Assembly: GCA_964418665.1 (NCBI GenBank)
Contig: CAYQLZ010000008.1
Coordinates: forward strand, 29,924 to 93,923
Length of the DNA stretch: 64,000 nucleotides
From: an uncultured Dehalococcoidia bacterium
GTDB lineage: Bacteria > Chloroflexota > Dehalococcoidia > Lucifugimonadales > GCA-2712585
Reading direction: 5' to 3'
Translations under genes and position numbers: made by a program
The notes under the pieces: generated by a model
Told to the model about the DNA's origin: nothing
Database searches by the model: none
The model's input: only the letters and a program-made list of their open reading frames with translations
Shown: piece by piece, positions 1 to 64,000 of the stretch
Position numbering within the stretch: position 1 is the stretch's first letter
How the letters are laid out: each line of letters begins with the position of its first letter

Positions 1-1
1 A

Positions 2-568
2 CTCTTCAGCCGCGAGAACCACGACCGGCCCCTCTACCTCCGGTCCGAGAAGGAGCGCAACAATTTCTTCTCCCACTATGAGCAGATCATCCTCAAGGGC
101 GCCGGGCTGGACGTGAGCCTCGCCCTCGCCGAAAGCGTCTGGCGCGTGGGCGCATCCGTCCCCAAGAGCTTTGCCCTCTTCAACGACGTAGCGCCGACCC
201 TCGCTCGACTCAAGGAGATGGGCCTCGCCACCGGCGTCCTCTCTAACCTGACGGAAGACCTGGCTCTGTTGGTGGAGGAGTTGGGCGTCGCATCAAACCT
301 GGACGTTCTCGTCACCTCGCTGGAAGTGGGAGTGGAAAAACCCGACCCCCGCATGTTCAACGCCGCCCTTGAGAAAATCGGCGTATCCCCTGAGGAAGCC
401 GTCCACGTCGGCGACCAGTACCACTCTGACGTCGGCGGCGCCAGGGGCGTGGGAATGCACGCCGTACTGCTGGACAGGGGAAACTGGCATCCGGAAAGGA
501 CCGATTGCCCGCGGGTGGCCAGCCTCACGGAACTGACAGCTCTGTTGGAATCGAATGCTCTCTCCTAG
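2..568 (+). CDS. HAD-superfamily hydrolase, 5' end outside window
   Basis: The frame is open from the window edge to TAG at 566-568. The C-terminal half shows HAD-like motifs (GVLSNL, VEKPDPRMF, HVGDQYHSDVGGARGVGM). Confidence 0.6.
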   Translation, partial: LFSRENHDRPLYLRSEKERNNFFSHYEQIILKGAGLDVSLALAESVWRVGASVPKSFALFNDVAPTLARLKEMGLATGVLSNLTEDLALLVEELGVASNLDVLVTSLEVGVEKPDPRMFNAALEKIGVSPEEAVHVGDQYHSDVGGARGVGMHAVLLDRGNWHPERTDCPRVASLTELTALLESNALS

Positions 569-577
569 GCGTACGGC

Positions 578-3500
578 TTACACCGAACCCACGGGCAGCA
601 GCGACAGCTTCTCCTGGAATTCCTTCAGCCGTTGCAGCGTTACGTCCAACACCGCCTTCCATTTCGCCCCCATCACCCCCCGGTTCAGCCGGATCTGCCG
701 GTTTCCCACCGATGCCCATCCCCCCAGCGAACGCTCCAGTACCAGGCGTGCGCCGCCCACCCCGTCCCTCAGGGTGATGTTGATCTCCGTCTCCGACGAC
801 GCTATGGACTGGATCCCCATATCCCGCGCCATGATCTTGAGAGATACCAGGTATAGAAGGTTGTCCACAGCCTTTGGCATCCGGCCAAACCGGTCCCGCA
901 GCTCCTCCCGCATGTCCTCTATCTGTTCCTGCTTGCGAAGGTCCATCAGCCTCTGGTAGATGTTCAGCCGCACCGGCAGATGCCCGATGTAGTCGTTGGG
1001 AATGTGGGCCGAAAGCGGCAGGTCCACCCGCACGTCTTCCTTCGCCTCGACCGAAGCCTGATCCCCTTCGCCTTCCCTCTCCTCCCGGAGCTCCTGCACC
1101 GCCTGGTTGAGCAGTTTCGTGTAAAGCTCGAACCCGATGGCGTGGATGTGCCCGCTCTGCTCAGCCCCTAGGATGTTCCCTGCCCCTCGTATCTCCAGGT
1201 CGCGCATGGCTATGCGGAACCCCGACCCAAGCTCGGACGCCTCCAGGATAGCCTGCAGCCGCTTCTCCGCCCCCGGGGTGATTCTCTTCCCCCGCGGCAC
1301 CAGCAGGTAGGAATAAGCCCGGCTGCTGCTGCGCCCGATGCGCCCCCGCAGCTGATACAGCTGCGAAAGTCCGAACTGGTCCGCCCGGTCCACTATCAAC
1401 GTGTTGGCGTTGGGTATGTCCAGCCCAGACTCGATGATGGTCGTGCACACCAGCACGTTGAATTCCCCCTCGCTGAAGGCCAGCATCACGTCCTCCAGGC
1501 GGGACTCATCCATGCGCCCGTGGGCCACGGCTATCCTTGCCTGCGGCGCCAGTGTGCCCAGTTCGGCCGCCACCCGGTGTATCGACCGGATACGGTTGTG
1601 CAGGAAGAATACCTGCCCACCCCGGTCCAGCTCCCGCTTTACCGCTTCCTGGATTATGTGGTCGCTGTACTCCCCCACGTACGTCTTCACCGGATACCGC
1701 TCCTCCGGCGGCGTGTCCATTGCGCTCATGTCCCGCACCCCGGACAGCGCCATGTACAGCGTGCGCGGTATCGGCGTCGCGCTCACCGTCAGAAAGTCCA
1801 CCTCCCGGCGCAGCTTCTTGATGTGCTCCTTGTGAGAGACTCCAAATCGCTGCTCCTCGTCGACTACCACAAGCCCCAGGTTTCGAAACCTCACATCCTT
1901 CTGGATGAGCCTGTGCGTCCCGATGATGATGTCGATGGCCCCCTTCCGCAGGTCTTCGATTATCCGACGCTGCTCCTTCTGCGTGCGGAACCGGCTCAAA
2001 ACGTCCACCCGAATCGGATAGGGGCTGAGCCTGTCGACAAACGTCGCGTAGTGTTGCTGCGCCAGAATCGTCGTCGGCACCAGCAGCGCCACCTGCCGCC
2101 CGTCGTTAACCGCCTTGAAGGCGGCCCGGAGGGCAACCTCCGTCTTCCCGTAGCCCACGTCCCCGCACACCAGCCGGTCCATGGGCCGCTCGTCCTCCAT
2201 GTCCACCTTCACCTCGTCGATCACCCGCGCCTGGTCCGGCGTCTCCTCATAGGGGAAGGCGTCCTCCATCTCCCGCTGCCACACCACGTCTTCAGAGAAT
2301 GCGTGTCCCTTTGCCACCCGCCGGTTCGCGTACAGGTCGAGAAGTTCCTTCGCTAGCTCCCGGGTGGAGGCCTTCACTCGCTCCTTCGCCCGCGCCCACT
2401 CGCTGCTGCTCAACCGCGTCAGCGTTGGCGGGCGATCGCTCGTGCCCACGTAAGGGTAGATCCGGTCCAGGTGGTCCGTTGGCAGGTACAGCTTATCCGA
2501 TTTCGCATACTCCAGGACCAGGTACTCGCGGCTCTCCCCGTTGGATTCCATGCTCGTTGTGCCGGAGAAGCGGGCCACCCCGTGGTCTTCGTGCACCACG
2601 AACGTCCCCGGCTCCAGCTGCGACAGGAACAACGATTTCTTCACCGTCCTCTTGGGCCGGCTGCGTCGCTCCTTCGCCGTCCCAAATATCTCCAGGTCCG
2701 TCAGAAGCAGTATCTCCCCCTCCGGCAGGGTCAGTCTCCAGCCCTGCTCCAGCGATCCTGGCACGATGACCACCCGACCCGGCTGCAGATTTGGATTCCT
2801 GTCGTCCATGAGCACGGAGCCGATGTCCGCCTCCGACAGAATCTCAGCCAGCCTGCGGGCGTGTCGACTGGCAAGGACGACAATCTTACCCTCCCGCAGC
2901 TCCGTCTCTACCTCCGCGTTGAACCTGTCGATTCGTCCGTAGAAGGAAGGTGCGCTGCGAAACTCGAATCCCACCCCCTCCGTGTTCCACGGCGTCACAT
3001 CCAACACCGGCCTGTCGGCCAACCCCTCAGCGAACTCCTCCCACCCCAGCGTGGAAGTGGGAAAATTCCCCGGAAGCTCCCCCCGGGCCACCTGACCCCG
3101 CCGCATCCGCTCCACGTGCTCCTCCAGCGACTCGCCTTCCTGCTCAACGTAGCTCCGCTGCAGAAAGACCACTATCGCGTCCTCCGTCAGATGCTCCAAC
3201 ACCGACGACTGGTTGATCAGTCCGTGGTAGTAGTCCATCTCGTCCCAGTTGGCTCCGGCGAATATGTCCGCCAAATCTTCCTGAAACCTCTCCTGCACCC
3301 CTTCGGGGCAATCCCCGAAGTCCAACTCCGAAGCCAGCAGGTCCACGCATTCCCGCTCCACGTGCAGGGGCAGAGACTCCTGCGCCGGTATGATCCGCGC
3401 CCTCTCCACGGACTTCATCGACCGCTGCGTCAACGGGTCGAAAAGCTGCAGGCTGTCAATCTCGTAGCCGAACAGGTCCAGCCGGAGGGGCAGTTCCGAG

Positions 3501-4072
3501 TTTGGCGAAAACACGTCCACTATGCCGCCGCGGATGCTGAAGGACCCGGGAATCTCCACCGAGTGCTCCCGCCGGTAGCCCATGTTCACCCAGGCTTCTG
3601 CCAGATCCCCCATCCGTACCCTCTGACCCGTCTCCAGCGTCACCGCCGTCTGCCGGAACGTCGTTCTGGGGAGCGTCTTTCTGAGCGCCGCCGCCAGCGA
3701 AGCCACAACTATAGGCGGGTTTTCGGGCGAGGAGTAGGAGAGGGCGTTTATAGCCATCAGCCGCCGGTTGTTGGTGGATGCGTCCACCGTCATCCGCTCG
3801 AAGGGAAGCACGTCCGGTTCCGGAAGCGGCAGGACGTCGTCCTCGCCCCCCAGATACAACGAAAGCTGGTCCAGCAGACGCCGCGCATCGTCCTGACGCG
3901 GCGCTATCACCAGCATCGGACGTTTCAGCTCCTCTCGAAGCGACGCCAGAAGCAGCGCTGTCCCACCCGTGGACACCGACGCAGTCACGCTTCCACCGCC
4001 GGCCAGCCCTTCGGACAATCCGCCAAAGGCAGGGTGGCTCGACAGAAGGGGCAGCAACGCTCTCAGGGACAA
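578..4072 (-). CDS. mfd: transcription-repair coupling factor
   Basis: 1164-aa ORF with SF2 helicase motifs GDVGYGKTEVA, VVDEEQRFGV and SATPIPRTL, plus a CarD-like segment and a TRCF C-terminal domain. TTG start. Confidence 0.95.
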   Translation of the reverse strand: MSLRALLPLLSSHPAFGGLSEGLAGGGSVTASVSTGGTALLLASLREELKRPMLVIAPRQDDARRLLDQLSLYLGGEDDVLPLPEPDVLPFERMTVDASTNNRRLMAINALSYSSPENPPIVVASLAAALRKTLPRTTFRQTAVTLETGQRVRMGDLAEAWVNMGYRREHSVEIPGSFSIRGGIVDVFSPNSELPLRLDLFGYEIDSLQLFDPLTQRSMKSVERARIIPAQESLPLHVERECVDLLASELDFGDCPEGVQERFQEDLADIFAGANWDEMDYYHGLINQSSVLEHLTEDAIVVFLQRSYVEQEGESLEEHVERMRRGQVARGELPGNFPTSTLGWEEFAEGLADRPVLDVTPWNTEGVGFEFRSAPSFYGRIDRFNAEVETELREGKIVVLASRHARRLAEILSEADIGSVLMDDRNPNLQPGRVVIVPGSLEQGWRLTLPEGEILLLTDLEIFGTAKERRSRPKRTVKKSLFLSQLEPGTFVVHEDHGVARFSGTTSMESNGESREYLVLEYAKSDKLYLPTDHLDRIYPYVGTSDRPPTLTRLSSSEWARAKERVKASTRELAKELLDLYANRRVAKGHAFSEDVVWQREMEDAFPYEETPDQARVIDEVKVDMEDERPMDRLVCGDVGYGKTEVALRAAFKAVNDGRQVALLVPTTILAQQHYATFVDRLSPYPIRVDVLSRFRTQKEQRRIIEDLRKGAIDIIIGTHRLIQKDVRFRNLGLVVVDEEQRFGVSHKEHIKKLRREVDFLTVSATPIPRTLYMALSGVRDMSAMDTPPEERYPVKTYVGEYSDHIIQEAVKRELDRGGQVFFLHNRIRSIHRVAAELGTLAPQARIAVAHGRMDESRLEDVMLAFSEGEFNVLVCTTIIESGLDIPNANTLIVDRADQFGLSQLYQLRGRIGRSSSRAYSYLLVPRGKRITPGAEKRLQAILEASELGSGFRIAMRDLEIRGAGNILGAEQSGHIHAIGFELYTKLLNQAVQELREEREGEGDQASVEAKEDVRVDLPLSAHIPNDYIGHLPVRLNIYQRLMDLRKQEQIEDMREELRDRFGRMPKAVDNLLYLVSLKIMARDMGIQSIASSETEINITLRDGVGGARLVLERSLGGWASVGNRQIRLNRGVMGAKWKAVLDVTLQRLKEFQEKLSLLPVGSV

Positions 4073-4263
4073 TCCGTTTCCTTTCGCACAACAGACATTT
4101 GGCCTGGCTGCGGTCAGCCAGACCTTCCGCCTATTCTATTCCCTGCAGCCCTCCCATTCAACGCCACCCACCACCCTTTCCTCCCCCTCCTACTAGCAGC
4201 CGCCCATATTCCCCACACCCAATCACTGCAGAACTTGCCGTCACGCTGCGACCCCAGCCGTTC

Positions 4264-4292
4264 TTGTTGGCCTCTATGCCCCCTGATATAAT
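4264..4292 (+). promoter_or_regulatory. candidate sigma70-type promoter for proBA (extended -10)
   Basis: TTGTTG (4264-4269), 17-nt spacer, TGaTATAAT (4284-4292). It lies 37 nt upstream of the proB start. Confidence 0.4.
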
Positions 4293-4328
4293 GAATCTTC
4301 CAAACGTTTCAGGCAGCCTTAACCTCAA

Positions 4329-5492
4329 ATGACCAGAAGCACCGCCCCCGAAGCCCTCAAACAGAAACGCTCCGAACCCTCCCGGCAATACCAACGTATC
4401 GTCGTCAAGGCAGGCACGGGTGTCCTCACCGGCGGCACCGACCGGCTTCACGCCCCCACCATGCAGTCTCTCGTCGCCCAGATTGGCCAACAATACGGCC
4501 AGGGAAGAGAAATGCTGCTGGTCACCTCCGGGGCCATCGCCGCCGGCATGAACTACCTCGGCATCTCCGAGCAGGCCCGCCAGGTCTCCTTCCGGCAGGT
4601 GCTCGCCGCCGTCGGCCAGAACCACCTCATGCACGCCTACAGCTCCCTGTTCGAACAACTGGAAATCCCCGTGGCCCAGGTGCTCCTCACCCGCCGCGAC
4701 CTGGAGGACAGGCAGGGCTACCTGAACGTGCGAAACACCATCCTCTCCCTGCTGCAGCGTCGCGTCGTGCCCATCATTAACGAAAACGACGTCGTTGCAG
4801 TCGACGAAATCGGCCCCGTTTTCGGCGACAATGACACCCTCTCAGCCCTCGTCGCCAACCTGGTCGACGCGGACCTCCTCATGGTCCTCACCGACATGGA
4901 CGGCCTCTTCACCGCCGATCCTCGCCGCAACCCCAACGCCACCCTGATTCCCCGCGTCGAGCGCATCGATGCAAACGTCGAGTCCCTCGCCGGCAAACAC
5001 GTCAGCAGCTGGTCCAGGGGCGGCATGTCCTCCAAGCTCCAGGCCTGCAAGGTCGCCACCCGCTCCGGCGTCCCCGCGGTTATCTGCAACGGCCGGGAGC
5101 CGGACATCATCAGCCGCGTCGCGAGCGGCGAGGACGTGGGCACCTATTTCGCTGCCTCCGTCAGCAAGATTGAAAGCCGCAAACGGTGGATGCTTAGCGG
5201 CCTCTCCCTCCACGGCGACATCATCGTAGACTCCGGCGCGGAAGCCTCGCTGCGACGCAGGCACGGCAGCCTGCTCCCCGTGGGCATCAGGCAAGTGAAA
5301 GGCCCCTTCGAACGCGGCGACATAGTTTACATAAGCAACGCCGAAGGACAGCGATTCGCCTGCGGCCTCGTCAACTACAGCTCAGACCAGGTCGACGCCA
5401 TCAAGGGCAAGCGCTCCGACGGAATCCCGGACCTCATCGGGTGCAGCTACGGCCAGGAAGTCATCCACCGCAACAACCTCGCTCTGATATAG
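4329..5492 (+). CDS. proB: glutamate 5-kinase (with C-terminal PUA domain)
   Basis: 387-aa amino-acid-kinase fold (VVKAGTGVLT, INENDVVAVDE..GDNDTLSA) with a PUA-like C-terminus. Directly followed by proA. Confidence 0.9.
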   Translation: MTRSTAPEALKQKRSEPSRQYQRIVVKAGTGVLTGGTDRLHAPTMQSLVAQIGQQYGQGREMLLVTSGAIAAGMNYLGISEQARQVSFRQVLAAVGQNHLMHAYSSLFEQLEIPVAQVLLTRRDLEDRQGYLNVRNTILSLLQRRVVPIINENDVVAVDEIGPVFGDNDTLSALVANLVDADLLMVLTDMDGLFTADPRRNPNATLIPRVERIDANVESLAGKHVSSWSRGGMSSKLQACKVATRSGVPAVICNGREPDIISRVASGEDVGTYFAASVSKIESRKRWMLSGLSLHGDIIVDSGAEASLRRRHGSLLPVGIRQVKGPFERGDIVYISNAEGQRFACGLVNYSSDQVDAIKGKRSDGIPDLIGCSYGQEVIHRNNLALI

Positions 5493-5569
5493 TAAGTAGC
5501 GTCGGAAAGTATGGAGATAGTCGACGGCGACGGAATGTCTCTACCCTCATTTGAGAAAGCGTACACAGC

Positions 5570-6844
5570 ATGATTACAGCCACGGACACCATCATCACCC
5601 AGGGAAAGCAGGCCCGTCAGGCCGCCAGGGAGCTCGCCCGCTCCTCCACGGCCCAGAAGGACCGCGCCCTTCATAACATCGCCGACGCCCTCCTCGATAA
5701 CTGCCCGGCCATCCTCGCCGCAAACGAGCTCGACATCGAAGCCAGCCGCGACATGGGCCTCTCCGATTCCCTCCTCGACCGCATCCTCCTCACCGGCCCC
5801 CGGCTGGAGTCCATGGCCGCCGACGTCCGTTCCGTAGCCACGCTCCCCGACCCCGTCGGCCAGTTGATTGAAATGCACACCCGCCCCAACGGCCTGCAGG
5901 TGGGCAGAAAGCGCGTCCCCCTCGGCGTCATTGGTTCCATATATGAAAACCGTCCCAACGTGACCATAGACATCTCCGCCCTCTGCCTCAAGTCCGGCAA
6001 CGCCTGCATCCTGCGCGGCGGCAAAGGAGCCGTCAACTCCAACAGGCTCCTTGCCCGCCTCGCCCAGGACTCCATCGAAGCCGCCGGTATCCCCCGCAAC
6101 GCCGTCCAGCTAATAGGCGACACTGACCGCAGGCTCGTATCCACCATGCTTAAGATGGACGAGTACATCGACCTGATGATCCCCCGCGGCGCCGCCGGTT
6201 TCATCCGCTTCGTCTCCGAAAACGCCACCATGCCTGTGGTGGCCGGTGGCGTCGGCGTCTGCCACACCTACCTGGACCGCTCCGCCTCCCTCGAAAAGGC
6301 CGTTGCCATCGCCAACAACGCCAAGACCCAGCGGCCCACCGTCTGCAACGCCCTGGACACCCTGCTGGTCCACGCCGAAGTAGCCGCCACTCACCTCCCC
6401 GCCGTCGCCCGCAAATGGTCTGAGGTCGGGGTGGAGATGCGCTGCGACGAACGTTCAATGAGCCTCCTCGCACCCCTGGAGGGCCTCAAGCTCCGGCTGG
6501 CCGAACCAGAAGACTACGGCACCGAGTTCCTTTCCCTGGTGGCGGGCGTGAAGATTGTCGACACCCTGGACGAAGCCCTGGAGCACGTGGACGCCCACGG
6601 CTCCGGCCATTCCGAAGCCATAGTCACCGAGGACTACTCCGCCGCAACCCGCTTCCTGGACGAAGTGGACGCCGCGGCCGTATTCGTCAACGCCAGCACC
6701 TACTTCTGCGACGGCGCCCAGTTCGGCCTCGGCTCCGAGGTTGGCATCAGCACCCAGAAGTTCCACGCCCGCGGGCCCATGGGCCTGCAGGAACTCACCA
6801 CCTACAAATGGATAATCCTCGGTAACGGCCAGGTCCGTACCTGA
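5570..6844 (+). CDS. proA: gamma-glutamyl phosphate reductase
   Basis: 424-aa ALDH-type protein with the catalytic Cys context RPTVCNALDTLLVH. Synteny with proB. Confidence 0.92.
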   Translation: MITATDTIITQGKQARQAARELARSSTAQKDRALHNIADALLDNCPAILAANELDIEASRDMGLSDSLLDRILLTGPRLESMAADVRSVATLPDPVGQLIEMHTRPNGLQVGRKRVPLGVIGSIYENRPNVTIDISALCLKSGNACILRGGKGAVNSNRLLARLAQDSIEAAGIPRNAVQLIGDTDRRLVSTMLKMDEYIDLMIPRGAAGFIRFVSENATMPVVAGGVGVCHTYLDRSASLEKAVAIANNAKTQRPTVCNALDTLLVHAEVAATHLPAVARKWSEVGVEMRCDERSMSLLAPLEGLKLRLAEPEDYGTEFLSLVAGVKIVDTLDEALEHVDAHGSGHSEAIVTEDYSAATRFLDEVDAAAVFVNASTYFCDGAQFGLGSEVGISTQKFHARGPMGLQELTTYKWIILGNGQVRT

Positions 6845-6858
6845 GAGGACGGAGCGCC

Positions 6859-7176
6859 TTGGGAGAATTCACCTTCGAAAGAGACTGTCGAACGCCCTAT
6901 TCCGAGTCCTTCGTCATCGTCGGCGACGACGACCGCATGATTGCCAGGGTTGAGCTTCACTACATGACCTCCGTCGTCCACGGCACCCTCTGCATCACGG
7001 AAGAAGTCGGGCCGGAGGAAACACGGGAGCTTGTACGCGCGATCGACGAAGAGATAGTCTCCACCGCCGGCGTTGCCCGGCAGGAGCTGATCTTTCACGT
7101 TTTTCAGGGACGTGAAATCGGCGTCATCGGCGACAACAGCTTCGACCAGAACGGCAACGGACTCGAGCGAATATGA
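6859..7176 (+). CDS. hypothetical small acidic protein
   Basis: 105-aa ORF in a host-like composition, wedged between proA and recR. No motif recognised. Non-ATG start in the ORF track. Confidence 0.35.
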   Translation: MGEFTFERDCRTPYSESFVIVGDDDRMIARVELHYMTSVVHGTLCITEEVGPEETRELVRAIDEEIVSTAGVARQELIFHVFQGREIGVIGDNSFDQNGNGLERI

Positions 7177-7237
7177 ACGGTAAGTGTAAGAACGCAAGCA
7201 GTCAAAACGGCAGAGACCGGGTCGGAAACGAATCAAA

Positions 7238-7852
7238 GTGAATATGAGCGGAAAAATTCCGGCTCCACAGCCGGTCGTTCGCCTCATCACCGAGCTTCAC
7301 CGCCTCCCCGGCGTCGGCCCCAAAAGCGCCCAGAGGCTCGCTTACTTCATCATCCGCCAGTCGGAGGAGGAAGCTCAGGAGCTTGCCGAAGCCATCATCG
7401 GCGTCAAGGAGCGCATCATCTTCTGCTCCGTGTGCCAGAACCTCACCGAAATCGACCCCTGCGACCTATGCAGCGGCCCCCAAAGGGACAGGTCCCAGGT
7501 CTGCGTCGTGGAAGAGCCTCTCGATGTCCTCGCCCTGGAACGCGCCGGCTTCTACAAGGGCCTCTACCACATCCTCCACGGCGTCATCTCCCCCATGAAT
7601 GGCGTCGGCCCCGAAGACATCCGCATTCGCGAACTGCTGCCCCGCCTCCGGGACGGCTCCGTCAAGGAGGTCATCATCGGCATCAACCCCACCCTGGAGG
7701 GCGACGCCACGGCCATGTATCTCCACGGCCTCATCCGCCCCCTTGGCATCAAGGTCTCAAACCTGGCCAGGGGCCTCCCCGTGGGCGGACACCTGGAGTA
7801 TGCCGACGAAATCACTCTCAGTCGCGCCTTCCAGGGTCGGCAGGAGTTGTAA
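7238..7852 (+). CDS. recR: recombination protein RecR
   Basis: HhH (GPKSAQRLAYF), C4 zinc finger (CSVCQNLTEIDPCDLC) and a Toprim-like core. The exact start (7238 or 7244) is uncertain. Confidence 0.92.
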   Translation: MNMSGKIPAPQPVVRLITELHRLPGVGPKSAQRLAYFIIRQSEEEAQELAEAIIGVKERIIFCSVCQNLTEIDPCDLCSGPQRDRSQVCVVEEPLDVLALERAGFYKGLYHILHGVISPMNGVGPEDIRIRELLPRLRDGSVKEVIIGINPTLEGDATAMYLHGLIRPLGIKVSNLARGLPVGGHLEYADEITLSRAFQGRQEL

Positions 7853-8730
7853 TGCCCGCCCCCCGCCTCTTCAAGACGGAAGGCATCGTCCTCAAGGCGG
7901 ATGCCTACGGAGAAGCCGACCTGGTGGTCACTCTCATCACCCGGGAAGGCTCGAAGCTGCGCGCCATGGCCTACGGCGCCCGCAAGATGACCAGCCGCAA
8001 GATAGGCCACCTGGACTCCCTCACCCGCGTCGATCTGGACCTCTACCGTGGCCCCGGCATCGTAAGCATCCGGCAGGTGCAGAACCTGGAGGCCTTCATC
8101 GGCCTAAAAAGCCGCCTGGACGCCACCGCCCGCGCCTTCTACCTGGCGGAACTCGTCGACGGGTTCGCCGTCGAAGCAAGCCCCAACCCGGACCTCTACT
8201 CCCTGTTTCTGGATACCCTCCGTTTGGTCCAGGATTCCCCGGAGGACAACGAGCCGATTCTCCGGTTCCAATTGGAACTGCTCCAGGTCAACGGATTTAT
8301 GCCGGAGCTCTACCGGTGCGTGGAATGCCGCAAAGACGTCGAACCCGGACGGCACCGCTTCGTCGTGAGCCTTGGCGGGGTGATCTGCACCGATTGCTCA
8401 GCGAAACGAGAAGGCGCCTCTCCCCTGTCCCTCCCCGCCCTCAAGACCCTCCGACACTTCCACAGAAACGGGGAAAACGGCGCGTCCACCGTTCGAATCC
8501 CGCCCGACCTCTACGAAGAGGTCCGCTCCGTTCTCGACAGGGCCATCCGCTACTGGCTGGACAGGGACGTCCGATCCCGTAGATTCGTTGTCCAGGTCCA
8601 GCGCCAGAAGGCCTGGGCGGCATCAGACCGTCACGCCGCGCCAACCCCTCATCCCGGCGAAAACCCCAGCCCAACCCGTCCCGTCATCCCGGCGCAGGCC
8701 GGATCCAGTAACCCCCCACCAAGGGCTTAA
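7852..8730 (+). CDS. recO: DNA repair protein RecO, with repeat-derived C-terminal extension
   Basis: The ATG at 7852 overlaps the recR stop (TAATG). MPAPRLFKTEGIVLK... is a typical RecO OB-fold start, and the zinc motif is CVECRKDV..CTDC. The last ~45 codons run into a hairpin-repeat cluster. Confidence 0.85.
   Translation: MPAPRLFKTEGIVLKADAYGEADLVVTLITREGSKLRAMAYGARKMTSRKIGHLDSLTRVDLDLYRGPGIVSIRQVQNLEAFIGLKSRLDATARAFYLAELVDGFAVEASPNPDLYSLFLDTLRLVQDSPEDNEPILRFQLELLQVNGFMPELYRCVECRKDVEPGRHRFVVSLGGVICTDCSAKREGASPLSLPALKTLRHFHRNGENGASTVRIPPDLYEEVRSVLDRAIRYWLDRDVRSRRFVVQVQRQKAWAASDRHAAPTPHPGENPSPTRPVIPAQAGSSNPPPRA
8648..8715. repeat. hairpin-repeat modules (family E: GTCATCCCGGCGcagGCCGGATCC type)
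   Basis: ctcatcccggcgaaaacccc and gtcatcccggcgcaggccggatccagtaacccc. Related copies sit at 27309, 27489, 28135 and 34491. Confidence 0.7.
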
Positions 8731-8783
8731 TTTCAAACCCGTCCTCTCTCCAAACCGAAACGTGTATAATTGCCGGAGCAATC

Positions 8784-10327
<1,544 letters not shown>

Positions 10328-10331
<4 letters not shown>

Positions 10332-10753
10332 AAGAGGTCAGAGTCAAGATAGGGGATCGGTGGTACACCGTTGAGGTCGAAGAACCCATCGGCTCCCCCG
10401 CAAAGGTCACCGTCGAAGGGGAGACCTTCCTGGTGGAGGTGGACAGAAGCGCCCCCCGCAGTCCCCGAGCGCAGACCTTCCGCCCCGGTGTCCCTGCTCC
10501 CGCATCACGAACCTCTGCCCCCGCTCAGAGCGCCGCCAACGACGGAATAATCAAGTCGCCCATGTCCGGCAAAGTCCTCGCCATCCGGGTCAAGCCCGGC
10601 GCCAAAGTCGCCTCAGGCGAAGAGGTCTGCGTCGTCGAGGCAATGAAGATGGAGCAGAGCATCAGGGCTCCGAGGGCCGGGACCGTCAAGAAAATCCACG
10701 TCAAACCCCTGGAGCAGGTCCAGATCCACGCCCCCCTCGTAGAACTAGACTAA
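10328..10753 (+). CDS. biotin carboxyl carrier / biotin-lipoyl domain protein
   Basis: 141 aa with the biotinyl-lysine motif EAMKMEQ. The TTG start overlaps the accC stop (TTGA). Confidence 0.8.
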
Positions 10754-10756
10754 CCC

Positions 10757-11701
10757 CTACCCCTGCCGCACCAGCTTCTGCAGGCTCCGCATCTCCCGCG
10801 GCGGCTCCAGCGTACGACCCATCATCGTCCACGAGACCTCCCCCACGTACACGTCCCCGTGGGAATCCAGGCAGATCCCGTGCGGACTGACGAACTGTCC
10901 CGGGTCCTCGCCCCAGTACGCGTCCCCCAGCACCGCCAGCCGGTTCCCCGACGTGTCATACACCGTCACCCGGTGCCCGAAGTTCGGAGCGTCGCTGTAG
11001 TACGCGTCCGCAATCAACTCCGCCACGTACACGTTCCCGTCCGCTCCCACGCGGATGCCGGAGGGCTTCCAGATGTTGTTCCACATCGCCTCCAGCTTCC
11101 CGTTGGCGTTGAAAACCTGCACCCGGTGGCACTCCCTGTCCGCCACGTAGATATTGTCGTCCTTGTCCGTGGCCAGGTTGTGTGGAATCACGAACTGTCC
11201 CGGCCCGATGCCCGCCTCGCCCCACGACATTATGTGCTCGCCGTCGGAGCTGTACTTGTGAATCCTCGAATTGCCGTAACCGTCGGAGACGAACAGGTCC
11301 CCCGTCTCATTCGATACTGCAAGACCGGTGGGCAGGTTGAAAGCGTCGCCGCTGAACCTGGGCGAAGGCTTGTCCTTCGTACCCAGCGTCATCAGCAGCT
11401 CTCCGTCAGTCGAGAACTTCCTCACCGTGTGGTCCCCGTTGTCCACGCAGTACACCGCGTCGTCGGGCCCGATGCAGATGCCGTGGGCGTTTCCGAAGAT
11501 GTCCGCCCCCCACGAATTCAGATACTTCCCCTCCCTGTCGAACACCACCACCCCGTGTTCTCCCCGAGAGAAGGCGTACACGTTGTCCTTGCTATCCACC
11601 GCCACGTCCGGCGTCTCCTTCAAAGACATGCCGTCCGGCAAAGTGCCCCATCCCTCCGCCACCTCGAAGCTCAAACCGCCGCTGCCCACTACTGTAGTCA
11701 T
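10757..11701 (-). CDS. NHL-repeat beta-propeller protein
   Basis: Repeated blades of the form D..GN(I/V)YV(A/S)D. ATG at 11701 preceded by AGAGGAGG. The ORF-track start at 11746 is probably an over-extension. Confidence 0.7.
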   Translation of the reverse strand: MTTVVGSGGLSFEVAEGWGTLPDGMSLKETPDVAVDSKDNVYAFSRGEHGVVVFDREGKYLNSWGADIFGNAHGICIGPDDAVYCVDNGDHTVRKFSTDGELLMTLGTKDKPSPRFSGDAFNLPTGLAVSNETGDLFVSDGYGNSRIHKYSSDGEHIMSWGEAGIGPGQFVIPHNLATDKDDNIYVADRECHRVQVFNANGKLEAMWNNIWKPSGIRVGADGNVYVAELIADAYYSDAPNFGHRVTVYDTSGNRLAVLGDAYWGEDPGQFVSPHGICLDSHGDVYVGEVSWTMMGRTLEPPREMRSLQKLVRQG

Positions 11702-11767
11702 GGAGTGCCTCCTCTGGTGTATTCGGGCCAATGCTATGACCGGCACGGATTCTTGTCAAACCGTCCA

Positions 11768-12120
11768 CGCATTCCTGTTCCTGCGCAGGCAGGAACCCAC
11801 CCTCAACCCACGTCCCACCCTCCGCAATGGCTGCTCCCTCCCCCTCCCTGACCCCCGTAGGGGCGGTTCGTGAACCGCCCTCCCCCTCACCTCAACCATC
11901 CCGGTAGGGGCAGGTTTCAAACCTGCCCTCCCCCACACGTTATTCCAAACAAATCGAAGAATCTCGCCCCCTGTATGGAGTATGATACAGATAACCTCAG
12001 CCGAAGAGATTACACACAAAGCCCCCAACCAGGGAGAACCCCTCTTGCCTCTTCCCCCTTCATGGGGGAAGATTGAGCCTGTCCCGAGCTTGTCGAAGGG
12101 ATGGGGGTGATCCGGGTGGC
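11768..12120. repeat. mosaic cluster of hairpin repeats (families F, A, A, B)
   Basis: TTCCTGCgcagGCAGGAA (11774-11797). GTAGGGGCGGTTCGTGAACCGCCC (11857-11885). GTAGGGGCAGGTTTCAAACCTGCCC (11903-11933). CTTCCCCCttcatGGGGGAAGattgagcctgtcccgagcttgtcgaagggatgggggtgat (12050-12118). Confidence 0.85.
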
Positions 12121-12175
12121 GGGTCGAGAGGATCGGGAAGCTAACCCAACAGTCTCCATTAAAGGAGGTGACGAC

Positions 12176-12994
12176 ATGGATCTGGGACTCACAGACAAGA
12201 AAGCAATTGTGGCCGGCGGTGGCCGTGGCATCGGCAAAGCCATCGCCATGGAACTCGCCCGCGAGGGCGCCGACGTGGTCGTCGTTTCCCGCACCCAGGA
12301 TGAACTTGACCTTACCGCCCGCGAAATCGCCGACGAAACAGGAAGGCTCGTCTACCCCCTCTCCTTTGACGTCACCAACACCGAGCAGGTGAACTGGGGC
12401 GTCAAGCAGGCCGCCGCCGCCCTCGGCGGACTCCACATTCTCGTCAACAGCGCCGCCCTTCCCGGCGGCTCCCCGGAGGCCATCGGCCCCGTCGAAACCG
12501 TCGACGAAGAAATCCTCAAGTGGGACTTCGACGTCAAGTACGTGGGCGCTCTCCGGCTTGCCAAGGCCGCCATCCCCTTCCTCAAGGAAGCCGGCTGGGG
12601 ACGCATCATCAACATCAGCGGCGGCAACGCCCGCGCCGCCGGCAACCTCAGTGGCGGCGCCCGCAACGTCTCCCTAGTCCACTTCACCAAGTCCCTCTCC
12701 ATCCAGTTGGGACGATTCGGCATCACCGTCAACTGCATCCACCCGGGCACAACTCGCACCGAACGCACTCCCGTAATGTTCTCCGAACGAGGCGCGGAAC
12801 TCGGCGTCGACGCCGAAGAAGTGGAACGCAGAGACTTCGCCGAAGGTTCTCCCGCCGCCAACGCCATCGGCCGCATGGTCGACGCTCAGGAAGTCGGCTA
12901 CGTCGCCGCCTACCTCGCTTCCGACAAAGCCTGGGCCGTCACCGGCGAAGTCCTCGCCGCAGGCGGCGGCGTCGGCACCGCCGTCTACTACTAA
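12176..12994 (+). CDS. short-chain dehydrogenase/reductase (SDR) family oxidoreductase
   Basis: ATG at 12176 preceded by AAAGGAGG. Rossmann motif IVAGGGRGIGKAIA and an SDR-like length (272 aa). Confidence 0.85.
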   Translation: MDLGLTDKKAIVAGGGRGIGKAIAMELAREGADVVVVSRTQDELDLTAREIADETGRLVYPLSFDVTNTEQVNWGVKQAAAALGGLHILVNSAALPGGSPEAIGPVETVDEEILKWDFDVKYVGALRLAKAAIPFLKEAGWGRIINISGGNARAAGNLSGGARNVSLVHFTKSLSIQLGRFGITVNCIHPGTTRTERTPVMFSERGAELGVDAEEVERRDFAEGSPAANAIGRMVDAQEVGYVAAYLASDKAWAVTGEVLAAGGGVGTAVYY

Positions 12995-13009
12995 CCCCCA
13001 GCAGACCGC

Positions 13010-13440
13010 ATCGTCCGCCGTAGGGACACAAGCCTCCTCCATCTTGTTCCTGCGAAGGCAGGAACCCATATTCTCCCTCCGCCATTCTATGAGAAAGTTG
13101 GGATGGGTCGTTATTTCCCCTCTTGTTCCTCCGAAGGCAGACCTTTGAATTACCCTTTCGCGATCTCCTCAAAACTCTTCCCCCTTGATGGGTGTAGATT
13201 AGGATGAGGGTCATTGGGGTGACGGTTGGGCTGTTCGATTCGTTACGCAAAGGTCTCCAAAGGCAGCAACCCACCCCCCCTCCACCCAATCCTCCGTAGG
13301 GGCAATCCCTTGTGGTTGCCCTATTCCTTTCCTCACTCCCCCAACCGTCATTCCGAGCGCAGCGAAGCGAAGCCGAGGAATCTCCACGCCCGTAATCACC
13401 CGTCTCCCCAACGCCTCATTCCTCCTTCTTACACCCCCAT
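13010..13440. repeat. mosaic cluster of hairpin repeats (families F, F', B', G, A, D)
   Basis: cttgTTCCTGCgaagGCAGGAAccc (13043-13067). A degenerate F copy at 13122. A degenerate B copy at 13176-13228. gttacgcaaaggtctcc (13243-13259). GTAGGGGCAATCCCTTGTGGTTGCCC (13296-13324). gtcattccgagcgcagcgaagcgaagccgaggaatc (13347-13385). Confidence 0.8.
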
Positions 13441-13452
13441 CGGCCAGTCCAC

Positions 13453-13481
13453 TTGACAGCCCCAGAGAAAGACGCTATTCT
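13453..13481 (+). promoter_or_regulatory. candidate sigma70-type promoter at the left edge of the low-G+C insert
   Basis: TTGACA (13453-13458), 17-nt spacer, TATTCT (13476-13481). It lies about 210 nt upstream of the first cassette gene. An alternative is TTGCAA (13489) with CATACT (13512). Confidence 0.35.
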
Positions 13482-13499
13482 ATCGCGCTTGCAACTAAT

Positions 13500-13569
13500 G
13501 ATAGCCAGTATCATACTATAAGTAGCAAACTAACCGAATTACCCCCAAGAAACGATAGGACATATCATA
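13500..13569 (+). promoter_or_regulatory. direct repeats GATAGnnnnTATCATA (possible operator/iteron)
   Basis: GATAGCCAGTATCATA (13500-13515) and GATAGGACATATCATA (13554-13569), 54 nt apart. Partial copies are tGATATCAT (13579) and cGATAGaaattcg (13608). Confidence 0.35.
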
Positions 13570-13698
13570 AGGTTGGGTGATATCATTTCCACACTGCGAA
13601 CAAGGTCGATAGAAATTCGTCGCGATTGAAGTCTACGAACCGAAAACTGAAAGTCCATTGGCGAATTTGAGCTTGAACATCAATGCACGAGGTGAAAC

Positions 13699-13893
13699 AT
13701 GGAATTCTATAACGTGAAGACCAGGCAAAAGGTGGACATACCGGAAAGCGGCCTCAAGAAACGTACCATGGTGCAGAAGAACGGCAGGCAGACCTATGCC
13801 GTTACCGGCGAGGAAAACGGCACCCGGCTGGTTAGGTTTGTCAGCAAACAGCAGTATGATGCCTTGCAAGTGCCAGAGGTTGAAGGCTCCTAG
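13699..13893 (+). CDS. small protein resembling a Cys-less zinc-ribbon (DUF5679-like) protein
   Basis: 64 aa with SD GAGGTG upstream of the ATG. MEFYNVKTRQKV...MVQKNGRQTYAVTGEENGTRLVRFVS follows the Y-C-V-K-C-R-x-K...MKNGR-x-A-x-G-x-C-P-x-C-G-T-K-x-x-R-I pattern I recall for DUF5679. All four Cys ligands are replaced. Confidence 0.55.
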   Translation: MEFYNVKTRQKVDIPESGLKKRTMVQKNGRQTYAVTGEENGTRLVRFVSKQQYDALQVPEVEGS

Positions 13894-13902
13894 GGAGACG
13901 TT

Positions 13903-14427
13903 ATGTGGTGGTTCAAACGCGCGGTACTACGTCCGGTATTCGCTGAAGTCCAGGCGATGCACCCCTGGTTCCTGGACTACGACCAGTTGGAACCGGGGGT
14001 CAGGGATCTGGTGTGGTCACTAAACCAGACCGACCTTGTTGAGACCCTCACCTCCTGTGAAGGTCACCCGGAACTGCCCTATTGGTGGGAGACCACCGGT
14101 GGCACGGCTTACGTTCTCTATCTGGTGACCAATCCCGGCCGGTGGGACCGCGTGTTGGACCGGTTGCGGCAGATGGCCCAGGACTGGAAGGATGTCCAAT
14201 TGATAGTGCGCGGCGAGCGGGAGCAATGGATGGGGTTTCAAGTCAGTCATGGCCCCACGGAATCTGACCGAAATGCCTTGGACGAGGCCATTCGCCAGAC
14301 TAGCGAACTGCTCAAAGAACACATAGACCATGATGTTGTTGCCCTGACCTCAGCCCTGCGTGAGCAGGAGAATCAAGGCCGCCAGAATGGTCCTCCACGT
14401 CTCGTCACAGGACTGGGGCAAGACTGA
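13903..14427 (+). CDS. hypothetical protein (174 aa), no family recognised
   Basis: SD GGGAG is 6 nt upstream of the ATG. There is a conserved-looking block LEPGVRDLVWSLNQTDLVETLTSCEGHPELPYWW. The gene sits between the two small paralogues. Confidence 0.55.
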   Translation: MWWFKRAVLRPVFAEVQAMHPWFLDYDQLEPGVRDLVWSLNQTDLVETLTSCEGHPELPYWWETTGGTAYVLYLVTNPGRWDRVLDRLRQMAQDWKDVQLIVRGEREQWMGFQVSHGPTESDRNALDEAIRQTSELLKEHIDHDVVALTSALREQENQGRQNGPPRLVTGLGQD

Positions 14428-14459
14428 GAGAAAGACCAACAGATCGACGGAGGTGTCCC

Positions 14460-14645
14460 TTGGAAGGACTAACTGCTTACTGCTTGCCACTGCGCAGGAG
14501 ATGCGAAATTCTGGAACCCCGTGTTATAACCATGAAGAATGGACGTAAGGCGGTACGGGGCAAGGCCAAAGATGCTCCCCAGTACACCGTTTTCCGAATC
14601 TTGAGCGACGCCGAAGCGAAGCAGCTGGAGTCCACCCCCGGCTAA
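14460..14645 (+). CDS. second DUF5679-like small protein (paralogue of 13699..13893)
   Basis: TTG start preceded by GGAGGT. TAYCLPLRRRCEILEPRVITMKNGRKAVRGKAKDAPQYTVFRILS keeps the MKNGR-x-A-x-x-G...(F/V)R(I/F)(L/V)S core. The second Cys pair is lost. Confidence 0.5.
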   Translation: MEGLTAYCLPLRRRCEILEPRVITMKNGRKAVRGKAKDAPQYTVFRILSDAEAKQLESTPG

Positions 14646-14712
14646 CAAAACAAGATCCCGGAGTACGCCGAATCCCACCATTCGCCCAGCTCCCCACCCA
14701 TAACCGCACCCC

Positions 14713-14936
14713 CCGTAATGTTCGCCGCACGAGGCGCGGATATGTGCATCGAAGCTGAAAAAGTGGGACGGTGCGACTTTGCCTCGGGTTCTCCCTCCGC
14801 CTTCGCCAGCCTCCGCATAGTCCACGCTCAGGAAGTAGGCTACGTCGCAGCCTACCTCGCCTCCGACAAAGCCTGGGCCGTCACCGGTGAAGTCCTCGCC
14901 GCAGGCAGCAGGGTCGGCAACGCCATCTACTACTAA
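14713..14936 (+). pseudogene. orphan duplicate of the 3' end of the SDR gene (12771..12994)
   Basis: 224 nt collinear with no indels against 12771-12994, at a constant offset of 1942. The last ~110 nt look about 90% identical by eye. Both copies end in ...YLASDKAWAVTGEVLAAG...YY-TAA. Confidence 0.85.
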
Positions 14937-14991
14937 TCCATGCACACTCCCCCTCGGCACAATTCGCGTAGGGGCGATTCGCGAACCGTCC

Positions 14992-15543
14992 TCAGGGTTT
15001 GAGGCCCTCTACAACTGCCTCGGGATTCTCTCGGTCCAATTCCCACTTCAGCGGGTTTTCTACAATATATTCCCTTGCCTGACTCAACTCATTCTCGTCA
15101 CGGATAACCCGCTCGTAATAATTCCGCTGCCACAGACGCCGGGAGGGAGAACCGCAAGAAAGATTGATCCGCTTGGTGCTTACAGTCTTGAACGCGCCAA
15201 TCAGACGCCCCAGAGGCTTCCGGCAGTTTTTCGTAGGGGCGGTTCGCGAACCGCCCTGACTTGGGATTGTGTCTAACACGATGATGCCATGCAAATGATT
15301 CGGCATTACTACGTATTCGTCTAACGAGACGTGAGGATATCGTATCCCCAGCCATTCCCAATATGTTGCAACTATTCGCCCCTCATCGTTCAACTCCATT
15401 TTCCCATCTATAATTTCGCCGAAACGGAGACTTCGGTCCCTAACTACTACGGTTACGAAATACGCTCCCGCGCGGGTGTAGTCATATCCTCTCAATCTGA
15501 TAGACCTGCGCCGATGAATGTCGGGATTGTAGCGTTGGTTCAA
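14992..15543 (-). CDS. REP-associated tyrosine transposase (IS200/IS605 Y1 family, RAYT)
   Basis: RLRGYDYTRAGAYFVTVV, the HUH motif MPNHLHGIIVL, and the catalytic Tyr context LWQRNYYERVIRDE. Likely TTG start at 15543. The ORF-track extension to 15753 runs through a REP and is rejected. Confidence 0.8.
   Translation of the reverse strand: MNQRYNPDIHRRRSIRLRGYDYTRAGAYFVTVVVRDRSLRFGEIIDGKMELNDEGRIVATYWEWLGIRYPHVSLDEYVVMPNHLHGIIVLDTIPSQGGSRTAPTKNCRKPLGRLIGAFKTVSTKRINLSCGSPSRRLWQRNYYERVIRDENELSQAREYIVENPLKWELDRENPEAVVEGLKP
15233..15258. repeat. REP palindrome (family A) embedded inside the RAYT coding sequence
   Basis: GTAGGGGCGGTTCGCGAACCGCCCTG, read on the minus strand, encodes ...QGGSRTAPT... 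in the loop between the HUH and Tyr motifs. Confidence 0.8.
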
Positions 15544-15619
15544 TGGTGCATCTCTAGCAAAATATGTACCGTTCCACGTAGGGGCGGTTCGCGAACCGCC
15601 CCTACAAAGGACGACGACC

Positions 15620-15868
<249 letters not shown>

Positions 15869-15963
15869 TCAATTGTCCCACTACAAGCGCAATTATTGAA
15901 GCCCGGTTCGTATCCTCAATCCAACCACGATGGTTGCCTTTGAGTAGGTTTCGGTGCTGATGG

Positions 15964-16395
15964 TCAAGATACCCTCAGTACGATGTCAGTAACGATACTG
16001 ACCAACAAGCTTCCAATCGCTATCCCAACCGCCATTTTGGCTAGTCGGTGTGTCTGGCTTTGTCTTGCATCGTCGTTTCGTAGCTTGTGAAGTGCGCGTG
16101 CGCCCTGATTGGACATTCCTTCATGCACTTCAACGAAGAAGCACCGGTCTTCCCTATCTTGTGTAAGCACTTCCTTCAGGCGAGGCTTTAAATCTGGATC
16201 AATTCCTGTGCTCCAAATCCCCTCGGAGCATTCTGCTGCCCACGGTGCAGGCAAGCTGAGACTCTCACGCTCATCCTTGTTCCAAGATAACGGCCTCTTC
16301 TCAATATCAGCGGCAATCATGGCGAATTCAGATAGAAATTGACAATTCTTGCAGCAGTGTTTCATTGATGTCGTCCTAAGTGCCTCCCCCCTCAC
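15964..16395 (-). CDS. hypothetical tail-anchored membrane protein with N-terminal CCxxC
   Basis: 143-aa ORF. GTG at 16395 is preceded by GGAGGTGGGG (alternative ATG at 16365). It has MKHCCKNCQF near the N-terminus and a single C-terminal TM (MAVGIAIGSLLVSIVTDIVL). G+C is lower than in the flanks. Confidence 0.45.
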   Translation of the reverse strand: MRGEALRTTSMKHCCKNCQFLSEFAMIAADIEKRPLSWNKDERESLSLPAPWAAECSEGIWSTGIDPDLKPRLKEVLTQDREDRCFFVEVHEGMSNQGARALHKLRNDDARQSQTHRLAKMAVGIAIGSLLVSIVTDIVLRVS

Positions 16396-16408
16396 ATCCC
16401 CACCTCCC

Positions 16409-16512
16409 TCAACCGCAGTTCATCCCCCTCACCACATCCAAATTATCTCCCGTCCACAGAGTCCGGCTGGAAAAATCAGGAGCGGTCCTTTGCCTTCAAT
16501 CTCTATTTCTCC
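16409..16512 (-). pseudogene. frameshifted N-terminal fragment of a DNA methyltransferase (paralogue of 20642..22078)
   Basis: The minus strand reads EIEIEGKGP, then a frameshift, then DFSSRTLWTGDNLDVVRGMN, then a stop. The intact gene has TIEVEAVGEPNFASRTLWTGDNLDVLRGMN. The DPPF motif and everything after it are missing. Confidence 0.7.
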
Positions 16513-16548
16513 GCATATCCCCCGTCCCCAGCCTCCGGCTGGCACGAA

Positions 16549-16764
16549 TCAGACCGGCACGCTCACATGGTACACCACGTCTGCGTCCTTCGGCGCATCC
16601 ACCCCATCGTCCCTCAACGTTTCGAGATACAACCCTATGGCTTCTTTGACGTTTTACAGCGTCTCGGGAATCGACTCGCCCTGAGAGTAACAGCCGGGCA
16701 GCGCGGGCACCTGCACCCAGAAACCGCCTTCCTCCGCTTTGTTTATAGCCACTGAGTATTCCAT
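16549..16764 (-). pseudogene. HicB-family antitoxin-like gene interrupted by an in-frame TAA
   Basis: MEYSVAINKAEEGGFWVQVPALPGCYSQGESIPETL-TAA-NVKEAIGLYLETLRDDGVDAPKDADVVYHVSVPV. The stop is at 16654-16656. No hicA was seen next to it. Confidence 0.65.
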
Positions 16765-16983
16765 CTCATGTACTCATTGCAGGGGACTACGGGCAGCCGA
16801 AGCATCTCTGCAAATCGGCGTGATAGCAAGAATTTGATACATGGACAACACTGATGCAGGCAGCATAGCCGTTTCGTCACAAGATTCGCCAGCCACTCCC
16901 CCCACCGTCATTCCGGCCCCCTTTCTCCGTACTCCCGCGCTCAGTCAAAGTCCCCCTCCCCCTTCCCTTCCCTACCATCAACA

Positions 16984-18069
16984 ATGTACCCTCACAACAT
17001 GTGGCGCCTCACCGAACACCACCTGCAGTCCATCGCCACCGGCGCCGCCATCCTCGGCACCGGCGGCGGCGGTAACCCCTACGTCGGCATGCTCCGCGCC
17101 CGCGAGGCCCTTCGACGCTACAACCCCGTCGACGTGCTCACCCCCGAGGAACTGGGCGAAGACGCCCGCGTCGTCTGCGTCGGAGGCATCGGCGCCCCCA
17201 CCGTCGGCATCGAAAAGATGCGCGACATCCAGGCTTACCACGCCCTCCGCGCCATCGAAGACTTCGTCGGCGAAAAGGCAACCGCCCTCATCTCCAACGA
17301 AATGGGCGGCAGCAACTCCCTCGAACCCATCATCCCCGCCTCCATCGCCGGACTCCCCATCGTCGACGCCGACGCCATGGGCCGCGCATTCCCCGAACTC
17401 CAGATGAAGACCTTTTTCATCTATGGCGTCCCCTGGTATCCCCTCGCCCTCGCCGACGAAAAGGGCAATACCAGTATCTTCCCCAAGGCCGTCACCGCCA
17501 CCTGGATGGAGCGCATGGCCCGCGCCGTCACCATCCAGATGGGCTGCATCGCCTGCTACGCCCTCCACCCCATGTCCGCGGATGAAATCCGACGCACCGC
17601 CGTCCCCCACACCCTCTCTCTCGCCCTGAAATTGGGCAACGCCGTCAAGCAAGCCCAAATGAAGCACGAAGACCCCATCGAAGCCATCATGTCCGTATAC
17701 CCAGGCAAGGTCCTCTTCCAGGGCAAAATCGTCGACCTGGAACGTCGCACCACCACCGGTTTCGCCCGCGGCAAAGTCGTCATCGACGGCCTCGGCGAAT
17801 TCGCCCCCGGCCTCATGTCCATCGAGTTCCAGAACGAAAACCTTATCGCCTCCATCGACGGTCAGGTCGTCTGCCTCGTCCCTGACCTCATCTGCGTCGT
17901 CGACTCCGAACGCGGCGAACCCATCACCACCGAGCTCCTCCGCTACGGCTTCCGCGTCACCGTCCTCGGCTTCCCCGCCCACCCTCTGCTCAAGTCCCCG
18001 CAGGCCCTGGAAGTGGTCGGCCCCAGAGCCTTCGGCTACCCCCACCAATACGTCCCACTGGAGGTGTGA
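16984..18069 (+). CDS. DUF917-family protein (hydantoinase-associated)
   Basis: 361 aa. The N-terminal AAILGTGGGGNPY motif and the pairing with a hydantoinase/oxoprolinase gene are typical of DUF917. Confidence 0.75.
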   Translation: MYPHNMWRLTEHHLQSIATGAAILGTGGGGNPYVGMLRAREALRRYNPVDVLTPEELGEDARVVCVGGIGAPTVGIEKMRDIQAYHALRAIEDFVGEKATALISNEMGGSNSLEPIIPASIAGLPIVDADAMGRAFPELQMKTFFIYGVPWYPLALADEKGNTSIFPKAVTATWMERMARAVTIQMGCIACYALHPMSADEIRRTAVPHTLSLALKLGNAVKQAQMKHEDPIEAIMSVYPGKVLFQGKIVDLERRTTTGFARGKVVIDGLGEFAPGLMSIEFQNENLIASIDGQVVCLVPDLICVVDSERGEPITTELLRYGFRVTVLGFPAHPLLKSPQALEVVGPRAFGYPHQYVPLEV

Positions 18070-18113
18070 AATGAACCCAAACTCCCAATCGCCCCTCCGC
18101 CATTCCAATTCTC

Positions 18114-18155
18114 CTCTTCCCCCTCGATGGGGGAAGATTGAGATGGGGGTGAACA
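18114..18155. repeat. hairpin repeat, family B
   Basis: CTTCCCCCtcgatGGGGGAAGattgagatgggggtgaa. The same unit occurs at 12050, 23448, 27338, 28165 and 34192. Confidence 0.85.
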
Positions 18156-18180
18156 TCCAACCCGCCAGGAACCACCCACA

Positions 18181-19728
18181 ATGCTGACCAGAATCGGCGT
18201 CGACGTCGGCGGCACAAACACCGACGCCGTCCTGATGCGCGGCGACGAACTCCTCGCCCAGGCGAAGGTACCCACCACCCCTGACGTCACCTCCGGCATT
18301 GAAGCGGCAATCGAAGCCGTCATGGCCGGTGCCGGCGACAGCATCCAGCCCTCGGCGGTTATGCTCGGCACCACCCACTTCACCAACGCCCTACTGGAGC
18401 GCCGTGGGCTCGCGAATACCGCCATCCTCCGACTCTGCCTCCCCGCCACAACTCTGTTGCCACCCCTCTGCGACTGGCCTGAACCCCTCAAGCGGTCCAT
18501 CGGCGGACTCAGCTACATGGTCCACGGCGGCCACGAGTTCGACGGACGCGAAATCTCGCCCCTGGATTCTGCGGAGATTCGCAACATCGTATCTCAGATG
18601 CGGTCCGAGGGAATCAAAGCCGTCGCCGTCAGCGGCGTCTTCTCCCCCATCGACCCTTCCCACGAGGAACGCGCCGCCGACGTTATCCGCGATGCAGCCC
18701 CGGACCTGCGCGTCACCCTCTCCCACCAGATAGGACGCGTGGGCATCCTCGAGCGCGAGAACGCCGCCGCCCTGAACGCCGCCCTTTCCGTCGCCGCCGA
18801 ACGCATCATCCCCCGCATCCGCGAGTCGTTAGACAGCCTCGGACTCAACGTCCCCCTCTACCTGAGCCAGAACGACGGCACCCTCATGGACGCCGAATTC
18901 GCCACCCGCTATCCCGTCTTCACCATCGCCTCCGGCCCCACCAACAGCATGCGCGGCGCCGCCTTCCTCTCCGGCGTCCGAAACGGCATCGTCATGGACA
19001 TCGGCGGCACCTCCACCGACGCTGGTGCGCTGGTCAACGGCTTCCCCCGCGAGGCGTCCGTCTCCGTGGAAATGACCGGCGTCCGCACCAACTTCCGCAT
19101 GCCCGACGTCATCAGCGTCGCCCTCGGCGGCGGCAGCATCGTCGAGACAGATCCCCTCCGCATCGGCCCCACCAGCGTCGGCCATCGCCTGACAACGAAA
19201 GCGCGGGTCTTCGGCGGACGAACCCTGACCGCCAGCGACATTGCGGTAGCAGGCGGTCTCGCCAGCATGGGCGACCCCGACGCTGTAAGGGACCTGGACA
19301 CAGGCATCGTCGACGAAGGTCTAACCCATATCCGAAGAATGCTGGAAGACGTCATGGACCGGGTGAAACTTACCCGCGGCGACGTCCCCCTCGTCTTGGT
19401 TGGTGGCGGCAGCGTCCTCGCCCCCACCCCGCTGACGGGCGCGTCGGAAATCCTACGCCCTCCCCACGCCGAGGTCGCCAACGCCATCGGAGCCGCCATA
19501 GCCCAGGTCGGCGGTCAGACCGAAAAAGTCTACTCCCTCGACCGTATGACCCGCGAAGAAGCCCTCGCCGACGCCCGCTCAACCGCCACCCAACAGGCCA
19601 TCGCCGCCGGCGCCAACCCCGACACCATTGAGATCGTCGAAGTCGAAGAAATCCCCCTCACCTACCTCCCCAGCAACGCCACCCGCATCCGCACCAAAGC
19701 CATCGGCAACCTGGGCATTGGAGAGTAG
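18181..19728 (+). CDS. hydantoinase/oxoprolinase family protein
   Basis: 515 aa. N-terminal IGVDVGGTNTDAV (ASKHA-type) and a second DIGGTSTD phosphate motif. Confidence 0.85.
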   Translation: MLTRIGVDVGGTNTDAVLMRGDELLAQAKVPTTPDVTSGIEAAIEAVMAGAGDSIQPSAVMLGTTHFTNALLERRGLANTAILRLCLPATTLLPPLCDWPEPLKRSIGGLSYMVHGGHEFDGREISPLDSAEIRNIVSQMRSEGIKAVAVSGVFSPIDPSHEERAADVIRDAAPDLRVTLSHQIGRVGILERENAAALNAALSVAAERIIPRIRESLDSLGLNVPLYLSQNDGTLMDAEFATRYPVFTIASGPTNSMRGAAFLSGVRNGIVMDIGGTSTDAGALVNGFPREASVSVEMTGVRTNFRMPDVISVALGGGSIVETDPLRIGPTSVGHRLTTKARVFGGRTLTASDIAVAGGLASMGDPDAVRDLDTGIVDEGLTHIRRMLEDVMDRVKLTRGDVPLVLVGGGSVLAPTPLTGASEILRPPHAEVANAIGAAIAQVGGQTEKVYSLDRMTREEALADARSTATQQAIAAGANPDTIEIVEVEEIPLTYLPSNATRIRTKAIGNLGIGE

Positions 19729-19733
19729 GTGGA

Positions 19734-20597
19734 CTAAAACGCATCTCTACCTATATTGGTTGACGGGTTTTGAACAACTTTGTTTACCCATTTTGCCTTT
19801 TTGTGGAAGTAAATCCAGTTTTCCGCTGCAGATACGATGTGTCGGTTAAACTCCTTGGTGAATCGCGAATTAGCAGATTGGAAATCGAGTTCTCCCGGAG
19901 TAAGTTTCCAATTCCCTACCAGTGCAATGTCGGAAGCCAGGGCAAACATAAATTCTGCATTTTCATGTTTTAGTCCAGCCGTCTTGGAAACAAAAACTGG
20001 ATGGTCACTAGTCAAAAATCCATCAGCTGTGTCGACAGTGAAAACTTGCCAGTTCATTCTCATAATGTGATCGAGCACACCTGGCAACCCCAAAACATGG
20101 CGCAGTGCAGGCTCTTTCGTTCGAAGTGGATCACCTTGCATGCTATCTTCAATTCGAAGCAAGCTCATATACATGGGGGCAATTGGCAGGTTCCATTTTC
20201 TAGCGGCTTCCTCGGGATCTTGCAGTGCTTCTCCAATATCCTGAGACAGTGAATCGGCCATCCTCATTCTCATACGCTCTGTTCTAGCAATCATTACAGT
20301 TACATATCGTGCTACTGCAAGTCTTCCAGCCATATCAATGCATTGTTTCTCACGCAACTTGTTGAGGTGGGATATTGCGGGTCCCTCGACCTTCTCGCTT
20401 AGGAGTTGCTCTAATTCGGGAGGAAAAAAGTCTTTCCTCTGACCTGCTCTCATGATGGGAAGCTCTTCCCAAGTGCCCTTGCGTATGTTGAATCGCCAAA
20501 TCAAGTCTGGATTGTGTTTTGTGGCGAAGTGTTTAAGGTACTCCTGTGGAGTAATGTGATTGTGAATTTTCATCGTCTTAATAATACGCGCTATCAT
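19734..20597 (-). CDS. DUF4238-family protein
   Basis: 287 aa, clearly AT-richer than its neighbours. N-terminal HNHITPQEYLKHF and the internal LTSDHPVF fit the DUF4238 signature (H-x-V-P-Q-x-Y-L..F, SDNP) as I recall it. Confidence 0.7.
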   Translation of the reverse strand: MIARIIKTMKIHNHITPQEYLKHFATKHNPDLIWRFNIRKGTWEELPIMRAGQRKDFFPPELEQLLSEKVEGPAISHLNKLREKQCIDMAGRLAVARYVTVMIARTERMRMRMADSLSQDIGEALQDPEEAARKWNLPIAPMYMSLLRIEDSMQGDPLRTKEPALRHVLGLPGVLDHIMRMNWQVFTVDTADGFLTSDHPVFVSKTAGLKHENAEFMFALASDIALVGNWKLTPGELDFQSANSRFTKEFNRHIVSAAENWIYFHKKAKWVNKVVQNPSTNIGRDAF

Positions 20598-20641
20598 TGC
20601 TGTTCTTGCGTATGACCTTTAGGTTGCCCTTCCTAACTTCC

Positions 20642-22078
20642 TCACATCCCCATCTCCCGCAGCCGCGCCACTAGGTACTCCTGCGGCCTATCCCCCTTCA
20701 GCGAATTGCACGCCCCGCACAGAAGCTGAAGGTTGTCCAGGTGGTCCGTACCACCCCTGCTCTGCGGCACAATATGGTCGATGGTGAAGTTGCGGAATGG
20801 GAACATCACCCTGCAACCCGCGCACAGCCCTTCCTGCTTGCCGAACAACTCGTGTTTCCTCTTGCGATAAGGAATGGGAACGTCAATATCCGTCCGCCTG
20901 GGTATGTCCGTCCGTGACGTCACGTAGCCCGCATGAAACAGGCTCCCCATCGACTGGCGTAGCCGGTCGTTCACCTGCCTGATGGCGTTGGGCGAAATGT
21001 CGATACCCACCCACTGACGCTCCAGCCTGTCGGCGGCGACGCACGTGGTAGCGCAGCCGCAGAAGGGGTCAAGCACCATGTCCCCTTCGTTCGACGAAGC
21101 CTTGATGATCCGCTCCATCAAGGCCAACGGCTTCTGCGTGGGATATCCCGTCCGCTCACTTCCAGCAGCAATCGGTATGTCGTTCCACGTATCGCTAACG
21201 GGAATGCCTGGTTGTTCGTCGAGATACCGTTTGAACCGTGGGACGCCCTTCCCACCGCGAGGAACTACAATCAAGCCCTTCCGGTCCGCTTCTTCCATCC
21301 GTTCCCTTGTCCATCTCCAAACCCTTGTCACACCCTTGAACTCATACGTCAAATTCGGCCTGTCGGGATTTGGATTAAGCAGACTGGTCAACTGATACCT
21401 GCGCCCTGTCTCTTCTTCAATCTGCCGATATTGCTCATGCGCACGGGGATTCTCTACAAATATCGAGTTCCAAGTTGTCTTCCCATCACTCCCGTAAGCA
21501 AGAATCACATCATGATTGGAAGCAAAGCGGGTAAAGGCCAAGCCTTTGGGGTGGGAACGCCTCCATATGACCTCATTCCGAAAATTTCTTGCGCCAAATA
21601 TGCTATCCATCAATAGCTTATGATAATGACTGGCCGTTGGGTCGCAGTGCAGGTAGATTGACCCTGTAGGCTTCAACACTCGCTGCATCTCCAGCAACCG
21701 AACTGCCATCATGCAGAGATACGATTGCGTACTCTTGCCGTGGGTAGTTCTTGCCGTCTCAATCACTCTGTACATGGCGGGATGCACATCGGCAACCAGG
21801 CCCATCCATGCTACGTCCAGGTCCGACAGCGTCCACGTGTCCTTGAAAGCGGCGCCCGCAGCCTTGCTCCCGATAGGCGCAGCGTAGTTGCGGTTGGAGT
21901 TGAAAGGTGGGTCCAGGTAGATGAGATCGGCGCAGTCGCTGTTCATCCCCCGCAGCACATCCAGATTGTCCCCAGTCCACAACGTCCTGCTGGCAAAATT
22001 CGGTTCACCCACGGCCTCAACCTCTATCGTGGTCTTGCCAACACTTGTGTCATCGCCCCCAATGGACGAGCAACGCAA
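20642..22078 (-). CDS. DNA methyltransferase (N6-A/N4-C, beta-class order) fused to a C-terminal HNH nuclease domain
   Basis: Motif IV LIYLDPPFNS is near the N-terminus and motif I MVLDPFCGCATTCVAA near residue 340. The C-terminal ~70 aa read CAGC...FTIDHIVPQSRGGTDHLDNLQLLCGACNSLKGDR (HNH). The start codon is uncertain. Confidence 0.85.
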   Translation of the reverse strand: MRCSSIGGDDTSVGKTTIEVEAVGEPNFASRTLWTGDNLDVLRGMNSDCADLIYLDPPFNSNRNYAAPIGSKAAGAAFKDTWTLSDLDVAWMGLVADVHPAMYRVIETARTTHGKSTQSYLCMMAVRLLEMQRVLKPTGSIYLHCDPTASHYHKLLMDSIFGARNFRNEVIWRRSHPKGLAFTRFASNHDVILAYGSDGKTTWNSIFVENPRAHEQYRQIEEETGRRYQLTSLLNPNPDRPNLTYEFKGVTRVWRWTRERMEEADRKGLIVVPRGGKGVPRFKRYLDEQPGIPVSDTWNDIPIAAGSERTGYPTQKPLALMERIIKASSNEGDMVLDPFCGCATTCVAADRLERQWVGIDISPNAIRQVNDRLRQSMGSLFHAGYVTSRTDIPRRTDIDVPIPYRKRKHELFGKQEGLCAGCRVMFPFRNFTIDHIVPQSRGGTDHLDNLQLLCGACNSLKGDRPQEYLVARLREMGM

Positions 22079-22100
22079 ATGCCAATAGAATCATTGTGCC

Positions 22101-22129
22101 AGTGTACCCTAAGCGAGTATCATCAACAA
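22101..22129 (-). promoter_or_regulatory. candidate promoter of the MTase-HNH/DUF4238 pair
   Basis: On the minus strand: TTGTTG (22129-22124), 17-nt spacer, TACACT (22106-22101). Confidence 0.3.
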
Positions 22130-22148
22130 GAGGAGTACCCCCTCCCCC

Positions 22149-23420
22149 CTAAACCCCAAAAACCTCCCGAAACCGCTCGTCACTCTCAAACGGCCCCACC
22201 ACCGCCAGGTTCAGCCGCCTCTCGTCCACCAGCTCCCGCGCCACCCGGTTCACGTCGTCCAGCGTCACACCCTCGATGGCCGAAACCACCTCGTCTACCG
22301 TCGCCACCCGGTTAAGCAGCAGTTCCTGCCCCCCCTGCCACATCGCCACGCTGCGAGTGTCCTCCATCCGCAGCATGATCCGACCCTTCGAATACTCCCG
22401 CGCCTTCTCCAACTCCCGCTCCGAAAACCCCTCCCGCATGGCCGAAAGCTGCCCCATTATCGCCTCTAACGACTTCTGACTGCGTGAAGGCTCCGACCCG
22501 CAGTACACCACCAGCGACCCGCAGTCCCGGTACTGGCTCAGCGAGCTGTGAACGTCGTACGCCAACCCCTGCTTCTCCCGCACCTCCAGGAACAGCCGGC
22601 TGCTCATCCCCTCGCCCAGCATGATGTTCACCAGGCTCTGCGCGTACCTGTCCGGGTGGTCCAGCGCCGCCGCCGGCATCCCCACGCAGATGTGCGCCTG
22701 CTCCGCCTCCTTGTATTCCAGCCGTAATGCGGCATCCTCCTGGTCAACCGACACCGGCGACCACAACATCGTGTCGCGTGGCTTCCAGCCCTCCGTAGCG
22801 CCGACTACCTCCTCCAGCACCTCTTCTTGGGAGACGCCCCCGGCCACGGAAATCACCACGTTGGAAGGCCCGTACTGCCGCTGCATCAACGCCACCAGGT
22901 CGTCGCGGGTGATGGCGTCCACCGACTCAGGCGTGCCCCCCACGTCCCGTCCCATCGGCTGGTCGGGCCACAGCATCTCGTCGATGAGCAGGTCCACCCG
23001 GTGGGTGGGATAGTCGTTGCTCATCCGAAGCTCTTCCTGGATGACCTGCCGCTCCTTCTCCATCTCCTCCTGGTCAAGAAGCGGATTCAACACCATGTCC
23101 AACAGCACCGCCAGCGCCCGCCTGAAATGGGGCTTCGCCACCTTGCACCAGTAGATCGTGATCTCCCTGTCCGTGCTGGCGTTCATCACGCCTCCCACGC
23201 CCTCGATGGCCTCGCTGATGTCCTGCGCCTTCGGCCAGTTCTTGGTCCCCTTGAAAAGCAGGTGCTCCAGGAAATGGGTGGAACCCGCCGTTTCGTCGGG
23301 CTCGTAGCGGGACCCCACGCCCACAAACAGGGCCAGGGTAACGGAATAGGTGTGAGGCATGGTGGAGGTGAGGACACGCAGTCCGTTGTCCAGTGTTGTA
23401 CTGTTGTGGTCTAGACTCAT
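22149..23420 (-). CDS. M16-family (pitrilysin-like) zinc peptidase
   Basis: 423 aa with the inverted zinc motif HFLEHLLFKGT. Confidence 0.88.
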   Translation of the reverse strand: MSLDHNSTTLDNGLRVLTSTMPHTYSVTLALFVGVGSRYEPDETAGSTHFLEHLLFKGTKNWPKAQDISEAIEGVGGVMNASTDREITIYWCKVAKPHFRRALAVLLDMVLNPLLDQEEMEKERQVIQEELRMSNDYPTHRVDLLIDEMLWPDQPMGRDVGGTPESVDAITRDDLVALMQRQYGPSNVVISVAGGVSQEEVLEEVVGATEGWKPRDTMLWSPVSVDQEDAALRLEYKEAEQAHICVGMPAAALDHPDRYAQSLVNIMLGEGMSSRLFLEVREKQGLAYDVHSSLSQYRDCGSLVVYCGSEPSRSQKSLEAIMGQLSAMREGFSERELEKAREYSKGRIMLRMEDTRSVAMWQGGQELLLNRVATVDEVVSAIEGVTLDDVNRVARELVDERRLNLAVVGPFESDERFREVFGV

Positions 23421-23447
23421 GATGTGTTTAGCCGCCTGCCAATTGGT

Positions 23448-23490
23448 CTCTTCCCCCTTGATGGGGGAAGATTAAGATGGGGGTGATTCC
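23448..23490. repeat. hairpin repeat, family B
   Basis: CTTCCCCCttgatGGGGGAAGattaagatgggggtgattcc. Confidence 0.85.
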
Positions 23491-23532
23491 CCTTATGTCG
23501 ATAACGCATAATGGGAGCTACGCAAATGTGCC

Positions 23533-24177
23533 CTAGCTGCTTAGCCAGGCTATTTCGCCATGAATATCTTCAGGATGGGACTTGGAAGCGAAGACGGCGT
23601 ATTCTTCCTTGGCCGCGCCGATGGTCGTGTCTCCCCCATGTCCGGGATACACGTGGGTGTCGTCCGGCAGCGTCAGCAGACGCGAGGTGATGCTCTCCAC
23701 CAGCTGCTGAAAGGCCTCCGGCGACCGGCTGAAGCCGGGTCCGCCCGGAAACAGCGTGTCTCCCGAAAACAGGTGCTTGCCCGTGTGCAGGCAGACCGCG
23801 CCCGGTGTGTGGCCCGGCGTGAACATCACCTCCAGCGAGATGTCGCCAACCTGAATGGTGTCGCCGTCTTTCAGATAGAAGTCCACGTCACCCGCAGACA
23901 GGTTCGGCTCGTCCTGCTCGTGGATGCCAAGTTCCTTGCCCGTTCCGCCCTTGATTTCGCGCACCCCTGCAATGTGGTCGCTGTGCCCGTGGGTGATGAG
24001 AATCGCCTTGATCTTGGCGTCGCCAATCTCGTTCAGCAGCTTCTCCGGTTCCCCGGGAGCGTCGATGATTATCGCCTCGCCGGTGTTGGGACAGCGCACA
24101 ATGTATCCGTTGTTGTCCATATATGTCATGTGGGGTACCTTGATAATCTGTACCTCGCCGTCGTAGTGCAGGGGCAT
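23533..24177 (-). CDS. MBL-fold metallo-hydrolase (glyoxalase II-like)
   Basis: ATG at 24177 preceded by GGGAGGAAAC. Motif ITHGHSDH. The ORF-track start at 24261 is rejected as an extension. Confidence 0.85.
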   Translation of the reverse strand: MPLHYDGEVQIIKVPHMTYMDNNGYIVRCPNTGEAIIIDAPGEPEKLLNEIGDAKIKAILITHGHSDHIAGVREIKGGTGKELGIHEQDEPNLSAGDVDFYLKDGDTIQVGDISLEVMFTPGHTPGAVCLHTGKHLFSGDTLFPGGPGFSRSPEAFQQLVESITSRLLTLPDDTHVYPGHGGDTTIGAAKEEYAVFASKSHPEDIHGEIAWLSS

Positions 24178-24462
24178 GTTTCCTCCCGATTCAGGACTTT
24201 CGATTATCCTAGCAAATAGGGGCCGGAATTGAAACCGCGGCATCTCCCGAATCCCACCCAATCTTTCTAAGCGTCGCCCGGCCCCTAGCGTCTCCGGTCA
24301 CCAATGACACCCTCTGCTTGTCGGAAGGCAATCTACCTGCTACCCTTTTCCCCATGAATAGAACATTATCTCGTACAAATCCAGCCTCAGTCGCCCTACA
24401 CCTGCCCTTTATGCGACATAGTATCACATTAGCCGCCATTTTCCTCCCCATTTTTTCGGGAA

Positions 24463-24603
24463 ACGAATGCCAGACCTTTCAGGCCCCCGATTCGTGCCTG
24501 ATACTTTACATAAAATGGACACAGACCCCTTTATTCGTAAAGCAAGTCGAATGCAACCCACGCCTGCCCGACCCGAAACGAATAGCAAACGAACCCATTC
24601 GTT
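24463..24603. promoter_or_regulatory. array of ACGAAT/ATTCGT hexamers including a palindrome AACGAAcccaTTCGTT
   Basis: Perfect hexamers at 24463-68 (+), 24490-95 (-), 24533-38 (-), 24578-83 (+) and 24597-602 (-). The palindrome is at 24588-24603. Near-copies are at 24547, 24589 and 24632. Confidence 0.4.
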
Positions 24604-24647
24604 CCAGAGAGTCCGTCCCAGAAATTAATCCCCGAATCCCCTTCCGC

Positions 24648-24677
24648 TTGACACCCCCAAATCACCCTACCTAAGAT
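24648..24677 (+). promoter_or_regulatory. candidate sigma70-type promoter of lysA
   Basis: TTGACA (24648-24653), 18-nt spacer, TAAGAT (24672-24677). AGGAGG follows at 24691 and the ATG at 24704. Confidence 0.5.
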
Positions 24678-24703
24678 TGTTGCACCATTTAGGAGGAACG
24701 CCC

Positions 24704-26017
24704 ATGTTTCCCCGGAACGTCTTTCCCACCACCACCGAGGTCAACGAAGCCGGCCATCTCGTCATCGGCGGCTGCGATACCGTAGACCTGGCCTCCCGGT
24801 TCGGCACCCCACTCTACATCTTCGACGAGGCCACCCTCCGTGGACGCTGCAGAGGCTTCGTCCAGGAGTTCACCAAGCGCTACCCCAACACCCTCGTCGC
24901 CTACGCCAGTAAGGCATACGTCAACCCCGCCGTGGCCCGCATCTTCGCCGAGGAGGGCCTCGGGCTGGATGTCGTCTCCGGCGGAGAATTGGCCGTCGCC
25001 CAGGCCGTCGACTTCCCCAGGGAGAAGGTCTACTTCCACGGCAGCAACAAGACCGCCGCCGAGCTCAAGCAGGCCGTGGAGTGGAACATTGGCCGCATCG
25101 TCATCGATAGCTTCCACGAGCTCGCCCTCCTTGAAGAGGTGGCCGCCGCCGCGGGCAAGTCCCAGGAAGTCCTCCTCCGAGTCTCCCCCAGCATCGACCC
25201 CCACACCCACGAAAAAACCACCACCGGCGTCCTCGACAGCAAGTTCGGCTTTGCCATCGAGACCGGTCACGCCGCCGAGGCTGTCCGGCAGGCCGTCGCC
25301 GCCCCCCACCTGGACCTCAAGGGTCTCCACTTCCACCTCGGCTCCCCCATCTTCGAGCTCCAGCCCTACCGCGACGGCGTAGAAGTAGTCCTCGAATTCG
25401 CCGCCAGTATGCGCGAAGAAGGTCTGAAACTCGAGGAATTCAGCCCTGGCGGCGGTTTCGCCATCGCCTACAAGGGAGACCAGAACCCGCCCACCGACGC
25501 TGACTATGCGGACGCAATCATCGGCACCATGACCGCCGAGTGCGACCGGCTCGGCCTCGAACTTCCCCTCCTCACCATCGAACCCGGACGTTCCGTCGCC
25601 GGTCCCGCTGGCGTCGCCCTCTACCGCGTCGGCGCCGTCAAGGAGATCCCCGGCGTCCGCCGCTACGTCTCCGTCGACGGTGGTATGGGCGACAACATCC
25701 GCCCCGCCCTCTACGACGCTGCCTACGAAGCTGTCGTGGCCAACCGCGTCAACGACAGGGGCGAGCAGGTGGCGACCATCGCGGGCAAGTATTGTGAGTC
25801 CGGGGATGTCTTGGTGAAGGACGTTCTCCTCCCGGCCATCGATGGCAGCGGTAAGGACCTCATCGCCATCCCCGCCTCCGGCGCCTACTGCATTCCCATG
25901 GCCAGCAACTACAACCTGAATCCCAGGCCCCCCATCGTCCTCGTCAACGAAGGTCACGCTCGCCTCATCCGCCGCCGCGAGACCTTCCAGGACCAGATGC
26001 TCCTGGACGTTGCCTAA
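24704..26017 (+). CDS. lysA: diaminopimelate decarboxylase
   Basis: Orn/DAP/Arg decarboxylase fold: YASKAY (PLP Lys), SPGGGF, EPGRS, YCESGD. ATG at 24704 with AGGAGG upstream. Confidence 0.9.
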   Translation: MFPRNVFPTTTEVNEAGHLVIGGCDTVDLASRFGTPLYIFDEATLRGRCRGFVQEFTKRYPNTLVAYASKAYVNPAVARIFAEEGLGLDVVSGGELAVAQAVDFPREKVYFHGSNKTAAELKQAVEWNIGRIVIDSFHELALLEEVAAAAGKSQEVLLRVSPSIDPHTHEKTTTGVLDSKFGFAIETGHAAEAVRQAVAAPHLDLKGLHFHLGSPIFELQPYRDGVEVVLEFAASMREEGLKLEEFSPGGGFAIAYKGDQNPPTDADYADAIIGTMTAECDRLGLELPLLTIEPGRSVAGPAGVALYRVGAVKEIPGVRRYVSVDGGMGDNIRPALYDAAYEAVVANRVNDRGEQVATIAGKYCESGDVLVKDVLLPAIDGSGKDLIAIPASGAYCIPMASNYNLNPRPPIVLVNEGHARLIRRRETFQDQMLLDVA

Positions 26018-26035
26018 CCACATCGTCGACAATGG

Positions 26036-26156
26036 CGTAACGCCGGTGCGCGAACCGCCCTCCCTTTCCACAATTACCGCGGTAGGGGCAGGTTTCAAAC
26101 CTGCCCTCCCCTTCTACATGTCATTCCGAGCGCGGCGAAGCGGAGTCGAGGAATCT
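26036..26156. repeat. hairpin-repeat cluster (families A', A, D)
   Basis: gtaacgccggtgcgcgaaccgccc (26036-26064). GTAGGGGCAGGTTTCAAACCTGCCC (26082-26111). gtcattccgagcgcggcgaagcggagtcgaggaatc (26119-26156). Confidence 0.85.
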
Positions 26157-26191
26157 TGTTGCCCACCACTGCCGATCTCCCCCCATAACCC

Positions 26192-27208
26192 ATGTGGCAC
26201 GTAGCAGGACAGGAAAACGCCATCCGCATCCTGGATGCCAGCCTCGCCGCGGGCCGGGTCTCCCACGCCTACCTGTTCGTCGGCCCTCCCCACGTGGGCA
26301 AGACCACCCTTGCCCTGGACCTGGCCTGCGCCGTCAACTGCGTCGCAACCGAAGGCCCCCTCCCCTGCCAGAACTGCGCCCAGTGCCGCCGCGTCGCCGG
26401 CGGCCATCACGCCGACGTCCGAATCATCGGCCTCCGACGGCAGGAGGAAGGTTCCAGGCGAAGGGAGTTGGGCATCGGCGAAATCCGCTCCGTCACCAAC
26501 CAGTCCCACCTCAAGCCCTACGAAGGCGCCTACCGCGTCTTCATCTTCGAGGACGCCGAGACTATGAGCGAGGAGGCCGCCAACGCCCTCCTCAAGACCC
26601 TCGAAGAACCCCCCGCCCAGACCCTGCTCATTCTCCTGACCTCTCAGGAAGACCGGCTCCTGCCCACCATCCGCTCCCGGTGCAGCCGCGTCGAACTCAA
26701 GCCCATGGCCGAATCCCCCCTCGCCCGCTACCTCGAAGAAAACCACGGAGTCGACGCCGACCAGGCTCAGCTGCTGGCCCGCCTGTCCAAGGGCTGTCTC
26801 GGCTGGGCCCTGACGGCCCTCGAGGACCCGCTGCTTCTCGAACGACGCACCACCGAGCTCGACCGCCTCATCGGGCTGCTGGCAGCCTCCATTGAGCAGC
26901 GCTTCCACGCCGCCTCCGACGTGGCGAACCTCTACTACCGCGACCGGGATGAAGCCCTCGAAACCCTCGATATCTGGCTGAGTTGGTGGAGGGACCTGCT
27001 GGTCCTCCGCGAAGCGGGCCCCGAGTGGGTCTACAACAAGGACTATGCTGAACAGCTGGAAGAGTGGAAGTCCGCCTACTCCCCCGCCCAGATTGTCGGC
27101 TTCATCGGGTCAATGGGCAAGACCATCGAGGCGCTGAATAGCAACGTCAACGCCCGACTCGGCATGGAAGCCCTCATGCTCTCCCTTCCCGTCCCCGCCT
27201 TCCCCTAA
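26192..27208 (+). CDS. holB: DNA polymerase III subunit delta'
   Basis: 338 aa. HAYLFVGPPHVGKTTLA, a zinc module CQNCAQCRR, and an AAA+ clamp-loader layout. Confidence 0.85.
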   Translation: MWHVAGQENAIRILDASLAAGRVSHAYLFVGPPHVGKTTLALDLACAVNCVATEGPLPCQNCAQCRRVAGGHHADVRIIGLRRQEEGSRRRELGIGEIRSVTNQSHLKPYEGAYRVFIFEDAETMSEEAANALLKTLEEPPAQTLLILLTSQEDRLLPTIRSRCSRVELKPMAESPLARYLEENHGVDADQAQLLARLSKGCLGWALTALEDPLLLERRTTELDRLIGLLAASIEQRFHAASDVANLYYRDRDEALETLDIWLSWWRDLLVLREAGPEWVYNKDYAEQLEEWKSAYSPAQIVGFIGSMGKTIEALNSNVNARLGMEALMLSLPVPAFP

Positions 27209-27221
27209 TCCCCCACCCCTC

Positions 27222-27520
27222 TTGCCCCTCTCCCGTCCTGGGAGAGGGTTGGGTGAGGGTCTCCCCAATCCTAATTCCTGCGAAGGCAGGAACCCACCCG
27301 CCCCCACAGTCATTCTGGCGAAAGCCGGGGCCAATCTTTCCCTTTCCCCTCGACGGGGGAAGGTTAGGATGGGGGTGATTCGGGTGGTCGCGGGTTGCGA
27401 CCTGCAGTTACACAAAACTTGCCTAAGGCAGGAACCCCCCAGAATCCCCCAACCACCCCCAACCCCGAACGCATCACCCTCCCCAACCGTCATTTAGGCG
27501 AAAGCCGGAATCTAGTCCCC
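27222..27520. repeat. mosaic cluster of hairpin repeats (families C, F, E, B, G, F, E)
   Basis: CTCTCCCgtcctGGGAGAGggttgggtgagggt (27222-27265). TTCCTGCgaagGCAGGAA (27271-27295). gtcattctggcgaaagccgg (27309). CCCCtcgacGGGGgaaggttaggatgggggtgat (27338-27390). gcagttacacaaaac (27405). gcctaaggcaggaaccc (27418). gtcatttaggcgaaagccggaatc (27489-27520). Confidence 0.85.
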
Positions 27521-27526
27521 CTCCCC

Positions 27527-28036
27527 TCAGTCAATCTCCCACGGGATGAACTTCTTCCACTCGTCCAGAATCGTCCGACCGTGCAGCACATAATAGGGGC
27601 TGGGATACGGCGCTTTCGGCGCCTTCAACAGCTTCATCCCCGCCTGGTACGGCGTCCTACCAGCCTTTCGGTGATTGCACGGAATGCACGCGCTCACAAT
27701 ATTCTCCCACGTCTGCTTGCCCCCCAGCCGGCGCGGCCTCACGTGGTCCATCGTCAACTCCAGGTTGCGCAGGCCGCAATACTGGCACGTGTGCCGGTCC
27801 CTCAACAGCACTTCCTTCTTTGAGAGCTTCCGCTTTACGAATGGCCGCTTCACCATGTACACAAGCCGGATGATGCAGGGCAGGTCGAAAACCTGCGTCG
27901 CCGACCTCACCTGCCCCCTCCCGTTCTCCAGCAATTCCGCCTTTCCTCGGAAGATCAGCAGCAACGCGCGACGAGCATTGCAGACGTTAATCGGCTCGTA
28001 ATTCAGGTTCAGAACTAGGACTGGGGAACTCAGCAT
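27527..28036 (-). CDS. HNH endonuclease family protein
   Basis: 169 aa. CQYCG...LTMDHVRPRRLGGKQTWENIVSACIPCNHRKAGRTP. Confidence 0.85.
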   Translation of the reverse strand: MLSSPVLVLNLNYEPINVCNARRALLLIFRGKAELLENGRGQVRSATQVFDLPCIIRLVYMVKRPFVKRKLSKKEVLLRDRHTCQYCGLRNLELTMDHVRPRRLGGKQTWENIVSACIPCNHRKAGRTPYQAGMKLLKAPKAPYPSPYYVLHGRTILDEWKKFIPWEID

Positions 28037-28134
28037 TTGAAGCCATTATAGATGCGAAAAGTCCTCTTTTCCACCGCCCGTTTCCCCCTTCCGTTCTTGC
28101 CTCTTCACCCTCGGACGGTGACCGTTACATAACC

Positions 28135-28207
28135 ATCATTCCGGCGAAGATCGGCGTCCGACCCTTCCTTCCCCCTCGATGGGGGAAGGTTAGGATGGGG
28201 GTGAATC
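28135..28207. repeat. hairpin repeats (families E and B) overlapping the 3' end of the PAP2 gene
   Basis: atcattccggcgaagatcggcg followed by CTTCCCCCtcgatGGGGGAAGgttaggatgggggtgaa. Confidence 0.8.
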
Positions 28208-28894
28208 GCCCCTCAACCCGCCAATCGCAGGCAATCCCACCGCCACAATCAACCAGAGAGAGAACCCGCCAAACAGCCACGCCCCCAACACGTCCGTCGG
28301 CCAGTGTGCCCCCACATAAATCCGAGAGTAGCTCACTACAACAACCGCAAATGCACAAAACGCCAGAAGTGCGAATCGAGGCTTCCAACGCCGCACGTAA
28401 GCAAGGCTCAGATACCCCAAAAAGCCGAAGAACAACATCCCGTGCAGCGTCGTCCCGCTCGGAAATCCCGGACTCGGCCTCACGGTGGTCCATTCCTGCA
28501 AAGTAAACATCGGCCGCTCCCTTCCGATCACCTCCCGCACTCCCAACGTCATCAGCTCCAGCGGCAAGATCAGCAGGCAGGCCACAGCCTCCCGGCGCCG
28601 TCCTCGCACCCACAGCGCACCGCTCAGTCCCAACACTGACGCGACGATAACCCACCTGTTCCCCACCCAGTCCACCAAATCCGATATCCCGTCCAGCAGC
28701 GGCGCGTCCGTACTCCGCACCATCTCCACCATCGCCTCCTCACCCGAGAGAATGGGTACGAAGTGCACCAGCGCCGAAAGCCCCGCCGCCGCTGCCGCAA
28801 GCCCCAGCGGAATAAGCAACCCGCCCTTTGACCTGATTCTCTGCACGTTCCAACCCAAGATCGTCTTAAGCGCCTCCGTATCCGGTTCTGGCAC
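28190..28894 (-). CDS. PAP2-family membrane phosphatase
   Basis: Multi-TM protein with GFPSGTTLHG (PSGH-like) and SRIYVGAHWPTDV (SRxxxxxHxxxD). The last codons lie inside a family B repeat. Confidence 0.8.
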   Translation of the reverse strand: MPEPDTEALKTILGWNVQRIRSKGGLLIPLGLAAAAAGLSALVHFVPILSGEEAMVEMVRSTDAPLLDGISDLVDWVGNRWVIVASVLGLSGALWVRGRRREAVACLLILPLELMTLGVREVIGRERPMFTLQEWTTVRPSPGFPSGTTLHGMLFFGFLGYLSLAYVRRWKPRFALLAFCAFAVVVVSYSRIYVGAHWPTDVLGAWLFGGFSLWLIVAVGLPAIGGLRGDSPPS

Positions 28895-28928
28895 GCCTGG
28901 CCAAATGCTATAATAACCCCCACAGCCC

Positions 28929-29618
28929 TTGCCATCTCACACTGCGAAAACCCTATTGTCCAAACCGAACCTGATAGCCATCGACGGTGCCGTGGCGTCT
29001 GGCAAAAGCGTGGTTGGGCGTAGATTGGCGAAACGGCTGGGCTTCCGCTTCCTCGACACCGGCGCAATGTACCGCGCCGTCACCTGGCTGGCAATGCAGC
29101 GCGGCGTGGACCCCGAAGATGAAACCTCCCTCGCGGAACTGGCCGCTACCGCCCATTTCACCATGTCGGCGGATGGCGATGACCTCCTCGTCGACGGCCT
29201 CACCCTCCCTCTGGAAGAGCACCGCGCCCGCATCGACCAGCTGGTCTCCCCCGTCAGCAAGCTCCCAGGCGTTCGCGACGCCCTCGTCATGAAGCAGCGC
29301 GAAATGGCGTCCGAGGGAAACATCGTCATGGCCGGGCGCGACATCGGCACCGTCGTTGCCCCCCATGCTCCGGTGAAGCTCTACCTCCGTGCCGCAACCT
29401 CCGAGCGGGCCAGGAGGCGACACCAGGAGCTTGTCGAACAGGGAAAGTCCATCGAATTCGCCCAGGTGCTCCGCGACCTGGAGGCCAGGGACAAGCTCGA
29501 CTCGGAACGCGCCCACTCCCCCCTCAGACCCGCCGCCGACGCCTGCATCATCGACAGCGATCGTCTTACCGTGGAGCAGGTGACCCGGCGGGCCCTGTCC
29601 ATCATCAAGGAGCGGTAA
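28929..29618 (+). CDS. cmk: cytidylate kinase
   Basis: IAIDGAVASGKSVVGRRLAKRLGFRFLDTGAMYRA. The start codon is uncertain (TTG). Confidence 0.9.
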   Translation: MPSHTAKTLLSKPNLIAIDGAVASGKSVVGRRLAKRLGFRFLDTGAMYRAVTWLAMQRGVDPEDETSLAELAATAHFTMSADGDDLLVDGLTLPLEEHRARIDQLVSPVSKLPGVRDALVMKQREMASEGNIVMAGRDIGTVVAPHAPVKLYLRAATSERARRRHQELVEQGKSIEFAQVLRDLEARDKLDSERAHSPLRPAADACIIDSDRLTVEQVTRRALSIIKER

Positions 29619-29622
29619 GCCG

Positions 29623-30285
29623 GTGCTCTACGAACTGGGCACTGGGGTCGCGCGAATGCAGTTCTCTCTGTTCGCTCGCTGGAAGGTCGAAGGCCGGGAG
29701 TCCATACCCCCCAGGGGCCCGCTCATTGTCGCCGTCAACCACCTCAGCAACGCCGATCCCCCCGTCGTTGTCGCCAGCGCAAACCGAAAGCTCCATTCCC
29801 TCGCCAAGGAGGGCCTGTTCAAGAGTGCCGTGGGAAACTGGTTCTTCTCCCGGTGTCATGCCCACCCGGTCAGGGAAGACGGGGTGGACCGCACCGCCCT
29901 GCGCTGGGCCCTCAGGGTGCTGGAAAGGGATGGCGCGGTCCTCATGTTCCCGGAAGGCAGAAGAAGCCTCACCAGGAAGCTCCAGCCTGCCAGGCCCGGC
30001 ATCGGGTTCCTCGCCTTCAAGTCCCAGGCCCCTGTCCTCCCCGTGGCCGTCACCGGCACGGAGCACATCCCCGGCTACTGGAGAATCGCCTTCCCCTTCT
30101 GCAGGATGACCGTGCGAATTGGCGAGCCGTTCACGCTGCCCGCCATCGAGGGCCGGCTCAGCCGCGAAATTCTCCAGCAGGGCTCGGACATGGTAATGCA
30201 GAGAATAGCCCAGCTCCTGCCCACCGAATACCGCGGCCACTATTCCACCGGGGGCGGCCCGGCAATGGACCGTCCGCAGACCTAG
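29623..30285 (+). CDS. plsC: 1-acyl-sn-glycerol-3-phosphate acyltransferase
   Basis: HX4D motif VNHLSNADP and FPEGRRS. Confidence 0.85.
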   Translation: MLYELGTGVARMQFSLFARWKVEGRESIPPRGPLIVAVNHLSNADPPVVVASANRKLHSLAKEGLFKSAVGNWFFSRCHAHPVREDGVDRTALRWALRVLERDGAVLMFPEGRRSLTRKLQPARPGIGFLAFKSQAPVLPVAVTGTEHIPGYWRIAFPFCRMTVRIGEPFTLPAIEGRLSREILQQGSDMVMQRIAQLLPTEYRGHYSTGGGPAMDRPQT

Positions 30286-30318
30286 AGGATCGGACATTTT
30301 CAGCCGAAGGGAGAATCG

Positions 30319-30717
30319 ATGAGGATATATCTGGCAGGTAACATGCACACCGATTGGCGGGAAAGAATCGCCTCCGCCATCAGCGGCTGCGAGTTCCTTT
30401 GGCCCCACAAATACCCCAAACACGGCGGATCCAGGGGCAAGGGCGCCGACGTATTCTTTCCGAGGGACGTTACCTTGCTCAAGTCGGCGGACCTGGTATT
30501 CTGCGTAATCGAGAATGAGGGAAGAAATATCGGCACCGCCGCGGAGGTCGGCATGGCCTACGCGTGGAACAAGCCCGTGGTCCTCGTGAACCTGTGCCCG
30601 GAAATTCCCAGTTTCTACTTCCTGGAGAAGGCTTCCACCACCGTTTGCTACACAATGGACGACGGTCTCGAGATTCTGCGATTCCTCACCCTGGACCGTC
30701 CCATTCCCTCCCCCTGA
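30319..30717 (+). CDS. nucleoside 2-deoxyribosyltransferase-like (YtoQ-like) protein
   Basis: 132 aa. MRIYLAGNMHTDWRE..., SADLVFCVIE and GTAAEVGMAYAWNKPVVLV resemble the NDT-like Rossmann family. Weak call. Confidence 0.4.
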   Translation: MRIYLAGNMHTDWRERIASAISGCEFLWPHKYPKHGGSRGKGADVFFPRDVTLLKSADLVFCVIENEGRNIGTAAEVGMAYAWNKPVVLVNLCPEIPSFYFLEKASTTVCYTMDDGLEILRFLTLDRPIPSP

Positions 30718-30826
30718 GCCACCGTCCCCGTCACAGTCTTACACCTTGAGCCATGGTATACAATTGACTGCACATAACGTAAGGTAGCTCCCATCCCATT
30801 TGTGAAGGCAGGCTTGATCCAATCCC

Positions 30827-32605
30827 ATGACCGTCGTTGATGACATAAAGGCCAAGCTGGACGTTGTAGACCTCATCTCCGGCTATCTCTCCCTCCAGAA
30901 GTCCGGCGCCAGCTTCAAGGGCCTCTGCCCCTTCCACTCGGAGAAGACCCCCTCCTTCTTCGTCTTCCCCAACCGCCAGAGTTGGCGCTGCTTCGGGGCC
31001 TGCGCCACCGGCGGCGACGTCTTCTCCTTCTACATGCAGCGTGAGAACGTGGACTTCCGGCAGGCCCTCCAGGACTTGGCTCGAATGACCGGCACTGAGC
31101 TTCCGTCGAAACAGCGGCGCAAGAGCGAAGACCCCCTCTTCAAGCTCACGGAGGCCGCCGCCAAATTCTTCACCCGCAATCTGGCATCCTCCGGGGGCGC
31201 CGAAGCCCGCGCCTACATCGAAGACCGCGGTATCACCCCCGAAACCGCAGCCAAATTCCAGCTCGGCCTCAGCCCCAACGACGGCTCGGCCATGCGCCGC
31301 CACCTCCTCTCCCTCGGCTACACCGACAGCCAGCTCTCCCTCGCCGGGCTGGTTTCCCAGCCCCAGGATGGCGCCGGCCAGGACCTCTTCCGCCGCCGCC
31401 TCATCTTCCCCATCTGGGACGCCGAAGGCCGCATGGTTGGCTTCGGTGGCCGTGCCCTCGACGATTCAATGCCGAAGTATCTCAACTCCCGGCAGGGTCC
31501 CATCTTCGACAAGAGCAAGATACTCTTCGCCTTCCATCTCGCCAGAAACGCCGTCAGAAACGGCGGCTCGGCGGTGGTCGTCGAAGGTTACATGGACGCC
31601 ATCATGGCCCACCAGAACGGCTTCGACAACGTCGTCGCTTCCATGGGCACCGCCCTCACAAGCTACCAGACGGACCTGCTGCGCTCCGCCTCCGAAGTGG
31701 TCATGGCCCTCGACCCAGACGCCGCCGGGCAGGAGGCCACCCTCCGCAGCATGGAGACCTCCTGGAAGGTGATGCAGAAGCAGGAGGTGTCCCGCTCCCA
31801 GCGCGCCTCCGTGTACCGTCGTCCCGGCGGCCCCACCCTTAAGATCGCCCCCCTGCCCGCTGGCAAGGACCCCGACGACATCATCCGCGAGGATAAGGCC
31901 GAATGGGAGCGCCTCATTCAGAATCCCCTCCCCGTCTTCGAATTCCTCCTGCAGGCCTACTCGCGTCGTTTCGACATCGAAACCCCCCAGGGAAAGTCCG
32001 ACATGGCCGGCGCCGTCTCCCATCTCGTCTATGCGGCGGACGACCCCTTCGAGCAGGACAGGCACGTTCGAGTCCTAGCCGAGGTCCTGGGCGTACCCGA
32101 ATCGACCCTCAGAATCAGAATAGACCGTCCCCGTCCTCAGCGGCCCCAACGACGGGCCCCCCGTCGCGATGTGGCCCCCGCCACCCCATTCAAGCAGCTT
32201 GAGCGCGACCCCCTTGAAGAGCACTGCCTCGCGCTGCTGCTGCAAAACCCCGAAATGGCGGATTCTATCAACGGACTCCGCTCGGAAATGTTCCAGAGAC
32301 CGGAGAACCGCGAACTGTTTACAAACTGGCTGCGAGGCATCACAATAGAGCTATTGGACGAGGGTATTCGCAGCCATCTAGACTATCTCGCCGCCAAGCC
32401 GCTCCCGCCCGCCGACCCTAAGGAAAAAGAGGCGGACCTGTCTCAGTGTATTCAGCGCCTGCAGGAACGGCGGCTTCGTCAATTGAAGATAGAAGAGGGC
32501 CTGCGTCTATCCGATGTCGACCATGAAGAATTCAGCCAGTTTGAGGACGAGATACTGAAAGTTAACAGCGATATGGATGCTCTCTTTAGAGCCAGGAGCG
32601 TGTGA
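30827..32605 (+). CDS. dnaG: DNA primase
   Basis: Zinc finger [14 protein letters not shown]...CFGC and Toprim VVVEGYMD. Followed by rpoD. Confidence 0.93.
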
Positions 32606-32609
32606 ATAT

Positions 32610-34172
32610 ATGGTAAGCACCAGAAAAACCCGGGGAACCCGCAAGGCAGACGAAGAATATCTGGAGTCCGTCGCCAATGGCTCGGAAGTTAGTGAAGCTG
32701 CCAGCCTGCTAGGCGTCGACAGCGCCGCCGCCAAAGCCCTGGAGGTTATCCCCACCGCCATAACAACCGCCAACGTGGACTCAGGCGACGACTCCCTCGA
32801 AGGCGGCGCAGGCCCCCTCAAGGTGGTCGTGCCCCCTTACGCCGTACAGATTCAGGCCGAAGACCCCGATTGGGAGCCGGACCTGGAGGGCGCCGAGGTC
32901 CTGGACGACCCCGTCCGGATGTACCTCCGTGAAATCGGCCGGGTCCAGCTGCTCACCTCCGAGGACGAGCGCGTCCTCGCCCGCAGTATGGAAGGCGGCA
33001 AGCACCTGGACGAGCTCGAAGAGGAGCTCAGCGAAGGCTCCGGCCGTCCCGTCCCATCCTGGGAGATGAGCATCGCCCTGTTGAAGAGACTGGTCGAAGC
33101 GGAACCCTTGGTGAACTCCCTCGGTCGTCGACTCGGCATCTGCCACGAGCTGACCCTGTTTGCAATCATCACCAACCGCGAAGTCCGCGACGCCATCGAC
33201 GTACTGCTGGACCCCGAACTCATGGAAAGGGTTGCCGGTGACTTGGACTGGGAAATGGCGGACGTGGAGAAGGCCATCATCCGGCTTTCCCTGGATAGCT
33301 GGGTCCTCCCCCCGGAAAGCGCCAACGTTCTCGGCGACTGCAGGCTGAGCGTGCTTCGGACCAAGCTGGAGGACGAGGCCAGCGCCGTCCGGCTCAAGCG
33401 TGTGGACACCCGCCTCCGTTACCATATCATCCGCATCCGGGCGGAAGCCTTCCGGTCCCAGCAGCACCTCACCGAGGCAAACCTGCGGCTGGTCGTCAGC
33501 GTGGCCAAGAAATACATCGGTCGCGGCATGTCCCTCCTGGACCTCATCCAGGAAGGCAACATCGGCCTCATACGCGCCGTGGAGAAGTTCGACTATCGCA
33601 AGGGCTACAAGTTCAGCACCTATGCCACCTGGTGGATCCGACAGGCCATAACCAGGGCCATCGCCGACCAGGCCAGGACCATCCGCATCCCCGTCCACAT
33701 GGTCGAGACCATCAATAAGCTCATGCGTCACAACCGGCGCCTGCTCCAGAACTTCGGAAGGGAACCCAGCCCGGAGGAGATTGGCCGCGAGATGGACCTG
33801 ACCCCGGAGCGCGTCGAGGAGATCATCAAAATCTCCCAGGAACCCGTCTCCCTCCAGACCCCCATCGGCGAGGAGGAGGACAGCCACCTCGGCGACTTCA
33901 TCGAGGACCAGAGCGCCCCCGCACCCTCCGACGCCGCCTCCTTCCAGCTGTTGAAGGAGCAGATCAACGACGTTCTGCACACCCTCACAGACCGGGAGCG
34001 ACGCGTGCTTCAGCTGCGCTTCGGACTCGAAGACGGACGCAGCCGCACCCTCGAAGAGGTTGGCCGAGAATTCGGCGTCACCCGCGAGCGCATCCGCCAG
34101 ATCGAAGCCAAGGCCCTCCGCAAGCTTCGTCACCCCACCCGCTCACGGCGCCTCAAGGACTTCCTGGAATAA
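32610..34172 (+). CDS. rpoD: RNA polymerase sigma factor RpoD (sigma-70 family, primary-like)
   Basis: ATG at 32610. Region 2 is [32 protein letters not shown] and region 4.2 is [28 protein letters not shown]. Confidence 0.93.
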
Positions 34173-34191
34173 CCCCCCTCCTTCCCCTCCC

Positions 34192-34625
34192 CTCTTCCCC
34201 CTCGACGGGGGAAGATTGAGCCTGTCCTTAGCCTGTCGAAGGGATGGGGGTGATTGGGGTGGTGCGAGGAAGGGAGCCTGTAGTTACGCAAAGGTCCCCA
34301 TCCTGGGACAGGATTGAGCCTGCCCTGAGCTTGTCGAAGGGGTGAGGATCATCTGGGTGGCTATGAGTCTGAGGGGTGCGTTATGCAAGGGATTCCACCC
34401 CCAGAGAGGCCTCCCGATCTTACCCTCTCCCGTCCTGGGAGGGGGTTGGGTGAGGGTATCCTCCTCCCTCTGACGGACACCCTTGCATAACCGGCATTCC
34501 GGCGGAAGCCGGAATCCAGTCCCCTATTCCCTCCTCTCCCGTCCTGGGAGAGGATTGAGGTGAGGGTGGCTCCCCCTGCTCCCCTCTACGGGAAAGAGTG
34601 AGCCTGTCCTGAGTCTTTCGAGAAG
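34192..34625. repeat. largest mosaic cluster of hairpin repeats (families B, G, B', G', C, E, C, B')
   Basis: CTTCCCCCtcgacGGGGGAAGattgagcctgtccttagcctgtcgaagggatgggggtgat (34192-34262). gtagttacgcaaaggtcccc. gattgagcctgccctgagcttgtcgaagggg. TACCCTCtcccgtcctgggagggggttgggtGAGGGTA (34421-34462). ATTCCGGCggaaGCCGGAAT (34496-34515). ctctcccgtcctgggagaggattgaggtgagggt (34528-34570). gagtgagcctgtcctgagtctttcgag. Confidence 0.85.
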
Positions 34626-34675
34626 AAGGGGCGAATTCCCACGCCAACCTCCCCTTGGGCGTCCCTTGTGTGCCC

Positions 34676-36754
34676 CTAGCCCCCGCCCACCGTCACCGTG
34701 TAGCTGGCCGGCTGCCGGCTGTGTTCGGCAAGGCTGCCCACCACCAGCGCCACCTCTTCCGCGCCCGAAATGTCAGCCACCGACACGCTGGCTCGGTAAT
34801 CGTCGTCAAGCGTAACCGGAGTGACCCTCACGTCCTCGCCCCGGATCTCAATCAGGTGTAGGACAAACCTCTGCGGCACCCGGCTGTCCGTCCGGTAGAA
34901 CCCCTCCGGTGTCCATCCCCGGTCGACCGACGCATCATCGTAGAAGCCCAACTCCGGCACCGCCACCGAGTCCACGCAGATCCCCTGTCCCGTGATCGCA
35001 TCGTCCGTCACATAGTGGAACCGCACAAGCACCGAACGTCCCGTGTACGCCGAAAGGTCCACCGAATCCGAAACCCAGCCTCCGCTTTCGCCGGTGTATC
35101 CCGGCCCGTAGGCGTTCAGCGAAGGGTTGTCCGTGGACGCCAGCGCTCCCTGCAGCACGTCCCACGTGGACCCGCCGTCGGTGGAGACCTGTACGTAGGC
35201 GTAGTCCCAGTCCTCCTCGATGGAATACCACGCCGTGAAGCTCAGGGTGGCCTGCTCCAGGCCGGAGAGGTCGAATTCCCTGGTAAGAGTCGTGCTGATG
35301 ATGTCCCCGTAGTTGCCCCACCAGCAATGCCCGCCCGTGGGCGGCGCGGTGGGCACAAGTCCCACGCTCCCCTCAGCGGCGAAACTCACCTCGACGGTCT
35401 CCGAATCCATCTCCAGCGCCAGGTATCGGGCGGAAAACTGGGGCTGGCTGAAACTGTAAGTCCCCTCGTCGCCCAATACGTCCGTTGCATCCACGGAGGG
35501 CCACCATCTTTCGTAGCCCAGCGGCCCCCCATGGCTTCTCTCCGACAGATATGCCGCTACTGTCCAACGCCCAAACACAGTCTCGAAAGTCTCCCCCTCC
35601 CCCAAAGTATCCAGGTACGCATTCACCGCCTGTATTCCCCTGTGGTCGGCTCGCAGCAGGGGTTCCAGGCTTTTGGGAGAACCTACCTGTTCGACCAGAA
35701 ATTGGCTGAACATGAATCCGCTCCCATAGTAGGGTCGTGAATCCCGGAAGCTCAAAGGCCAGTACACAAGGGACGTGGGCGCCGAGTGCACGAACGCCTC
35801 AACCGTGGGTGGGCGCCATCCCAAACGGTTCTCAGCCACCTGCGACAGTCCCTCGTTGAGCCAGGTGCTCTGCCCTCCATTCAGGTTCCAGTTCACCGCA
35901 TGCTGCAGCTCGTGGGCCAGCACGGATAGGTATCCCTCCGTGCCAATCCGCAGGGCCGAAGGATTGATGTATATCATCTTCCGCTGGTTGCTGTTCTCGT
36001 GTACCTGCACCGGATACTCGTCGGCGGAACTGTAATAGCCCCCCAGCCCCCGCGTCGGCGCATGAAGGATGGTCAACCGCTGCCCCGCCGGGTCCCCAGC
36101 CCCCCAGAGCGGCCCAAACGCCGACTTAAGCCCGGGCAGAATGTGCCCTTCGAAGGCGTCCGCCGAATCCCTCAGTGCATCGTCGCTGAACCTGAATCCG
36201 TCCTGCACGTACCAGTAGGCGTTTGCGGAAACGTGCTCCAGCGTCGCCTCAATCTCGCGAAACTCCACGGGCTCTATGTTGGAAAGTACCTTGAAGGTAT
36301 CCACCTGCCCCACCTTCAAATCCGACGGCGCCGCGCTCCCCAGACGGGGAATAGGCTCCTGTGACTTCAATCGCAGGGATCGGGCCAGTTCGTACAGGTC
36401 CCGCCGCGGCGCCACCGGTATTCCTTCAACCTTGCCGGCTGTTTCGTTTGACGATGCAGCCGCTGTGGCAGCCGGCGTGGGAGATGTTACGGCGACCTTG
36501 GTGGCAGAGGAGGCTCCTGGCGAGGGCGATGGCTCTGCCGTAGCCGTAAACCCCGCGGACATTGCCTCGGCTTGCGTGGGACTTCCGGTGGACTCGATGG
36601 CCGTGGCTGTGGCCCCCTCGGTAGTCACGGCAGTCGCGGCGGGCAGGGAAGGATTCGACTGCGTTGGCGATTCGTCATCGGTGCACGCGCTCGCCAGAAA
36701 CAGGCCCGCCGCCAAAGCTAAAAGGCCCACAACCGCAAGGGGGCTAAACATCAA
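34676..36754 (-). CDS. secreted/lipoprotein zinc metalloprotease, immune-inhibitor-A (M6)-like
   Basis: Lipobox LFLASAC and zinc motif LAHELQHAVNW...NEGLS. The C-terminal domain (WDYAYVQVSTDGGSTWDVL) resembles InhA-type proteases. The family call comes from memory of motifs. Confidence 0.6.
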   Translation of the reverse strand: MMFSPLAVVGLLALAAGLFLASACTDDESPTQSNPSLPAATAVTTEGATATAIESTGSPTQAEAMSAGFTATAEPSPSPGASSATKVAVTSPTPAATAAASSNETAGKVEGIPVAPRRDLYELARSLRLKSQEPIPRLGSAAPSDLKVGQVDTFKVLSNIEPVEFREIEATLEHVSANAYWYVQDGFRFSDDALRDSADAFEGHILPGLKSAFGPLWGAGDPAGQRLTILHAPTRGLGGYYSSADEYPVQVHENSNQRKMIYINPSALRIGTEGYLSVLAHELQHAVNWNLNGGQSTWLNEGLSQVAENRLGWRPPTVEAFVHSAPTSLVYWPLSFRDSRPYYGSGFMFSQFLVEQVGSPKSLEPLLRADHRGIQAVNAYLDTLGEGETFETVFGRWTVAAYLSERSHGGPLGYERWWPSVDATDVLGDEGTYSFSQPQFSARYLALEMDSETVEVSFAAEGSVGLVPTAPPTGGHCWWGNYGDIISTTLTREFDLSGLEQATLSFTAWYSIEEDWDYAYVQVSTDGGSTWDVLQGALASTDNPSLNAYGPGYTGESGGWVSDSVDLSAYTGRSVLVRFHYVTDDAITGQGICVDSVAVPELGFYDDASVDRGWTPEGFYRTDSRVPQRFVLHLIEIRGEDVRVTPVTLDDDYRASVSVADISGAEEVALVVGSLAEHSRQPASYTVTVGGG

Positions 36755-37005
36755 GCGTATGGTAGCGATGGTGTACCTTCCTGTTCTCCGTCATCCAGCC
36801 TGGCTGGAAGTCGGTGCAATCTGCCGACCTGGTAGTCAACAAGCCTCTTGGAAGTAATACGCTGCCAAAGACACTCCAGATTGACTGAGACCGTTGTTGC
36901 TTGCGATTGTGCCAAAATGCCCCTTGTAACTTCTGTGGGAAACGCTAAACTAGTGTGTACGCAGTGTGCCCCGCCGCACTCGAGAAACGCAGAAACGAAC
37001 GAGGG

Positions 37006-37230
37006 ATGATGAGTAAGGAAGAAAAGGAAAAACAGTCCACTGGAATGACTCGCCGCGGCTTTCTGGGCCGGATGTCGTTGGGCATAGCCGCCGCCGCCGC
37101 GTTGACTCTTCCCGTTCGCAATCTACTATCCCCGGATTCATCCCAAAACGATCCCTCCGAAGGATTGCCCGAAGACTCCATCTACCGTCCCCGCGACAAC
37201 TCGCGCGACGGCGGTTCCATGAACGCCTAG
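37006..37230 (+). CDS. small protein with a twin-arginine (Tat) signal peptide
   Basis: MMSKEEKEKQSTGMTRRGFLGRMSLGIAAAAALTL, followed by a ~35-aa Pro/Asp/Ser-rich tail. Confidence 0.5.
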   Translation: MMSKEEKEKQSTGMTRRGFLGRMSLGIAAAAALTLPVRNLLSPDSSQNDPSEGLPEDSIYRPRDNSRDGGSMNA

Positions 37231-37253
37231 ATTTATTCGATTCCCAAATCGAA

Positions 37254-38951
37254 TCAGCTGCGGCCAAACTGTCGCTCCAGGTTCTGTGAACTCAGATGTA
37301 GCATCGTCGGACGCCCGTGCGGGCACGAATGCGGGTTCTCCACCTTCTCCAGCAGCCTGATTATCTCCCGCATCTCCTCCAGGTCCAGGCTCATCCCCGC
37401 TCGCACCGAGCTGTGGCAGGCGATGGACGCCGCCAGGGCCTCCCGGGTCCCCCCCAGGGAAGCCCCGTCCCTCTTTATCATCTCCAGCACCTCCAACAAG
37501 GCCTCCGCCGGGTCGCCGCGCCTACAGACCGCCGGCACCGCCCTCAGCACGTAGGAATCTTCCCCGAAGGTGTCCAGGTCAAAGCCGTAGGCCCTCATCG
37601 CCTCGGCATCGTCTCTCACCAACTCCTGGTGTTCCGGCGAAAGCTCGATTGGGACAGGCTCCAGCAAGGCCTGTACCGACGGGCTTCCCTGCTTCATCTC
37701 GGCAACGATTTTCTCGTACAGCACCCGCTCGTGGGCCGCGTGCTGGTCCAACAGGAATATCCCGTTCGGCCCTTCCGCCACAATGTACGTATTCGACGCT
37801 TGCCCCAGCACCCGCAGCGCAGGAGATTGCACCTCCTGCGTCTTCACGCCTGCCGGAGGCGGCGTAGCCGATGGCCGCGACGCTAGCGGCGAAGCCACGA
37901 ATGAAGGCTGGTATGCTTGCACGCTGTCCGCAGGCGCTATGTGAATCTGTGGCACCGGCGCCGACGCCACAAGCACTGCTCGGACCGCTCTCTGCAACGA
38001 GGCGAAGACCTGCGCCTCCTTTCGAAACCGCACCTCCGCCTTCGTCGGATGCACATTTACGTCCACGTCCTCGTAGGGCAAGCTGATGTTGACTGCGGAC
38101 ACCGGATGCCGCCCCTGGGGCAGCAACCCGTGATAGGACTCCTCCAGAGCCACGTTCAGCATCCGGCTCATCACCCAACGTCTGTTGATGAAGAATGTGA
38201 TGTGACGCCGGTTGGAGCGGTGCAGCGAAGGTGGCCCCACGAAGCCCTTCACGGCGATCTCACCCGTAGGGTCCTCCCAGTCCACCGAAAGCGCCTCCTT
38301 GGCCACCTCCGGGCCGTAGACTGCGGCGAGAGCGTCTTCAGGGCGTCCGCTGCCCGAGAAGTTGACCGCCTCCCGCCCCTCTATCGTCAGGCGGAATGCC
38401 ACTCCCGGGAAGGCAAGTATCAGCCGGTAGACCAGCGCCCGAATCCGACCGGCCTCGGCGGCGGTGGACCTCAGAAACTTCCGGCGGGCCGGCACGTTCT
38501 CGAACAACCCGGTCACTGTGATCATGGTCCCGGGCGCACACCCCACCGGCCCCTGCCGCTCCGTGCGTCCCCACTTCAAATCCACCTCCCATCCCGTGGG
38601 CGAAGACTCCTGTCGACTGACGAGCTTCACCTCCGCCACCGAAGCGATGCTGGGCAGGGCTTCGCCCCTGAAACCCAGCGTTCCGATATTGTCCAGCCCC
38701 GAAACGTCCGCCAGCTTGCTTGTCGCGTGCCTCTGGAATGCCAGCGGAATCTCCTCCGGCTCCATGCCGGATCCGTTGTCCACCACGCGGATGAGTTCAA
38801 CTCCACCGCCCTTCACGTCCACACTCACCCGCGTTGCCCCCGCGTCCAGGGAGTTCTCGATCAGCTCCTTCACCACGGATACAGGCCGCTCCACCACCTC
38901 CCCTGCGGCGATCTTGGCAGCCAGCTGCTCTGAAAGTAGCCTTATTGCCAT
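37254..38951 (-). CDS. mutL: DNA mismatch repair protein MutL
   Basis: GHKL ATPase motifs VVKELIENSLDAGA and DNGSGM. 565 aa. Confidence 0.93.
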   Translation of the reverse strand: MAIRLLSEQLAAKIAAGEVVERPVSVVKELIENSLDAGATRVSVDVKGGGVELIRVVDNGSGMEPEEIPLAFQRHATSKLADVSGLDNIGTLGFRGEALPSIASVAEVKLVSRQESSPTGWEVDLKWGRTERQGPVGCAPGTMITVTGLFENVPARRKFLRSTAAEAGRIRALVYRLILAFPGVAFRLTIEGREAVNFSGSGRPEDALAAVYGPEVAKEALSVDWEDPTGEIAVKGFVGPPSLHRSNRRHITFFINRRWVMSRMLNVALEESYHGLLPQGRHPVSAVNISLPYEDVDVNVHPTKAEVRFRKEAQVFASLQRAVRAVLVASAPVPQIHIAPADSVQAYQPSFVASPLASRPSATPPPAGVKTQEVQSPALRVLGQASNTYIVAEGPNGIFLLDQHAAHERVLYEKIVAEMKQGSPSVQALLEPVPIELSPEHQELVRDDAEAMRAYGFDLDTFGEDSYVLRAVPAVCRRGDPAEALLEVLEMIKRDGASLGGTREALAASIACHSSVRAGMSLDLEEMREIIRLLEKVENPHSCPHGRPTMLHLSSQNLERQFGRS

Positions 38952-39009
38952 AACGGCGGTATTTTCTCATCCCCGCGGTTGGGCCACTCCTTCATTGCCA
39001 GAGGCCCAT

Positions 39010-39453
39010 TCATGCGCTCACCAGGGGCCGCAGATCTCCCCTGGCGCGAAAATGGGGGTCGCTGGACTGCCCACTCTCGGCAAACGCCTCTATCGAGGCC
39101 AGTACCCTCGACATCGCTCCGTCATCGTCGCCCTGCTTGTAGTATGGCCGCACCCAGAACCCGCCGAAGGCCGATACCAGCTGCGGGTCGTCGTCAACCA
39201 CAAAGTCCGGCGCGAAAGGCACCTGCAGTTCCTCCAGCCGCTCCTGGTAGTCATAGAGTGGCTTCTGATACAGACCGGAAACCAGCTCTTCCAACCCGTG
39301 CCTGCGAACCGTCTCCCGCCTGATACCCATGCCCGACCAGACATAGACCCGGTGGCCCGATTCATTCAGCGTGGTCATCGTCTCCAGGACGCCGGGGCGA
39401 AGGGAATTGTCCATCCCCAGGATGGTCTGGTCTACGTCGAAGAAGATGTTCAT
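39010..39453 (-). CDS. HAD-like hydrolase (small, single-domain)
   Basis: N-terminal FFDVDQT (DxDxT) and FVVDDDP. The start overlaps the stop of the upstream ArsC-like gene (ATGA). Confidence 0.6.
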   Translation of the reverse strand: MNIFFDVDQTILGMDNSLRPGVLETMTTLNESGHRVYVWSGMGIRRETVRRHGLEELVSGLYQKPLYDYQERLEELQVPFAPDFVVDDDPQLVSAFGGFWVRPYYKQGDDDGAMSRVLASIEAFAESGQSSDPHFRARGDLRPLVSA

Positions 39454-39821
39454 AGACCTTCGTGCTGTGCCGATGAGATGACACTTTCGATGGCCTTCTT
39501 CCCGCCTCCCACAACCAGCTTGTCGCCCACCCGGAACATGGGACGCCTGATAAGCCGCGGTTCCTCGGCCATGAGCCGGACCAGGTCCTGGGGTTCAAGC
39601 GAATCCTTGTCCACGTCTAGCTTGCGGAAGCTCGGGCTTCGCCACGAAAACACCTCGGAAGGCGGCGCCAGCGTCAGAAGCTCCTCGATTTCAGCCTTGC
39701 TGAGCGTGTCCTTGAAGAAGTCTCTCTCCTCGAATTCCAGGCCCTGCTGCGAGAGCAACTCTCTCGCCTTGCGACAGGAACTTCAACGGGCCCACCAGTA
39801 TAGGGTTATTGCCTTTGCCAT
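39450..39821 (-). CDS. ArsC/Spx-family thioredoxin-fold protein with in-frame TGA (candidate selenocysteine, U-S-S-C motif)
   Basis: ATG at 39821 preceded by AAAGGAG. It reads MAKAITLYWWAR-TGA(39785-39783)-SSCRKARELLSQQGLEFEERDFF...LIRRPMF. The TGA aligns with the first Cys of the family CxxC motif. The ORF track sees only 39450-39758. Confidence 0.7.
39743..39778 (-). other. SECIS-like stem-loop downstream of the in-frame TGA
   Basis: The mRNA reads CCUG-ucgcaag-GCGAGAG-AGUUG-CUCUCGC-ag-CAGG. The 7-bp perfect upper stem starts 15 nt after UGA. Confidence 0.5.
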
Positions 39822-39865
39822 GTTTTCTCCTTTAGGAATTGATTGTGCTGTCCGAGTTGGATTGT

Positions 39866-42499
39866 CTACCCCGCCTCCCTGGCCATCGACTGCAACTCAT
39901 ACAGCTTGTTGATTGCCTCCAGGGGTGTCATGTTTGTCACGTCAAGTTTGAGCAGCTCCTCCACCAGCGGTGGGGTGAGGGAGAATAGCGGAATCTGCTG
40001 CTGTTTTTGTAATGGCGGCCCACCGCCGTTGATAGCCTTGGCCTGCGGCAGCGATTCAAGCGCCTCCAGAATCTCCCAGGCCCGGTGGACCACGGTTTGG
40101 GGCAACCCCGCAAGCTGCGCCACGTGCACACCGTAGCTCCTGTCTGCGCCGCCGGGAACTATCCGGTGCAGAAACACCAGCTGCCCGCCGCTTTCGCTCA
40201 CGGCGACGGTGTGGTTCTGCACCCTTGGAAGAGTCTCAGCCAGCTGGGTAAGCTCGTGATAGTGGGTGGCAAACAGGGTGCGGCACCCCATCTTGGGATC
40301 GTTGTGAATGTGCTCCGCGACCGCCCTTGCGATGGACAGGCCGTCGTAAGTGCTCGTTCCTCTGCCTATCTCGTCCAGAATCACCAGGGAGCGTTGGGTG
40401 GCCTGGTTGAGAATTGCAGCAGTCTCCACCATCTCCACCATGAATGTCGATTGACCGGCCGCTAGGTCGTCCTGCAGTCCCACCCTGGTGAAAATACGAT
40501 CCGCAAGCCCAATGGTGGCCGAATCCGCGGGCACGAAGCTGCCGATCTGCGCCATCAGCGTTATCAGGGCGGCCTGACGGATATATGTCGACTTGCCGGA
40601 CATGTTCGGGCCTGTGATGAGGAGAAGCTGTGTATCCTTCGAGGATAGCTGCAGGTCGTTGGGCACGAACGCCCCGGCAGGCAGGATCCTCTCCGCCATT
40701 GGATGCCGTCCCCCCCTGACGTCCAGGACCGGTTCTTCCACCAGTTCAGGCTTCACGTAACCATGGCTGTCCGCCGCCTCCGCGAATGAGGCCAGCACGT
40801 CAGTCAGGGCGATTCCGTCAGCCAGTTCCAGTATCCCTCTCGCATCCTGCCCCACCTGTGCGCAAATCCGGGAGTAAAGGTCCTGCTCCAACCGCTGGAT
40901 CCGCTCCTGTGCGTCCAGAATGCGAGCCTCGTACCCCTTCAACTCTGGAATGACGAAGCGTTCGCCGTTGGTTAGGGTCTGACGTCGCTCATAGCTGCTG
41001 GGCACCTGGTCAAGATTGGCCTTTCGGACCTCTATGTAGTATCCGAAGACCCGGTTGTATCCCACCTTCAGGGTGCGGATGCCCGTGGATTCCTTCTCGC
41101 GCCGCTCTAGACTGGCAATGAACTGCCGTGCCTCGCGCACCGAAGATCGCAGTTCGTCCAACTCGTCGGAAAAGCCTTCCTTCAGCACCTCGCCGTCTCC
41201 GGGACTGCCCGTAGCGCTTTCCTTCAGAGAACTCTCCAGCAGCTCTTCCAGGGCGTCGAATGAACGCACCCGCTTCCTTAGCCATGCCGCTGCTCCGTCC
41301 CCGTCCAAATGTGGCGAAATGGCTGAAGACGCCCGTAGACTTTCTTTCAGGGCCAGCAGGTCCCGTGGCGGTGCCGCTCCCAGCCGCACGCGGCTCATTA
41401 TCCGCTCGAGGTCGGATATCCGCGATAGCAGGGAGCGGACTTCCTGCCGCCGCAGCAAATTCGAGTGAAAGTAACTGGTCCCCTCCAACCGTCGGTTGAG
41501 GTTGTCCATGTTGAGCAGCGGCTGCCCAATCCAACGTCGAAGAAGCCTTGCTCCCATGGCCGTCCGGGTGAAATCCAGGGTCCCGAGGAGAGAATGCCCT
41601 CCCTCTCCCCAGCGCCCCCCGTCGAAGAGTTCCAGGTTGCGCCGGCTCTGTGGGTCTAGCGTCATATACTCGGAGACGGAGTAAGTCTTCAGGTCGGTCA
41701 CCTGGCTCAGAATCTGAGGCTGAGTTTCGCCCAGGTAACCCAGAATGGCACCAGCGCTACCCACGGCTAGAGGCAGATTGTCACAGCCGTACGCCTCCAG
41801 TGTCAGCGCTCCAAAGTGGTCCAGCAACGCTTGACGTCCTCCCGAGGGCTCGAACTCCTTGGACGGCAGCGGAACAGAGACGTCTACGTTCAGCTCGGTG
41901 AAGTCTTTGTCGGCTTTGGGTACTAGCAGTTCGGCGGGCGAAAGACGGTTCACCTCTGCTGGAAGGTGACTCAGAGGCAGCTGCGTTACCGCAAACTCCC
42001 CCGTGGTGATGTCAATATAGGCAAGACCCGCTTCAGGTCCCTCTACCAGCAGTGCCGCCAGATAGTTGTTGCTCTGCTGGTCGAGCATGGAAGGCTCTAC
42101 AACTGTTCCCGGCGTGACCACCCGCACAACGTTCCTGTCTACCAGACCCCTGGACGCGGATGGATCGCTCAACTGCTCGCAGATGGCAACCCTATGTCCC
42201 GCTTCTATCAACCGCGCAAGGTACGACTCCACCGAGTGCGCCGGAATTCCGGCCATTGGCACTCTGACGCCCTTCCCCATGCTCCTGGAGGTGAGAACAA
42301 TGTCCAGTGCCTTGGATGCCAGCTTGGCGTCTTCATCGAAGGTCTCATAGAAGTCGCCCAGGCGAAAGAGAAGGATGGCGTTGGGGTAACGCTGTTTGAT
42401 GCTGAGGTACTGGCGGCGGATGGGAGTCAAAGGTGTATTCCTGTTTGTACTGGCATTGTACCCGAAAGGGAAGTGCGTGGAAACTGTAGGTTCTTTCAC
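39866..42499 (-). CDS. mutS: DNA mismatch repair protein MutS
   Basis: 877 aa. Walker A is GPNMSGKSTYIRQ, and there is an N-terminal mismatch-binding domain (LFRLGDFYETF). GTG start. Confidence 0.95.
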   Translation of the reverse strand: MKEPTVSTHFPFGYNASTNRNTPLTPIRRQYLSIKQRYPNAILLFRLGDFYETFDEDAKLASKALDIVLTSRSMGKGVRVPMAGIPAHSVESYLARLIEAGHRVAICEQLSDPSASRGLVDRNVVRVVTPGTVVEPSMLDQQSNNYLAALLVEGPEAGLAYIDITTGEFAVTQLPLSHLPAEVNRLSPAELLVPKADKDFTELNVDVSVPLPSKEFEPSGGRQALLDHFGALTLEAYGCDNLPLAVGSAGAILGYLGETQPQILSQVTDLKTYSVSEYMTLDPQSRRNLELFDGGRWGEGGHSLLGTLDFTRTAMGARLLRRWIGQPLLNMDNLNRRLEGTSYFHSNLLRRQEVRSLLSRISDLERIMSRVRLGAAPPRDLLALKESLRASSAISPHLDGDGAAAWLRKRVRSFDALEELLESSLKESATGSPGDGEVLKEGFSDELDELRSSVREARQFIASLERREKESTGIRTLKVGYNRVFGYYIEVRKANLDQVPSSYERRQTLTNGERFVIPELKGYEARILDAQERIQRLEQDLYSRICAQVGQDARGILELADGIALTDVLASFAEAADSHGYVKPELVEEPVLDVRGGRHPMAERILPAGAFVPNDLQLSSKDTQLLLITGPNMSGKSTYIRQAALITLMAQIGSFVPADSATIGLADRIFTRVGLQDDLAAGQSTFMVEMVETAAILNQATQRSLVILDEIGRGTSTYDGLSIARAVAEHIHNDPKMGCRTLFATHYHELTQLAETLPRVQNHTVAVSESGGQLVFLHRIVPGGADRSYGVHVAQLAGLPQTVVHRAWEILEALESLPQAKAINGGGPPLQKQQQIPLFSLTPPLVEELLKLDVTNMTPLEAINKLYELQSMAREAG

Positions 42500-42509
42500 T
42501 CAACTCAAA

Positions 42510-42539
42510 ATTGACTTTGGCGGAAACCCGTACCTATAA
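42510..42539 (+). promoter_or_regulatory. near-consensus sigma70-type promoter
   Basis: TTGACT (42510-42515), 18-nt spacer, TATAAT (42534-42539). It would give a leader of about 100 nt before the ATG at 42643. Confidence 0.6.
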
Positions 42540-42642
42540 TGCCTCATCCCCTGAGGAACTTTGCGCCTTCAGACTGTTGCCATTATTGGGATTCTGCTCT
42601 GTAAAGCTGAAGTTTGTTTGAGTATCAGATAGGAGGTAACCT

Positions 42643-43209
42643 ATGGAATTAGTCTTCTTGTTAGTCTTGCCTGCAACTCTTTGGGCCCAGTCCTGGTATT
42701 TCCTGGACCTTTACAACAACACCAAGACTCTTGGCATTATGGCCGCTACTGCGGCTGTAATATTGGGAGGCTTGGTCATCTTCTCGGGAGGCAGCTTCAC
42801 TTCCCTGGTGGGAGGCCCGCCGGAAGTGGCGGACGTGGGCGCCGTCATGTCGACGTTCATAGCTCTCTGGGTTGTCTACCTGGTCATGTTGGCCGGGGTG
42901 CATCTTGGAGGATTTGACGAGCGTACCCTGGGACTCTACGCGCTGTTTCTCTCGGTTGTCTCCATCCTCTACACCGTCTACTTCTTTGCCGGAGGAGAAA
43001 TTCTCGGCGGCGCCCAGGTCGGCTACCTGATGCACTGGCCGCTTGCCATTGTTTCGGCCATGCTTGCCGTCTTCTCCCTGCTGGTATTCTTCCACCTGGC
43101 TCCGCCATACCCAAGGCTCCGTTACGTAACGGGTTGGTTCACTCTGGTGATCTCCATAGTGACCACCATTCTGTTCGGCCTGGTCCTCATGGGAGTTGCC
43201 GTTGACTAA
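42643..43209 (+). CDS. six-TM membrane protein, possibly AmiS/UreI-family channel
   Basis: 188 aa and about 6 TM helices. The block ALWVVYLVMLAGVHLGGFDERTLGLYALFLSV resembles the AmiS/UreI core as I remember it. Weak family call. Confidence 0.45.
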   Translation: MELVFLLVLPATLWAQSWYFLDLYNNTKTLGIMAATAAVILGGLVIFSGGSFTSLVGGPPEVADVGAVMSTFIALWVVYLVMLAGVHLGGFDERTLGLYALFLSVVSILYTVYFFAGGEILGGAQVGYLMHWPLAIVSAMLAVFSLLVFFHLAPPYPRLRYVTGWFTLVISIVTTILFGLVLMGVAVD

Positions 43210-43260
43210 GAATGTCGAATGTAGCTTCGTTGGCCAGAGGGCAGCAGTTTGACGTTAAGA

Positions 43261-43290
43261 GAAGGGGCCTCCGAATTCGGAGGCCCCTTC
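43261..43290. terminator. bidirectional hairpin terminator between convergent genes
   Basis: Perfect 13-bp stem GAAGGGGCCTCCG-AATT-CGGAGGCCCCTTC, followed by TTCGTAATT. It lies between the ends of 42643..43209 (+) and 43313..44044 (-). Confidence 0.6.
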
Positions 43291-43312
43291 TTCGTAATTG
43301 CTGAGAATCTGC

Positions 43313-44044
43313 CTACTGTTTCCAGAATCGCTCTTCTTTGACGGTGAATCCTCTGGGTGTCAGGCGGTCCTTCACGTCCTCTATCATGCCGGGGTGACCG
43401 CAGGCGTAAACCAGGGTCGTGGAGGGATCCAGTCCCAGCCTTTCAATCTGGTCTTCGACAATCTCGTTAGCACGACCTGAAGCTCCCGTCCAGCCTTCGT
43501 TCTTTGGCTCGCCCGGCCGGCTGACAGTGGGTATGAACGTGACCGTGTCCGGGTGCTCGGCAGCCATCTGCTCCAGTTCCTTATCGTAAACCAACTCGTC
43601 CTGGTAGCTGGCCCCTTCCAATACGTAAAAACGGTGTCCCTCCCCCTGGTTGTGGAAGTAATTCCTGAGCATGCTGACGAAGGGCGCCACCCCTGTTACG
43701 GTGGCGACCATGAGATGGGAGCTGAACTTTTCGTCAAAGGTGAAAATCCCCTTGCATCTGGGACGGATCGTCATCGTGTCCCCTTCCTTCATCTTCCACA
43801 TCAGGGGAGTCAGCGCACCGTCGGGATAGGGCACCAGCTCCACGAAGATTTCCAGGTCTTCCTCGTGGGGTGCAGACACAATCGAGTAGGCTCTCTCAAT
43901 GCCCTCCAAGCCCAGGGTGCAGTACTGGCCGGGTTTGAAAGTCATGGCGGTTTCCGGCCTCATCTTGATGATCATCAGGTCTTCGGTTATATCTTTTCGC
44001 TCAACTAGAGCGGCTGTGGGCAGGCTTAACTGTCTGCGCGCCAT
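43313..44044 (-). CDS. ferredoxin-NADP reductase-like FAD/NAD(P)-binding oxidoreductase
   Basis: 243 aa with the FAD motif RAYSIVS and an NAD(P)-binding half (MVATVTGVAPF). Confidence 0.75.
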   Translation of the reverse strand: MARRQLSLPTAALVERKDITEDLMIIKMRPETAMTFKPGQYCTLGLEGIERAYSIVSAPHEEDLEIFVELVPYPDGALTPLMWKMKEGDTMTIRPRCKGIFTFDEKFSSHLMVATVTGVAPFVSMLRNYFHNQGEGHRFYVLEGASYQDELVYDKELEQMAAEHPDTVTFIPTVSRPGEPKNEGWTGASGRANEIVEDQIERLGLDPSTTLVYACGHPGMIEDVKDRLTPRGFTVKEERFWKQ

Positions 44045-44087
44045 TACGTCCCCTTCGGTTCTAGATTCTCCCGCGGTTCCTGTACTT

Positions 44088-46898
44088 CTACGATTCCACC
44101 TTCACAAGCCGGGCGGCAGCGACGTTCAATCCCGCAATCTGAGACATCGGGTCCGGTGATTGGCTGGCTTCCAATTCGACCATTAGCTGCCCGAATAGCT
44201 GGGTTGATGAAACAACTCCTCGTTGCATCCCCTCCCTGAAGGCCACTCTCCCCTGTAGACTTGTTCCGTTGGACTGAATTTCCACCAGATCTCCTTCTCG
44301 GAGTCCCATCACCTGACCATCATCCCGATGCAGCTCGATTATCTCTTCACGCTCTATCCTGTTGGAAAGGCCTTTCAAGACCTTCATCTTCCTTTCGGAT
44401 TGTAGTAGGACGCGACCGGGAGTGAACAGGAGGGGGAAAGCTGCGTCCTCAGCCAACTCAGCCTTGCGGAATTCGGGTATGGGGAGCCGTGGCTTGCCAT
44501 CTCCAAATCCGTCGGCGAATAGAATCTCCACTCCAGGGCTTTCGGCCGTGGGGCAGGGCCACTGGATGCCGTGATATTCCTTATCGGAGTAGAGCACCTG
44601 GGTTGGTAGCGGGTTGCCCACGTCCGGACGGAATACCAGCCGTCCCTCCTTCTCTAACCTGGCATGACTAACCCCACCGTAAATGAGTGAAACGCGGGCG
44701 ATTTCGTCCATGACCGCGGAGGTATCGGGGTATTCAAAGCCTCTGTGTCCCATTCTCTTGGCAAGCTGGCAAATGGCCCACGACTCCGGCTTGGCGTCGG
44801 TGTTCTTGGGCGAAATGGTGGGCCTGACGGTCTGAATCCTGCGCTCCAGGTTGGTATATGTACCCGCCTTCTCGGCAAAGGTGCTGCGGGGCAGAACCAC
44901 GTCCGCTAACTGGGCAGCGTCACCCTGGAAACAGTCTACAACTACCAGGAAGTCCAATGCGTTAAGGGCGCCTAATGTTTGGCTGCTTGAATTTGAGATG
45001 TCCCCGACTAGGAATAGGGCCTGGACTCTTCCCTCGCTTAGGACGGCATTCCGGCTCAGCCCTTCCGACTGAACAATCCTGGCTGACCATTCCTCCTCTA
45101 CCCGTTGGCGCGCTTGGGCGTCGTCCAGGGATGCAAGACCGGGCAGATGATTAGGAACGCAGCCCACGTCCCAGGCCCCCTGGCTGTTCGCCCCCTGCTG
45201 GAGCGGGTATATGCCGGAGGCCGACTTGCCGATGCTGCCGGTCAGCAGCGACAGACCGGCGAGTGCATACACGCAGTCCTTGTGCAGTTCTTCGGGTACG
45301 TTGTCCATACCGTACACAATAGATGAGGGATCAGCCGGGCCGTACAGCCGGACGGCGGCGTCGATCTGGTCATGGGAGATGCCTGTCTGTGCCGAAATGT
45401 CCTCCATTTCCAATTGAGACATCGCCTCCCGCAGGTCGTCGAGGCCGGAGCAGTTCTCGTAGAGCCACTCGCGCCTCTCCAACCCCTGGTGCAGCAATGA
45501 CTTGACCAGCCCGTTCAGAAGCAGTAGCTCGGTGCCGGGCTTCGGGCGGAGCCACAAATCCGCGTAACGGGTTAGTTCGACTTCGCGGGGGTCGACGATG
45601 ACAAGTTTCGCGCCCTCCTTGACGGCCCGCTTGATAGGCACCGCCAGAACGTTGTGCTCTTCGGTAACATTTGCGTTGAAGACCAGGATGCAGTCCGCCT
45701 TCTCCAGGTCCCAGATGGGATTGGTCGCCGCGCCAACGCCCAAGACCTCTTGCAGGGCCTTCACGGCCTCCGGCTGGGTGTTTGTGGCATAGTCCACGTT
45801 ATTGCTGTTCATCACAACGCGAGTAAATTTCTGCGCGAGGTAGTGCTCCTCGTTTGTGCTGTCCGGGGCCGAAAGCATGGCGAAGGAATCACCTAGGTAC
45901 TGGTCCAGCCGGTCCGCGACGTAATTCAGGGCTTCTTCCCAGCTTGCCTTCTCCAGAGTCCCATTGCGTCTGATGAGGGGCGTCTTCAGCCGTTCCTTGT
46001 GGTTCACGAAATCGAGGCCGAATTTGCCTTTGAAGCAGCCCTGACCCCGATTGGCGGGAGAGCTAATCTCCGGCACGGAGCGGACCACTTTGCCGAACCG
46101 GTTCACTTCCAGGTTCAGCTGGCACCCCACCGGACAGTGGGGACAGATGGTGCGCTCTACCTGCTGGGCCTTCTCCCATTTGTGGTCGCTTTCCACCAGG
46201 GCGCCCACCGGGCAAACGTCAAGGCAGGCGCCGCAAAACTCGCAGCCGGATTCCAGCAAGGAGGTGCCATTTGAAGTTCCCACCAGGGCCTGTCCGGCAC
46301 GCTCCGTGAAGGTGATGGCGTTGTCGCCACGCACCTCTTCACACACACGCACACAGCGCCCGCAGACGATGCAGAGATTGTAGTCCCGGTCATAGAACGG
46401 GTCGCCCGTTTCCACGGGCAGATCACGGTACTTGTACTCCAGCGGCGATTCCATCTCCATGCCCAGATAACGCACGGTATCTTTGAGCTCGCACCGCTCG
46501 TTCTTGGGGCAGGTTACGCAGCGGTCGTTCACGGAAACGTGGCGAAGACAAACATCCTGGGGGCCGCAAAGGTCTACCCGGTGACAGGTGAGGCAGCCGT
46601 GGGGGTGGTCCGCTATGAGCAGCTCCATCACGTCTCTGCGTAGTTCGTGCACCTGTCTGCTGGAATTCCGGATCTTCATTCCGTCTGCAACGGGAAGAGT
46701 GCACGAAGCCGGAAGGCCCCGCCCGTTCTCCACCTCCACCACGCACATTCGGCAGGCGGCAAAGGGCTTCATGCCCGGGTGATAGCAGAGATACGGGATA
46801 TAGATGCCCGCCTCGATGGCAGCTTCCAGCACCGTTTGATCGCGGCGTGCCTTGACCTCTACTCCGTCTATTGTGATGGTAATTCGGTCGTCAGCCAT
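44088..46898 (-). CDS. NuoG/FdsA-like Fe-S + molybdopterin-family oxidoreductase subunit
   Basis: 936 aa with an N-terminal 2Fe-2S ferredoxin domain (CRMCVVEV), His-ligated and 4Fe-4S cluster motifs, and molybdopterin-oxidoreductase plus C-terminal MopB-barrel-like domains. No in-frame TGA. I could not find the FDH catalytic Cys/Sec-His. Confidence 0.75.
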   Translation of the reverse strand: MADDRITITIDGVEVKARRDQTVLEAAIEAGIYIPYLCYHPGMKPFAACRMCVVEVENGRGLPASCTLPVADGMKIRNSSRQVHELRRDVMELLIADHPHGCLTCHRVDLCGPQDVCLRHVSVNDRCVTCPKNERCELKDTVRYLGMEMESPLEYKYRDLPVETGDPFYDRDYNLCIVCGRCVRVCEEVRGDNAITFTERAGQALVGTSNGTSLLESGCEFCGACLDVCPVGALVESDHKWEKAQQVERTICPHCPVGCQLNLEVNRFGKVVRSVPEISSPANRGQGCFKGKFGLDFVNHKERLKTPLIRRNGTLEKASWEEALNYVADRLDQYLGDSFAMLSAPDSTNEEHYLAQKFTRVVMNSNNVDYATNTQPEAVKALQEVLGVGAATNPIWDLEKADCILVFNANVTEEHNVLAVPIKRAVKEGAKLVIVDPREVELTRYADLWLRPKPGTELLLLNGLVKSLLHQGLERREWLYENCSGLDDLREAMSQLEMEDISAQTGISHDQIDAAVRLYGPADPSSIVYGMDNVPEELHKDCVYALAGLSLLTGSIGKSASGIYPLQQGANSQGAWDVGCVPNHLPGLASLDDAQARQRVEEEWSARIVQSEGLSRNAVLSEGRVQALFLVGDISNSSSQTLGALNALDFLVVVDCFQGDAAQLADVVLPRSTFAEKAGTYTNLERRIQTVRPTISPKNTDAKPESWAICQLAKRMGHRGFEYPDTSAVMDEIARVSLIYGGVSHARLEKEGRLVFRPDVGNPLPTQVLYSDKEYHGIQWPCPTAESPGVEILFADGFGDGKPRLPIPEFRKAELAEDAAFPLLFTPGRVLLQSERKMKVLKGLSNRIEREEIIELHRDDGQVMGLREGDLVEIQSNGTSLQGRVAFREGMQRGVVSSTQLFGQLMVELEASQSPDPMSQIAGLNVAAARLVKVES

Positions 46899-46903
46899 TC
46901 AGG

Positions 46904-48616
46904 CTACCTCCGTACCCGGGTTGGGGCATGCCAGAGTCCTGGACAGGTGCCCGTCGGGCATTCCTTGTCGTTCATGTGCTGTTCAAATTCTTCCCGGAAG
47001 TAGCGCACCGCCGAAGATACGGGGTTAAAGCCCAGCTGGCCGTGGCCACAAAGGGAACCGGCCTGCATACTGCGTCCCACACGGCCCATGAGCGCCATGT
47101 CTTCAGATGTGCTATCCATCCGGCATATGCGCTCCAGCACCTCCAGCAGATGGGTCATGCCAGTCCGGCAGGGGAAGCACTTGCCGCAAGACTCGTACTG
47201 GCAGAATGCGATGAGGGCGCGCGTCAAGTCCACTACGCAGGCGTCTTCGCTGGCTGCAATCAGACCGCCCGACCCCAGTATCGCCCCCGCCTTGGACATG
47301 GCGTCGAAGTCCAATGCAATGTCTAGCTCCACGGCGCTTAGAACGCCCCCTAGTGGTCCGCCAGTCTGGAGAAGCTTCAGAGACTTGCCGTTGGGTACGC
47401 CGCCGCCAATCTGGTCCACCACCTGCCGAAGAGTCATGCCCATGGGCACCTCGGCCATTCCGGTGTAGGCAAGGTCGCCGGATAGGCAGAGAATGGCGGT
47501 GCCCGTGCTGCGGTCCTGCCCGATTCCCGCAAACCACTGTCCGCCGTTCAGCACAATCTGGGGCACGTATGCCAGGGTTTTCACATTGTTGATATTACTG
47601 GGTTTGCCAAACAGGCCGATCTGGGCCGGGAAGGGAGGACGGTAGCGAGGCATGGCCCTCTTGCCTTCGATGGATTCCATCAACGCCGTCTCTTCGCCCG
47701 CCACGTAGGAGTCGCCCGTCAGAGAAACTTCAATGTCGAAGCAGTAGTTGGAGCCCAGGATGTTTCGCCCCAGAATCCCCAATTGACGCGCCTGTTCAAT
47801 TGCCCGCCAGGTGCGGTCAATGGGCCCGTCGTGCCCATGACGAATGAACACATATCCCATGGTCGCGCCGGTGGCATAACCCGCAAGAATCATCCCTTCT
47901 ATGAGGCTGTGCGGATCGCTTTCCAGAATCCCCTTGTCGTTGAAGGCGCCCGGGTCGCCTTCCTCGCAGTTGACCAGGATGTACTTCACCGGGGCGTTGG
48001 AGCCGGCAAGGAAGTTCCATTTGGTCCCCGTTGGAAATGCCGCCCCGCCCCTTCCCCGTAGTCCCGAATCGCTGACCTCCTGCCGCACCTCGTCGGGCGT
48101 CATTTCAGTGAGGGCTTTGTGCAGGGCAGCGTAGCCGTCATTCGCCACATATTGGTGAATGTCCATTGGGTCAACCTGGCCGGCGTTGCGTAGGGCGATC
48201 CGGCGCTGGGGTTTCATCATTGGATGGTCCCAGAAAGAGGGGATGTCCCCGTTCAGCTTGTTTCCCACGGCTCCCAGGGCCGCTTCGACTAGAGGTTCTC
48301 CATCCACAAGGTGCGTGTCAACTATGCGGGCTGCCAATTCGGGAGTCACGTTGCCGTACACTACGCGCGACCCGTCGGGCATCGATACGTCCACCAGCGG
48401 TTCCGCAAAGCAGGGCCCGAGGCAGCCCACTTCGCTGACCATGGCGGAGACGTGACGCTGATCCATCCGCTCAACGAGAGAGGCTATGACTGCGTCTGCT
48501 CCGGCGGCCTTGCCGCACAAGGCAGTGCCCACTCTTATCCAGGGGCGAGTTCCCTGGGTCAGAACGCGCCATCGTTCCTGGCCCTGGGACTTGATTTCTT
48601 CGAAGCTAGGAGGCAC
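46904..48616 (-). CDS. NuoF-like NADH-binding flavoprotein subunit with N-terminal thioredoxin-like extension
   Basis: GRGGAAFPTGTKW (FMN/NADH) and the C-terminal CGKCFPCRTG cluster. GTG at 48616 preceded by GGAGGG is preferred over the ORF-track start at 48664. Confidence 0.85.
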   Translation of the reverse strand: MPPSFEEIKSQGQERWRVLTQGTRPWIRVGTALCGKAAGADAVIASLVERMDQRHVSAMVSEVGCLGPCFAEPLVDVSMPDGSRVVYGNVTPELAARIVDTHLVDGEPLVEAALGAVGNKLNGDIPSFWDHPMMKPQRRIALRNAGQVDPMDIHQYVANDGYAALHKALTEMTPDEVRQEVSDSGLRGRGGAAFPTGTKWNFLAGSNAPVKYILVNCEEGDPGAFNDKGILESDPHSLIEGMILAGYATGATMGYVFIRHGHDGPIDRTWRAIEQARQLGILGRNILGSNYCFDIEVSLTGDSYVAGEETALMESIEGKRAMPRYRPPFPAQIGLFGKPSNINNVKTLAYVPQIVLNGGQWFAGIGQDRSTGTAILCLSGDLAYTGMAEVPMGMTLRQVVDQIGGGVPNGKSLKLLQTGGPLGGVLSAVELDIALDFDAMSKAGAILGSGGLIAASEDACVVDLTRALIAFCQYESCGKCFPCRTGMTHLLEVLERICRMDSTSEDMALMGRVGRSMQAGSLCGHGQLGFNPVSSAVRYFREEFEQHMNDKECPTGTCPGLWHAPTRVRR

Positions 48617-49157
48617 TTTCGCCCTCCGACGGGCGCCCGTTACTGATCTTTTCGAGGGCGTCACGCGCCCTTTCGGGCGACATTCTACCCATCAGGTGAT
48701 GGTCTATGCTGATGACGGGCCCGTTTGCGCACGCACCCAGGCAGGTATTGAATCTCAGGCTGACATTGCCGTCTTCGGTAGCGCCTTCTTCCTCGATGCC
48801 CAGTGACTCCAGGACCTGTCTAATGACAGGCATGACGCCCTTCACGTGACAGGTAGGGCCCCAGCACACCTCTACACGGTGCCGGCCGGGTGGCTCAAAC
48901 AGAAAGTTGGTGTAGAAGGAGGCCACGCCCCAAACGTCGTTGATCGTTGATCCCGTCGCCCGGGCGACTTCCTCCGCCGCCTCGGGGGGAATGTATCCCA
49001 ACTCGTCCTCCACCGCAAGGAGGCATGATAGTACAGTCACGGTTTCCGGCTTCTGGTCTCGGATGGCCAGAGCGGCGCGCTTACGCAGGGCTTCGGCGTC
49101 TGATGTCACAGGGTCTCCGGGATGATGGATTTGCAGACTATTAGTGGTGTCACGCAA
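48606..49157 (-). CDS. NuoE-like 2Fe-2S thioredoxin-fold subunit
   Basis: VLSCLLAVEDELGYIPPEA...EVCWGPTCHVKG...NTCLGACANGPV is the typical 24-kDa subunit Cys pattern. The start is uncertain (49157 TTG or 49109 GTG). Confidence 0.8.
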   Translation of the reverse strand: MRDTTNSLQIHHPGDPVTSDAEALRKRAALAIRDQKPETVTVLSCLLAVEDELGYIPPEAAEEVARATGSTINDVWGVASFYTNFLFEPPGRHRVEVCWGPTCHVKGVMPVIRQVLESLGIEEEGATEDGNVSLRFNTCLGACANGPVISIDHHLMGRMSPERARDALEKISNGRPSEGESAS

Positions 49158-49284
49158 TCTCCAATTTCGCTAATTGACATATCGCTGGAATGGTAGCACA
49201 GCCTTTTCCAGTGTTCAATTGTGGACATGAAGTGATTGGCTTTCCCTATGCCATCAGGGCCCATGCTGAAACTGCCCGAAATTG

Positions 49285-50610
49285 CTAAAGATGTCCGTGG
49301 TCCTGAATTACCAGGCCCGCCACCTCGCGGCCGAGCTTGACGCTGTAGTTGGTGCCCCTGTCTTCCGGGTATATCTGCGTGGTATTTGCCAAATACAAGC
49401 CCGGGATGGGGGTTCGCAGGTCCGGTATCTGCTGGCCGTAGTTAACGCCGATTATGGGCTGGGCTGCATCCACCTTGTGATGGTGGTAGTCGGTGATCCA
49501 GGAACGGTCAAACTCCGGGTTTATCCGGGAGAGATGGGGGAGATATTCCTCCAGGAGTTCGTTTGGAGTCATCTGGTAGATGGGTTCATCGGTGGCCGGA
49601 TAGTTGGTGAGATATATGACGTGATTGCCGCCGTAGAGTTCGGGTGAGACGAAATTCGTCTGCTCGATGATGCCTACGAAGGGGATGGAGCGGTCAGCAA
49701 TGTTCAACCAGTACTTCTCCGTGAGAGGGCGGTCCAGTACCAAAATGGCAAGCACCGCCGATAGATACGTGACGTTTGAAAGGAGTGCCCGGTAGTCCTC
49801 GGGAAGCATTGGGGCGAGGCGTGTGAACACGTAGGAAGGCGTTGTGGCTATTATGGCGTCGTAGCGTTTGGTTTCCGGTTCGCTGCCACGCGTCTGCACC
49901 TCAAGGCCCACGGCTCGTCCGTCTTCGACGATTACCCGCCTCACTCCGGTGGAGAGGCGCACGTCGCCTCCCAAGCGCTTAATCTCCCTGTCCAGCGCAT
50001 CGAAAATCTCCTCGAAGCTCCCAATGGGGTATCCCAGCTTCTCCTTCTCCCAGATGCGTTCTCTGGAAGCTACTCGGAGGTAAATCTTACCCCAGAGCCA
50101 CGCCATGCTGACCTTATCGTAGTGACGACCGAATTTTCCGCGCAACATGGGCTCCCAGATAACCTCGTACGGGCGTCGTCCGACCCGTCGCTGGAGCCAT
50201 TCCAGAGCGGTCACATCCTCAAAGCGCTGCCAGTTCTTTGTCTTCTGCAGGTACAGGGTGACGAGGCCTAGTCGAATTCTGTCCACGAGGCTGAGAGGCG
50301 AAAAAGTCAGTAGGTCTTTGGGAGAAGCGAAGTTCCAGATTCGGTCGCCGTGAAAGAGGCCGACTTTGGATTCGATCCAGTGCAGTCTGGACCCCAGTCC
50401 CAGCTGGTGTATCAGGTCTACAATGTCGGTGTCGCTCTTGAACAGGTGGTGGTAGCCCTTCTCCAGCAGACCGCCGCCCACCTTAAAGGTCGAAGCCTGT
50501 CCCCCAAGGAATGTAGCCACTTCGAAAACGTCCGTCTTATGGCCCTTCAGTCCGAGTTCATAGGCGGCTGCAAGGCCGAGGGCTCCGCCGCCAATAATTG
50601 CTACCTTCAA
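49285..50610 (-). CDS. FAD-dependent oxidoreductase (amine oxidase / phytoene desaturase-like)
   Basis: N-terminal dinucleotide motif KVAIIGGGALGLAAAYEL. 441 aa. Confidence 0.75.
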   Translation of the reverse strand: MKVAIIGGGALGLAAAYELGLKGHKTDVFEVATFLGGQASTFKVGGGLLEKGYHHLFKSDTDIVDLIHQLGLGSRLHWIESKVGLFHGDRIWNFASPKDLLTFSPLSLVDRIRLGLVTLYLQKTKNWQRFEDVTALEWLQRRVGRRPYEVIWEPMLRGKFGRHYDKVSMAWLWGKIYLRVASRERIWEKEKLGYPIGSFEEIFDALDREIKRLGGDVRLSTGVRRVIVEDGRAVGLEVQTRGSEPETKRYDAIIATTPSYVFTRLAPMLPEDYRALLSNVTYLSAVLAILVLDRPLTEKYWLNIADRSIPFVGIIEQTNFVSPELYGGNHVIYLTNYPATDEPIYQMTPNELLEEYLPHLSRINPEFDRSWITDYHHHKVDAAQPIIGVNYGQQIPDLRTPIPGLYLANTTQIYPEDRGTNYSVKLGREVAGLVIQDHGHL

Positions 50611-50637
50611 CGCGCCTCCTGACTCCCGGTCAACAGC

Positions 50638-51717
50638 TTAAACCTCCTCGCGGCTCAAACGGGGATAGCCCTTTTCATCCCGGCGCATCAGCCGTGAGAG
50701 GGAAAGGTTGCCGAACCAGAGATATATCAGCCCAAGGACGGTTACAGGCAGAAGGGCCGTCACGTGCACAAGGACGGCGTAAGCCCCAGCCACTCCTTCG
50801 CCGCCGCCGGGTCCGCCCCCCAGGCCAACCAGCGCAAGAGCCGCCACAGCTGGCGCCTCGAAGGTGCCGAGAGAGCCTGGTGAAGAGGGTATGGAGGTGG
50901 CAAGGTTGGAGACCGCGGTCACCAGGACGACTACGGGTATTACCATGGCGGCAGGTTCGAAATATGTTGGGAGGTCGAAAGACAGGGCGACAACGAGATA
51001 CATGCTCCCCTCAAGCAACCAAACGGGAAGAGAGAGCAGAAACAGCCCTAGGTGCCTTTTCGGTTCCTTGAGGACGGATAGTCCTTCTATGAACATTGCT
51101 ATCAGTTCGCGGGCCTTGGGCCGTAGAGGCTTGGGCAGCAGGTTTGCCAGCCTTTCGATAAACCCGCTGAAACCTGGATAGAGGGCTATGAGGGTTAGGA
51201 CGACAATCGCGGAGATGAATACGAGGGCTGTGATCCCACCAGCCACTGCCCAGGTGATTTCTGAAGTGGTGCCCGATCCGTCCACGATTCCGCCAAAGAT
51301 AAGGAAGGGTACTGCCAGCGCAACCAGAAAGAGGAGGGTCAAACCGTCGTAGATCCTCTCTACAACGACGGTTGCCAATCCTGTGCTGGTGCTCAGCCCC
51401 TCCCGCCGGCTGAGGTAGTATGCCCTGGCAAGCTCCCCAAGACGGGCGGGAAGCAGGTTGTTGGCCATATAGCCGACGGTCACCACGGGAAATAGGCGCG
51501 CGACGGGAATGCGACTCACCGGCGTAAGCAGGAACTGCCATCGCACGGACCGGAAGAATAGCGCCACGAAATAAAGAGCAATGGCGGGGACAATAAAGCG
51601 GTACTTGGCAGATGCAAGCGCATGTCCCATCTCCCCCAAGTCTACGATCAGGAAGAACAGAAGAACAAAGGCGAGGCTGACCGCGATTCCAAGAACAAAT
51701 CGTCGGCTTGCTAGCAA
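50638..51717 (-). CDS. UPF0104 / lysylphosphatidylglycerol-synthase-TM-region (flippase-like) membrane protein
   Basis: 359 aa and about 8 TM. RWQFLL...GYMANNLLPARLGELARAYYL is characteristic of the flippase-like domain family. Confidence 0.7.
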   Translation of the reverse strand: MLASRRFVLGIAVSLAFVLLFFLIVDLGEMGHALASAKYRFIVPAIALYFVALFFRSVRWQFLLTPVSRIPVARLFPVVTVGYMANNLLPARLGELARAYYLSRREGLSTSTGLATVVVERIYDGLTLLFLVALAVPFLIFGGIVDGSGTTSEITWAVAGGITALVFISAIVVLTLIALYPGFSGFIERLANLLPKPLRPKARELIAMFIEGLSVLKEPKRHLGLFLLSLPVWLLEGSMYLVVALSFDLPTYFEPAAMVIPVVVLVTAVSNLATSIPSSPGSLGTFEAPAVAALALVGLGGGPGGGEGVAGAYAVLVHVTALLPVTVLGLIYLWFGNLSLSRLMRRDEKGYPRLSREEV

Positions 51718-51820
51718 AATGTTTCTCCCCCGTTCATGCCTCTCTCATTCTCATGGCACCGTAAAAGTATAGCCGGGAATAAGCAGTCTGTCTTTAATGT
51801 GGAACTAACCGACTTTAGAC

Positions 51821-54205
51821 TTAAATTTCTCGGGGTCGGTAGTTGTAAAACTTGGAGTCCCACCATTCTTCGTCGATTCTGCGGTAGAGGATGTAGTCCA
51901 GGGCGTCACTCCATGCGACGCGGCGAGGCGCCATATTGACTGCGAACTTTGTGTCCAGCCACAGCTCTTCCAGGAAGTGCTCTTCCTTCCGTCGTTCGCC
52001 GGGTCGCCGGTACACCTCCGGGAACCACAGAAGCTCTCTGAAGGAGCCGTCTCTCTTGTATTCCGATAGATTGTCATGGTACTTGTACCCGTTTTCGTCT
52101 AGAAGCATCAATCCCTGGGCTGTCGGCGGGTCAGAAATCTCCAGGCAGCCAGGTTCGTCGCCATAACAGTTGTATTGGATGAACTCGTCGTCGCGTACAT
52201 ACCAGTTCAGGGGATACCAGAGCTCGTAGTCCACGTGCAGCTTTGCGTCGGGCTCCTGCAGGTATGGTTGTCCGCGGAGATCGTTGGCCACCTCTCGCAG
52301 CTCCGCACTGGCCCCGGCGTACACAATCATTTCTATGGATTCGTCGTCGCTGACCCAGCCTGCACGGAGGGCCACGAAGGCCGTGAAACCGAGTAGCAGA
52401 ACTGTAACTCCGAGGCCTCCGAGAGCAAGTCCGCGCCGGACTCCCAGTTTATCCAGTAATGCGCTGAAGAATAGAGCAAGGACTACGACAGTTGCCAGGC
52501 TCGACCAGCCGGCAATCGTGTTGATGCCTTCGGGATCGAGCAGACGCAACATGAGGTTCACCAAGGCGGCCAGAAGCAGCGGGCCAACGAGGATAATCGC
52601 GCCACGAAGGCTTGGAAAAAGCCTACGCCAGGATAGCCGCTCCAGCGCCTCACCGAGGAATTTGGCCGAGAGAATGATAAACGGCAGCGTGATATTGACG
52701 AGCAGCCAGGGCATCTTTTCGCTGGCCACCGTGTATGCCGCGAATGTGACGAGGGACCAGAATACGAGGAACAACGAGAGACGGCTGCGGTTTCTCAGAT
52801 AGTAGACAATGGCGACCATTCCCACCAGCAAAGGGAGGAACTCGTACACGGAGCCGATGAGCAGGTAGTAGTACCAGGGTTGATTGCCGCGGGCCACCTC
52901 CTGCTGGGCGAGCCAGTAGCCAAGGCCCTGCCAAACGCCGGTAAAAGCCCCGCCGAACCGGGAGCACGCCGATTCTACGGTGTCATTCAAAGCGGACGGG
53001 CACTCCGTGAAGGGACGGCCAAAGGCCCCGAAGACTGCGGTGTAGAAGAATAGCCAGACGGTGTAGAAGATTGCCGCGCAGGCAAGCCACACACGCCATC
53101 GCCACATAATTCCGATGGCCACCGAGACAGCGGAGACCAGGAACAGCACAACGCCTGCGGTGAGATATGTACGGGCAATTTCCAGTTCTGACAAAGACAT
53201 TGCGGCATAGAGCAGCGATATAGCGGCAACGGCGAGGAATGATGCAACGGCATATCTGACGCTGTATCGGGCGAGATATAGGGACGCAAGGGCAAGTGCA
53301 ACGATGGCACCGCGAATTATGTGGTGGAAAAACCCAAGGTCGGCAAATATGCCTAGGTTGACGAAGGGTTCTCCCCAGAGGGGAAGGCCTGTTGGGTTTG
53401 AGGGATCGTCCCCGGAGTAGGCGAGAACCAGGCTTTCGCCAAATAGGCCTTGGAATACGGATACCAAAGCCGCCCACTGGGGCAGCGTCAGTGTGACTAG
53501 AAGTAGAAGAAACACTCCCGGTCGGGTAAGTCGGGACAAGCTGAACCGGTCCATGGCTCCGGAACGCAGGTCGTTTACCGCGAGGATGAAGAGGAAGAGG
53601 CCGAATATGGCCACAATAATGTAGGCGGTCTCCTTGGAAGCGAAGGCCAGCGCCAGCACGGCAGACGCCATATACAGGTACCGGTTTTTCCCTTCCTGCA
53701 AATAGCGCCACATCAGGATGGCGAGGCCCAGGGCAAAGACTGCCATGTAGATGTCGTTGCGGGAGTAGCGGCTGAAGTAGAAGAGAGCCGGCGAAAAGGC
53801 CAGCATTACGGCTGCAAGCAACGCTCCCGTGCGCCCGATGTAGTCGCGGAAGAAGTAGGGAAGTCCGACCAGCGTCACCCCGAAGATTACGTAGGTAATG
53901 CGGACGGTAAAATCGCTGTCCCAGAATATGGCGAATACAGCGGAATTGAGGAAAAACTGCAACGGACCGTGGATCCAGGGTTCGTGACGGTAACCGTCTC
54001 CAACGAATAGCTGCCAGCTGTAGTAAGCGTGGAGACCCTCGTCGTAATGAATAGGTCGGCCTCCAAGATCCCATAGGCGAAGAGCGAGTGCCAGCAGCAT
54101 GATTACGCCGAACGCTGCCATATAGGGGGAGATGCCTAGCTTTTCCAAGGATTCCAGAACTCGCAGCGGCAGGCGAAAAGGGGAAATGGTTGCTGTGCTA
54201 TTCAA
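51821..54205 (-). CDS. GT-C fold (family 39 / ArnT-like) membrane glycosyltransferase-like protein, TIGR03663-type
   Basis: 794 aa and polytopic. The N-terminal loop HYDEGLHAYYSWQ is GT39-like. It is adjacent to a DUF2298 gene, the reported pairing for TIGR03663/TIGR03662. Confidence 0.6.
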   Translation of the reverse strand: MNSTATISPFRLPLRVLESLEKLGISPYMAAFGVIMLLALALRLWDLGGRPIHYDEGLHAYYSWQLFVGDGYRHEPWIHGPLQFFLNSAVFAIFWDSDFTVRITYVIFGVTLVGLPYFFRDYIGRTGALLAAVMLAFSPALFYFSRYSRNDIYMAVFALGLAILMWRYLQEGKNRYLYMASAVLALAFASKETAYIIVAIFGLFLFILAVNDLRSGAMDRFSLSRLTRPGVFLLLLVTLTLPQWAALVSVFQGLFGESLVLAYSGDDPSNPTGLPLWGEPFVNLGIFADLGFFHHIIRGAIVALALASLYLARYSVRYAVASFLAVAAISLLYAAMSLSELEIARTYLTAGVVLFLVSAVSVAIGIMWRWRVWLACAAIFYTVWLFFYTAVFGAFGRPFTECPSALNDTVESACSRFGGAFTGVWQGLGYWLAQQEVARGNQPWYYYLLIGSVYEFLPLLVGMVAIVYYLRNRSRLSLFLVFWSLVTFAAYTVASEKMPWLLVNITLPFIILSAKFLGEALERLSWRRLFPSLRGAIILVGPLLLAALVNLMLRLLDPEGINTIAGWSSLATVVVLALFFSALLDKLGVRRGLALGGLGVTVLLLGFTAFVALRAGWVSDDESIEMIVYAGASAELREVANDLRGQPYLQEPDAKLHVDYELWYPLNWYVRDDEFIQYNCYGDEPGCLEISDPPTAQGLMLLDENGYKYHDNLSEYKRDGSFRELLWFPEVYRRPGERRKEEHFLEELWLDTKFAVNMAPRRVAWSDALDYILYRRIDEEWWDSKFYNYRPREI

Positions 54206-56541
54206 GATTCAGACTTCCTCTCGAATACAACTACGTCGCCGCTTCTGAAATAGACTCGCATGGAGTGCAGAAACTTCTCCTCGTCTACCGGGCCGTAGGT
54301 AGCCCGCTCTCTGGCACCAAGATATACGTATCGAACGTCATATTTGTCAAGGAGATTTGTGAATTCTGATGGGTTGATTGTCTGATAAATGGACGCCACG
54401 TCCTCTTCCCGTCCGGCGAGTGGGAGATGGGAGCCGCGCCACTGAGCTTCGTGCCCAGGCCAGTTGAGGATGGAAGGAAGCCCAGTACTTGAGGCGATGC
54501 GTCCGAATTCTGAATAAGAAGATCCCACGGCTTCCACCAGCACCCCCCTGGGAGCGTTGTCACGTAAGCGCATGATTGCATCGTATTCGTCGGCAGCGTT
54601 TTGTTTGACGAATGCCAATCCATCTAAATTAGCGGGGTCTGAAGAACTCTGAATTCTGTCCAGAGCAGCACCGACGGGATAGTAGAGAGAGCTTAGTACC
54701 AACACTGAGACCAGGCCCACCCAGGCGTAGTCGGCAATTCGCAGGGTAGGGACCTTCGGCAGGGGTTGGGAAAACCAGTAGTAAATGCCAAATGCCGAAG
54801 CAACCGCTAGAAGCAGCCAGGCGTGGTAGTAGAGCTTGAACACAGTGTTCATCCTCAATGGGAAGAAGTCCTCGACGTAAAAGAGTTCTGCACCCATGAG
54901 TAGATAGAGTCCTAGGGCACCCAAGGAAAGACCGAACACCAGGGACACCGAACCTGTTCTGGACCGAGCGAGGGCGCTATAGATTGCAAGTCCAATGAGG
55001 AACATGATAGGGAGCAACTTTGCCAGGCGGGAGCCGACAAGCGTTATGGCGGAATATAGTCCACTGTCGAGTGCTTCGAGAGGTAGCACCACGGCCGCCC
55101 AGATCAGAAATGGGAGTACGGTTATACCTAGGGTGAGTGACAAAAGTGAATGTGCAATTCGTCCAGTGTTCGGGAGGCTCCAGAATTGGCGCAGCAGCAC
55201 CATTGAAATGATGGTGAGAAACAGTCCCCAAATGAGCAGGAAGTGCAGGGGACGGGTGCTGACTTCTCTTAGGGGTACAATGCCGGAGGCTTGGCTTTCC
55301 AGGTTCAGATAGAAGGGGAGGAATAGAACCACGGCGGCGATGAGAATTGGCACACCGACAATAGACGCGTTGAGCAGGGCTGTCCCCAGGCCGGCGCACC
55401 GTTGTTGCAGTCCCGTCAGAAGCAAGGTGGCAAGAAAGAGCACGCCAACAGTCGGAATATCCCACGTATTGATGAATCCGAGGGCGCCAATGGACAGCGC
55501 GAGGGCTGCGCTCTGCCATGGATTGCGACGAAGCCAACCCAGCCCAGGAGGATCTTTGGTGAGTAGAGTATTCAAAATCAGACCCAGAGCGAGGGCGACG
55601 AAAGGCAAAGCCATTACGTGGGCGTGGAGGTCTCCCAGAAGGAAACTGAAAAAGGGAAACTCGGTGATAGTGTAATCCAGGCTTCTTCCGTCAACGACTG
55701 TGTCAATTACCCGAGTGTCACGCCACCACCAGTTGAACTGTTCTGGAAACAGGCCGCCTCCGTGGGAGACCTTTAGATATTTGATGCCAATCCACTCCCA
55801 AAAGTTATGATCTCCCCAGCCTCTGGCCTGAATGAAATGCAGAATTCCTACAAGGTTGCTGAGCATTCCTACGAAGACCGGGCCCACTAACGCTAACAAG
55901 CCCGCCTTAAGACGGGAAGTGCCGGCCAGTCGGATCAAGTTATATATCAATCCATAAACGGCTATTGACGCCAGGGCTGGAATGAGGGGCATTGCAAGGT
56001 TGTAGGTGACGTTGGAGGGCAGGCCGGACAGAATGGTCAACCCGCTCATAGCCAGATGTCCGAAGTGGTAGTAGTTAACGGGGTGGCCGGCAAGCCAGAA
56101 GTCCTCTGGAGGGTAGCTTGAAGCGTGAACAAGGACGTTGAGGAATCCAAAGTCCATGGGCTTTTCTGTGTGATTGATGGCCGGGACTTGCGCCGCGACA
56201 AGAGTCCAACCGATAAGTATGGCGATGAATAGGGCTTCTGATGCTAGCAAGTGCCATTTTTGCCCCTTTACGAACTTCAACAGCTCGTATCGACGGCGCC
56301 AGGCTAGCCAGCCGGACGGTGCGGCTATTGCAAACAAGGCCACCGCGACCGCGACGTGAGAATTGGGAGAAATGCCTGCGAGTCCGACCAGCCAAAGGAG
56401 ATAGCTGAAAAGCAGAATGCCCAGGATCTTGCTGAAAGTTGCTCCCCTATCAGGGAGCCGTTTGAACAGCCCGTGGGCGAGAGGAAAAGCAAGAAGGCCC
56501 AGAAGCTCCACCACCAGGAGCCAGATTAGGAAGCTACTCAC
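54202..56541 (-). CDS. DUF2298 (Chlor_Arch_YYY, TIGR03662-type) polytopic membrane protein
   Basis: 779 aa and more than 15 TM. The HPVNYYHFGH motif is present. The stop overlaps the start of the next gene (ATGA). Confidence 0.6.
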   Translation of the reverse strand: MSSFLIWLLVVELLGLLAFPLAHGLFKRLPDRGATFSKILGILLFSYLLWLVGLAGISPNSHVAVAVALFAIAAPSGWLAWRRRYELLKFVKGQKWHLLASEALFIAILIGWTLVAAQVPAINHTEKPMDFGFLNVLVHASSYPPEDFWLAGHPVNYYHFGHLAMSGLTILSGLPSNVTYNLAMPLIPALASIAVYGLIYNLIRLAGTSRLKAGLLALVGPVFVGMLSNLVGILHFIQARGWGDHNFWEWIGIKYLKVSHGGGLFPEQFNWWWRDTRVIDTVVDGRSLDYTITEFPFFSFLLGDLHAHVMALPFVALALGLILNTLLTKDPPGLGWLRRNPWQSAALALSIGALGFINTWDIPTVGVLFLATLLLTGLQQRCAGLGTALLNASIVGVPILIAAVVLFLPFYLNLESQASGIVPLREVSTRPLHFLLIWGLFLTIISMVLLRQFWSLPNTGRIAHSLLSLTLGITVLPFLIWAAVVLPLEALDSGLYSAITLVGSRLAKLLPIMFLIGLAIYSALARSRTGSVSLVFGLSLGALGLYLLMGAELFYVEDFFPLRMNTVFKLYYHAWLLLAVASAFGIYYWFSQPLPKVPTLRIADYAWVGLVSVLVLSSLYYPVGAALDRIQSSSDPANLDGLAFVKQNAADEYDAIMRLRDNAPRGVLVEAVGSSYSEFGRIASSTGLPSILNWPGHEAQWRGSHLPLAGREEDVASIYQTINPSEFTNLLDKYDVRYVYLGARERATYGPVDEEKFLHSMRVYFRSGDVVVFERKSES

Positions 56542-56574
56542 TGGAACTTGTGCGGGAGAAACCGCATGGTGACG

Positions 56575-57531
56575 TTAGTCGGCGGGGGCCAGTAGAGCTT
56601 CTACGAACTCACGGGAATTGAAGGGCGCCATGTCTTCGACCCCTTCGCCGGTGCCGATGTAGCTGATGGGGATGCCAAGCTCACGGGTAATGGCGAGTAC
56701 AATGCCTCCACGGGCGGAGCCGTCGAGCTTGGCGAGGAATACCCCAGTGCAGCCGAGGGCGTTGGTGAAAGCCTGGGCTTGGCTCAGGCCGTTATGTCCC
56801 GTGGTAGCATCAAGTGCCAGGAGGACCTCGTGGGGGGCGGTGGGATCCAGTCGGCGAATGACGGAGTGTATCTTCTTGGCCTCGGCCATCAGATTGGTCT
56901 TAGTATGGAGGCGGCCCGCGGTATCGATGATCAAGGTGTCGGCGCCGCGGGCGCGAGCTGCCTGAAAGGAGTCGAAGGCGACTGCACCCGGATCGGCGCC
57001 CTGGGAGTGGGCCACAACGTCGACGCCAACACGTTGTCCCCAAATCTGAAGCTGGTCAATGGCGGCGGCGCGAAAGGTGTCGGCGGCGGCCAGGAGGACC
57101 TGGCGTCCATCTTCCTTATAAGCATGAGCCAGCTTTGCGATGCTGGTGGTCTTTCCCACCCCATTCACGCCAACAACCAGTACAACATAGGGTGACTTTG
57201 CCGCAGGTGTTGGGAGACCGTTTGAGCCTTGGTTGGATGAATTGAGGAGGGCTACAAGTTCTTCCTTCAGGGCGTCGAAAACCTGTCCCGGCTCTTGCAG
57301 CGATTCATTACGAGTGCGCCGCCTGAGATCTTCGACCAGTTCGAGGGATGTTTCGACTCCGACGTCTCCCGAGATGAGCATCTCTTCCAGCTCTTCCCAG
57401 ATACTTTCGTCGAGACGGGAGCGTTGAAAGACTTCGCGAATGCGTCCAAAGAGGCCGCGGCGGCTGCGTTTGACCGCGGATTCAGTTTTGGCCTTGTTCT
57501 CACCGGCTTTCCTGCGTAGAAACTTGAGCAT
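56575..57531 (-). CDS. ftsY: signal recognition particle receptor FtsY
   Basis: NG domain: VGVNGVGKTTSIAKLA, DTAGRLH, TKLDGSARGG. Confidence 0.93.
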   Translation of the reverse strand: MLKFLRRKAGENKAKTESAVKRSRRGLFGRIREVFQRSRLDESIWEELEEMLISGDVGVETSLELVEDLRRRTRNESLQEPGQVFDALKEELVALLNSSNQGSNGLPTPAAKSPYVVLVVGVNGVGKTTSIAKLAHAYKEDGRQVLLAAADTFRAAAIDQLQIWGQRVGVDVVAHSQGADPGAVAFDSFQAARARGADTLIIDTAGRLHTKTNLMAEAKKIHSVIRRLDPTAPHEVLLALDATTGHNGLSQAQAFTNALGCTGVFLAKLDGSARGGIVLAITRELGIPISYIGTGEGVEDMAPFNSREFVEALLAPAD

Positions 57532-57536
57532 CGCCC

Positions 57537-58250
57537 TTAATCCGAACCTGCAGTTTCCAGGGTTGGTAGGGTCTTCAATGCCTTTGCGGCCGCCTTGCGT
57601 TCGGCATCCACTTTCCGGCTGGCGACACCAACGCCGGCGATCCGGTTGTCCAGGAGCACCTCGACAATGAAGGTGCGGCGGTGGTCAGGTCCGCGCTCGT
57701 CTACCACGCGATACTGGGGCAGGGAATCATGGCGAGCCTGGACCACCTCCTGCAGGTGAGACTTGGGATCCAGAGGGGCGTGGCCCATCCGTTTAATCAG
57801 CTTGATTTCGGGAGAGAGGAGATTCAAGATTAGGCTTCTTGCCGCCTCTGGACCCTGGTCCAGGTAGGCTGCGCCGATTATGGCCTCCACAGCTGCCGCC
57901 AGATTTGAACTGCGTTCACGTCCCCCGTTGGCTTCTTCACCGCGGCCCATGTGAAGCAAGTTTCCCAGATCGAGTTCCTCTGCGGCGGCGGCCAGAGTTC
58001 TCTCCTGTACCAGATGGGCGCGGAGTTTGGTAAGTTCACCCTCGTCCAGTGTGGGGAAGCGTTGGTACAGTTCCGACGCCGCAACGTATCCAAGGACGGC
58101 ATCTCCCAGGAACTCGAGGCGCTGGTAGGATGCTCTGGAAGCATCCGGGGTTTCATTGAGGAAAGAAGGATGGGTAAGGGCTTCAATGAGCAGATTGGGA
58201 CTGTCGAAAGACAGTCCCAGCCTGTAAGTCGCCCACTGTACCTCGGACAA
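57537..58250 (-). CDS. rnc: ribonuclease III
   Basis: LLIEALTHPSF...YQRLEFLGDAVLG is the signature, with a C-terminal dsRBD. The TTG at 58250 preceded by GGAGG is preferred. The ORF-track start at 58334 would overlap the upstream gene by 70 nt. Confidence 0.88.
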   Translation of the reverse strand: MSEVQWATYRLGLSFDSPNLLIEALTHPSFLNETPDASRASYQRLEFLGDAVLGYVAASELYQRFPTLDEGELTKLRAHLVQERTLAAAAEELDLGNLLHMGRGEEANGGRERSSNLAAAVEAIIGAAYLDQGPEAARSLILNLLSPEIKLIKRMGHAPLDPKSHLQEVVQARHDSLPQYRVVDERGPDHRRTFIVEVLLDNRIAGVGVASRKVDAERKAAAKALKTLPTLETAGSD

Positions 58251-58264
58251 CTTGCCTCCGGAAG

Positions 58265-58900
58265 CTACGCTGCGGGAGTGACACCCGCCGGCCATGGAGG
58301 CTGCGGGCGCTTGATCTCGCCGATGTTGACCCATTGGGACATCATCTTCACGAGGCTGTCGTACATCTCGGCCGCGTCATCCTGGGACGGGTAGAACATC
58401 TTGAGAAATACTGAGCCGCCGTTGTCGAAAGCGAAGGTAGGTACGCCAAAGGCTCCGTATTTCTGGGTGGCTTCAGTGTGACTCTCGCCAATGGTAGTCA
58501 GGATGGAGGGGTCCTTCATGTCTTCTTGCAGGCGGCCCACGTCCAAACCAGAGTCCTTGGCGATTTCCAAGAGTACGTCGGGTTCGTCCAGATTCCTTCT
58601 GTCCACATGGCGGGCGTGAAGTAGGCCATCATGGAAGGCGTCGTAGAGTATCTTCCCCTGGCGCATGGCGGCGATTCCGGCAATGTGGGCCAGCATTCCC
58701 CTGACTTTCTCGTCAGCGGGGCGCTCCCAAGCCTTCCAGTCGGAACTCTCTTTGCTGTTGGCCTGAGCCAGAACGAAAGGACGCCACCTTATGTTCTGCC
58801 TCTCGCCCTTGTCTTCCTCTACTCTTCGCAACCAGACCGTTGCGTTGTAGACGAAGGGTCAAGTGTAGTCGTAGAAAACTGTGATTTCTTCCTTACCCAT
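58265..58900 (-). CDS. DsbA/FrnE-like thioredoxin-fold protein with in-frame TGA (candidate selenocysteine, T-U-P-F motif)
   Basis: ATG at 58900 preceded by AAAGGAGG. It reads MGKEEITVFYDYT-TGA(58861-58859)-PFVYNATVWLRRVEE..., with the cis-Pro loop GAFGVPTFAF. The TGA sits where the family has the first Cys of CP(W/F)C. The ORF track sees only 58265-58831. Confidence 0.7.
58824..58856 (-). other. SECIS-like stem-loop downstream of the in-frame TGA
   Basis: The mRNA reads CUU-cgucuacaa-CGCAAC-GGUCUG-GUUGCG-AAG. The 6-bp upper stem starts 14 nt after UGA, and the loop begins with GGUC as in the E. coli fdhF SECIS. Confidence 0.5.
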
Positions 58901-58920
58901 AGCGCCCTCCTTTAGGTGAA

Positions 58921-58949
58921 ATTCTAGCCAGCAAGGGGCCGAAAGTCAA
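58921..58949 (-). promoter_or_regulatory. near-consensus sigma70-type promoter of the dsbA-like(Sec)-rnc-ftsY unit
   Basis: On the minus strand: TTGACT (58949-58944), 17-nt spacer, TAGAAT (58926-58921). It lies 20 nt upstream of the ATG at 58900. Confidence 0.6.
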
Positions 58950-58986
58950 AGAATTTGGCCACAACAGCGGGAATTCCATTGCTTCA

Positions 58987-58995
58987 TGCTATAAT
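58987..58995 (+). promoter_or_regulatory. extended -10 element placed 6 nt before the cca ATG (leaderless transcript candidate)
   Basis: TGcTATAAT (58987-58995), then gcgatt, then the ATG at 59002. There is no SD. Confidence 0.4.
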
Positions 58996-59001
58996 GCGAT
59001 T

Positions 59002-60264
59002 ATGATGCGTGCTGCGCCCATTTCGACACCAATTGATAGCCTCTTTGACGAATTGCAACGCTCAGAAGATGGGGATGCCGCTCTCCTCCTTGACGCGAGT
59101 CGGAGGGAAGCCAAAAGTCTTGATGGCTCCCTTTATTTGGTAGGAGGGCCGGTGCGGGACCTTATGCTGCGTCGCAAGTGTCAGGACGTGGACCTGGTTA
59201 CGGAGGGCGACGTGGACGCTTTGGCGATGGGAATTGCGGAAGCCGTCGGGTCTAAGCCGGTTCTCCACAGAAGGTTTGGGACCGCCACGGTGAAGCTGGG
59301 AGAGACGCGCTTGGATCTGGCTATGGCGCGCAAGGAGAAATACGTTAGTCCAGGGGCACTTCCGGCGGTGGCGGCCGGAACGATTGAAGAGGACCTGCTA
59401 CGGCGGGACTTCACCATCAACGCCATGGCATTGGGGCTGACTGGACGTCATGAGGGACGGTTTTTGGACCCCAGTGGGGGAATGGCGGACCTTTCCCGGG
59501 GTGAAGTGAGGATTCTGCACAAGAAGAGCTTCGTTGACGACCCAACGCGAATCTTCCGCGCCATCCGGTATGAACAGCGGTTGGGGTTCCATCTGGATTC
59601 CAACACCCTTGAGAACCTTGCTGAAGCCCTGACTGGTGGGGTGTTGGCAACGGTAAGTGCGGACAGGCTGCGACGTGAGTTGGAGCTAATTATGGAGGAG
59701 GAGCGACCTGTAAGGACCCTGATGCGAGCGGGAGAGTTGGACGTGCTGCGCAGCCTATTTCCACCTCTGGGAGAAGTGGAATGGATTCAAGCGTTTGATG
59801 AAGATGTGGAGTCGCTAACACTGGTTGCGGCACTGGCATTTCGCATGAATCCTGAGGAGGGTCTAGGTTTGGTTGCTCGGTTGAACATGCCGCCGGCTTG
59901 GTCGGAGGCGGTGACCGGGATGGGGCGCCTGAAATCACTAATGCCCGATCCGGAAGAATCAGAAATGACTCATTCAGAGCTATACCGGATGTTGGAAGGT
60001 TGTCCAATATCCAGCATAGACGCACTACGATATCTGTCTCCCAATGAGATTGTGAGGGGACGACTAGACCACTTCATGACAAGCCTGCGGTATGAGAAGC
60101 CCATTCTGCGAGGTGGAGAACTGATTGAGTTAGGAGTGTCCCAGGGGCCAAAGGTGGGGAAGATTCTGCGAATGATACAGGACGCTCGGTTGGATGGAGA
60201 GGTGGCGTCACGTGAGGACGAACGTACGTTGGTCCGAAGATTGTTGAAAATGGGGAGTGTCTAA
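59002..60264 (+). CDS. cca: tRNA nucleotidyltransferase (CCA-adding enzyme / poly(A) polymerase family)
   Basis: LYLVGGPVRDLML...DVDLVT, RDFTINA, and a long head-neck-body layout. 420 aa. Confidence 0.85.
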   Translation: MMRAAPISTPIDSLFDELQRSEDGDAALLLDASRREAKSLDGSLYLVGGPVRDLMLRRKCQDVDLVTEGDVDALAMGIAEAVGSKPVLHRRFGTATVKLGETRLDLAMARKEKYVSPGALPAVAAGTIEEDLLRRDFTINAMALGLTGRHEGRFLDPSGGMADLSRGEVRILHKKSFVDDPTRIFRAIRYEQRLGFHLDSNTLENLAEALTGGVLATVSADRLRRELELIMEEERPVRTLMRAGELDVLRSLFPPLGEVEWIQAFDEDVESLTLVAALAFRMNPEEGLGLVARLNMPPAWSEAVTGMGRLKSLMPDPEESEMTHSELYRMLEGCPISSIDALRYLSPNEIVRGRLDHFMTSLRYEKPILRGGELIELGVSQGPKVGKILRMIQDARLDGEVASREDERTLVRRLLKMGSV

Positions 60265-60336
60265 AGATTGGTGCCGGCGAGCAAAGATGCGGTCTAATTT
60301 GGAAAAGCCAATATCATGCTGGGGAACGAGGCAAGA

Positions 60337-61374
60337 ATGAGAGCAGTGTATATCGAAAGCCACGGAGGGCCTGAGGTGTTGCAGTATGGAGAACGGCCTG
60401 AACCCTCGCCCATGGCCGGCGAGGTGAAGGTACGGGTAGAGGCGTCTGCATTGAACCGTTTGGATACCTATGTGCGTACAGGTCGGCGCGGGCAACGTCG
60501 GAACTTTCCCCCGGCGCATATCCCCGGGGGAGATTCCGCAGGTGTGGTGACTGAGGTGGCTTTCGGCACGGACACCGGCCTCGTGGGGCGTAGGGTAGTT
60601 ATCAATCCACGCATCCCTTGTGGGACCTGCGAATTCTGCATTGACGGAAACGATGATGTCTGTCCAAGGTTTCGATTTCTCGGTAGCAATCGTGATGGCA
60701 GCTATGCGGAATATGTTTGCCTGCCTGCGTCTAACGTGCATTTGCTGGATCAGAGTGTGGCTTTTGAGACTGCTGCAGCCACGCCCACGGTGTATCTGCC
60801 GACATGGAACATGCTCATCCGAAAGGCCCAGCTGAGGCCCTGGGAAACGGTACTCATTCTTTCTGCGTCAGCCGGTGTGGGCACGGCGGCGATTCAGGTG
60901 GCTAAGTCCGTGGTAGGAGCAACGGTGATAACCACAACCAGTAGCGCTAAGAAGGCGGAAATGGCGAGGGAAATCGGTGCGGACCACGTGATTGACTACA
61001 CCAAGGAGAGTATTCCCGATAGGGTAAGGGAGCTTACAGGGGGTCGGGGCGTCGACGTTGTGGTGGATCACGTGGGCGCGCAGTTCTTCGAGGATGCCTA
61101 CAATTCTCTAAAGCGGGGCGGGCGTTATGGCCTGTGTGGAGTCACTTCAGGTTACCTGGCGAACCTGCAACTGGGTACGCTTTTCACAAAGCAGTTGCGG
61201 GTGTTTGGAGTGTTCATGGGTTCCAGGGCGGACATGGCCCAAGTCACTCAGATGTTGAATCAGGGAAGGATTCGGCCCACCATCCACCGGGTCTTTCGAC
61301 TGGAGAAAGCTGCAGAAGCTCACAGGGTGATGGAGGAGCGGAATTTCTTCGGAAAGTTGGTGCTTAAGACCTAG
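60337..61374 (+). CDS. zinc-binding alcohol dehydrogenase / quinone oxidoreductase family protein
   Basis: MRAVYIESHGGPEVLQYGERPEP is a Qor-like start, with a GroES-like domain and Rossmann motif SASAGVGTAAIQVAK. ATG at 60337 is preferred over 60316. Confidence 0.8.
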   Translation: MRAVYIESHGGPEVLQYGERPEPSPMAGEVKVRVEASALNRLDTYVRTGRRGQRRNFPPAHIPGGDSAGVVTEVAFGTDTGLVGRRVVINPRIPCGTCEFCIDGNDDVCPRFRFLGSNRDGSYAEYVCLPASNVHLLDQSVAFETAAATPTVYLPTWNMLIRKAQLRPWETVLILSASAGVGTAAIQVAKSVVGATVITTTSSAKKAEMAREIGADHVIDYTKESIPDRVRELTGGRGVDVVVDHVGAQFFEDAYNSLKRGGRYGLCGVTSGYLANLQLGTLFTKQLRVFGVFMGSRADMAQVTQMLNQGRIRPTIHRVFRLEKAAEAHRVMEERNFFGKLVLKT

Positions 61375-61407
61375 TAGCCACCGCGCAACCGATGGTCTTG
61401 GAAGGGA

Positions 61408-62433
61408 TTATCGGAGAATTCGCTCCACCAGTTGCTGAATTCTGAGGGCGGCTTCGAAGTTAGGAAGCTCGTGGTGTTCTCCCCGGACCATTGCCGCAAG
61501 GGAGTCCAGTTGGCCCTGAACGTTGTCCCATTTATCCAAGGATACGGGTTCCCAACTCTGCGCAATTTTTTCCTCCAGGTTGGCCCAGTTGAGAATTCGG
61601 TAAGTCTGGCGACTTCCATGCAGGGTCCAGGTGAGGCAGTCCTCCTTAACCTCACCGACTCGCCCTTCCAAAGTGATAGGAATGTTTCCGGTGCTCATTT
61701 GGGAGAAAACCCTTGATTCTGCGAGGTCAGAATCTTCGGGATACACCGTTAGGGTGTTGTTCACCACTGGCACTCCGAATAGCTTGCTTGTCAGGAAGGC
61801 AAAGTGAGAGAAGACCTCCCGAACGAATCCACCTTCCTTGCGGTATGCGAGCCAACCTGCGGCGTCTCTCTGCCAGCCTCGTGGCCATTCGGCGAAGTTC
61901 AAAATTATCTCAACCTTCAGGGGGTCTCCCACGAGTCCTGTGGCTATAGCGTTTCTGAGGGCGTTGTAAATTGGGCCGGTGGCGTAGCTAAAGTTGACGG
62001 CGTTTGGAATTCCTGAGAGCCTGGCGTCTTCGACTAGTCCGCGAGCCTCTTCGAGATTGATGGCAAGAGGTTTCTCGCAAAGGACCGGTTTGCCCATTTC
62101 CAATGCCAGTTCGGAGTACTCCACGTGGCTGGATGGAGGCGTGGCGATATACACAAGATTAATGTCGTCGAAGGACACCAACTCTTCGGCACTCCGGGCA
62201 ATCTGGATCCTGGGATAGGAGCTCCAAACCTTGTGGCACTGAAGCACATTTGCGTCCCATGCATAGCGAACGTCGAATTCTGTGTGACCGTTCATGGACT
62301 CCAGCATTCGTTGTCCCATGGTGCCCAGTCCGATGATCCCGACGCCCAGCGATTGATCGTGTTTGAACACGGTCCGGACCATTCTCCATCGGCTGGATTG
62401 AAGGGACGCCACGTCTAACGGGACCTCCTCCAT
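61408..62433 (-). CDS. Gfo/Idh/MocA family oxidoreductase
   Basis: GVGIIGLGTMGQRM Rossmann start and EKPLA motif (CEKPLAINLEEA). The start is uncertain (62433 or 62382). Confidence 0.85.
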   Translation of the reverse strand: MEEVPLDVASLQSSRWRMVRTVFKHDQSLGVGIIGLGTMGQRMLESMNGHTEFDVRYAWDANVLQCHKVWSSYPRIQIARSAEELVSFDDINLVYIATPPSSHVEYSELALEMGKPVLCEKPLAINLEEARGLVEDARLSGIPNAVNFSYATGPIYNALRNAIATGLVGDPLKVEIILNFAEWPRGWQRDAAGWLAYRKEGGFVREVFSHFAFLTSKLFGVPVVNNTLTVYPEDSDLAESRVFSQMSTGNIPITLEGRVGEVKEDCLTWTLHGSRQTYRILNWANLEEKIAQSWEPVSLDKWDNVQGQLDSLAAMVRGEHHELPNFEAALRIQQLVERILR

Positions 62434-63173
62434 TGTTCGTAGCGTGCTTGCAGGTCAGGGGGCAAGTCTCCGTGGACCTGGTTGACAGAATATCCCTCTT
62501 CCAAAAGGGTGCGGGTGAAGGTTTCCTCAATCTCCTGTGCGATTGCCCATTCGATAACTTCTTCAGCGATGGCTTGGGGGCATACAACCACGCCGTCATC
62601 GTCCCCAACAAGTAAGTCACCTGGATAGACTGTGACGTTCCCACAATCCACGGGCAATTGAACGTCCGCTGCCCAGTGCTCCGACATGTGACCGTATCCG
62701 TGGGGGGCTCGGACGAAGACGGGAAAGTCCTGATCTTTCAGGTAGGGAACGTCGCGAATGGCGCCGTCAGTGACCAAGCCGGAGGCTCCAAGGTAGTGCA
62801 TTCGGGCGACCAGCCGGTCTCCGAAGATTCCGGCGTGAATGTTGCCTCGGGCGCTTACGACCAGGACGTCTCCCGGCCCGACGGATTCGACGGCGACATG
62901 CTCGGGATAGAGGTGACGGGCCTCCATCGGAATGGGGAACATGGGATGATCTTCACGCCGGGGCAGGTAGCGTAGGGTGTAGGCGCGGCCAGAAAAGACG
63001 GAACCTGCCTTCAAGGGAAGTACGCCAGCCATGTAGACGAAGCGGAAACCGCGCTTGTTCAGTTCCCAGGATATGGTGGCTGAACTGGCCAGTTTAGCCT
63101 TTTCCAGGAATTCGTTGGAGAGGTGTTTTACAGGTGGTCTGAGCGGGGAAGAGTCATTGTCATTGGTATCCAT
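62415..63173 (-). CDS. RraA-family protein (RraA-like / HMG-CHA aldolase-like)
   Basis: GDVLVVSARGNIHAGIFGDRLVARMHYLGASGLVTDGAIRD. Confidence 0.75.
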   Translation of the reverse strand: MDTNDNDSSPLRPPVKHLSNEFLEKAKLASSATISWELNKRGFRFVYMAGVLPLKAGSVFSGRAYTLRYLPRREDHPMFPIPMEARHLYPEHVAVESVGPGDVLVVSARGNIHAGIFGDRLVARMHYLGASGLVTDGAIRDVPYLKDQDFPVFVRAPHGYGHMSEHWAADVQLPVDCGNVTVYPGDLLVGDDDGVVVCPQAIAEEVIEWAIAQEIEETFTRTLLEEGYSVNQVHGDLPPDLQARYEQWRRSR

Positions 63174-63190
63174 GGCTCTGTCTCCCTTTC

Positions 63191-63820
63191 CTAGTCTTGG
63201 ATGTCGTTATGACGGTCCCAGCCATCCCAGAAAGTCACATCGTCGACTGAGCGCCGACTGGTGGGACCGTATCCGTAGCCCTCAGATATGTACCCGATGG
63301 GCAGCAGGGCGGCAGTCTCGACATTATCCGGGATGTTGAGCAGGGCCTTGATTTCGTCTTCGAATCCCTTGTGAAGAGTAGTAAGAGCGCTGCCCAGGCC
63401 GAGACCTCTGGCTGCGAGGAGGATGTTTTGGACGGCGGGATAGATGGAGGCGCCGCGACCCATGGCGGAGGGGCCGCCGTTGTGCTGAATGCAGGCAAGT
63501 ATGAGGGCTGGGGCAAGGTGCATTTTCTCGGCGAGATGGGTGGCGGACCGCCTAACCCTCGGAGCAAGGGGAGGAGGAGAAATTGCCTGGGCGCCGTACA
63601 CTTTCTCCCATGACTGACGGTAGTAGTCAGCGATTTTCTTCTTGAGGCCCGTGTCTCGGATGATGAGGAACTTCCAGGGTTGGCTGTTGCCTCCACTTGG
63701 AGCCCTGATAGCGGCTTCGATCAGCCGGGTGAGGACTGAGTCGGGTACCGGATCTGGCTTGAGGTGTCTTACCGCACGCTGGCTGTATATGGCTTCGAAA
63801 AGCCCTATATCTTCACTCAT
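63191..63820 (-). CDS. nitroreductase family protein
   Basis: RAVRHLKPDPVPDSVLTRLIEAAIRAPSGGNSQPWKFLII. Confidence 0.85.
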   Translation of the reverse strand: MSEDIGLFEAIYSQRAVRHLKPDPVPDSVLTRLIEAAIRAPSGGNSQPWKFLIIRDTGLKKKIADYYRQSWEKVYGAQAISPPPLAPRVRRSATHLAEKMHLAPALILACIQHNGGPSAMGRGASIYPAVQNILLAARGLGLGSALTTLHKGFEDEIKALLNIPDNVETAALLPIGYISEGYGYGPTSRRSVDDVTFWDGWDRHNDIQD

Positions 63821-63881
63821 AAGTTCACTTAGCCGGAGATGTTCGTTTCAGCCCGTGTTCGGGCTTTTGGTCCGAAATGCC

Positions 63882-64000
63882 TCAGGTGTTGGGGAGGCCG
63901 AGGCCGTAATCATTGGTTGCGTCCAAGGTACTCATAGTTTCGTGAACGAGGCGGCTTGTGTCAACGATAAACTGTCGGTGTTCCATTGCATCCAACATGC
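63882..64000 (-). CDS. 3' end of an unidentified gene (5' part outside window)
   Basis: The minus-strand frame is open from the window edge (...MLDAMEHRQFIVDTSRLVHETMSTLDATNDYGLGLPNT) to TGA at 63884-63882. It is too short to classify. Confidence 0.3.
   Translation of the reverse strand, partial: MLDAMEHRQFIVDTSRLVHETMSTLDATNDYGLGLPNT

What the first reader, a model, noticed from the sequence alone, without database searches (positions are those of the whole stretch)
12771..14936. 224-bp direct duplication of the SDR gene 3' end brackets a 1.7-kb lower-G+C insertion
Positions 12771-12994 (the last 74 codons plus stop of the SDR gene) and 14713-14936 are collinear without indels at a constant offset of 1942. 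The distal ~110 nt are nearly identical and the proximal part is more diverged. Both copies end ...YLASDKAWAVTGEVLAAG..YY-TAA. The second copy has no 5' part. This is the footprint left by integrative elements that insert into the 3' end of a gene and bring a replacement end with them. No integrase or recombinase is present between the repeats. The insert is only repeats, an AT-rich control region and three small genes.
Basis: seen in the sequence. Interest (0 to 1): 0.7.

Follow-up and report, generated by a model that had tools for sequence, protein, structure and literature searches.

The report
Displaced gene tail beside inserted cassette
A soil-type Dehalococcoidia bacterium carries a decaying second copy of the last ~230 bases of a dehydrogenase gene just behind a small inserted three-gene block, a footprint of DNA having been spliced in at the gene's end while handing the gene a fresh tail; it is a real and tidy example of a known kind of scar, not a new mobile element.

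Summary
The repeat is real. 12770-12997 and 14712-14939 match without gaps at offset 1942 (84% identity, E 2e-66), and it is the only large repeat in the 64-kb window. Copy A is the working 3' end of an intact SDR gene. Copy B is a 5'-truncated pseudogene fragment.

Six related Dehalococcoidia genomes have the empty site, with the SDR stop followed within 70-200 nt by the S-Me-THD gene. About 4 kb (12995-16980) is therefore inserted here, more than the 1.7 kb flagged.

The three small genes are a conserved, single-copy, patchily distributed operon found in 54 Dehalococcoidia genomes. One relative (L002) carries it at this same site without any SDR duplication. No integrase is present in the 64 kb.

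Copy B keeps the REP element seen after the SDR stop in three of the six empty-site relatives. It reads best as the original gene tail, displaced when DNA from a different version of this variable spot recombined in with homology on one side only. This resembles rhs C-terminal displacement.

Similar scars recur nearby and around the same operon elsewhere.

Verdict: observation confirmed, interpretation partly supported, moderate interest.

The parts
12176..12994 (+). Intact short-chain dehydrogenase/reductase (SDR) gene, 272 aa
   Evidence: Pfam adh_short_C2 1.6e-40 and adh_short 1e-36. Full-length orthologues at 89-94% aa identity in 8 Dehalococcoidia genomes.
12770..12997 (+). Copy A of the repeat: the functional last 74 codons plus stop of the SDR gene
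   Evidence: Only 3 differences from copy B are unique to A when compared with 8 orthologues.
12998..13450 (.). Array of several kinds of short palindromic intergenic repeats (REP/MITE-like), lower G+C
   Evidence: Repeat families D3-D8 have copies upstream of the SDR gene. Further copies lie elsewhere in the window and in other genomes. G+C is 0.52-0.58.
13453..13698 (+). Promoter-like site (TTGACA-17-TATTCT, 13453-13481) and AT-rich leader of the three-gene operon
   Evidence: The same 'cTTGACAgccc' box is visible upstream of the operon in L002 and L122. G+C drops to 0.42.
13699..13893 (+). ORF1, 64 aa, first gene of the conserved operon, function unknown
   Evidence: 77-94% aa identity at a fixed position before ORF2 in most of 37 loci. 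No Pfam, NCBIfam or PDB match.
13903..14427 (+). ORF2, 174 aa, core gene of the operon, function unknown (invariant ...VETL[ST]SCEGHP... motif)
   Evidence: 141 homologues, none named and none with a Pfam domain. 54 genome loci, one per genome. Alignment A2. Distant relatives share the motif and have no informative Pfam domain. The AlphaFold model is poor, pLDDT 54.
14460..14645 (+). ORF3, 61 aa (TTG start here, ATG in relatives), a cysteine-less relative of DUF5679
   Evidence: Pfam DUF5679 E 0.005, below the cut-off. Conserved after ORF2 in most loci.
14646..14676 (+). First 31 nt of a non-coding element that runs about 110 nt after ORF3 in most genomes; it is cut short here
   Evidence: Comparison of the sequence after ORF3 in 27 loci. 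Homology of the window to every other locus ends at or before 14687.
14677..14711 (.). Junction or filler with no match anywhere; its right part may be the badly decayed start of copy B
   Evidence: Unique in the window and in all fetched loci. tblastn similarity to SDR begins at 14685.
14712..14939 (+). Copy B: 5'-truncated pseudogene fragment of the SDR 3' end, read as the displaced original tail
   Evidence: 22 substitutions are unique to B, at codon positions 11:5:6, many at sites invariant in 8 orthologues. No 5' part. B is closest to copy A (84%) and next closest to L003 (80%).
14968..14991 (+). REP palindrome 31 nt after the stop codon of copy B
   Evidence: The same REP follows the SDR stop by 17 nt in L006, L007 and L017.
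14992..15753 (-). REP-associated tyrosine transposase (RAYT) gene with REP copies at 15233 and 15578 inside the open frame
   Evidence: NCBIfam REP_Tyr_transpos 3.8e-17, 62.5 bits, below the cut-off of 80. REP positions. Orthologue in L004.
15620..16395 (-). DUF433 gene (15620-15838) and an unknown 143-aa gene X (15964-16395): further accessory genes of the same inserted tract
   Evidence: Pfam DUF433 7.6e-21. In L171, L004 and L007 these genes lie in other positions relative to the hydantoinase genes.
16410..16764 (-). Fragment of the 5' end of the methylase-HNH gene (16410-16505) and a HicB-like antitoxin pseudogene (16549-16764, in-frame TAA)
   Evidence: BLAST to L171. The 63-nt repeat 16414-16476 versus 21937-21999. 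Translations.
16984..18069 (+). S-Me-THD-like gene: the gene that directly follows the SDR gene in six relatives, so it marks the right edge of the inserted tract
   Evidence: Pfam S-Me-THD_N and S-Me-THD_C. Synteny.

Best explanation
The space between the SDR gene and the S-Me-THD gene is a hypervariable spot in these Dehalococcoidia genomes. Different lineages carry different accessory DNA there.

The window is a recombinant of two such versions. One resembles L002: SDR, then REP array, then the three-gene operon. The other is inferred: SDR, then REP, then RAYT, DUF433, gene X and a HicB-like gene.

DNA of one version entered a cell carrying the other. It was integrated by ordinary RecA-type homologous recombination on one side only. 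The other end was joined illegitimately, at about 14677-14711. A single crossover of a small circle carrying an SDR 3' piece would give the same result.

Because the incoming DNA carried an SDR 3' end, the gene stayed intact (copy A). The other SDR tail was pushed 1.9 kb downstream together with its own REP. There it is no longer translated and is decaying (copy B).

The nearly identical 83-nt core of the repeat is best explained by later gene conversion between the two copies.

What is shown:
- the repeat;
- the empty sites;
- the neutral decay of copy B;
- the absence of an integrase gene in the window;
- the L002 arrangement;
- similar scars elsewhere.

What is inferred:
- the order and direction of the events;
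- one-sided homologous plus illegitimate joining, as opposed to a circular intermediate;
- the gene conversion.
For: - **Repeat.** It is real and the only large repeat in the 64 kb.
- **Empty sites.** In L001, L004, L005, L006, L007 and L017 the SDR stop is followed within about 70-200 nt by the S-Me-THD start.
- **L002.** It has SDR, operon and S-Me-THD with no second SDR copy. Relative to L002, window 14677-16956 (2280 nt, beginning with copy B) replaces 102 nt.
- **Flanks.** Copy A's flank 'TAAccc' matches L002 and L003. Copy B's 'TAAtcc...REP' matches the 'TAAtgc...REP' of L006, L007 and L017.
- **Decay of copy B.** It is neutral: 22 B-specific changes against 3 A-specific, with no third-position bias.
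- **No recombinase.** None was found among the window ORFs tested, apart from the RAYT. The surroundings are housekeeping genes.
- **The cargo is not a defined element.**
  - It is a single-copy operon in 54 genomes.
  - It was not detected in the genomes of five of the closest SDR relatives.
  - In L001's genome it lies about 100 kb away from the SDR locus.
  - Its homology fades gradually at both ends.
- **Other junctions in the same mosaic carry gene-end fragments.**
  - A methylase 5' fragment lies at 16410-16505.
  - In L007 and L005 a vapBC pair is inserted after the hydantoinase stop and followed by a ~60-nt copy of that gene's tail. That fragment resembles relatives' native tails.
- **The operon elsewhere.** It is bracketed by a 369-nt duplicate (92% identity) of a TPR/redoxin gene tail in L096. 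That repeat also ends within 10 nt of the stop codon, and the operon there is in the opposite orientation. Thirteen control loci gave no bracketing repeat of 200 nt or more.
- **Published precedent.**
  - Displacement of T6SS effector genes by homology-facilitated illegitimate recombination (PMC5361080).
Against: - The second parental arrangement (an intact SDR gene followed directly by REP, RAYT, DUF433 and X) was not found in the 8 close relatives or in JGI metagenomes. In L004 and L007 the RAYT/DUF433 genes lie after the hydantoinase genes instead.
- No clear microhomology can be read at the junction, because the left end of copy B is too decayed.
- The contrast between the strongly decayed proximal part and the 95%-identical core is also exactly what a site-specific att core or repeated excision and reintegration would give.
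- Natural transformation, or any other DNA uptake route, is not documented for this lineage.
- The recurrence of tail duplicates around one particular operon, and its frequent position next to tRNA 3' ends (17 of 54 loci), hints at something more specific than random illegitimate joining.
Confidence: 0.5

Rival explanations
1. This is site-specific integration. A small integrase-less element consisting of REP array, operon and an attP that contains an SDR 3' piece was inserted into the SDR 3' end by a recombinase encoded elsewhere. That would make it a cis-mobilizable element. Copy A's distal part would be the element's replacement tail. Copy B would be the element's decayed left att arm plus the native tail, and the 83-nt near-identical stretch would be the att core.
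For: - The divergence pattern fits well. The proximal part of B is neutral junk, while the core has only 4 synonymous differences.
- Empty sites exist.
- The same operon is bracketed by a tRNA-Gly 3' half-copy in L092 and by a gene-tail duplicate in L096.
- A tRNA lies within 1.5 kb of the operon in 17 of 54 loci. At least 9 tRNA identities are involved, and the nearest tRNA's 3' end faces the operon in 14 of the 17.
- The operon's distribution is patchy and does not follow SDR similarity: ORF2 is 84% identical to L002 but 69% to L001, while SDR is 93% and 94%.
Against: - There is no integrase in the insert or among the ORFs of 200 aa or more in the 64 kb.
- L002 has the operon at the same site without an attR-like copy. 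The sister genome L097 lacks the tRNA half-copy that L092 has.
- The bracketing repeats are different sequences, and the operon's orientation relative to them differs between the window and L096. A single att/recombinase system is therefore not indicated.
- The conserved block has no sharp ends.
- The repeats are only 84% identical overall. The last 30 nt of copy B carry 4 B-specific changes (3 codons altered), which a freshly displaced native tail should not have.
Confidence: 0.2
2. This is an in-situ segmental duplication followed by deletions. A tandem duplication within this genome copied a segment starting inside the SDR gene, and most of the second copy was later lost or overwritten, leaving only the 228-nt piece.
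For: - Copies A and B are each other's closest relatives and share derived bases absent from all 8 orthologues, for example CCCGTAATG and GGTTCTCCC.
- The region shows other signs of block reshuffling: S-Me-THD/hydantoinase and RAYT/DUF433 are in swapped order compared with L004 and L007, and there is a methylase 5' fragment.
Against: - No relative has two SDR copies, full or partial.
- Homology between the copies ends at the stop codon, and the two downstream flanks are unrelated. Each flank resembles a different group of relatives, so a very precise deletion would be required.
- The same stop-codon boundary is seen independently in L096 and L007.
Confidence: 0.15
3. The rearrangement was mediated by the RAYT and its REP elements. 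The neighbouring REP-associated tyrosine transposase cut at REP hairpins and moved or joined DNA segments, creating the duplicate.
For: The only four copies of this REP in the 64 kb lie at 11857, 14968, 15233 and 15578, so they surround the SDR gene, the insert and copy B. The RAYT gene abuts the REP that follows copy B.
Against: - The junction that creates the duplicate (about 14677-14711) has no REP.
- To my knowledge RAYTs and their IS200/IS605 relatives are not known to make target duplications of hundreds of bases.
- The parallel cases in L096 and L007 have no RAYT next to them in the ORF lists or sequences examined.
Confidence: 0.05
4. This is an assembly artefact: two strain variants of the SDR 3' end were joined in one contig.
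For: The window comes from a metagenome-type assembly. The encoded proteins are on record from a single contig of about 100 kb, and no reads are available to check it.
Against: - Copy B has 22 private, non-synonymous-biased substitutions and cannot encode a working tail. It is therefore not a co-existing functional strain variant.
- Both copies have unique, well-defined flanks.
- Comparable structures occur in independent long-read chromosomes (L096, L007, L005).
Confidence: 0.03

Closest known systems
C-terminal (3'-end) displacement at rhs loci, with the analogous orphan tips of cdiA (Jackson et al. 2009, PMC2935791)
   Same: An intact gene is followed by a silent, 5'-truncated fragment of its own 3' part. 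Incoming DNA carrying a stretch of the gene plus new downstream DNA takes over, and the old tail is shunted downstream. No integrase is involved. The proposed route is RecA-type recombination with a circular intermediate.
   Different: - Here the gene is an ordinary metabolic SDR, not a polymorphic toxin.
- The new and old tails encode the same protein end, so nothing diversifies in the protein.
- What changes is the DNA downstream of the gene.
- There is one displaced tail, not an array.
Homology-facilitated illegitimate recombination, as invoked for displacement of T6SS effector-immunity modules in Vibrio cholerae (Kirchberger et al. 2017, PMC5361080)
   Same: A one-sided homologous anchor plus an illegitimate join inserts foreign DNA and keeps part of the old locus, including the 3' end of the old gene, downstream.
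   Different: The mechanism has been demonstrated in naturally transformable bacteria, and nothing is known about DNA uptake in this lineage. The junction here is too decayed to show the 3-10 nt microhomology expected; that figure is from my own knowledge of the primary papers, which I could not open.
Integrase-mediated genomic islands and cis-mobilizable elements inserted in the 3' ends of tRNA or protein genes (attL/attR direct repeats with a replacement gene end)
   Same: A direct repeat made of the target gene's 3' end, an intact target gene, empty sites in relatives, lower G+C in the insert, and a near-identical core inside the repeat.
   Different: There is no integrase in the insert or in the 64 kb. 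The 'element' has no defined ends. The cargo operon sits at the same site without the repeat in L002. The repeats around the same operon in other genomes are unrelated sequences.
REPtron (a RAYT gene surrounded by its REP elements)
   Same: A RAYT-like gene with clustered copies of one REP palindrome lies immediately next to copy B.
   Different: It is a neighbour, not the cause. No REP lies at the junction that made the duplicate, and the RAYT scores below the NCBIfam cut-off.

Membership tests
Integrase-mediated integrative element (attL/attR) | A site-specific recombinase gene within or next to the element | tested here: not met
   No Pfam or NCBIfam recombinase in ORF1-3 or in any ORF of 200 aa or more in the 64 kb. 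The only DNA-transaction enzyme nearby is a RAYT.
Integrase-mediated integrative element (attL/attR) | Direct repeats at both ends that contain an identical core at which crossover occurs | tested here: inconclusive
   The repeat is 84% identical overall. Its best stretch, 12882-12964, is 95% identical with 4 synonymous differences and no long perfect core. This could be an old att core or a gene-conversion tract.
Integrase-mediated integrative element (attL/attR) | Empty site in relatives, with the target gene followed directly by the far flank | tested here: met
   Six relatives have SDR followed directly by S-Me-THD. However, the far flank of the 1.9-kb unit itself (SDR followed directly by REP-RAYT) was not found.
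Integrase-mediated integrative element (attL/attR) | The same element with the same ends and att recurs at the same kind of target in other genomes | tested here: not met
   Among 54 loci with the operon, none but the window has an SDR fragment. L002 has the operon at the SDR site without a repeat. The bracketing repeats in L096 and L092 are other sequences, and the ends of homology are not sharp.
3'-end (C-terminal) displacement by homologous or one-sided recombination | An intact gene followed downstream by a 5'-truncated, silent copy of its own 3' part, with foreign DNA between them | tested here: met
3'-end (C-terminal) displacement by homologous or one-sided recombination | The displaced fragment keeps the older downstream context, and the attached tail comes with new downstream DNA | tested here: met
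   Copy B is followed by the REP seen after SDR in L006, L007 and L017. Copy A is followed by DNA absent from the six relatives with empty sites. The same polarity is seen for the hydantoinase tail in L007.
3'-end (C-terminal) displacement by homologous or one-sided recombination | A donor haplotype or circular intermediate carrying a gene piece plus the cargo | not testable with these tools
   This needs reads or closely related strains. No closer relatives were found.
Ordinary tandem gene duplication in decay | Relatives with two (full-length) copies in tandem | tested here: not met
   All 8 close relatives have one SDR copy.
SDR family (the duplicated gene) | Match to the adh_short / adh_short_C2 profiles above the cut-off, over the full length | tested here: met
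   139.6 and 126.7 bits against cut-offs of 27 and 26.6, covering residues 8-266.
DUF5679 (ORF3) | Pfam score above the gathering cut-off; two CxxC pairs (the CxxC pairs are from my own recollection of the family) | tested here: not met
   17.4 bits against a cut-off of 27. The cysteine positions are not conserved in ORF3 (sequence).
REP-associated tyrosine transposase (neighbouring gene) | NCBIfam REP_Tyr_transpos above the cut-off; HUH and Tyr motifs; REPs nearby | tested here: inconclusive
   62.5 bits against a cut-off of 80. The motifs NHLHG and RNYYE can be read in the translation. Four REPs lie within 4 kb. A REP-derived stretch sits inside the coding sequence.

The most novel reading that the evidence does not exclude
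The conserved ORF1-ORF2-ORF3 operon is itself a small mobile module. It moves between the 3' ends of tRNA and protein genes without a recognisable integrase. It would do so either through an unknown recombinase activity of the uncharacterised ORF2 family (invariant SCEGHP motif) or through self-made direct repeats that let RecA excise and reinsert it as a circle. The SDR duplicate would then be one of its attachment scars.
Probability: 0.12. Interest if true: 0.75.

Novelty: new member of a known kind. Interest (0 to 1): 0.35.

Why it matters
This locus gives a clean, datable example of how accessory DNA gets into a housekeeping stretch of a genome from an uncultured Dehalococcoidia lineage without any visible mobile-element machinery. 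The incoming DNA repairs the gene it lands in, and the old tail stays behind as a marker.

Comparable scars occur at the hydantoinase gene in L005 and L007, and around the same three-gene operon in L096 and L092. Leftover gene tails could therefore serve as a practical signal for mapping recombination-driven gain of small cassettes in metagenome-assembled genomes.

The work also flags a widespread operon of unknown function. It is single-copy, patchily distributed and often sits next to tRNA genes.

Tried and rejected
- **Exact-protein look-ups.** Look-ups of ORF2 and SDR to find sister strains returned nothing on record.
- **JGI metagenome scan with SDR.** No relative was more than 77% identical, so no further haplotypes were found.
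- **Viral contigs.** The operon is absent from IMG/VR, so a phage origin was dropped.
- **ORF2 function.**
  - Pfam, NCBIfam, PHROGs and PADLOC gave nothing significant.
  - PDB sequence searches were negative.
  - The AlphaFold model was too poor (pLDDT 54) to justify a fold search.
  - Distant relatives from the 1.8-billion-protein search carry no informative Pfam domain.
- **RNA genes.** Rfam and tRNA scans of the window were empty.
- **ORF cluster 4.** It first looked like a conserved RAYT next to the operon but proved to be the antisense shadow of ORF3.
- **L161.** Its bracketing repeats are REP/MITE arrays, not gene tails. L122's repeat is a remnant of what I read as an IS transposase gene.
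- **Common motif.** I looked for one at the left ends of the four tail duplicates and saw none (my reading).
- **Filler.** The 35-nt filler matches nothing.
- **Literature.** Prudhomme et al. 2002 could not be opened. A literature search for DUF5679 was uninformative.

Full report
**1. The observation**

The repeat is there as described. The repeat finder reports 12770-12997 and 14712-14939: 228 nt, 84% identity, no gaps, spacing 1942. MAFFT and BLAST agree (E 2e-66). A self-comparison of the 64-kb window shows no other repeat longer than 78 nt.

Copy A is the last 74 codons plus stop of an intact SDR gene (12176-12994; adh_short_C2 1.6e-40). Copy B has no 5' part. tblastn of the SDR protein against 12995-17000 finds only residues 190-272.

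Similarity is uneven:
- 77% in the proximal 112 nt and 92% in the distal 113 nt (p=0.0017);
- only four differences, all synonymous, in the 83-nt stretch 12882-12964;
- five differences in the last 30 nt.

The lower-G+C tract does not stop at copy B but runs to about 16950. The left edge of copy B is fuzzy and probably lies 14-25 nt further left.

**2. What surrounds it**

The organism is a member of the Dehalococcoidia. Eight genomes carry SDR orthologues at 89-94% amino-acid identity in conserved synteny.

The window is a housekeeping region: mfd, proBA, recO, a biotin carboxylase, lysA, holB, cmk, dnaG, rpoD, mutL, mutS, ftsY and rnc. It has no integrase or recombinase among its ORFs of 200 aa or more.

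The layout from the SDR gene to the next conserved gene is as follows.

| Coordinates | Feature |
|---|---|
| 12176-12994 | SDR gene, with copy A at its 3' end |
| 12998-13450 | Array of short palindromic repeats |
| 13453-13698 | TTGACA-17-TATTCT promoter-like site and AT-rich leader |
| 13699-14645 | ORF1 (64 aa), ORF2 (174 aa), ORF3 (61 aa) |
| 14712-14939 | Copy B |
| 14968-14991 | REP palindrome |
| 14992-15753 | RAYT-like gene, minus strand |
| 15620-15838 | DUF433 gene |
| 15964-16395 | Unknown 143-aa gene X |
| 16410-16505 | Fragment of a methylase gene's 5' end |
| 16549-16764 | HicB-like pseudogene with an in-frame stop |
| 16984-18069 | S-Me-THD gene |

**3. Empty site**

In L001, L004, L005, L006, L007 and L017 the SDR stop codon is followed within about 70-200 nt by the S-Me-THD start codon. 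The whole tract 12995-16980 (about 4 kb) is therefore extra DNA in the window.

L003 carries a different insert at the same place, a reverse-transcriptase gene. The spot is a hot spot for variable DNA.

**4. The three small genes are not private cargo**

ORF1-ORF2-ORF3 is a conserved operon found once in each of 54 Dehalococcoidia genomes. ORF2 is 63-84% identical across them, and gene spacing is constant.

Its flanks are mostly not syntenic, and its homology fades gradually at both ends. It was not detected in the genomes of five of the closest SDR relatives. In L001's genome it lies about 100 kb from the SDR locus. It is absent from viral contigs.

Most important, L002 has the operon exactly between SDR and S-Me-THD with no second SDR copy. 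Compared with L002, the window has 2280 nt (14677-16956) in place of 102 nt. This segment starts with copy B, and it cuts short a non-coding element that follows ORF3 in most genomes.

**5. Which copy is the old one**

Copies A and B are each other's closest relatives. Of their 35 differences, 22 are unique to B, 3 are unique to A, and the other 10 cannot be assigned to either copy. The B-specific changes show no third-position bias and hit sites that are invariant in all orthologues. B has therefore drifted as a pseudogene.

The flanks point the same way. Copy A is followed by 'TAAccc', as in L002 and L003. Copy B is followed by 'TAAtcc' and, 31 nt later, the REP palindrome. That matches the arrangement after the SDR stop in L006, L007 and L017. 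B thus looks like a tail that once belonged to an SDR gene followed by that REP.

**6. Mechanism**

The simplest reading is that two alternative versions of this hot spot recombined. One version is SDR-operon. The other is SDR-REP-RAYT and the genes after it. The join was homologous on one side and illegitimate on the other (about 14677-14711). A single crossover of a circle carrying an SDR piece would give the same structure.

The gene stays intact because the incoming or resident DNA supplies a tail, and the other tail is left downstream.

This is the logic proposed for two published cases: rhs C-terminal displacement through homologous recombination with circular intermediates (PMC2935791), and displacement of T6SS effector genes by homology-facilitated illegitimate recombination (PMC5361080).

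I attribute the 95%-identical core to later gene conversion between the copies. It still contains one A-specific and two B-specific changes.

**7. Why the integrative-element reading is not dismissed**

The divergence pattern is also what an att site would show: junk left arm, conserved core.
- In L096 the same operon is bracketed by a 369-nt duplicate (92% identity) of the tail of a TPR/redoxin gene. That repeat again ends within 10 nt of the stop codon.
- In L092 the operon is bracketed by a 49-nt copy of the 3' half of tRNA-Gly.
- Thirteen control loci gave no bracketing repeat of 200 nt or more.
- A tRNA gene lies within 1.5 kb of the operon in 17 of 54 loci. At least nine tRNA identities are involved, and the nearest tRNA's 3' end faces the operon in 14 of the 17.

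Against a single att/integrase system:
- the repeats are unrelated sequences;
- the operon's orientation relative to them differs;
- L097, the sister genome of L092, lacks the tRNA half-copy;
- L002 lacks the SDR copy;
- no recombinase gene is seen.

**8. The scar is a local habit**

In L007 and L005 a vapBC pair sits right after the hydantoinase stop codon and is followed by a ~60-nt copy of that gene's tail. The fragment resembles the native tails of relatives, whereas the attached tail is distinct. L171 shows the same fragment.

Within the window, a 63-96-nt copy of the 5' end of the methylase-HNH gene marks another junction. Gene-end fragments thus mark block junctions throughout this mosaic. 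That fits recombination between haplotypes better than one dedicated element.

**9. Rivals**

- In-situ tandem duplication followed by precise deletions is possible. No relative with two copies supports it, and the unrelated downstream flanks argue against it.
- RAYT/REP action is unlikely, because the junction has no REP.
- Misassembly is unlikely, given B's private non-functional changes and the parallel cases in independent long-read chromosomes.

**10. Verdict**

This is a real insertion scar with a displaced gene tail. It was most likely made without a dedicated integrase, in a composite 4-kb island rather than a 1.7-kb element.

It is a new example of a known kind of footprint, and I score interest at 0.35. 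The residual novel possibility is that the conserved operon is itself an integrase-less mobile module. I give that about 12%.

Noticed in passing
window 13699-14676; loci L081-L170: ORF1-ORF2-ORF3 is a conserved operon of unknown function, found once in each of 54 Dehalococcoidia genomes but not detected in several close relatives. ORF2 has an invariant VETL[ST]SCEGHP motif and distant relatives without any informative Pfam domain. ORF3, and by my own reading of its sequence ORF1, look like cysteine-less relatives of DUF5679.
   Followed up: partly
loci L118-L170: A tRNA gene lies within 1.5 kb of the operon in 17 of 54 loci, and at least 9 tRNA identities are involved. In 14 of the 17 the nearest tRNA's 3' end faces the operon. 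From general knowledge of tRNA gene density I would expect about 5% by chance.
   Followed up: partly
after ORF3 in L081, L087, L093, L100, L102, L108, L110 and others; window 14646-14676: A conserved non-coding element of about 110 nt follows ORF3 in most genomes. It begins with a GGATT...AATCC hairpin. In the window it is cut after the first 31 nt. Rfam found nothing in the window, and the full-length copies were not tested.
   Followed up: no
L096 4176-4544 and 6961-7327: A 369-nt direct repeat (92% identity) of the 3' end of a minus-strand TPR/redoxin-like gene brackets a 187-aa gene plus the operon. The left copy is a frameshifted fragment, and the repeat ends within 10 nt of the stop codon.
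   Followed up: partly
L092 3595-3669 and 6881-6929: tRNA-Gly(TCC) and a 49-nt copy of its 3' half bracket a GTPase gene (which I read as CobW-like) plus the operon, with no integrase between them. The sister genome L097 has the same genes but no half-copy.
   Followed up: partly
L007 11587-12425; L005 about 11620-12470; L171 9226-9271: A vapBC toxin-antitoxin pair is inserted directly after the hydantoinase stop codon and followed by a ~60-nt copy of that gene's 3' end. The window, L001, L002, L004 and L017 have the empty site.
   Followed up: partly
window 16410-16505 and 21937-22027: A short copy of the 5' end of the N6_N4 methylase-HNH gene (20642-22078, minus strand) sits next to the HicB-like pseudogene, 5.5 kb from the intact gene. 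Compared with L171 and L007, the blocks S-Me-THD/hydantoinase and RAYT/DUF433/X are in swapped order.
   Followed up: partly
window 16549-16764 (-): A HicB-like antitoxin gene carries an in-frame TAA where L171 has Glu (ETL*NVKEAI against ETLENVKEAI), so it is a pseudogene.
   Followed up: yes
window 14992-15753 (-), REPs at 15233-15260 and 15578-15605: The RAYT open reading frame contains its own REP palindrome in frame (GGSRTAPT), between what I read as the HUH and Tyr motifs. The L004 orthologue has a related stretch (GDSRIART) at the same place. All four copies of this REP in the 64 kb lie within 11857-15605.
   Followed up: partly
L003 8911-10422 (-): In L003 a 503-aa reverse-transcriptase gene (RVT_1), possibly defence-type, occupies the position downstream of the SDR gene. 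The S-Me-THD and hydantoinase genes are missing there, so SDR lies next to the M16 peptidase block.
   Followed up: no
L122 6950-7086 and 9035-9172: The operon is bracketed by a 138-nt repeat (83% identity). By my own reading of the translated sequence it derives from the C-terminal part of a decayed ISAs1-like transposase gene.
   Followed up: no
L126 13510-13586 and 11921-11955: tRNA-Val(TAC) has a 35-nt copy of its 3' end (1 mismatch) 1.6 kb away, downstream of the operon. This is another att-like scar in the neighbourhood.
   Followed up: no

What the first reader, a model, noticed from the sequence alone, without database searches (positions are those of the whole stretch)
13699..14645. 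Three-gene cassette of unknown function: two Cys-less zinc-ribbon-like mini-proteins flanking a 174-aa orphan
Three consecutive genes each have a good SD: 13699..13893, 13903..14427 and 14460..14645. The first and third are paralogues, sharing (T)M(V)(Q)KNGR-x-(x)-A-V-x-G ... (V/F)R(F/I)(V/L)S. Both follow the layout I remember for DUF5679 zinc-ribbon proteins (YCVKCRxK...TMKNGRxAxxGxCPxCGTKxxRI). However, they have lost all (first) or half (third) of the Cys ligands. The middle protein has a conserved-looking LEPGVRDLVWSLNQTDLVETLTSCEGHPELPYWW block that I cannot place in any family. The cassette sits in the inserted DNA between the SDR repeats, so it was probably acquired horizontally as a unit. 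Its function is open: a regulator/effector pair, a toxin-antitoxin-like module or a phage-derived module.
Basis: partly seen in the sequence, partly recalled or inferred. Interest (0 to 1): 0.65.

Follow-up and report, generated by a model that had tools for sequence, protein, structure and literature searches.

The report
Zinc-starvation cassette with cysteine-free ribbon paralogues
These are three real, linked genes that in related Dehalococcoidia sit inside or beside the zinc-uptake operon and share its operator: two are cysteine-free copies of a small zinc-ribbon protein (DUF5679) and one belongs to an uncharacterised conserved family, so the cassette is most likely a zinc-starvation back-up module rather than an orphan, toxin-antitoxin or phage unit.

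Summary
The three ORFs are real genes: A is 13699..13893, B is 13903..14427 and C is 14460..14645. Each has a Shine-Dalgarno site, and differences between orthologues concentrate at third codon positions.

B is not an orphan. It has more than 140 homologues and occurs in 54 Dehalococcoidia/SAR202 species, nearly always flanked by A and/or C.

In 16 of 56 loci the trio lies inside or next to a Fur-family regulator plus znuABC-type operon. This also holds for a B homologue only 33% identical. The transporter's binding protein has a three-histidine, His-rich-loop site of the zinc type.

A 15-bp palindrome (TGAKAYnnnRTMTCA) precedes the regulator gene, znuA and the trio. The two best matches in the whole 64-kb window lie 139 and 193 nt upstream of A; 0.035 such matches are expected by chance. 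One overlaps the -35 of a predicted promoter.

C is homologous to DUF5679 (hhalign 97%) and A probably is (78%). The cysteine ligands are replaced: four of four in A, three of four in C.

Best reading: a Zur-type, zinc-limitation operon encoding zinc-free DUF5679 substitutes plus partner B, which has an invariant SCxGH motif and no known fold relative. This is a new member of a known kind. There is no support for recent horizontal transfer or for a toxin-antitoxin or defence role.

The parts
13499..13513 (.). Operator-like palindrome 1 (TGATAGCCAGTATCA), distal box
   Evidence: It scores 15.0 bits against a PWM built only from related loci, the second-best hit in the 64-kb window. It lies 54 bp from box 2. 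Relatives show the same spacing and the same distance to gene B: -397 and -343.
13553..13567 (.). Operator-like palindrome 2 (CGATAGGACATATCA), proximal box
   Evidence: It scores 18.7 bits, the best hit in the window. None of 200 dinucleotide shuffles of the window reached this score. The local probability of one hit of at least 15 bits is 0.0014. It overlaps the -35 hexamer of the predicted promoter.
13557..13586 (+). Predicted sigma-70-type promoter: AGGACA, 18-nt spacer, extended -10 TGaTATCAT
   Evidence: This is a consensus scan only, 9 of 12 matches with TG before the -10. The implied start near 13594 coincides with the beginning of the conserved leader. A second candidate, TTGACA-17-TATTCT, lies at 13453-13481.
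13594..13698 (+). Conserved purine-rich 5' leader of gene A
   Evidence: It aligns across 25 loci. Mean pairwise difference is 0.27, against 0.59 for the DNA further upstream. No Rfam match and no consensus fold. Its function is unknown. It is more diverged in the window than in most relatives.
13699..13893 (+). Gene A: 64-aa protein with no cysteine, a DUF5679-derived paralogue
   Evidence: About 40 intact orthologues, 44-91% identical to the window's A in a 24-sequence alignment (77-91% within the main clade, 44-45% in SAR202). hhalign against genuine DUF5679 gives 78.5%, E 1.7e-5, over residues 1-50. N5, T8, E38 and N40 stand where the four ligand cysteines would be. No Pfam hit of its own.
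13903..14427 (+). Gene B: 174-aa core protein of the cassette, an uncharacterised family with an invariant SCxGH motif
   Evidence: 141 homologues. Residues V37, N41, T48, S51, C52, G54 and H55 are invariant even in 17-30% identical relatives. The AF2 model has pLDDT 84.9 and an alpha/beta fold. No PDB relative by sequence or fold. The only fold matches are uncharacterised jumbo-phage proteins, E 8e-6.
14460..14645 (+). Gene C: 61-aa DUF5679-derived paralogue that keeps one of the four ligand cysteines
   Evidence: 117 close homologues. All 23 orthologues scanned hit PF18930 below threshold, best E 5e-5. hhalign against genuine DUF5679 gives 97.1%, E 7.6e-11. A more distant orthologue (L180) has no cysteine at all.
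12770..12997 (+). 3' end of the intact SDR gene (12101..12994), first copy of the flanking repeat
   Evidence: The SDR-then-trio order is shared with L006.
14712..14939 (+). Duplicated SDR 3' fragment, at the start of a 2.28-kb block absent from the closest relative
   Evidence: It is 84% identical to 12770-12997. The block 14677-16956 has no counterpart in L006.

Best explanation
The cassette is a member of the zinc-limitation regulon of a Fur-family (Zur-type) repressor in a Dehalococcoidia bacterium.

Inferred mechanism. When zinc is sufficient, the zinc-loaded repressor binds two 15-bp palindromes 54 bp apart (13499-13513 and 13553-13567). The proximal one overlaps the -35 of the promoter and blocks transcription. 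When zinc runs short the repressor leaves, and a tricistronic mRNA of about 1.05 kb with a conserved leader of about 105 nt is made.

A and C are zinc-independent derivatives of the small, basic DUF5679 zinc-ribbon protein, which is common in Dehalococcoidia. Their ligand cysteines are replaced and they carry an added C-terminal helix-like tail. They are proposed to stand in for the zinc-requiring form, which keeps its unknown function going and spares or releases zinc. This is the same logic as the cysteine-free ribosomal-protein and DksA paralogues of other Zur regulons.

B is the constant core of the cassette and its genes are closely spaced with A and C. It is proposed to work together with the small proteins. 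Its invariant Ser-Cys-x-Gly-His loop, at the end of a beta-strand, suggests a metal or catalytic site. Its biochemical activity is not known.

Shown here: the genes are real and linked; they are conserved next to the zinc-uptake operon; the operator motif is shared; A and C are homologous to DUF5679; the cysteines are lost.

Inferred only: the repressor's identity and metal; the promoter; functional substitution; the role of B.
For: Synteny.
- A-B-C lies between znuC and znuB, behind znuB or znuA, or divergent from the regulator gene in 16 of 56 distinct loci.
- A B homologue only 33% identical sits in FUR-A-B-ZnuA-ZnuC-ZnuB (L181).
- A 34% identical one forms a B-C pair beside a CDF efflux pump and an ArsR/SmtB regulator (L180).

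Operator.
- The palindrome TGAKAYnnnRTMTCA was seeded from sites upstream of A. It was then found independently upstream of the FUR gene and of znuA in relatives, often as pairs about 55 bp apart.
- 62 of 107 hits fall in the 4.5% of sequence that lies within 560 nt upstream of B, and 40 of 58 loci have at least one there.
- The window was not used for training. Its two best hits lie upstream of A: 2 observed at 15 bits or more, against 0.035 expected.
- Box 2 overlaps the -35 of a predicted extended -10 promoter.

Zinc rather than another metal.
- The binding protein has His where PsaA has Glu205 and Gly where PsaA has Asp280. It also has a long His/Asp/Glu loop and scores best against AztC.
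- The rule that three His ligands mark ZnuA-type zinc binders is established knowledge of cluster A-I binding proteins.

Homology and ligand loss.

Genuine four-Cys DUF5679 proteins are named from Dehalococcoidia, Dehalococcoidales and Chloroflexota.

Precedent: Zur-regulated cysteine-free paralogues of ribosomal proteins and of DksA (PMC2770081; PMC5912738 and PMC5007448; mechanism of Zur boxes in PMC8000910).
Against: - The 64-kb window has no zur or znu gene, so regulation here rests on the two boxes alone.
- NCBIfam cannot assign the linked regulator to Zur. Its best sub-threshold matches are Fur and PerR. The outer half-sites TGATA/TATCA also resemble classical Fur boxes (my own knowledge).
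- No expression data could be obtained.
- A's link to DUF5679 is moderate (78%) and A has no Pfam hit.
- I could not show that the trio-bearing genomes also encode a four-Cys DUF5679 for A and C to replace.
- C8 is invariant in C, so some metal or redox role is not excluded.
- The substitution model does not explain B, and B homologues at 27% identity or less lie outside zinc contexts.
- A or C is missing or broken in roughly half of the loci, so neither small protein is indispensable.
Confidence: 0.7

Rival explanations
1. B is the effector, an enzyme or RNA-associated factor needed when zinc is low. A and C are its accessory subunits or adaptors, not replacements for the four-Cys DUF5679 proteins. 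This partly overlaps the best explanation: the regulation is the same and only the role of A and C differs.
For: B is present in every locus, while A or C is often lost or frameshifted. The gaps are short: 9 nt between A and B, and 32 nt or an overlap between B and C. B has an invariant SCxGH motif. An RRM_1 RNA-binding gene lies inside the cassette in SAR202 (L057) and directly upstream of distant B homologues in L182 and L193.
Against: Four-Cys DUF5679 genes are stand-alone and are never next to a B-like gene, in about 80 metagenome loci and 6 Dehalococcoidales loci. DUF5679 proteins therefore do not generally need a B partner. Loss of exactly the ligand cysteines in a zinc-regulated context is what the substitution model predicts.
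Confidence: 0.2
2. The linked Fur-family regulator senses iron, manganese or peroxide (Fur, Mur or PerR). The cysteine-free proteins would then be oxidation-resistant or otherwise metal-related variants, not zinc-sparing ones.
For: NCBIfam's best sub-threshold hits for the regulator are Fur and PerR models. The ATPase and binding protein also score against Mn-transporter models. The box half-sites resemble Fur boxes (my own knowledge).
Against: The binding protein has the three-His, no-Asp site and the His-rich loop of zinc-specific ZnuA-type proteins. The permease and binding protein score best against AztB and AztC. One homologous pair sits next to a CDF/ArsR-SmtB zinc-efflux pair. What A and C have lost is a zinc site.
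Confidence: 0.08
3. The cassette is a horizontally acquired toxin-antitoxin, defence or phage-derived module.
For: GC is lower than in the flanks and the cassette lies between repeats, near a RAYT-like transposase and REP-like repeats. B's only fold relatives are uncharacterised jumbo-phage proteins, and it has weak PHROG hits.
Against: No PADLOC, Pfam or NCBIfam toxin, antitoxin or defence match. The cassette is confined to one bacterial class, with conserved chromosomal synteny to znuABC. The same flanks occur in another species. The GC offset is seen in all 46 loci measured.
Confidence: 0.03

Closest known systems
Zur-regulated cysteine-free (C-) paralogues of zinc-ribbon ribosomal proteins (L31, L33, L36, S14, S18, L28; the mycobacterial AltRP operon)
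   Same: They are small basic zinc-ribbon proteins whose Cys ligands are replaced. Their genes lie behind a Fur-family operator, often beside znuABC, and several sit together in one operon. The logic is substitution and zinc sparing (PMC5912738, PMC5007448, PMC2770081).
   Different: A and C are not ribosomal-protein paralogues. They derive from DUF5679, whose function is unknown. The operon also carries a 174-aa protein with no counterpart in those operons. Induction by zinc limitation is not shown here.
DksA2 and other non-ribosomal Zur-regulated paralogues (FolE2, HemB2, PyrC2)
   Same: This is a precedent for a non-ribosomal zinc-finger protein (DksA, C4 type) that has a Zur-regulated paralogue lacking the finger cysteines (PMC2770081).
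   Different: The protein family differs. Here two distinct cysteine-free paralogues flank a third gene. The organisms are Chloroflexota, not Proteobacteria.
DUF5679 (Pfam PF18930), four-cysteine zinc-ribbon mini-proteins
   Same: The layout is shared: Y-C-x-K-C ... (T)MKNGR ... G-x-C-P-x-C-G-T-K-x-F-(K/R)-I. The basic core and the length of the ribbon part also match. hhalign gives 97% for C and 78% for A.
   Different: The ligand cysteines are replaced. A has a 4-residue insertion in the first hairpin. Both carry an extra C-terminal tail of about 15 residues. Both score below Pfam's threshold. Unlike the stand-alone four-Cys genes, they are operonic with B and carry the operator.
Fur-family operators (7-1-7 type Fur/Zur/PerR boxes)
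   Same: It is a 15-bp AT-rich palindrome with TGATA/TATCA outer half-sites. It occurs in front of the regulator's own gene and the uptake operon, and it overlaps a promoter element.
   Different: The consensus TGAKAYnnnRTMTCA, with a variable 3-5 bp centre and frequent pairs about 55 bp apart, was derived here and has not been tested. I found no published operator for Dehalococcoidia to compare it with.

Membership tests
DUF5679 (PF18930) | Match to the Pfam model at or above the gathering score (27 bits) | tested here: not met
   A has no hit: 0 of 24 orthologues. C scores 17.4 bits, E 0.005. All 23 orthologues scanned hit, best E 5e-5; the window's own C scores below the 27-bit cut-off. Genuine members score 58 bits or more.
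DUF5679 (PF18930) | Four cysteine ligands in two knuckles (CxxC ... CPxCG) | tested here: not met
   A keeps 0 of 4 and C keeps 1 of 4 (C8) in the hhalign and pairwise alignments. The L180 orthologue of C keeps 0 of 4.
DUF5679 (PF18930) | Common descent, tested by profile-profile similarity over the whole ribbon, including the KNGR core | tested here: met
   C family against 24 genuine members: probability 97.1%, E 7.6e-11. A family: 78.5%, E 1.7e-5, which is moderate.
Zur (zinc-uptake regulator) regulon | Fur-family operator upstream, shared with the regulator gene and the zinc-uptake operon | tested here: met
   The same palindrome lies upstream of A/B, FUR and znuA in relatives. The two top-scoring sites of the window lie upstream of A.
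Zur (zinc-uptake regulator) regulon | Conserved linkage to zur-znuABC | tested here: met
   Found in 16 of 56 loci, plus L181 at 33% identity. Not met in the window itself, which has no znu or fur gene in 64 kb.
Zur (zinc-uptake regulator) regulon | The regulator senses zinc and the transporter is zinc-specific | tested here: inconclusive
   The regulator cannot be assigned. The binding protein has a three-His site and a His-rich loop of the zinc type.
Zur (zinc-uptake regulator) regulon | Derepression under zinc limitation | not testable with these tools
Zinc-independent (C-) paralogue of a zinc protein | A zinc-binding (C+) counterpart is encoded in the same genome | not testable with these tools
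   No C+ gene in the window or in the 56 loci. C+ genes do exist in Dehalococcoidia in general. Whole genomes could not be scanned.
Zinc-independent (C-) paralogue of a zinc protein | Functional substitution without zinc | not testable with these tools
   This needs biochemistry or genetics.
Toxin-antitoxin or anti-phage defence system | Match to known toxin, antitoxin or defence models, and a variable island context | tested here: not met
   Nothing significant in PADLOC, Pfam or NCBIfam. The context is conserved chromosomal synteny.

The most novel reading that the evidence does not exclude
DUF5679 proteins would be abundant small RNA- or ribosome-associated zinc proteins of Chloroflexota and other phyla. 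B would be a new zinc-starvation factor (SCxGH family) that works with their zinc-free forms A and C, for example by installing or exchanging them on their target. That would make it a non-ribosomal-protein analogue of alternative-ribosome remodelling. The hints are the RRM genes next to B in two clades, the conserved purine-rich leader and the near-invariant first 36 nt of A.
Probability: 0.15. Interest if true: 0.75.

Novelty: new member of a known kind. Interest (0 to 1): 0.55.

Why it matters
It gives a first functional handle on two uncharacterised families.

DUF5679 has thousands of members in Chloroflexota, Actinomycetota, Bacteroidota and Thaumarchaeota. No paper in the searched library discusses its function. 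If cells keep a zinc-free spare under Zur-type control, the protein is probably abundant or important enough to matter for the zinc budget, as ribosomal proteins are.

The work also defines a candidate Fur-family operator and zinc regulon for Dehalococcoidia/SAR202. These are major, mostly uncultured groups, so the prediction could be tested in metatranscriptomes.

Finally, it flags a conserved protein (B) as a candidate new player in bacterial zinc starvation.

Tried and rejected
- Family scans of A, B and C (Pfam, NCBIfam, PHROGs, PADLOC): only the weak DUF5679 hit of C.
- PDB sequence searches with single proteins and with a B profile: nothing.
- First AF2 run of B, with close homologues only: unusable, pLDDT 55. 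A deeper alignment gave 84.9.
- Foldseek against PDB: no hit with E of 0.001 or better. BFVD returned only uncharacterised phage proteins.
- The homologue search with C and the profile search with B returned only close orthologues in the listed rows. Genuine DUF5679 genes had to be fished out with a degenerate DNA pattern.
- Neighbours of four-Cys DUF5679 genes: no recurrent partner and no B-like gene.
- Leader RNA: no Rfam family and no consensus structure. The MRSD mini-ORF is rejected because its ATG is not conserved. A 12-nt leader/CDS repeat is exact in only 3 loci, so I dropped it.
- Assigning the regulator to Zur with NCBIfam: inconclusive.
- Literature on DUF5679: nothing relevant.

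Full report
**Observation**

The three ORFs exist as described: A 13699..13893 (64 aa), B 13903..14427 (174 aa) and C 14460..14645 (61 aa, TTG start). Each is preceded by a purine-rich ribosome-binding site.

They are genuine genes. Among about 40 orthologues of each, nucleotide differences are two to three times more frequent at third codon positions: A 0.12/0.11/0.29, B 0.11/0.08/0.22, C 0.12/0.07/0.25. C's start codon is ATG in 35 of 40 relatives.

The 3' end of the upstream SDR gene is repeated downstream of the cassette: 12770-12997 and 14712-14939, 84% identical. GC falls from about 63-66% to 43-58% in between.

**B is not an orphan**

A search of 5.8 billion proteins gave 141 homologues at 63-84% identity and no family name; the only organism names attached to any of them are Dehalococcoidia. 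A scan of GTDB species genomes gave 54 loci, all Dehalococcoidia or SAR202.

An exhaustive profile search of 1.84 billion cluster representatives found only 43 proteins, so the wider family is small. Seven positions stay invariant down to 17-30% identity: V37, N41, T48, S51, C52, G54 and H55.

Pfam, NCBIfam, PADLOC and PDB give nothing.

With the deeper alignment, AlphaFold gives a confident model: pLDDT 84.9, with a helix, then a four-stranded sheet interleaved with helices. The SCEGH loop sits at the end of strand 1.

Foldseek finds no solved relative. It finds only uncharacterised jumbo-phage proteins in BFVD, best E 8e-6. This agrees with the weak PHROG hits.

**Context in relatives**

The gene order 64 aa, about 175 aa, about 61 aa recurs.

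In 16 of 56 distinct loci the trio is inside or next to a Fur-family regulator plus ZnuA/ZnuC/ZnuB-type ABC transporter. The arrangements are:
- between znuC and znuB (L001, L019, L059);
- directly behind znuB (L002, L026, L031, L040, L044, L046, L053, L055) or znuA (L013, L054);
- divergent from the regulator gene (L010, L018);
- in front of the regulator gene (L057).

A B homologue of only 33% identity lies in FUR-A-B-ZnuA-ZnuC-ZnuB (L181). A 34% identical one forms a B-C pair beside a CDF efflux pump and an ArsR/SmtB regulator (L180). Its C-like protein has no cysteine at all.

Homologues at 27% identity or less are not in metal contexts.

The window itself has no znu or fur gene.

**Which metal**

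The binding protein of L001 aligns with the manganese protein PsaA. It has His at the Glu205 position and Gly at the Asp280 position, and a long His/Asp/Glu-rich insert. By established knowledge of cluster A-I binding proteins, this is the zinc-specific ZnuA pattern.

Its best NCBIfam models are AztC and AztB, below their cut-offs. NCBIfam cannot assign the regulator itself to Zur.

**Operator**

Upstream of A, most loci carry a palindrome. A matrix seeded from these sites also picked out sites in front of the Fur-family gene and of znuA in the relatives, often in pairs about 55 bp apart. The consensus is TGAKAYnnnRTMTCA.

Of 107 hits in 720 kb of loci, 62 lie in the 560 nt upstream of B. Forty of 58 loci have at least one there. 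Most loci without one are those where the trio follows znu genes in the same operon.

The window was not used to build the matrix. Its two best hits on either strand are 13550-13570 (18.7 bits) and 13496-13516 (15.0 bits). They lie 54 bp apart, at -343 and -397 from B, the same positions as in many relatives.

Shuffled windows give 0.035 hits of 15 bits or more. The local probability is 0.0014.

A consensus scan places an extended -10 promoter (AGGACA, 18-nt spacer, TGaTATCAT) at 13557-13586, with its -35 inside the proximal box. That is the usual geometry of Zur repression (PMC8000910).

The implied 5' UTR of about 105 nt matches a purine-rich leader that is conserved across loci: pairwise difference 0.27 against 0.59 further upstream. 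It has no Rfam match and no consensus fold.

**The small proteins**

Genuine DUF5679 genes were collected from metagenomes with a degenerate pattern for MKNGR...CPxCG. All 24 tested are bona fide PF18930 members, best E 2.4e-19.

Against their profile, the C family scores 97.1% (E 7.6e-11) and the A family 78.5% (E 1.7e-5). A against C directly is weak at 13%.

In these alignments C keeps only the first ligand cysteine, C8. L11, A36 and A39 replace the others, and C15 is at a non-ligand position. A has N5, T8, E38 and N40 at the four positions and contains no cysteine. Both have an extra C-terminal tail.

Four-Cys DUF5679 proteins are common in Dehalococcoidia, Dehalococcoidales and Chloroflexota, and also occur in Solirubrobacterales, Flavobacteriaceae and Nitrosopumilales. 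Their genes stand alone among housekeeping genes, with no B-like neighbour. No paper in the searched library discusses what the family does.

**Interpretation**

The pattern has three elements: small basic zinc-ribbon proteins with their ligands replaced, genes behind a Fur-family operator, and a location in or beside the zinc-uptake operon. This is the signature of Zur-regulated zinc-independent paralogues, known for ribosomal proteins and for DksA (PMC2770081; PMC5912738 and PMC5007448).

I therefore read A and C as zinc-free stand-ins for DUF5679, made when zinc is scarce.

B is the constant member. A or C is missing, truncated or frameshifted in about half of the loci. B's invariant Cys/His loop and its tight spacing with A and C suggest a partner with a metal or catalytic site. 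Its activity remains unknown.

An RRM-type RNA-binding gene lies inside the cassette in one SAR202 genome and directly upstream of distant B homologues. This is a weak hint towards RNA.

**Horizontal transfer**

The closest other species (L006) has the same NHL-SDR-trio-S-Me-THD order, with 77-87% DNA identity across the aligned segments. The window differs by a 2.28-kb block downstream of C (14677-16956). That block begins with the SDR fragment and carries a RAYT-like ORF, a DUF433 gene and an unassigned 143-aa ORF.

The trio's GC is about 5 points below its flanks in all 46 loci measured. There is thus no sign of recent acquisition. The cassette has instead been separated from the znu operon by rearrangement in many lineages, and it keeps its own operator.

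**Limits**

- No expression data.
- The regulator and its metal are inferred.
- The promoter is a consensus match only.
- The presence of a four-Cys DUF5679 gene in the same genome is not shown.
- B is unexplained.

Noticed in passing
window 20579-20599 and 24409-24429: Two further matches to the operator matrix (12.7 and 12.8 bits). With them the window has 4 hits of 12 bits or more, against 0.11 expected by shuffling. One overlaps the start of a DUF4238 ORF (19734..20597, minus strand). The other lies between an MBL-fold hydrolase gene (23533..24261, minus strand; a family that usually uses zinc) and lysA (24677..26017). They may be further regulon members.
   Followed up: partly
window 11853-11927, 14964-14991, 15229-15264, 15574-15608; ORF 14992..15753 (-): REP-like palindromic repeats (GTAGGGGCGGTTCGCGAACCGCCC) are scattered around a 253-aa ORF with a weak IS200-like Y1 transposase match (a RAYT-like arrangement). 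Two of the copies lie inside the ORF as called.
   Followed up: no
window 14677-16956: This 2.28-kb block is absent from the closest relative L006. It holds the SDR 3' fragment, the RAYT-like ORF, a DUF433 gene (15620..15838, minus strand) and an unassigned 143-aa ORF (15964..16395, minus strand).
   Followed up: partly
window 13594-13734 and A7 alignment: The 105-nt leader is conserved, purine-rich and predicted to be unstructured. The first 36 nt of gene A are nearly invariant even at synonymous sites. This suggests a constraint at the RNA level around the start of A. The leader is more diverged in the window than in most relatives.
   Followed up: partly
window 14425-14472: B ends at TGA (14425-14427). 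The next 14 in-frame codons (EKDQQIDGGVPWKD, then stop) match the C-terminal tail of the longer homologues (188 aa), whose reading frame overlaps the start of C. The window therefore has a shortened B, or the tail is dispensable.
   Followed up: partly
L057:719-1150; L182:3562-3867; L193:570-908: An RRM_1 RNA-binding protein gene lies between B and C in a SAR202 genome, and directly upstream of distant B homologues (27% identity) in two other contigs.
   Followed up: partly
L017, L029, L034, L037, L040, L044, L045, L047, L050, L052, L056 (upstream of B): Gene A is lost, frameshifted or reduced to a remnant; in six of these loci the tail ...LQVPEIEG is still readable. C is likewise absent or degenerate in about ten loci. 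B is always kept.
   Followed up: partly
L181:1703-3973; L002:1-1880: The ZnuA-like binding proteins here are 756-809 aa long. In L181 an insert of about 400 residues sits at the position where L001 has a His/Asp/Glu-rich loop.
   Followed up: no
L063-L120 (for example L066, L076): A soil subfamily of DUF5679 (Solirubrobacterales) has Glu in place of the second ligand cysteine (YCVKERKK...). Partial loss of ligands therefore also occurs outside the zinc-operon context.
   Followed up: no

Follow-up and report, generated by a model that had tools for sequence, protein, structure and literature searches.

A stand-alone DUF4238 protein from an E. coli P2 hotspot (Rst_DUF4238) gives 'strong resistance against T7' (Rousset et al. 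2022, PMC9122126). In Type IIC/IIG restriction enzymes (MmeI, Eco57I, BpuSI and BtgZI), an N-terminal PD-(D/E)XK nuclease is joined to a gamma-class methyltransferase (MTase) in one polypeptide (PMC4081073). The P2/P4 and Pseudomonas island hotspots (PMC12629846) keep fixed core borders around low-G+C cargo and rapidly swap small defence and toxin-antitoxin modules. Here, we describe a Chloroflexota (Dehalococcoidia-like) locus, lying between an M16 peptidase gene and a hydantoinase operon, that resembles each of these in part, and we consider it probable that its two genes are autonomous single-gene modules in a small, fast-turning accessory hotspot, neighbours by history and not by function.

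[quoted passage not shown] G+C is 0.448 for the DUF4238 gene (GC3 0.44) and 0.562 for the MTase-HNH gene (GC3 0.68), relative to 0.662 for hydantoinase A (GC3 0.82) and 0.635 for the M16 peptidase (GC3 0.86). Hence, the abrupt switch in base composition that an earlier note on this DNA had reported is real, both cargo genes being lower in G+C than the border genes, and the two open reading frames are where that note had placed them. The 11-point gap in G+C between the two cargo genes themselves was absent from it. Like the P2/P4 and Pseudomonas island hotspots, the site has fixed core borders, low-G+C cargo and fast swapping of small modules; unlike integration hotspots for defence and toxin-antitoxin genes, it shows no integrase, att site or phage backbone.

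Table 1. Positions in the window of the hotspot genes, their domains and the related cargo
Feature	Position	Strand	Details
ORF143 + DUF433 cargo	15620..16395	-	ORF143 15964-16395, no Pfam match; DUF433 15620-15838, E 7.6e-21
Truncated 5' end of second MTase-HNH copy	16410..16505	-	Ribosome-binding region and about 28 codons
Hydantoinase A	18181..19728	+	Conserved core gene, one hotspot border; synteny in L040, L122, L123, L125
DUF4238 gene	19734..20597	-	287 aa; probably 279 aa from ATG 20573
Intergenic spacer, 44 nt	20598..20641	-	Same junction kept in L040 and L128
MTase-HNH fusion gene	20642..22012	-	456 aa from GTG 22012 (probable start); mechanical ORF reaches TTG 22078 (478 aa)
HNH nuclease domain	20669..20824	-	Residues 419-470; Pfam HNH E 2e-12, HNH_5 E 2.4e-13
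N6_N4_Mtase domain	20969..21928	-	Residues 51-370 (478-aa numbering), Pfam E 1.3e-43
Variable central region, putative target-recognition domain	21179..21556	-	About residues 175-300; lowest-G+C part of the gene (0.517)
M16 peptidase	22149..23420	-	Conserved core gene, other hotspot border; synteny in L040, L125, L129

Since the two genes share a strand, are separated by only 44 nt and have no detectable terminator between them, their co-transcription is plausible; a promoter-like site on the minus strand was likewise not detected there, and the whole window had no Rfam RNA family. The single operon claimed earlier is thus plausible.

The DUF4238 assignment made in the earlier note proved correct. 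Pfam matches residues 13-267 with an E value of 1.9e-27 (96.9 bits, cutoff 27), and the match covers positions 2-280 of the 281 in the PF14022 profile, that is, the full-length domain. Because homologues begin at MKIHNH, the start at ATG 20573 is favoured. The motifs H-x-H..YL.HF (N-terminal) and TSDxPV are conserved, and many Arg residues are invariant. Relative to the E. coli TA007 protein (pFR101), hhalign gave 96.6% probability over 239 columns (E 5.5e-10) and BLASTP gave 20% identity (E 2e-10). Judged by these alignments, the window protein is a remote, full-length homologue of the E. coli anti-T7 protein, and the statement in the earlier note that a stand-alone DUF4238 gene of this origin is anti-phage agrees with the published work (PMC9122126). 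Rst_DUF4238 and the window protein are both full-length PF14022 proteins, colinear over about 240-290 residues, with common motifs (H-x-H..Q/P..YLK.F, ..RT.., a central-strand W and F(L/I)TSD(N/H)PV), and both genes are stand-alone in a variable hotspot, with no conserved partner. They differ in setting, Rst_DUF4238 belonging to a P2/P4 element and the window gene lying in the chromosome between Chloroflexota housekeeping genes, and the two proteins are only 20% identical. Hence, by sequence comparison, this anti-phage family would extend to a distant phylum.

For the DUF4238 protein, PADLOC-DB 2.0.0 gave only a noise-level Cas1 match (E 0.0025), NCBIfam and PHROGs gave none, and a profile search of PDB sequences gave only a chance match (E 0.34). 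The predicted model (pLDDT 77.8, pTM 0.74) has no PDB counterpart by Foldseek (best E 0.9), so it received no fold assignment. Against BFVD, the one meaningful Foldseek match was to an uncharacterised protein from Smp131, a P2-like phage (E 2.4e-7), and this modelled resemblance supports the family identity and gives no function. DUF4238 homologues were found neither by tblastn in 50,697 phage records nor in IMG/VR. Acting alone, the protein would be an anti-phage effector.

For the first gene, we found a beta-class N6/N4 amino-MTase in which motif IV (DPPF, residues 56-59, in the context YLDPPFNSN) precedes the recognition region and motif I (DPFCGCAT, 337-344, in the context DPFCGCATT), as the earlier note had described; DPPF suggests N6-adenine specificity. 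Both motifs are invariant or nearly so in an alignment of 23 homologues. Translation probably begins at GTG 22012, since a GAGG Shine-Dalgarno sequence precedes it and the resulting 456 aa fit the 451-464 aa of homologues. In the PADLOC check proposed earlier, the MTase_II and MTase_III models match MTase-HNH, and DUF4238 has no relevant match. PDB chains matched by the MTase are CcrM, M.MboIIA, M.RsrI, DpnA and EcoP15I Mod (E 1e-15 to 5e-8). These orphan or Type II/III beta-class enzymes share its order of motif IV, recognition domain and motif I; the HNH domain is present in MTase-HNH and in none of them. The MTase_III match recalls the Mod subunit of Type III R-M systems, but a Res gene is lacking beside the window gene and its homologues (contexts L126, L127 and L134), and no gene for a restriction endonuclease partner is near the window gene.

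The HNH domain at the C-terminus (DHIVPQSRGGTDHLDNLQLLCGACNSLKG) is complete, as had been claimed, and also matches the Pfam model HNH_4. It has CxxC...CxxC zinc ligands, the general base D434-H435, and N449 and N458, which are all the sequence features of an HNH nuclease. When the catalytic residues were checked in a proper alignment, where their lack would have counted against the system proposed in the earlier note, C419, C422, D434, H435, N449, C454, C457, N458 and K461 were invariant in all 23 sequences (66-92% identity). This invariance of the catalytic and zinc residues argues for a working nuclease site. In the AlphaFold model, the HNH region has a pLDDT of 38-49, a range below 50 that carries no conclusion about domain geometry.

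The region between the two MTase motifs is indel-rich and variable among homologues. Compared with the same gene in a close relative (L128), this putative recognition region has no nucleotide similarity, whereas the 5' end of the gene is 81% identical and its 3' part, together with DUF4238, is 95.6% identical. The recognition region has therefore been swapped between otherwise closely similar alleles.

We then compared about 135 related loci (designated L001 onward), about 120 of them DUF4238 loci and about ten syntenic relatives of the window. Using tblastn, we found no adjacent MTase-HNH in the genomic and metagenomic DUF4238 loci L001-L039 and L042-L121; there were only scraps of similarity in L035 and L092 and, in L001, a C-terminal piece of an unrelated MTase. 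After clustering 324 flanking ORFs, no neighbour family of DUF4238 recurred in more than four loci, and those loci are closely related contigs; a Pfam scan of 135 immediate neighbours gave no family in more than two. Co-occurrence of the two genes was confined to the closest relatives of the window (DUF4238 at least 71% identical), and within this close clade MTase-HNH adjacency, present or past, was seen in 4 of 9 contexts. Hence, adjacency does not recur in phylogenetically diverse genomes, as a two-gene system would predict.

At the same site between the M16 peptidase and hydantoinase genes, where the window has MTase-HNH and DUF4238, relatives carry different sets of genes. L122 has a DUF433 gene between MTase-HNH and DUF4238. 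L040 has a HepT/MNT-like pair (NTase_sub_bind / NTP_transf_2), a 36-aa HNH remnant (83% identical) and DUF4238. A PIN pair follows DUF433 and DUF4238 in L123, a HicB-like gene and DUF4238 in L129, and MTase-HNH, a 168-aa ORF and DUF433 in L125, which has no DUF4238. In L128, MTase-HNH has an in-frame stop and the C422Y substitution, and DUF4238 is intact and 96% identical. MTase-HNH was thus lost or inactivated twice (L040 and L128) while DUF4238 stayed intact, and MTase-HNH persists without DUF4238 in L125, so each gene can be kept without the other. By both the neighbour analyses and this hotspot comparison, DUF4238 is a single gene with no obligate partner, as is Rst_DUF4238.

The segment from the 3' half of HNH through DUF4238, 95.6% identical to L128, lies within flanks of 80-86% identity; hence, MTase-HNH and DUF4238 can travel together. 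This pattern suggests that homologous recombination and deletion underlie the turnover at the site.

These results bear on whether the locus is a true two-gene defence system of a narrow clade, in which MTase-HNH would mark self and/or cut, and DUF4238 would be a dependent, co-transcribed effector or sensor. The shared strand, the short gap with no terminator, the identical junction retained in L040 and L128, the exchange of the HNH-DUF4238 block as one unit and the adjacency or remnants in 4 of 9 close-clade contexts all fit such a system. However, linkage was not found outside the clade, DUF4238 remains intact in L128, where MTase-HNH is inactivated, and both intact and constrained in L040, where MTase-HNH is deleted, MTase-HNH lacks DUF4238 in L125, a DUF433 gene separates the two in L122, their G+C and dN/dS differ, and the E. 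coli DUF4238 tested works as a single gene (PMC9122126). We therefore regard a two-gene system as unlikely. The fixed pairing raised in the earlier note, for which lack of conserved linkage in other genomes had been set in advance as the counter-evidence, is refuted by the absence of such linkage outside the clade together with decay in both directions within it. Functional coupling specific to this clade is conceivable, and loss of the MTase with retention of DUF4238 would also be tolerable if the L040 and L128 genomes encode an MTase of the same specificity elsewhere. Adjacency in one genome is hence weak evidence for a system: this tight, same-strand, low-G+C pair fell apart on comparison with about ten syntenic relatives and some 120 distant loci.

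We also considered DUF4238 as the restriction partner of the MTase in a classical Type II pair and rejected this, because DUF4238 is intact without a working MTase and has no nuclease-fold match.

A second trace of MTase-HNH lies beyond the hydantoinase operon. There, a 21-aa stretch (16418-16480, minus strand) matches MTase residues 26-46 by tblastn at 86% identity, and at the DNA level the truncated copy aligns with the 5' end of the MTase gene in the window, in L125 and in L128; the degraded MTase paralogue noticed earlier near 16.4 kb is thus genuine. Beside it is the ORF143 + DUF433 cargo, which by blastn is 76-78% identical to L122 (708-1409), 75% to L125 (7171-7408) and 77% to L123 (277-485). 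The same segment lies between MTase-HNH and DUF4238 in L122 and directly after MTase-HNH in L125. The direct adjacency of MTase-HNH and DUF4238 in the window probably arose through loss or translocation of this intervening cargo, which now lies at 15.6-16.4 kb, beside the truncated second MTase 5' end.

Selection on the two genes differs. We found a dN/dS of 0.03 for MTase-HNH (window relative to L125 and L122), below that of neighbouring core genes and indicating very strong purifying selection, and of 0.14-0.28 for DUF4238; the L040 DUF4238 gene, which has no MTase beside it, is under purifying selection as well (0.275). Relative to L125, dS is 1.67 for the MTase and 0.77 for flanking genes, an excess that suggests lateral exchange of the MTase allele. 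Relative to L040, dS is 0.60 for DUF4238 and 0.45-0.62 for flanking core genes. Acquisition of the island in one recent event was rejected, because G+C differs between the genes and the DUF4238 dS matches the flanks, whereas the MTase dS does not.

The low G+C, the truncated second MTase copy at 16.4 kb and the pseudogenised or deleted MTase-HNH genes of relatives might indicate that both genes are decaying, non-functional remnants of a horizontally acquired island. Yet neither ORF in the window is truncated or lacks a conserved residue, and their dN/dS values show clear purifying selection, so we consider decay very improbable.

MTase-HNH was then followed beyond this site. Homologues at 65-96% identity number more than 120, and each is about 456 aa long with N6_N4_Mtase followed by HNH. 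A motif I + HNH query matched 459 clusters (50% identity) at E<=1e-30, and most of the best 150 of these span the query. The family is widespread in Chloroflexota and also found in Bacteroidota and prophages. Of six MTase-centred contexts sampled (L125, L126, L127, L131, L134 and L135), all six lack DUF4238 beside the gene: metabolic genes surround a solitary copy in L126, L127 and L134, the L135 copy belongs to a prophage-like element, and the IMG/VR contig of L131 also has a tape-measure gene. Judging from these sequences, MTase-HNH is a large, strongly conserved fusion family whose members are normally solitary. A housekeeping or regulatory role would likewise be compatible with its very low dN/dS and frequent housekeeping-gene surroundings.

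MTase-HNH may also be an orphan MTase, either regulatory or phage-derived and anti-restriction, whose HNH tail would serve mobility or homing, repair nicking or DNA binding, with DUF4238 an unrelated neighbour. CcrM-type beta-class MTases have a C-terminal non-catalytic DNA-binding domain, a precedent for such a tail. Orphan MTases from phages of Streptomyces and Mycobacterium, which have no HNH, share about 47-50% identity with the MTase domain, and the occurrence of the family in prophage or viral contigs and among housekeeping genes, its low dN/dS and an allele dS above that of the flanks point the same way. On the other hand, the HNH residues are invariant, the hypervariable recognition region is swapped between near-identical alleles, as in the diversification of R-M specificity, and the gene occurs in low-G+C hotspots with toxin-antitoxin modules. 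An orphan MTase is, to us, possible but doubtful.

MTase-HNH may be an R-M enzyme in a single chain, unusual in its architecture and following Type IIC logic. Its central region would bind a short DNA motif, resident sites would be methylated, and unmethylated sites on incoming DNA would be nicked or cut by the tethered HNH; nuclease activity, its coupling to methylation state and a defensive role are all putative here. Like Type IIC/IIG enzymes, MTase-HNH has nuclease and MTase in one polypeptide, presumably with one recognition module, and, as with MmeI, its gene can stand without a separate MTase. In contrast to them, it joins a beta-class MTase to a C-terminal HNH, with only putative cleavage, and this architecture differs from that of every Type IIC/IIG enzyme described in PMC4081073. 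We tentatively suggest that the fusions form a large, uncharacterised class of partner-free, single-chain R-M enzymes with a swappable recognition region, DUF4238 being a second, independent defence gene that lacks a solved fold homologue. If so, MTase-HNH would add an architecture to those known for combined restriction enzymes and could supply compact nicking or cutting enzymes of swappable specificity.

For the two genes as neighbours, we retain the reading of autonomous modules, in which the site is a natural hotspot of an uncultured Chloroflexota lineage where the core genes on either side stay fixed and MTase, toxin-antitoxin and DUF4238 modules replace one another. The MTase-HNH fusion is the most interesting lead from the locus. 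A literature search under several spellings of the name returned no work on such fusions, the co-mentions of N6_N4_Mtase and HNH that we examined concern adjacent genes and not fusions, and public records label the fusions simply as 'DNA methyltransferase'.

The earlier note had described two minus-strand genes here, and we confirmed both as intact ORFs between window positions 19,734 and 22,078, separated by a 44-nt spacer (Table). The upstream gene, a beta-class methyltransferase with a C-terminal HNH domain (MTase-HNH), has Pfam matches to N6_N4_Mtase at residues 51-370 (E 1.3e-43) and to HNH/HNH_5 at residues 419-470 (E 2e-12 / 2.4e-13), and the downstream gene encodes a DUF4238 protein. 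The motifs quoted in that note were also borne out (DPPF first, DPFCGCATT late, HNH string present), as was the low G+C of both genes (DUF4238 0.448, MTase-HNH 0.562) relative to the flanking hydantoinase A (0.662) and M16 peptidase (0.635) genes; GC3 is 0.44, 0.68, 0.82 and 0.86, respectively. The true start of MTase-HNH is probably GTG 22012, yielding 456 aa, because a GAGG Shine-Dalgarno precedes it and homologue lengths (451-464 aa) agree; homologues of DUF4238 begin at MKIHNH. Neither terminator-like nor promoter-like patterns were found on the minus strand of the spacer, and co-transcription is plausible. The degraded MTase paralogue was real as well, its DNA similarity taking in the ribosome-binding region and ~28 codons.

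Testing the pairing from the MTase-HNH side, we found the fusion is very common. The best 120 matches were 65-96% identical, most were ~456 aa long, and all but one had both N6_N4_Mtase and HNH. With a 179-residue query (motif I, linker and HNH), 459 representatives had E<=1e-30 in a database of 1.84 billion representatives at 50% identity; most of the best 150 span the entire query, and one named representative is from Cytophagales. DUF4238 was absent from the six contexts retrieved through the MTase: L125 (the syntenic site in a relative), L126, L127, L131, L134 and L135. The fusion is solitary amid metabolic or housekeeping genes in L126, L127 and L134. A 68%-identical homologue in L135 (1-11395) lies within a prophage-like element with genes for a CI/S24 repressor, HTH, integrase, serine recombinase and HicB, and a 48%-identical homologue in the IMG/VR contig L131 (1-8226) lies beside a tape-measure gene and an IS1595 transposase.

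From the DUF4238 side, a word-indexed search returned only 24 close relatives (50-100% identity), and an alignment of these, used for scans, picked up 39 loci in GTDB representative genomes and 80 in metagenomes, mostly 21-33% identical. No adjacent MTase-HNH was found by tblastn in these 39 and 80 loci; L035 and L092 had only short stretches of unrelated MTase or HNH sequence, and L001 had a 131-aa fragment of an MTase C-terminus. After calling ORFs in every locus, we clustered two neighbours per side (324 proteins); the biggest clusters comprised 4 loci, all closely related contigs, and by Pfam scan no family recurred in more than 2 of 135 immediate neighbours. Since these loci show neither an adjacent MTase-HNH nor a recurring neighbour family, DUF4238 has no conserved partner.

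Among close relatives, the two genes have separate histories. The locus with the nearest DUF4238 (L128, 96% aa) has the same 44-nt spacer, and its MTase-HNH is interrupted by an in-frame stop and has Tyr in place of zinc ligand C422; in L040, only 36 codons of MTase-HNH are left, beside an intact DUF4238 under constraint (dN/dS 0.275). These are two independent losses of MTase-HNH with DUF4238 kept, and L125 is the converse case. The dN/dS of MTase-HNH is 0.03 (window 20645-22012 vs L125 5001-6377), below neighbouring core genes (0.10-0.18), and that of DUF4238 is 0.14-0.28. The dS of DUF4238 relative to L040 (0.60) is in line with its flanks (0.45-0.62); the dS of MTase-HNH relative to L125 (1.67) is about twice that of flanking core genes (0.77). 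Hence, the MTase-HNH alleles seem to predate the genome split or to have been laterally exchanged. Window 19659-21157 and L128 5441-6939 share a 1.5-kb block that is 95.6% identical, within flanks of 80-86%, and that holds the hydantoinase 3' end, DUF4238, the spacer and the HNH/motif-I half of the MTase; across its central region, nucleotide similarity is absent. This pattern indicates a recent recombinational exchange plus a recognition-region swap. Together, the comparisons show physical linkage within a small clade and no functional dependence. Hence, the fixed two-gene defence system proposed in the earlier note is refuted by the lack of linkage across the 39 and 80 DUF4238 loci and the six MTase-retrieved contexts and by the independent losses. 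The note's interpretation is supported only in part, its domain assignments and defence flavour being reasonable.

The site itself has core borders common to relatives (79-88% nucleotide identity), with the M16 peptidase gene on one side and hydantoinase A, S-Me-THD and adh_short on the other, and G+C is lower in every cargo than at the borders. From relative to relative the cargo differs (Table), and the site is a mosaic hotspot. The junction between HNH remnant and DUF4238 in L040 / L041 is identical to the window's. The ORF143 + DUF433 segment lies between MTase-HNH and DUF4238 in L122 and beyond the hydantoinase operon in the window, so the window's 44-nt adjacency is a product of rearrangement. 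In relatives, adh_short is directly 3' of S-Me-THD; the window's copy seems to be broken up or decayed (14705-16984, matching fragments only at 14705-14991), and the interval holds a RAYT-like ORF, DUF433, ORF143 and the MTase 5' fragment. DUF4238 relatives at 50-60% identity, which are more distant, occupy other sites (L124, L130, L001). In L124 (2529-9421), a 60%-identical DUF4238 adjoins HigB and PIN pairs: it comes after PhdYeFM/PIN, PIN and HigB modules plus a 409-aa gene (weak HTH match), with a phage capsid gene shortly downstream, possibly at a prophage edge. In L130, DUF4238 adjoins Uma2. In the Dehalococcoidia MAG locus L001 (3275-5921), a 51%-identical DUF4238 is directly 3' of Mrr_cat nuclease and PLD-like genes, with the fragment of a different N6_N4 MTase also upstream; this context is defence-island-like, with a decayed R-M system. 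The locus is a variable hotspot with independent defence and addiction genes, an ordinary case of a known phenomenon, and its contents are further members of known families.

Table. Features of the window and cargo of the syntenic site in relatives
Locus	Feature	Position	Strand	Remarks
Window	MTase-HNH ORF	20642..22078	-	478 aa from TTG; upstream of the two
Window	DUF4238 ORF	19734..20597	-	287 aa; Pfam DUF4238 end to end, E 1.9e-27, 96.9 bits vs cutoff 27
Window	DPLRTKEP loop	~20091-20135		DUF4238 residues 155-169
Window	Truncated MTase 5' end	16418-16480	-	21 residues, 86% identical to MTase residues 26-46
Window	ORF143 + DUF433	15,620-16,395		Directly downstream of truncated MTase 5' end
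Window	253-aa ORF	14992-15753	-	Weak IS200/Y1 transposase match
Window	Palindrome and near-copy	15578-15605 and 15233-15260		28 nt, perfect: GTAGGGGCGGTTCGCGAACCGCCCCTAC
Window	Weaker palindrome copies	near 18113-18153, 23450-23486, 27221-27265, 34423-34567
Window	Stand-alone HNH ORF	~27656-27844	-	Near DNA polymerase III delta-prime gene
Window	Cargo			MTase-HNH, DUF4238
L122	Cargo			MTase-HNH (93% aa), 31-aa ORF, DUF433, DUF4238
L040 / L041	Cargo			NTase_sub_bind + NTP_transf_2 pair (HepT/MNT-like), 36-aa HNH C-terminus remnant (83% identical), DUF4238
L123	Cargo			DUF433, DUF4238, 92-aa + PIN pair
L129	Cargo			HicB-like, DUF4238, 93-aa + PIN pair
L125	Cargo			81 aa, MTase-HNH (92%), 168 aa, DUF433, 94-aa + PIN pair; without DUF4238

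In MTase-HNH, motifs DPPF and DPFCGCAT are conserved, and the HNH motif called complete in the earlier note held up: its residues C419, C422, D434, H435, N449, C454, C457, N458 and K461 are invariant in 23/23 sequences (66-92% identity). Variability and indels abound in the central region (~residues 175-300), and the structure model is poor in the HNH region. PDB matches of the MTase core were CcrM, DpnA, MboIIA, RsrI and EcoP15I Mod. We infer that MTase-HNH may be a one-polypeptide R-M enzyme: its recognition region would target a DNA motif, its MTase domain would methylate resident DNA, and the tethered HNH would nick or cut unmethylated sites. Since a review (PMC4081073) describes Type IIC enzymes as combining an N-terminal PD-(D/E)XK with a gamma-class MTase, the alpha-class BtgZI being an exception, a beta-class MTase with C-terminal HNH would be a variant architecture; our literature search found no paper describing the fusion. 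The main alternative, which we consider less likely than not, is that the MTase is orphan or phage-derived and uses its HNH for mobility or DNA binding; extreme sequence constraint, housekeeping-gene neighbourhoods and occurrence in prophages favour it. Orphan MTases from phages of Streptomyces and Mycobacterium, which are without HNH, share 47-50% identity with the core. Two families remain of interest: this large uncharacterised one, as a possible new single-chain R-M architecture, and the structurally orphan DUF4238 family.

In the work of Rousset et al. (PMC9122126), DUF4238 from a P2-like hotspot of E. coli conferred strong T7 resistance as a single gene. Using the protein sequence from their Table S2, we found a near full-length alignment with the window protein (hhalign probability 96.6%, E 5.5e-10) at 20% identity (BLASTP), with the N-terminal H-x-H..YLK.F and the F(L/I)TSDxPV motifs in common. 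The AlphaFold model (pLDDT 77.8, pTM 0.74) had no PDB structural match (best E 0.9), and in BFVD it matched one protein only, uncharacterised and from the P2-like Stenotrophomonas phage Smp131 (E 2.4e-7). The best-supported reading is a putative stand-alone anti-phage effector. The DPLRTKEP loop, which may have a functional or binding role, hardly varies in a 19-sequence clade (P157, R159 and T160 invariant), and model confidence is lowest there (pLDDT below 50).

The palindrome, of which none is expected by chance, lies in or beside the 253-aa ORF, and related short matches recur intergenically in the window and in relatives. Together they look like a REP-like element with a RAYT-type transposase. 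The small stand-alone HNH ORF and the HNH of the fusion share 31% identity over 67 aa, and L129 1-292 holds a counterpart of the ORF's region (87% nt), with an HNH gene beside a delta-prime-like gene.
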